In this document: piece after piece, positions 1-6,474 of the stretch
How positions within the stretch are numbered: position 1 is the first letter of the stretch
How the letters are laid out: every line of letters begins with the position of its first letter
The notes under the pieces: generated by a model
What the model was told of the DNA's origin: nothing
The model's input: only the letters and a program-made list of their open reading frames with translations
Databases searched by the model: none
Made by a program: the position numbers and the translations under genes
IMG/VR virus record: IMGVR_UViG_2645727810_000018
Strand: one strand, 5' to 3'
Source of the DNA: a virus
Lineage: Duplodnaviria > Heunggongvirae > Uroviricota > Caudoviricetes
Length of the DNA stretch: 6,474 nucleotides

Positions 1-173
1 TTACCGTCCGTGTCCGTCAGCGGGGTTTTGTTCACCAGAATACTCTGCAGGCCTTTCACCGGGCCTTCTATCGGTCCCTCACCAATCGCATCAATCACAC
101 TCATCATCTGCGTGGATTTGAGATTGTCCTTCGCCTCGCGCGGTGTGTGCGCCTTGCCGCCACCTTTGCCCAT
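1..173 (-). CDS. J: Host specificity protein J (central tail fibre), N-terminal fragment; gene continues past the left edge
   Basis: Minus-strand ATG at 173-171 preceded by an SD-like AAGGGTGAG. My translation is MGKGGGKAHTPREAKDNLKSTQMMSVIDAIGEGPIEGPVKGLQSILVNKTPLTDTDG, which closely matches the N-terminus of lambda J as I recall it (MGKGSSKGHTPREAKDNLKSTQLLSVIDAISEGPIEGPVDGL...). Partial ORF, not in the supplied track. Confidence 0.8.
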   Translation of the reverse strand, partial: MGKGGGKAHTPREAKDNLKSTQMMSVIDAIGEGPIEGPVKGLQSILVNKTPLTDTDG

Positions 174-204
174 TGTCTCACCCTTTACTGTGATAACTGT
201 TACG

Positions 205-238
205 CACAAAAACAACAGGCATCCCTGAGGATGCCTGT
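205..238 (-). terminator. Intrinsic (rho-independent) terminator-like hairpin between I and J
   Basis: Read on the minus strand: perfect 9-10 bp stem CAGGCATCC / GGATGCCTG (plus 216-237) with 4-nt loop, followed directly by TTGTTTTTGTG. On the plus strand the same hairpin is preceded by an A-run and followed by no T-run, so it is orientation-specific. Confidence 0.45.
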
Positions 239-275
239 ATCATCACTGAATAAAACTTCTGAATATCTTCACATT

Positions 276-303
276 TTTACAAACTGACTGTGGTGCTAAT
301 AAT
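276..303 (+). promoter_or_regulatory. Candidate sigma70 promoter on the plus strand, antisense to the tail operon
   Basis: TTTACA (276-281, 5/6 to TTGACA), 16-bp spacer, AATAAT (298-303, 5/6 to TATAAT), inside the AT-rich I-J spacer. Predicted start near 310, about 90 nt upstream of the plus-strand terminator hairpin at 376-401. Motif match only; AT-rich DNA gives such matches by chance. Confidence 0.2.
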
Positions 304-375
304 TTCTCTGCGTTAATGTTTTTTGTCGTGACATAAGAATAATTCCTTACACTTAATCTTCGTAACGCTCCCTCA

Positions 376-401
376 GTTCCGCAACTCTGCGGGATTTTTT
401 T
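376..401 (+). terminator. Intrinsic terminator-like hairpin on the plus strand
   Basis: Stem CCGCA / TGCGG (379-383 with 388-392), extendable with G-U and U-A pairs to 376-395, 4-nt loop ACTC, followed by TTTTTTT (395-401) then ATTCTTTTT. On the minus strand it is not followed by a U-run, so it would terminate plus-strand transcription only. Confidence 0.35.
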
Positions 402-408
402 ATTCTTT

Positions 409-1089
409 TTACCCCTGCCGCCCGATAACCACGACCTTTCCGCCCCCGCCTTCATCACGGGTGCTGATGTCCTGGGATATCCGTCGTGAACCAACCAGCA
501 TTTCCCCGTAAGGCACCGGCATCGGGTTACCCTGGGCAATCATATTGTCCAGTGACGAAAAATACGTGTTCTGTTTACCGTTATCCGTTGCGCGGTAATC
601 CGGTGTTTTTGCCTTCGGTGCCAGCATCTGGGCCACACCACCCAGAATCATGCTGGCACCCAGTGAAAACAGCATCGTGGTGGCAGAAAAACCACCGGCA
701 CTCAGGGCTGTACCCCATAACGCCATCGAGCCTCCGGCAGTGAAGAAAGAGCCCACGATGGCTGCCGCCCCCAGCACAATCCGCAGTCCGCCCTTTCCGG
801 CTCCGGCCAGTCGCGGCACAATATGGATGACCGCCCCCTCACCCAGAGGTTCGTGAAGACGGGCGTACACCGCCTCCGGTGCCGTGTCCTCACCGCGAAT
901 ACGTATCTGGTACCAGCCTTCGTTCATCTGACGGCGGAATCCCGGCACCTGTAACGACAGCGCCCGGATGGCTTCCGCTGCCGTGTTCACGTACAGGCTG
1001 AGGCGGCGGCCAAATCGTTGTAAATCCCCGTGAAGGCAGATGCGTGCCAGTGGCGGTGACGCCAGACAGAATGCGTTCGTCGTTGCCAT
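409..1089 (-). CDS. I: Tail tip assembly protein I
   Basis: 226-aa ORF. C-terminal half (hydrophobic/Gly-rich segment, then ...SQDISTRDEGGGGKVVVIGRQG) resembles lambda I as I recall it; sits between K and J as in lambda. A 103-bp out-of-frame overlap with the K 3' end agrees with the lambda map coordinates as I recall them (K/I overlap also ~103 bp). SD-like GGGAGAGG upstream of ATG 1089. A GTG at 990-988 overlapping the K stop (GTGA) is a possible alternative start. Confidence 0.85.
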   Translation of the reverse strand: MATTNAFCLASPPLARICLHGDLQRFGRRLSLYVNTAAEAIRALSLQVPGFRRQMNEGWYQIRIRGEDTAPEAVYARLHEPLGEGAVIHIVPRLAGAGKGGLRIVLGAAAIVGSFFTAGGSMALWGTALSAGGFSATTMLFSLGASMILGGVAQMLAPKAKTPDYRATDNGKQNTYFSSLDNMIAQGNPMPVPYGEMLVGSRRISQDISTRDEGGGGKVVVIGRQG

Positions 1090-1730
1090 TTTTCGGAATA
1101 CCTCTCCCGTTTACTCAGTTGTTCAGGCAGATGGTGAAGCAGTTCACCGTTGCCGCAGTAAATGGCGGCATGATTGGCCACCGATGCGCCAAAGCAGCAC
1201 AGCAGGATATCGCCCGCCTGTGCAGAGGACAGGGGCACCCGGTAAAAGCCGGTGACCGCCATATTGTCCAGGTAAAGGTTCTGACCGTTGCGCCACCAGT
1301 CATCCTCACGCTCAAAATCCGGCATATCAATTCCCGCCAGATGGTAGGCATCCCGGAACAGCGTGTAACAGTCCGTCACCCCGTGCTCAAAGCGCCGTCC
1401 TGTCAGATGTGGCACACAGCGGAATTTATGAATGTCCCCCCGGCAGACCAGCCACCAGGACAGTGCACTTTTTATCTGCAGCCGCCGGTCGGCCTCGCTC
1501 AGCCAGGGCAGACCACCGGGATGACTGTGGACCAGTGCCACAATCTCCCCCTGCATCTCTGCCCGCAGCCAGTCTTCCGGTGCAATACGAAAATACGCCT
1601 CCGGCTCTGCAGAGATATTCACACAAGGGATATACCGCTCCCCCTCCGGCGTTCTCACCACGAAGCCGCACGACTCCGCAGGCACACACCGCCAGGCATG
1701 CGCCAGAATCGCTGATTCTGTCTGTGTCAT
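987..1730 (-). CDS. K: Tail tip assembly protein K (JAMM/MPN+ and NlpC/P60 peptidase domains)
   Basis: 247-aa ORF. Contains a JAMM-type motif (EIVALVHSHPGG...SEAD) and NlpC/P60-like Cys/His residues (DCYTLF...NHAAIYCGNGELLHH). Start is 5 nt after the ancestral L stop. The 247-aa length fits the full lambda K reading frame. Confidence 0.85.
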   Translation of the reverse strand: MTQTESAILAHAWRCVPAESCGFVVRTPEGERYIPCVNISAEPEAYFRIAPEDWLRAEMQGEIVALVHSHPGGLPWLSEADRRLQIKSALSWWLVCRGDIHKFRCVPHLTGRRFEHGVTDCYTLFRDAYHLAGIDMPDFEREDDWWRNGQNLYLDNMAVTGFYRVPLSSAQAGDILLCCFGASVANHAAIYCGNGELLHHLPEQLSKRERYSEKWQRRTHSVWRHRHWHASAFTGIYNDLAAASACT

Positions 1731-1775
1731 TGGATTTACTGCGAAAGTTTGTTAATGGAAAGGAAACCGCCAAAA

Positions 1776-2435
1776 TTAGCCAACATGCCTGCGCAGCTCA
1801 CACCCGCGCATGCACTTGCTGCATCTGTCCTTACGGATATCCGTGGTGGGGTTATCGAACTCATCCGCCACCGCAGGACCGTTATACCCGCATTCATCTC
1901 CCCGGTAATCCCACATACAGGTGTTCGCCAGCATGATGCGACCGGGAAACAGCGCCCCGTCCGTCTCCGTCGGTGTGGCCAGCACAAACGAGGCCGTCAT
2001 GGCCGTCAGCTCCGACATCTGCTCCACCACCCAGCGGTCACTCAGCTCCTGCTCCGGGTCCGCCTCCGGATTGCCCGCAACAAAATTCACCGCATCCAGA
2101 AAACGGGCATACACCCGGCGGCGGACCACCGTGGCCCCCACCAGACTCTGCAGGTCCTCCGCCATCCCGGTGACAAGACCAAACAGATTCGACACCGTCA
2201 GCGACGGGCGGGCACTGCTGCCCCGCCCGTTCATCTCAAAGCCACTGCCGTCAATCGGGTATGCCTCATACTGACGCCCCTGCCAGGTAACCGCCTCCCC
2301 TTTTTCATTCAGCTCATTACAGAAAAAATACCGCTCACCACCCTGCACCATCAGGTCAATTTCCCAGAGCACCACCCGCGGTGACTGCTCTGACTTAACC
2401 GACTCGTTCAGACTTTCTTCGTGAATATCCTGCAT
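1776..2435 (-). CDS. L: Tail tip protein L, apparently frameshifted near the 3' end (ancestral frame would end at 1736)
   Basis: 219-aa ORF, MQDIHEESLNE...CSKCMRGCELRRHVG, very close to lambda L including the C-terminal Cys cluster. The last 13 residues expected from lambda L (NFGGFLSINKLSQ) are encoded in the adjacent frame (end of track ORF 1736..1987), which stops 5 nt before the K start. 219 + 13 = 232 aa, the lambda L length. ATG overlaps the M stop (TGATG). Confidence 0.8.
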   Translation of the reverse strand: MQDIHEESLNESVKSEQSPRVVLWEIDLMVQGGERYFFCNELNEKGEAVTWQGRQYEAYPIDGSGFEMNGRGSSARPSLTVSNLFGLVTGMAEDLQSLVGATVVRRRVYARFLDAVNFVAGNPEADPEQELSDRWVVEQMSELTAMTASFVLATPTETDGALFPGRIMLANTCMWDYRGDECGYNGPAVADEFDNPTTDIRKDRCSKCMRGCELRRHVG

Positions 2436-2776
2436 CAGTTCACCACCTGCTCAATCGTACAACTGAAATCACTGTACCGGGCATTATCCGTGACACTCCA
2501 CTCACGGCACACAACCCTCACCGTCCGGTTATGTTTCGGCGGTCGCCACAAAAAGGCACGGTAACCACCATGCCACGATAAAAACTCTTCCAGCCAGCGC
2601 CGGGTCGACTCATCCGTCACCCGGAACACCGCCTGAAACGTCTTCAGTCGAGCATTAAGCCCCGTCGGGCGGCGCTGTTCATAACCGTCACCAAACCGCA
2701 CCCTCACCACCGACGGCTTCTCACTCACCTGCATCCCTTCACGCGGGACCAGATGCAGCGTTTTTATCTCAGCCAC
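2435..2776 (-). CDS. M: Tail tip protein M
   Basis: 113-aa ORF with ...VRVRFGDGYEQRRPTGLNARLKTF...FLWRPP...EQVVN, matching lambda M (...VRKVRFGDGYSQRAPAGLNANLKTY...EFEQVVN). GTG start overlaps the tape-measure stop by 8 nt; its stop overlaps the L start. Confidence 0.85.
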   Translation of the reverse strand: MAEIKTLHLVPREGMQVSEKPSVVRVRFGDGYEQRRPTGLNARLKTFQAVFRVTDESTRRWLEEFLSWHGGYRAFLWRPPKHNRTVRVVCREWSVTDNARYSDFSCTIEQVVN

Positions 2777-5153
2777 TCAGCATTCCTCCGTCACGTCGCA
2801 TGGACAGCATCACCGCCTGCACCCGCTGGTCAATCAGTTGCACAAGGCTGCCCGCAGCTTCCGGCCCTATCTGGCCATTAGTCCCGTCATTCTGAATGGC
2901 GATATGGTAGACCGGGGAATACACCAGACCCGCACTGCCGTACATACTGCCCACCGCTCGCACACCCAGCGAGCCATCCGCCGCCCGCGTCAGAGGCATA
3001 ATGGCTTCAGGACCGGCCTCCCCCATCAGTCCCGCCCCTTTTGCAAAGGCAAAGTACGTGGGCGTATCCACAATACTGTTGCTGTACGCACTCAGGTTTG
3101 CCGAGGTATACACCCCGCCTTTTGCATTGGCCACCGCACCGCCCAGCCAGCCACCAATACTGCCGAGAAATCCTCCCGCACCGGACATACCGTTTGCCGC
3201 CGTCTTAATCCCGTTGACAATCGCGGCATTCATAAGAACTTTTGATATTTCCTGCAGCACTGATGAGGCCCAGCTGCGCCATTCCACTTTATTTCCGTTC
3301 AGCATCTCCGTGATGTTATTCACCATCCCTGAGATACCCTCCGTCGCAAGCTGTGCTGCCTGTGAGGCGTAATCGGACGCATTATCCACCCAGTTACTGA
3401 ATCCCTCCTGCAGCCCTTTCTGCCAGTCCGCACGCTGCACATCCGATTCGGCATAAAAGGCTTCCTGCTCTTTCAGACGTTCACTCAGATACTGCGCGTT
3501 CTGTGCCAGCGCCTGTCTGTAAAAATCCTCACTGATATCCCCGGTCTGATACTGAGACTGAAGGTCCGCATCCTTCTGGCGGAAACTGTCGCGGATCTGC
3601 TGCAACTCCCGCATGCGTTCACGGAGCCGCTCTCCCTGCCCGTACCCCAGCAGTTCCGCTTCATTTGATGCACGCGCAGCCACATTATCATTCTTCAGGG
3701 TCTCTTCCCGGGACCGCAACTGCTCCCGGATTTTTTGCTGGTCAATCAGGGCCGCATTGCGCAGCAGTTCCTGCTTCTGCATCTCCGTCAGGGTTTTCAG
3801 TTCGCCCTGCGCAGTCTGGTATTTCAGCTTCGCCAGCTCTGTATTCTGCCCCGCAAGTGCCAATTGCTCTTTCTGCTGCTTCAGCAGCCGGGAAAAACTG
3901 TCTTCCGCTTTTTCCGTCTCTGATTTTCCACCCCGGGATTTGGGTTTATTCGCCTCGTTATTGCGCCAGGCTTCCAGGGCATTACTGATATAACGTTGTC
4001 TCGCCTCCTGATACGGTTCACCCACAAAACCGAGGTCATCCGCCGCATACCCCAGCCGGACGCGCTCTTTTTCTTCCCCTTTCAGTCTGGACAGGGCCAG
4101 CTCACGCTCTGTTTTTGTCAGGGCACTCTGCTGTTTATCATCCAGAGTGGCCTGTGGCAGCCGTAACGGCACATTCACCAGTCCCTGCCGCTGCTGAAGC
4201 AGTTCATTACCCAGCCCCAGCAGACGGTTGAATTCCGTATGCTGACCGTTCATAACCAGCATGGACTGGTACACCTTATTCTGCTCTGCCGCCTGCTGAC
4301 GAATTAACGCCACACGACGGTCTTCCAGCCCGGCAAGCACATCCTGAATGGACTGCGCTTTTTCCTGCATCTGTGCCAGACGGGACTGCTCAACGGCAAG
4401 CTGCTCTGTTGCCTGAGAAAGCCCTTCCGTCACGGTCTTCACCGAGGTCAGATGGTTTATCATGAATCCGTCACCGGTCGTCCAGCCAGGGTTAGCCAGA
4501 ACATACTGATATCCAGCGATTTTTTCCTGCAGGGATTTCACCCGACTGGCCTGTTCATCAATCAGCCGGTTCTGCTCTGCCAGCGCCGCCCGTGTTCGTC
4601 CTTCATTATCTGAGGCTTCAGGCAAAGACATTGACAGCGTTTTATGCGCGATTTCATCTATCGTCAGTGCATACTGGCGCGCAGACTCCCTGGCCTGCTC
4701 CTGATTCTGGTACAGCGTATACCATGCTGCAGCCCCCAGCATCACCAGTCCGGGTACGCCACCAACCAGCCCCAACGCACCACTCATCAGACGTGAGCCC
4801 ACCGCCGTTGTACTGTTCAGCGCATTCTGGGCGGCGCTTCTGGCAGCAATATTTCTGTTCAGGCGTTCCTGTGTGGCCGCCAGACGGGCCTCTGCAGCAA
4901 TCTGCATCTCCGTCCCGCGGGCTGCCGCCACAGCCTGCTGAGCACAGTACACGGCTGCCCTTGCCCGCGCCGTGGCAATCTGCGTCCCCCTGAACTGTGC
5001 TTCCGCCAGTGCAACTTCATTACGTGCAGCCGTCACAAGTCCTGCCGTGGCAGACACCGCTCCGGAGGCCATATTGCCAAAGTACCGGGCAACCCCGACG
5101 GCAACCAGCGCGCCCAGCGGCTGTTGCCACATTATCAATATGACCGGCAACAC
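2769..5153 (-). CDS. H: Tail tape measure protein, C-terminal ~790-codon segment (frame B)
   Basis: 794-aa ORF. Long Q/E/R/K/L-rich predicted coiled-coil middle, Gly-rich hydrophobic segment (GAGGFLGSIGGWLGGAVANAKGG), and C-terminus ...IAIQNDGTNGQIGPEAAGSL...RRDGGMLSG matching lambda H (...NNDGTNGQIGPAA...DGGLFSGGGR). The annotated GTG start at 5153 is probably not a real initiation site; it looks like the downstream half of a frame-disrupted gene. Confidence 0.8.
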   Translation of the reverse strand: MLPVILIMWQQPLGALVAVGVARYFGNMASGAVSATAGLVTAARNEVALAEAQFRGTQIATARARAAVYCAQQAVAAARGTEMQIAAEARLAATQERLNRNIAARSAAQNALNSTTAVGSRLMSGALGLVGGVPGLVMLGAAAWYTLYQNQEQARESARQYALTIDEIAHKTLSMSLPEASDNEGRTRAALAEQNRLIDEQASRVKSLQEKIAGYQYVLANPGWTTGDGFMINHLTSVKTVTEGLSQATEQLAVEQSRLAQMQEKAQSIQDVLAGLEDRRVALIRQQAAEQNKVYQSMLVMNGQHTEFNRLLGLGNELLQQRQGLVNVPLRLPQATLDDKQQSALTKTERELALSRLKGEEKERVRLGYAADDLGFVGEPYQEARQRYISNALEAWRNNEANKPKSRGGKSETEKAEDSFSRLLKQQKEQLALAGQNTELAKLKYQTAQGELKTLTEMQKQELLRNAALIDQQKIREQLRSREETLKNDNVAARASNEAELLGYGQGERLRERMRELQQIRDSFRQKDADLQSQYQTGDISEDFYRQALAQNAQYLSERLKEQEAFYAESDVQRADWQKGLQEGFSNWVDNASDYASQAAQLATEGISGMVNNITEMLNGNKVEWRSWASSVLQEISKVLMNAAIVNGIKTAANGMSGAGGFLGSIGGWLGGAVANAKGGVYTSANLSAYSNSIVDTPTYFAFAKGAGLMGEAGPEAIMPLTRAADGSLGVRAVGSMYGSAGLVYSPVYHIAIQNDGTNGQIGPEAAGSLVQLIDQRVQAVMLSMRRDGGMLSG

Positions 5154-6012
5154 CGTTCAGCACGCCGGAGAGCGTTTTCGTCACCCCGCTGGCCTCATTC
5201 GCACCACCCACCCAGGCCATAAAGGCGTTTTCCACCTTTGTGATCCCGTCAGAGACCGTTTCCGGCATGGCGGCATATTCATCACGCAATACCCCCAGCT
5301 GGCTGATTAACGCAGGAACGACTTTATCCGCCGTCAGTTGACCATCGTCCGCCATCGCCTTAAGATCTTTACGGGCCACGCCCATACCCGCAGCCAGTGC
5401 ACGAACGATCCGGTCACCACTTTCATTGACCGAATTAAATTCCTCACCGCGCAACACACCCTGTGCCAGCGCCTGGCTGAACTGGGTGATCACCGAACCC
5501 GCCTCAGCCGTACTGGCACCGGAGATTTTCAGCCCCGTGGAAATGGCCTCCGTCACCTTCAGCACATCACCAGCACTGTAACCATATTCACGCATCGAGG
5601 CAGCCGAACGGGCAAACAGGGCCGCATTATCCGAAAAAGCCGTACCCGTCCGCTGACTGATATCCATCAGCACTTTCTGTGATGACGAAAATTCATCGGA
5701 TGACTGCGACGCCTGTTTCAGACGGGCATTCACGGAACTCCACTCATCAGCCAGAGAAATCAGGTGTCCGGTGGCAAAGGCACCGGCAAATGCCCCAGCC
5801 ATTCCGACAGCCGAAGCGCGGATTTCCGTCAACTGGCTGTTCAGCTCAGCCAGGGCACGTCGCTGCTCCCGGGCGACCGCAGCAGCCTGACGCCCGCCAT
5901 TCTGCAGGGTCCGGTAATATTCACTGCCCATACGGGAAGCCCGCTGGATCTCCGACTGGAATGACTGCGAATTTGCCGAAATTTTGATAATCAGTTCACG
6001 TAACGTCACCAT
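5020..6012 (-). CDS. H: Tail tape measure protein, N-terminal ~330-codon segment (frame A)
   Basis: 330-aa ORF starting ATG 6012 with SD-like GGAGAAAGG upstream. Contains a segment (GYSAGDVLKVTEAISTGLKISGASTAEAGSVITQFSQALAQGVLRGEEFNSVNESGDRIVRALAAGMGV) that looks like the conserved core of TP901-type tape measure proteins. Its last ~30 residues (CRRGCPVLWQYGLRSGVCHGRTCDGCT) look out of frame; overlaps the frame-B ORF by 134 nt. Confidence 0.8.
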   Translation of the reverse strand: MVTLRELIIKISANSQSFQSEIQRASRMGSEYYRTLQNGGRQAAAVAREQRRALAELNSQLTEIRASAVGMAGAFAGAFATGHLISLADEWSSVNARLKQASQSSDEFSSSQKVLMDISQRTGTAFSDNAALFARSAASMREYGYSAGDVLKVTEAISTGLKISGASTAEAGSVITQFSQALAQGVLRGEEFNSVNESGDRIVRALAAGMGVARKDLKAMADDGQLTADKVVPALISQLGVLRDEYAAMPETVSDGITKVENAFMAWVGGANEASGVTKTLSGVLNGVAGHIDNVATAAGRAGCRRGCPVLWQYGLRSGVCHGRTCDGCT

Positions 6013-6028
6013 TCACCTTTCTCCGGGC

Positions 6029-6051
6029 GTAAAAAAACCGCCTCAGCGGTT
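6029..6051 (-). terminator. Terminator-like hairpin (possible attenuator) between T stop and tape-measure start
   Basis: Minus strand: AACCGC-TGAG-GCGGTT (plus 6036-6051) followed by a U-run (plus A-run 6031-6035), in the 47-nt spacer between the T stop (6060) and the TMP ATG (6012). Confidence 0.3.
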
Positions 6052-6059
6052 CTCATCAT

Positions 6060-6374
6060 TCATGACTGTGCTGCAAAGCTCAGCGCGTCTTCCAGCGCCG
6101 CAAACGGATCCACCTCCGGCTTATCCTCATCCTCGCCCCAGCAGAGCATGGCGTCCTTCAGTGCAACATTCATCCCCTGTGCCCCGAAAACCGCTTTCAC
6201 GATCTGTGCATTACGGATATCCCCGCGCTCATCACCCAGCGGGGATACCCTGTCGAACTCCATCCACATCATCGCCTCGCTCGCACTCAGGCTGTGCCGC
6301 AGTTCGGATAAGGTGCGCCCCAGACGGAGCGCAAGTCGCATCAGAAAGCGAATTTCCGGGCGGGCTACTTTTTT
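6060..6374 (-). CDS. T: T segment of tail assembly chaperone GT, reached by −1 ribosomal frameshift from G
   Basis: Frame open from 6389 to stop at 6060 (track ORF 6060..6341 is its ATG-started part). No SD before the internal ATG. Overlaps the G 3' end in the −1 frame, with a slippery heptamer at the overlap. Position immediately upstream of the TMP gene is the conserved G/GT arrangement. Product continues ...KKVARPEIRFLMRLALRLGRTLSELRHSLSASEAMMWMEFDRVSPLGDERGD... Confidence 0.65.
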   Translation of the reverse strand, partial: KKVARPEIRFLMRLALRLGRTLSELRHSLSASEAMMWMEFDRVSPLGDERGDIRNAQIVKAVFGAQGMNVALKDAMLCWGEDEDKPEVDPFAALEDALSFAAQS

Positions 6375-6474
6375 CTGGCCGACTCTGCATCAGCGATCAG
6401 TTCCAGTGCCTGACGCAGCAACCGGGCATGTACCGGACCATAGACGGCCAGCACCTGCTCACGGTCGTCCGGAG
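6365..6474 (-). CDS. G: Tail assembly chaperone G, C-terminal fragment; gene starts beyond the right edge
   Basis: Minus-strand frame open from the window edge to TAG at 6365-6367. My translation is ...PDDREQVLAVYGPVHARLLRQALELIADAESARKK*. Called mainly from position and the frameshift architecture, not from sequence similarity I can verify. Confidence 0.6.
   Translation of the reverse strand, partial: PDDREQVLAVYGPVHARLLRQALELIADAESARKK
6368..6374 (-). other. Programmed −1 frameshift slippery heptamer A_AAA_AAG followed directly by the G stop codon
   Basis: Minus strand reads ...GCC AGA AAA AAG TAG in the G frame. A AAA AAG (plus 6368-6374) is a canonical X_XXY_YYZ slip site; TAG at 6365-6367 follows immediately. 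The −1 frame continues open to 6060. Confidence 0.55.

Follow-up and report, generated by a model that had tools for sequence, protein, structure and literature searches.

The AT-rich insert between the tail genes I and J of the window, the whole 6,474-nt stretch of DNA analysed here, is a known prophage small RNA (sRNA) gene and not a new one, and the version present in the window is of a third, uncharacterised allele type. The RNAs previously detected as PasB in EPEC and as EcOnc22–24 in EHEC are apparently alleles of a single family, and positions 241–408 of the window very probably constitute a moron with an RNA payload, namely a self-contained PasB/EcOnc22–24 sRNA gene lying antisense to the late operon.

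The window covers the tail-assembly part of a lambda-like late operon, whose genes are on the minus strand (Table 1). Over its entire length it is 98.7% identical to the best complete E. coli genome and 96.5% identical to the prophage PP6 region of EPEC E2348/69, and the coding sequence homologous to J is annotated as gpJ in both O111 11128 and E2348/69. The prophage carrying the window looks defective, the tape-measure gene being split, and the closest complete genome has both the tape-measure gene and J annotated as frameshifted.

Table 1. Features of the window, with positions counted from its first nucleotide.
Feature	Position	Strand	Basis or remark
Tail-tip gene J, 5′ end (first 57 codons, MGKGGGKAHTPREAKDNL...)	1–173	−	Translation
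J leader with ribosome-binding site, AAAGGGTGAGACA-ATG	174–204	−	Read directly from the sequence
Intrinsic-terminator-like hairpin: 10-bp stem 215–238, 4-nt loop, tract TGTTTTTGTG at 205–214	205–238	−	Scan
Nearly invariant 28-nt block	250–277		Varies at 256, 264 and 265 alone among 33 unique promoter-bearing modules
CRP-like dyad TCTGA-N6-TCACA	258–273		9/10 core match to TGTGA-N6-TCACA
Sigma-70-type promoter: −35 TTTACA 276–281, 16-bp spacer, −10 AATAAT 298–303	276–303	+	Consensus scan, 10/12 matches
PasB/EcOnc22-family small RNA gene, ~92 nt from the predicted start	310–401	+	Covariance model R1 and alignment to PasB and EcOnc22
(ARN)3 tract AAGAATAAT, candidate Hfq distal-face site	335–343	+	(ARN)3–5 at this position in four allele types
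Anti-Shine-Dalgarno-like TTCCTT	343–348	+	
Conserved motif TTAATCTTC, candidate seed	353–361	+	Conservation across alleles
Intrinsic terminator of the sRNA: stem 375–396, T7 run 395–401	375–401	+	Scan and fold
Tail assembly gene I	409–1089	−	Pfam Lambda_tail_I, E 3.9e-15
K	987–1730	−	Gene assignment
L	1776–2435	−	Gene assignment
M	2435–2776	−	Gene assignment
Tape measure, two pieces	5020–6012 and 2769–5153	−	Gene assignment
T	6060–6341	−	Gene assignment

The I–J spacer (174–408) was measured at 235 bp and its lambda counterpart (15445–15504) at 60 bp, in agreement with the lengths of about 235 and 60 bp given in the original prediction, which had been made from the sequence alone. The GC content of the AT-rich segment, put there at about 34%, was computed as 34.5% for 241–408, against 60% for I and 57% for the entire window. 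The further claim that the region holds no ORF longer than 18–22 codons was correct for ORFs lying wholly inside the spacer (at most 22 codons) but not for two longer mechanical ORFs, 147–287 (+) and 243–539 (−), which enter it from the flanking genes; the latter, of 98 aa, has an out-of-frame start inside I and was rejected as mechanical. A search for recurrence, which had been suggested as a check, found the spacer widely, in 149 phage records, mostly of Stx-converting phages, and in 1327 of 5426 complete E. coli genomes, where the median number of places was two. It carries no annotation in any RefSeq or GenBank record examined, and no Rfam family matched the window spacer at E ≤ 1 or the EPEC and Sakai loci at E ≤ 0.5.

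PasB has been described from EPEC O127:H6 E2348/69 (Pearl Mizrahi et al. 2021, Sci Adv, PMC8550237; Zhu, Shabalina & Storz 2026, bioRxiv 10.64898/2026.05.13.724894), where it is listed as an 83-nt RNA of prophage PP6 running from 1466343 to 1466261 on the minus strand of NC_011601.1 (Table S6, PMC8550237). In that record the plus strand carries both the tail assembly gene, with its end at 1466255, and gpJ, with its start at 1466496, so that PasB lies inside the I–J spacer and antisense to the tail genes, and the E2348/69 spacer aligns with that of the window at 89% identity. The RNA was seen in EPEC E2348/69 by northern blotting and RIL-seq, with log2 fold changes of −6.79 and −2.39 in Δhfq cells, and took part in 37 RIL-seq interactions, mostly as the 3′ partner via its last ~46 nt; its seed has been proposed to lie just upstream of the terminator (Zhu et al. 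2026, bioRxiv 10.64898/2026.05.13.724894).

EcOnc22, EcOnc23 and EcOnc24 are Hfq-CRAC peaks in the EHEC O157:H7 Sakai prophages Sp15 (Stx1), Sp14 and Sp11, respectively (Tree et al. 2014, Mol Cell, Table S2, PMC4104026). EcOnc22 gave a northern band of ~85 nt that was destabilised in Δhfq cells (PMC4104026), and EcOnc22–24 are listed with target unknown (Sy & Tree 2021, PMC7873438). The cultures in which PasB and EcOnc22 were seen were uninduced. All three EcOnc peaks adjoin I–J junctions in Sakai, and the first 23 nt (GGGAGAGAACGATGAAGATTAAC) of the northern probe they share are the complement of plus-strand sequence in the three Sakai spacers, identical to one another, at the position of PasB, the site being homologous to about 345–375 of the window; beyond these 23 nt the probe had no match to the Sakai spacers, possibly through PDF extraction. 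The published coordinates of EcOnc22 refer to NC_002695.1, which is offset from the current record, and applied naively to NC_002695.2 they land on the J-proximal hairpin; the probe sequence fixes the true position. For the stx2 locus the offset between the two versions is presumably about +136 to +142.

Covariance model R1 was built from 15 alleles of EPEC, Sakai and a third type, all window-type sequences being left out, and matched the window at 310–401 (+) over its full length (model positions 1–96) with 60.3 bits and E 5e-11, the second-best match in the window scoring 13 bits. The RNA gene of the window thus belongs to an sRNA family whose experimental detection has been published twice, under two names. 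The window RNA is 73% identical to PasB (71% over the reported 83 nt) and 75% identical to EcOnc22, and PasB and EcOnc22 are 74% identical to each other; the connection between PasB and EcOnc22–24 is made neither in the 2021 PasB table nor in the 2026 preprint. The central claim of the original prediction, an antisense small-RNA moron, is therefore supported by RNAs arising from the homologous position and strand as well as by the R1 score. PasB and the window allele share the I–J spacer, the antisense strand, the position of the promoter, a motif of the TTAATCTTC type, the terminator arms and the U7 tail; they differ in the promoter hexamers (TTCACA/TATAAT in PasB, TTTACA/AATAAT in the window), in the ARN tract, with five triplets in PasB and three in the window, and in the terminator stem, where the window has T373. 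EcOnc22–24, RNAs of ~85 nt that depend on Hfq, likewise agree with the window in locus, strand and architecture, and are unlike it in the −35 region and in the RNA body (75% identity).

The plus-strand promoter predicted at 276–303 was recovered by an independent scan, which found two promoter-like sites in the 6.5-kb window, this being one of them, against 3.0 expected. The start predicted from the −10 element, G310, is invariant across alleles, whereas the reported 5′ end of PasB maps to about position 324 of the window, ~15 nt further downstream, and the true 5′ end is therefore uncertain. The predicted RNA 310–401 folds with −20.2 kcal/mol (z = −2.7). The terminator hairpin and T7 run claimed at 376–401 were found where predicted (Table 1), and in the window the hairpin has an altered form: T373 replaces a G of the outer stem CCCGCAG/CTGCGGG of the family and breaks it, so that the window allele uses an inner stem of 9 bp with a 4-nt loop, at −11.0 kcal/mol compared to −14.4 kcal/mol for the G form. 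Every other one of the 36 unique modules has G at this position, and T373 is the sole break in the conservation of the terminator arms.

These peculiarities raise the question of whether the copy is a decaying relic, a PasB homologue that no longer yields a functional RNA. Apart from the weakened terminator, the −10 element is AATAAT and not TATAAT, and the defective look of the host prophage, with its split tape measure and the frameshifts annotated in the closest complete genome, means that the copy could be decaying. The inner hairpin with its U-tract, however, is still recognised as an intrinsic terminator, the Sakai allele, which is expressed, has the same −10 AATAAT, and the allele including T373 is found unchanged in O111:H− 11128, whose spacer departs from that of the window in just one base, located in the late-strand hairpin loop. 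The spacer is matched at 99.6% in other EHEC O111 genomes, T373 having been read in 11128. Decay of the window copy is accordingly regarded as improbable, and a working PasB/EcOnc22–24 gene as the better description.

The anatomy of the family was assessed on 36 unique modules, of which 33 bear the promoter. The −10 element occurs as TATAAT, AATAAT or TATCAT, and the start G310 is followed by a conserved GCGTTA. A T-run and an (ARN)3–5 tract are kept, the latter matched by 0–3% of shuffles in each allele, as are the CUCC/UUCC motif and the terminator arms with the U-tail, and the (A/G)ATCTT core of TTAATCTTC is present in 36/36 unique modules; this motif, like CUCC/UUCC, is unpaired in most allele folds, and the minimum-energy fold of the window RNA pairs 353–356 and 361. 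Mosaic sequence is found in the −35 region, between the −35 and −10 elements and at RNA nucleotides 16–45. At least four body types can be told apart, 70–75% identical to each other, the window type being the commonest in the sample (36 of 79 typed loci), and in all alleles the locus is fixed at the I–J junction. The proposed scaffold of the family consists of the upstream block with its CRP-like dyad, the −10 element, the ARN tract, TTAATCTTC and the terminator.

For a comparison of junctions, 117 loci encoding relatives of protein I were fetched and their I–J spacers extracted, which revealed four states. In the first, of 59–60 bp, seen in lambda itself and in E. coli, Shigella and further Escherichia relatives, the sRNA module is absent; the 60-bp spacer as such occurs in lambda and 24 other loci. 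The second, of 234–240 bp, is that of the window, EPEC and Sakai and contains the module. The third, of 336–344 bp, also contains it, with the J-proximal part swapped for ~210 bp of other DNA that includes a bidirectional hairpin. The fourth, of ~800 bp, carries sodC on the antisense strand, encoding a Cu/Zn superoxide dismutase (Pfam Sod_Cu, E 3.9e-32), followed by the sRNA body and terminator without the usual promoter. No R1 match was found in lambda, in the 60-bp junction loci searched or in Citrobacter loci. Since the module is missing from lambda and from the 60-bp class, it is an insertion relative to lambda, and the claim of inserted DNA is in this respect borne out by the very comparison that had been proposed for it. 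The other attributes of a moron that had been pointed out, namely low GC content (34.5% compared to 57–60%), a promoter of its own and a terminator of its own, are all present as well. In our reading, 174–240 corresponds to the ancestral junction and 241–408 is the inserted module.

The minus-strand terminator that had been placed at 205–238 was found by both scan and fold (−18.3 kcal/mol, z = −3.9); the stem also shows compensatory changes between alleles, ATCC/GGAT as opposed to ACCC/GGGT. What probably does not hold is its inclusion in the insert. The 60-bp spacer of lambda has a GC-rich late-strand hairpin of its own, AAACCGCC-TGCG-GGCGGTTTTGT, followed by a T-tract and lying some tens of bases before the J start, and 205–238 is for this reason probably not inserted DNA. 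The two hairpins occupy the same position and share no sequence homology, and the one in the window is probably, judging by the sequences, a positional analogue of the one in lambda that is separate from the sRNA insertion. Also considered was a second sRNA, divergent and on the minus strand, that would end at 205–238; it found no support, R1 scoring 11.9 bits there. By eye, the minus strand shows only weak promoter-like sequences, such as an extended −10 resembling TGTAAAAAT at 281–273, which are not conserved in the Sakai allele, and no minus-strand Hfq peak is listed at the Sakai I–J spacers.

Upstream of the promoter, the dyad within the nearly invariant block is the sole match in the window with at most one mismatch to TGTGAN6TCACA (0.20 expected). 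Its 9/10 core is kept in 33/33 promoter-bearing modules, two of the three variable positions of the block fall within the N6, and its distance to the −10 element is constant to ±1 bp despite the mosaic sequence in between. PasB levels are higher in static overnight LB than in virulence-activating medium and Spf, which is repressed by cAMP-CRP, shows the opposite pattern. Speaking against CRP control, the centre of the dyad lies at −44.5 from the predicted start, compared to about −41.5 for class II CRP sites, and the growth conditions also differ in growth phase and oxygen. As alternative readers of the dyad, FNR and Cra were considered and set aside, both by hand comparison with consensus sequences: the FNR match was 6/10, for Cra TGAA-N4-TTCA fits and the central bases do not, and CRP matches better than either. 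As the whole 28-nt block is conserved, beyond the half-sites, it could equally be an UP-like element, the site of another factor or a recombination linker. Control of the sRNA promoter by cAMP-CRP can thus be put forward only tentatively, from the match and its conservation.

A possible course of events is as follows. In a lysogen the Q-dependent late operon would be silent, and host sigma-70 RNA polymerase would initiate at about G310 and halt at the intrinsic terminator, so that the RNA would end at 399–401 as a product of ~80–92 nt with a U-tail. Hfq would presumably bind the window RNA via the U-tail, the presumed proximal-face site, and the ARN tract; the window allele retains the U-tail and the (ARN)3 tract, Hfq dependence having been demonstrated for the homologues. 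The RNA would then pair in trans with mRNAs of the host and of the accessory genome via TTAATCTTC and/or the CUCC/UUCC (UUCCUU) motif. Because the sRNA terminator acts in one orientation only, Q-modified late transcription would not be blocked by it, while the hairpin at 205–238 may stop polymerase that lacks the Q modification before it reaches J.

The gene lies entirely within the I–J intercistronic region on the opposite strand, and its locus is the same in all alleles, as might be expected if its main role were in cis, with the RNA or convergent transcription acting on the late I–J transcript by pairing and processing or by interference. PasB, however, makes Hfq-dependent chimeras with many partners in trans, in uninduced cells, and a predominantly cis-acting role is considered unlikely. 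Roles in cis and in trans are compatible with each other. As the converse of an action in cis, the late mRNA, being a perfect complement, could sponge the sRNA after induction.

It could further be argued that the spacer serves the late operon alone, be it as attenuator, as terminator or as an element of mRNA stability, and thereby sets the ratio of I to J expression, the plus-strand signals being due to chance. The strong late-strand hairpin and U-tract upstream of J, in the window as in lambda, would fit such an arrangement, as would the lack of enrichment for promoter-like sites in the window. This is nevertheless highly improbable: 60 bp suffices in lambda, the plus-strand −10, start and terminator are conserved amid mosaic neighbours, and the published northerns, CRAC and RIL-seq at homologous loci, with abundant Hfq-bound plus-strand RNA, contradict it. 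Finally, hardly any credence can be given to a very small protein as the product, for instance from the 12-codon late-strand ORF opened by AAGGAATTATTCTT-ATG (after AAGGA), since ORFs contained in the spacer are so short, the reading frame is displaced from one homologous spacer to another by length changes in the T/A run and by other indels of a size not divisible by three, which argues against coding, the peptides differ, with MSRQKTLTQRNY in the window and a different frame in EPEC, and both this ORF and a 6-codon plus-strand one were rejected for want of a conserved reading frame.

The trans-acting PasB/EcOnc22–24 sRNA is hence the preferred reading of the insert. The more inclusive proposal, that of one multi-allelic I–J sRNA family with a fixed scaffold and a swappable 5′/middle region, under cAMP-CRP control and sponged by the late mRNA following induction, is considered less likely than not when taken as a whole.

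Other RNAs of lambdoid prophages offer a parallel. AgvB and AsxR are prophage-borne, Hfq-binding anti-sRNAs at the PR′ moron site (Tree et al. 2014, PMC4104026). Like the PasB family, they combine a conserved 3′ part with a variable 5′ part, have ARN motifs and are moron-like inserts in lambdoid prophages; unlike the window RNA, they are 51–60 nt long and lie downstream of PR′ and Q near the stx/moron site. An identity of the window RNA with AgvB or AsxR was rejected on account of this locus, which is not I–J, and of the lack of any RF02702 or RF02703 match in the window. The protein-coding morons of lambdoid phages (Juhala et al. 2000, as cited in PMC4104026) resemble the window insert in being extra DNA between late genes with a promoter and terminator of their own and a deviant composition. 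They are expressed from the repressed prophage, and their payload is a protein, compared to an RNA in the window. The antisense-strand sodC at one class of I–J junction is itself a protein-coding moron.

The results leave the general picture of phage morons and of Hfq-dependent sRNAs unchanged, and the additions to what was known are modest: the link between the two names, the allele structure, the four junction states including that with sodC, the analogy to the lambda hairpin and the CRP-like candidate site. They demonstrate that reading raw sequence can recover a genuine prophage-borne regulatory RNA. Being unannotated in the records examined and without an Rfam family, the I–J sRNA locus is routinely missed, and the PasB–EcOnc link together with a third common allele type should be useful for the study of sRNA networks in pathogenic E. 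coli. The I–J junction emerges as a recurrent cargo site that can be empty or hold the sRNA, the sRNA with extra DNA, or sodC with an sRNA remnant, and if the family does join a fixed scaffold to a swappable 5′/middle region, prophages may deliver different target specificities from one and the same locus.

Two further states of the I-J junction were found among the fetched loci encoding protein I relatives. A third state of 336-344 bp, exemplified by locus L054 (2182-2524) and present in about 30 further IMG/VR loci, keeps the sRNA module, while the J-proximal hairpin part is swapped for approximately 210 bp of unrelated DNA. This J-proximal DNA carries a bidirectional terminator-like hairpin (AAACCCCGGTATC-AGCA-GATACCGGGGTTT); an Rfam search of it gave no match and no conserved ORF was evident. 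The fourth state, of approximately 800 bp (L084, 2182-2981; also L051 and L041), contains sodC, encoding a Cu/Zn superoxide dismutase (Pfam Sod_Cu), on the antisense strand. There, sodC is followed by a GC-rich hairpin and then by a PasB-type body with its terminator, lacking the usual promoter and upstream block. The sRNA sequence at these loci shares its strand with sodC and is located downstream of that gene. Approximately 20 nt ahead of the start of J, the lambda spacer itself holds a hairpin with a T-tract, for which we know of no described function.

Across the whole window, 10 terminator-like sites were found, against 4.8 ± 2.4 expected. The table below includes two late-strand hairpins of this kind, one between T and the tape-measure gene and one within gene M. 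A weak match to the Rfam family isrK (window 6031-6098, minus strand; 27.1 bits, E 0.0078), below the gathering score of 50, spans the end of gene T and the strong terminator-like hairpin downstream of it, and probably reflects the hairpin and U-run only.

Tape-measure ORFs of the window and late-strand hairpins of the window and lambda
Feature	Location	Strand	Sequence or domains
Tape-measure 5' ORF	5020-6012	(-)	Pfam TMP_3
Tape-measure 3' ORF	2769-5153	(-)	Phage_HK97_TLTM, Tape_meas_lam_C
Terminator-like hairpin	between T and tape-measure gene	late strand	AACCGCTGAGGCGGTTTTTTT
Terminator-like hairpin	2555-2574, within gene M coding region	(-), late strand	GGCATGGTGGTTACCGTGCC then TTTTTGTGGC
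Lambda hairpin and T-tract	60-bp I-J spacer, L124 746-805 = lambda 15445-15504	late strand	AAACCGCCTGCGGGCGGTTTTGTCATTT

The tape-measure gene of the window (2769-6012, minus strand) consists of two overlapping ORFs in different frames, with a span of 3244 nt compared to 3243 nt for the intact gene of E. coli O111:H- 11128. In CP148570, the closest complete genome, both the tape-measure gene and J are annotated as frameshifted. The split may reflect either a defective prophage or an indel error in the read. Within the sRNA terminator, position 373, in the outer 5' arm (TCCC[G]CAG), is a T in the window and in O111:H- 11128, and a G in all other unique modules.

Spacers identical to that of lambda were found at 16 loci (L009-L022, L026 and others, from genome contigs) in assemblies labelled as unrelated organisms, including Neobacillus, Pseudomonas, Shewanella, Bradyrhizobium and Enterococcus. 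The contigs have low coverage in most cases, and this looks like contamination with lambda control DNA. E. coli-like contigs bearing PasB were likewise found in assemblies labelled Streptomyces and Parendozoicomonas, and in a Clostridiales MAG.

When window 174-408 was used as the query against complete E. coli genomes, 2502 places were matched in 1327 genomes, with a median of 2 and a maximum of 8 matches per matched genome. A 2026 census of PasB gave 1158 hits, for the most part single-copy (Zhu, Shabalina & Storz 2026, bioRxiv 10.64898/2026.05.13.724894). Seeding a BLAST census with a single allele would probably undercount the family.

Follow-up and report, generated by a model that had tools for sequence, protein, structure and literature searches.

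A tape measure gene that is divided between two reading frames raises the question of whether the split belongs to the phage, as a programmed feature or as a lesion, or to the sequence in which it was read. We addressed this question in a window of 6,474 nucleotides (the whole stretch of DNA that was analysed), which is contig JHRW01000115.1 (6474 bp) of the draft assembly GCA_001265675.1 in its entirety. The WGS prefix JHRW01 leads to the strain Escherichia coli 102598 (PMC8934634). All the long genes of the window are on the minus strand and make up a lambdoid tail module (HK97/Stx-phage-type), in an order that agrees with the annotated relatives, i.e., with the tape measure gene located between the chaperone genes G/T and the genes M, L, K, I, and J (Table 1). 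Both ends of the contig fall within tail genes, as expected for a contig that is bounded by repeats. The searchable literature on strain 102598 and JHRW01, consulted for the sequencing platform, the assembly method and a publication, yielded the strain name only. Isolates of this kind were presumably sequenced by Illumina and assembled by a pipeline with few super-reads, an assumption that carries no evidential weight here.

Table 1. Coordinates of the genes, reading frames, extra bases and blended stretch in the window.
Feature	Position	Strand	Remarks
Tail assembly chaperone G, 3' end	6365-6474	-	
T	6060-6341	-	Pfam Phage_tail_T
Tape measure gene (lambda gpH / HK97-type)	2769-6012	-	3244 nt as deposited; 3243 nt (1080 aa) without base 5117
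Frame A ORF, 330 aa	5020..6012	-	Genuine N-terminal part to about residue 298, then out-of-frame tail
Extra base, tape measure	5117..5117	-	Sense C, plus-strand G; switches the frame
Frame B ORF, 794 aa	2769..5153	-	Fortuitous GTG start; genuine C-terminal part from ...ALVAVGVARYFG onward
M	2435-2776	-	
L	1776-2435	-	
Extra base, gpL	1790..1790	-	Sense A, near the 3' end of gpL
K	987-1730	-	C40 peptidase / JAB
I	409-990	-	
J, start	about 172 to 1	-	
Per-column blend of Z1322HEC0009-like and E2348/69-like tail modules	about 1255-6474		Letter rule, parent switches
Unblended stretch (gpK 3' part, gpI, I-J spacer, gpJ start)	1..1254		Z1322HEC0009-like copy alone

An earlier note, made from the sequence alone, had described the gene as split across two reading frames. 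The list of ORFs has them on the minus strand, with 330 and 794 aa, and confirms the overlap of 134 nt and the offset of one nucleotide that the note gave, frame B being +1 with respect to frame A (6012-5153 = 859 = 1 mod 3). As had been noted, the reading of frame A becomes rich in Cys, Arg and Trp after ...GHIDNVATAAG, and frame B starts to look genuine at the point given (...ALVAVGVARYFGNMASGAV...). We ran the check that had been proposed, an alignment to intact tape measure homologues, and both the pairwise and the multiple alignments placed the frame switch at one extra sense C in position 5117 (GCAACAGCCG[C]TGGGCGCG; the immediate context on the sense strand is GCCG[C]TGGG), inside the interval 5100-5155 in which a single-nucleotide indel had been predicted. 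As deposited, the gene is not a single uninterrupted ORF, and it becomes one of 3243 nt and 1080 aa once base 5117 is deleted, the size (~1080 aa) that had been anticipated for the intact gene. The restored protein contains three Pfam tape-measure domains, all above the curated cut-offs: TMP_3 (residues 83-272, 192.7 bits), Phage_HK97_TLTM (395-686, 303.1 bits), and Tape_meas_lam_C (862-933, 65.3 bits), so that the identity and the domain reading of the gene were right.

The tape measure gene is of the ordinary lambda gpH/HK97 type. Such genes are well known in this prophage family, and we saw no sign of a different mode of action in this one. Its counterparts in Stx-converting and EPEC prophages (for example ACI43162.1 of the Stx2 phage 1717 and WP_000212986.1 of E2348/69) share 96-98% nucleotide identity with it, have the same three domains, occupy the same place between G/T and M-L-K-I-J and have the 1080 aa that the window would encode without base 5117. 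The window differs from them in having one extra base and codons that are blended from two alleles. Homologues with a query coverage of at least 80% were found in more than 1,200 complete genomes of E. coli and in 91 phage records, and the best matches among those listed were one base shorter than the query (800 vs. 801 nt and 3243 vs. 3244 nt). Eight of the relatives that we fetched have the tape measure annotated as one gene of 3243 nt and 1080 aa. The ninth is the nearest relative, a prophage of E. coli Z1322HEC0009 (NZ_CP148570.1, locus 1-15774) in a genuine state of decay: frameshifts are annotated in its portal, tape measure and J genes, and an IS66 element lies between gp17 and the major tail gene. 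The tape measure pseudogene of this prophage (WHT89_RS05355) belongs to the same lineage as the window (100% identity over window positions 1-1299, 98.7% overall), but the deletion that breaks it is at a different site. A G is missing there at the equivalent of window position 3934, in a complete genome, whereas the window has the base.

A second one-base insertion, a sense A at position 1790, was found near the 3' end of the gene of the minor tail protein L (gpL). The resulting product has 219 aa, compared with 232 aa in all the relatives, and the conserved C-terminal end ...MRGMVANFGGFLSINKLSQ is lost. Neither of the two extra bases is located within a homopolymer, which rules out a homopolymer sequencing error. 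When the window was aligned with six relatives from complete genomes, its sequence at both lesions looked like a mixture of two types of allele. The Z1322HEC0009 type is GCCG-TGGGCGCG at the tape measure site and the E2348/69 type GCCGCTGGG-GCG, while the window reads GCCGCTGGGCGCG, with both inserted columns retained and one net base added. The allele types at the gpL site are CGC-GGCATGGTGGCTAAT and CGCAGGAATGTCGGC-AAT, and the window, with CGCAGGCATGTTGGCTAAT, again retains both inserted columns and gains one net base. Positions 5117 and 1790 thus both coincide exactly with sites where the two types of allele are aligned with paired gaps. At the first of them the alleles differ by three substitutions (GTG GGC vs. 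GCT GGG, i.e., Val-Gly vs. Ala-Gly).

The insertion-bearing sequence had no exact match among 185,579 species-representative genomes, nor in metagenome contigs. A probe of 66 nt, compared by megablast with 5,426 complete E. coli genomes, reached at best 97.0% identity, in a match that lacks the extra base. An exact-protein look-up over about 15 billion proteins returned the 330-aa and the 219-aa products from this contig only. These pattern scans, megablast comparisons and protein look-ups rule out that the same lesion is shared by other genomes among those covered. Close homologues with the same two-ORF organisation, which the earlier note had named as the finding that would speak against a lesion, did not appear in any of the sequences searched.

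The bases in which the window departs from its nearest relative are almost always those of the E2348/69 prophage, and they are almost always G or T on the sense strand. We used the Z1322HEC0009 and E2348/69 prophages as references, i.e., as stand-ins for the real copies, and found 189 alignment columns in which they differ between window positions 1300 and 6474. The window is equal to one of the two references at all of them (189/189), with a third base at none. At 179 of the 189 columns (94.7%) the base present is the alphabetically first of the two on the deposited strand (A>C>G>T; binomial p = 3.4e-41), which on the sense strand amounts to taking the higher letter (T>G>C>A>gap). Where a base was opposed to a gap, the base was retained in 3/3 columns. 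The rule held at 42/42 columns in gpL and at 107/113 in the tape measure gene. Ten columns violate it, two of them as alignment-placement effects at the tape measure site, and the remaining ones are presumably strain-specific differences. The apparent parent changes 95 times over the 189 sites, with a mean run of 1.97 sites, which matches a choice made independently at each site and not recombination tracts. As a control, the same test was applied to 60 triples taken from the six complete genomes with the window excluded, and gave fractions between 0.39 and 0.60 (mean 0.49), indicating that the letter-order test is not biased by base composition.

The window can be rebuilt from the two references. 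A synthetic merge of both, scripted according to the rule, had only 13 differences from the window in positions 1300-6474, compared with 87 for the Z1322HEC0009 prophage and 108 for that of E2348/69. At the gpL site the scripted merge gives exactly the sequence of the window. The multiple alignment is ungapped at the tape measure site, so that there the scripted merge differs from the window, but reading the alleles by hand in an alignment with gaps yields the sequence found. Compared with the six relatives, the window has a single private substitution, located at position 6008 (minus strand), where it has T and the others C, which turns codon 2 of the tape measure gene from Ala into Val. One of the two real copies presumably carries this variant.

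The blend does not extend over the whole contig. Positions 1-1299 are equal to the Z1322HEC0009 prophage at 1299/1299 bases, and the letter rule is there at chance (62/127 columns); the boundary of the blend lies between 1255 and 1254. The gpK protein (987-1730) spans this boundary and was found on no other contig among about 15 billion proteins. The protein of the unblended gpI, in contrast, is present on 79 contigs. Not every product of a blended gene is unique, since the gpM protein, encoded within the blended region, equals a natural allele that is found on 68 contigs, a match compatible with gpM differences that are mostly synonymous. The blended gpK, when translated, gives exactly the RefSeq protein WP_052922813.1, probably a chimera that originated in an assembly artefact and is now in the protein databases. 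The existence of this accession indicates that the blend was already in the deposited record, in plain bases, and rules out that the letter rule derives from the preparation of the window or from IUPAC codes.

A choice by letter order together with insertions that are always retained points to a consensus tie-break over two collapsed copies. We know of no process of mutation, recombination or repair that picks alleles alphabetically on one strand and always retains the insertions. The split of the tape measure gene is very probably a consensus artefact, produced when two similar prophage tail modules were collapsed in a draft assembled from short reads. E. coli 102598, or the DNA that was sequenced from this strain, would hold two lambdoid tail modules roughly 4% apart, one nearly identical to the Z1322HEC0009 prophage and the other like the prophage of the EPEC strain E2348/69. 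The assembler would have stacked both copies in one contig of 6.5 kb, and the columns in conflict would have been settled by a fixed rule, A>C>G>T on the deposited strand and base over gap, applied, we infer, by a software step. A gap-friendly aligner would have aligned the three-substitution difference in the tape measure gene as a compensating pair of one-base gaps, and the retention of both inserted columns would then leave the net extra base at 5117 and split the frame. The same would have happened at 1790 in gpL, and we are highly confident in taking both frameshifts as by-products of the collapsed consensus of co-resident or co-sequenced modules. Both real copies would be intact at 5117, reading GCCGTGGGCGCG and GCCGCTGGGGCG instead of GCCGCTGGGCGCG. 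A blend of this kind would also conceal deletions, and the Z1322HEC0009-like copy may hold the one-base deletion of its lineage at the equivalent of window position 3934.

Contigs of collapsed repeats in short-read drafts of E. coli with several lambdoid prophages resemble this one in being short, in consisting entirely of a conserved tail module and in ending inside genes, and also in mixing two paralogous copies with spurious frameshifts. What differs is that the tie-break in the window is unusually clean and deterministic and that the frameshifts are found specifically at paired gaps. The deterministic, alphabetical tie-break makes the artefact provable from its own letters.

Three explanations had been put forward in the earlier note. 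Assembly error, listed second, is now strongly favoured, in the form of a blend of two alleles, and the defective prophage and ribosomal slippage are not. A decaying prophage, in which a real +1 insertion inactivates the tape measure and a second one damages gpL, has in its favour that the decay of the lineage is real, as seen in the Z1322HEC0009 relative with its three frameshifted genes and the IS66 insertion. Two frame-breaking indels in 6.5 kb could well resemble decay, and neither extra base is in a homopolymer, the usual place of sequencing errors. However, decay leaves unexplained why 179 of the 189 columns follow the alphabet, why the parent switches at every second site and why both indels lie exactly between paired-gap allele differences; neither lesion allele is found in any other sequence searched and nothing at 5117 gives the defective prophage positive support. 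We consider it very unlikely. Lambdoid prophages recombine, and a genuine recombinant could have arisen if two resident lambdoid prophages had exchanged DNA, by homologous recombination or gene conversion, with crossovers between the compensating indels. It would account for the fact that the window combines two known allele classes as a mosaic and has no foreign bases at the informative sites. Yet it would require about 95 exchange points in 5.2 kb and a choice of alleles that depends on the letter (A>C>G>T on one strand, in 94.7% of cases), and to our knowledge no process of recombination or mismatch repair chooses by nucleotide letter. The natural recombinant was rejected on these two grounds, the letter-order bias and the 95 switches, and must be regarded as highly improbable.

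The last explanation to be weighed is that a full-length tape measure protein is made from the two ORFs through a programmed ribosomal frameshift of +1 (or -2) or through transcriptional slippage. The ORFs do overlap, a +1 shift anywhere within 5156-5023 would restore the protein, and recoding does occur in such modules, a genuine-looking -1 signal being located just upstream in the chaperone genes G/T. However, as the earlier note had already remarked for the overlap, there is no slippery heptamer. Our scan of frame A found none of the type X XXY YYZ from the upstream stop of frame B (5159-5157) to the stop of frame A, and the homopolymers in this permissive zone are no longer than GGGG. Conservation is the hallmark of programmed recoding, and most of the homologues fetched have a single ORF of 3243 nt, while the two-ORF layout was found in no other sequence searched and in none of the homologues examined, which contradicts slippage. 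With neither a slippery heptamer or long homopolymer in the permissive zone nor conservation, we rejected a programmed frameshift, to which we assign a negligible probability. There is only a slight chance, overall, that the extra base at 5117 is physically present in a real hybrid prophage, with the tape measure inactivated and gpL truncated, or, far less likely, that +1 recoding is involved. The collapse of two tail modules is the reading that we retain.

The signal in the chaperone genes is of a different kind. The slippery heptamer A AAA AAG (6374-6368, minus strand) is found directly before the TAG stop of the chaperone gene G (the whole element spanning 6374-6365), and the -1 frame entered from it continues into the T ORF. 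From its sequence it looks like the programmed frameshift signal of G/GT. In long-tailed phages the tail assembly chaperones G/GT reportedly share a conserved programmed frameshift of -1, and the heptamer of the window belongs to the same module and is at the place expected from the G/GT precedent of lambda. The split of the tape measure gene, in contrast, has no such signal and is not conserved.

The split of the tape measure gene is almost certainly not a biological feature, and its biological significance is very small. What can be drawn from it concerns quality control, in that the blending of paralogous copies can produce what look like frameshifts, and protein variants found nowhere else, on short prophage contigs in drafts of E. 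coli genomes. In this case the blend has produced three proteins that are unique to the contig among ~15 billion, and one of them, gpK, has a RefSeq accession. The letter-order test, i.e., asking whether the alphabetically first base is present wherever two reference alleles differ, is a simple detector of blends that needs no reads. The value of the case is limited to this warning about prophages in draft assemblies and to the read-free test for a blended consensus.

Two terminator-like hairpins followed by a T-run were also found on the minus strand, both within the late tail operon. The first (6051-6030; AACCGC-TGAG-GCGGTT+TTTTT) is located between the stop of T and the start of the tape measure gene, and the other (238-215; ACAGGCATCC-TCAG-GGATGCCTGT+TGTTTTTG) in the spacer of roughly 235 nt between gpI and gpJ.
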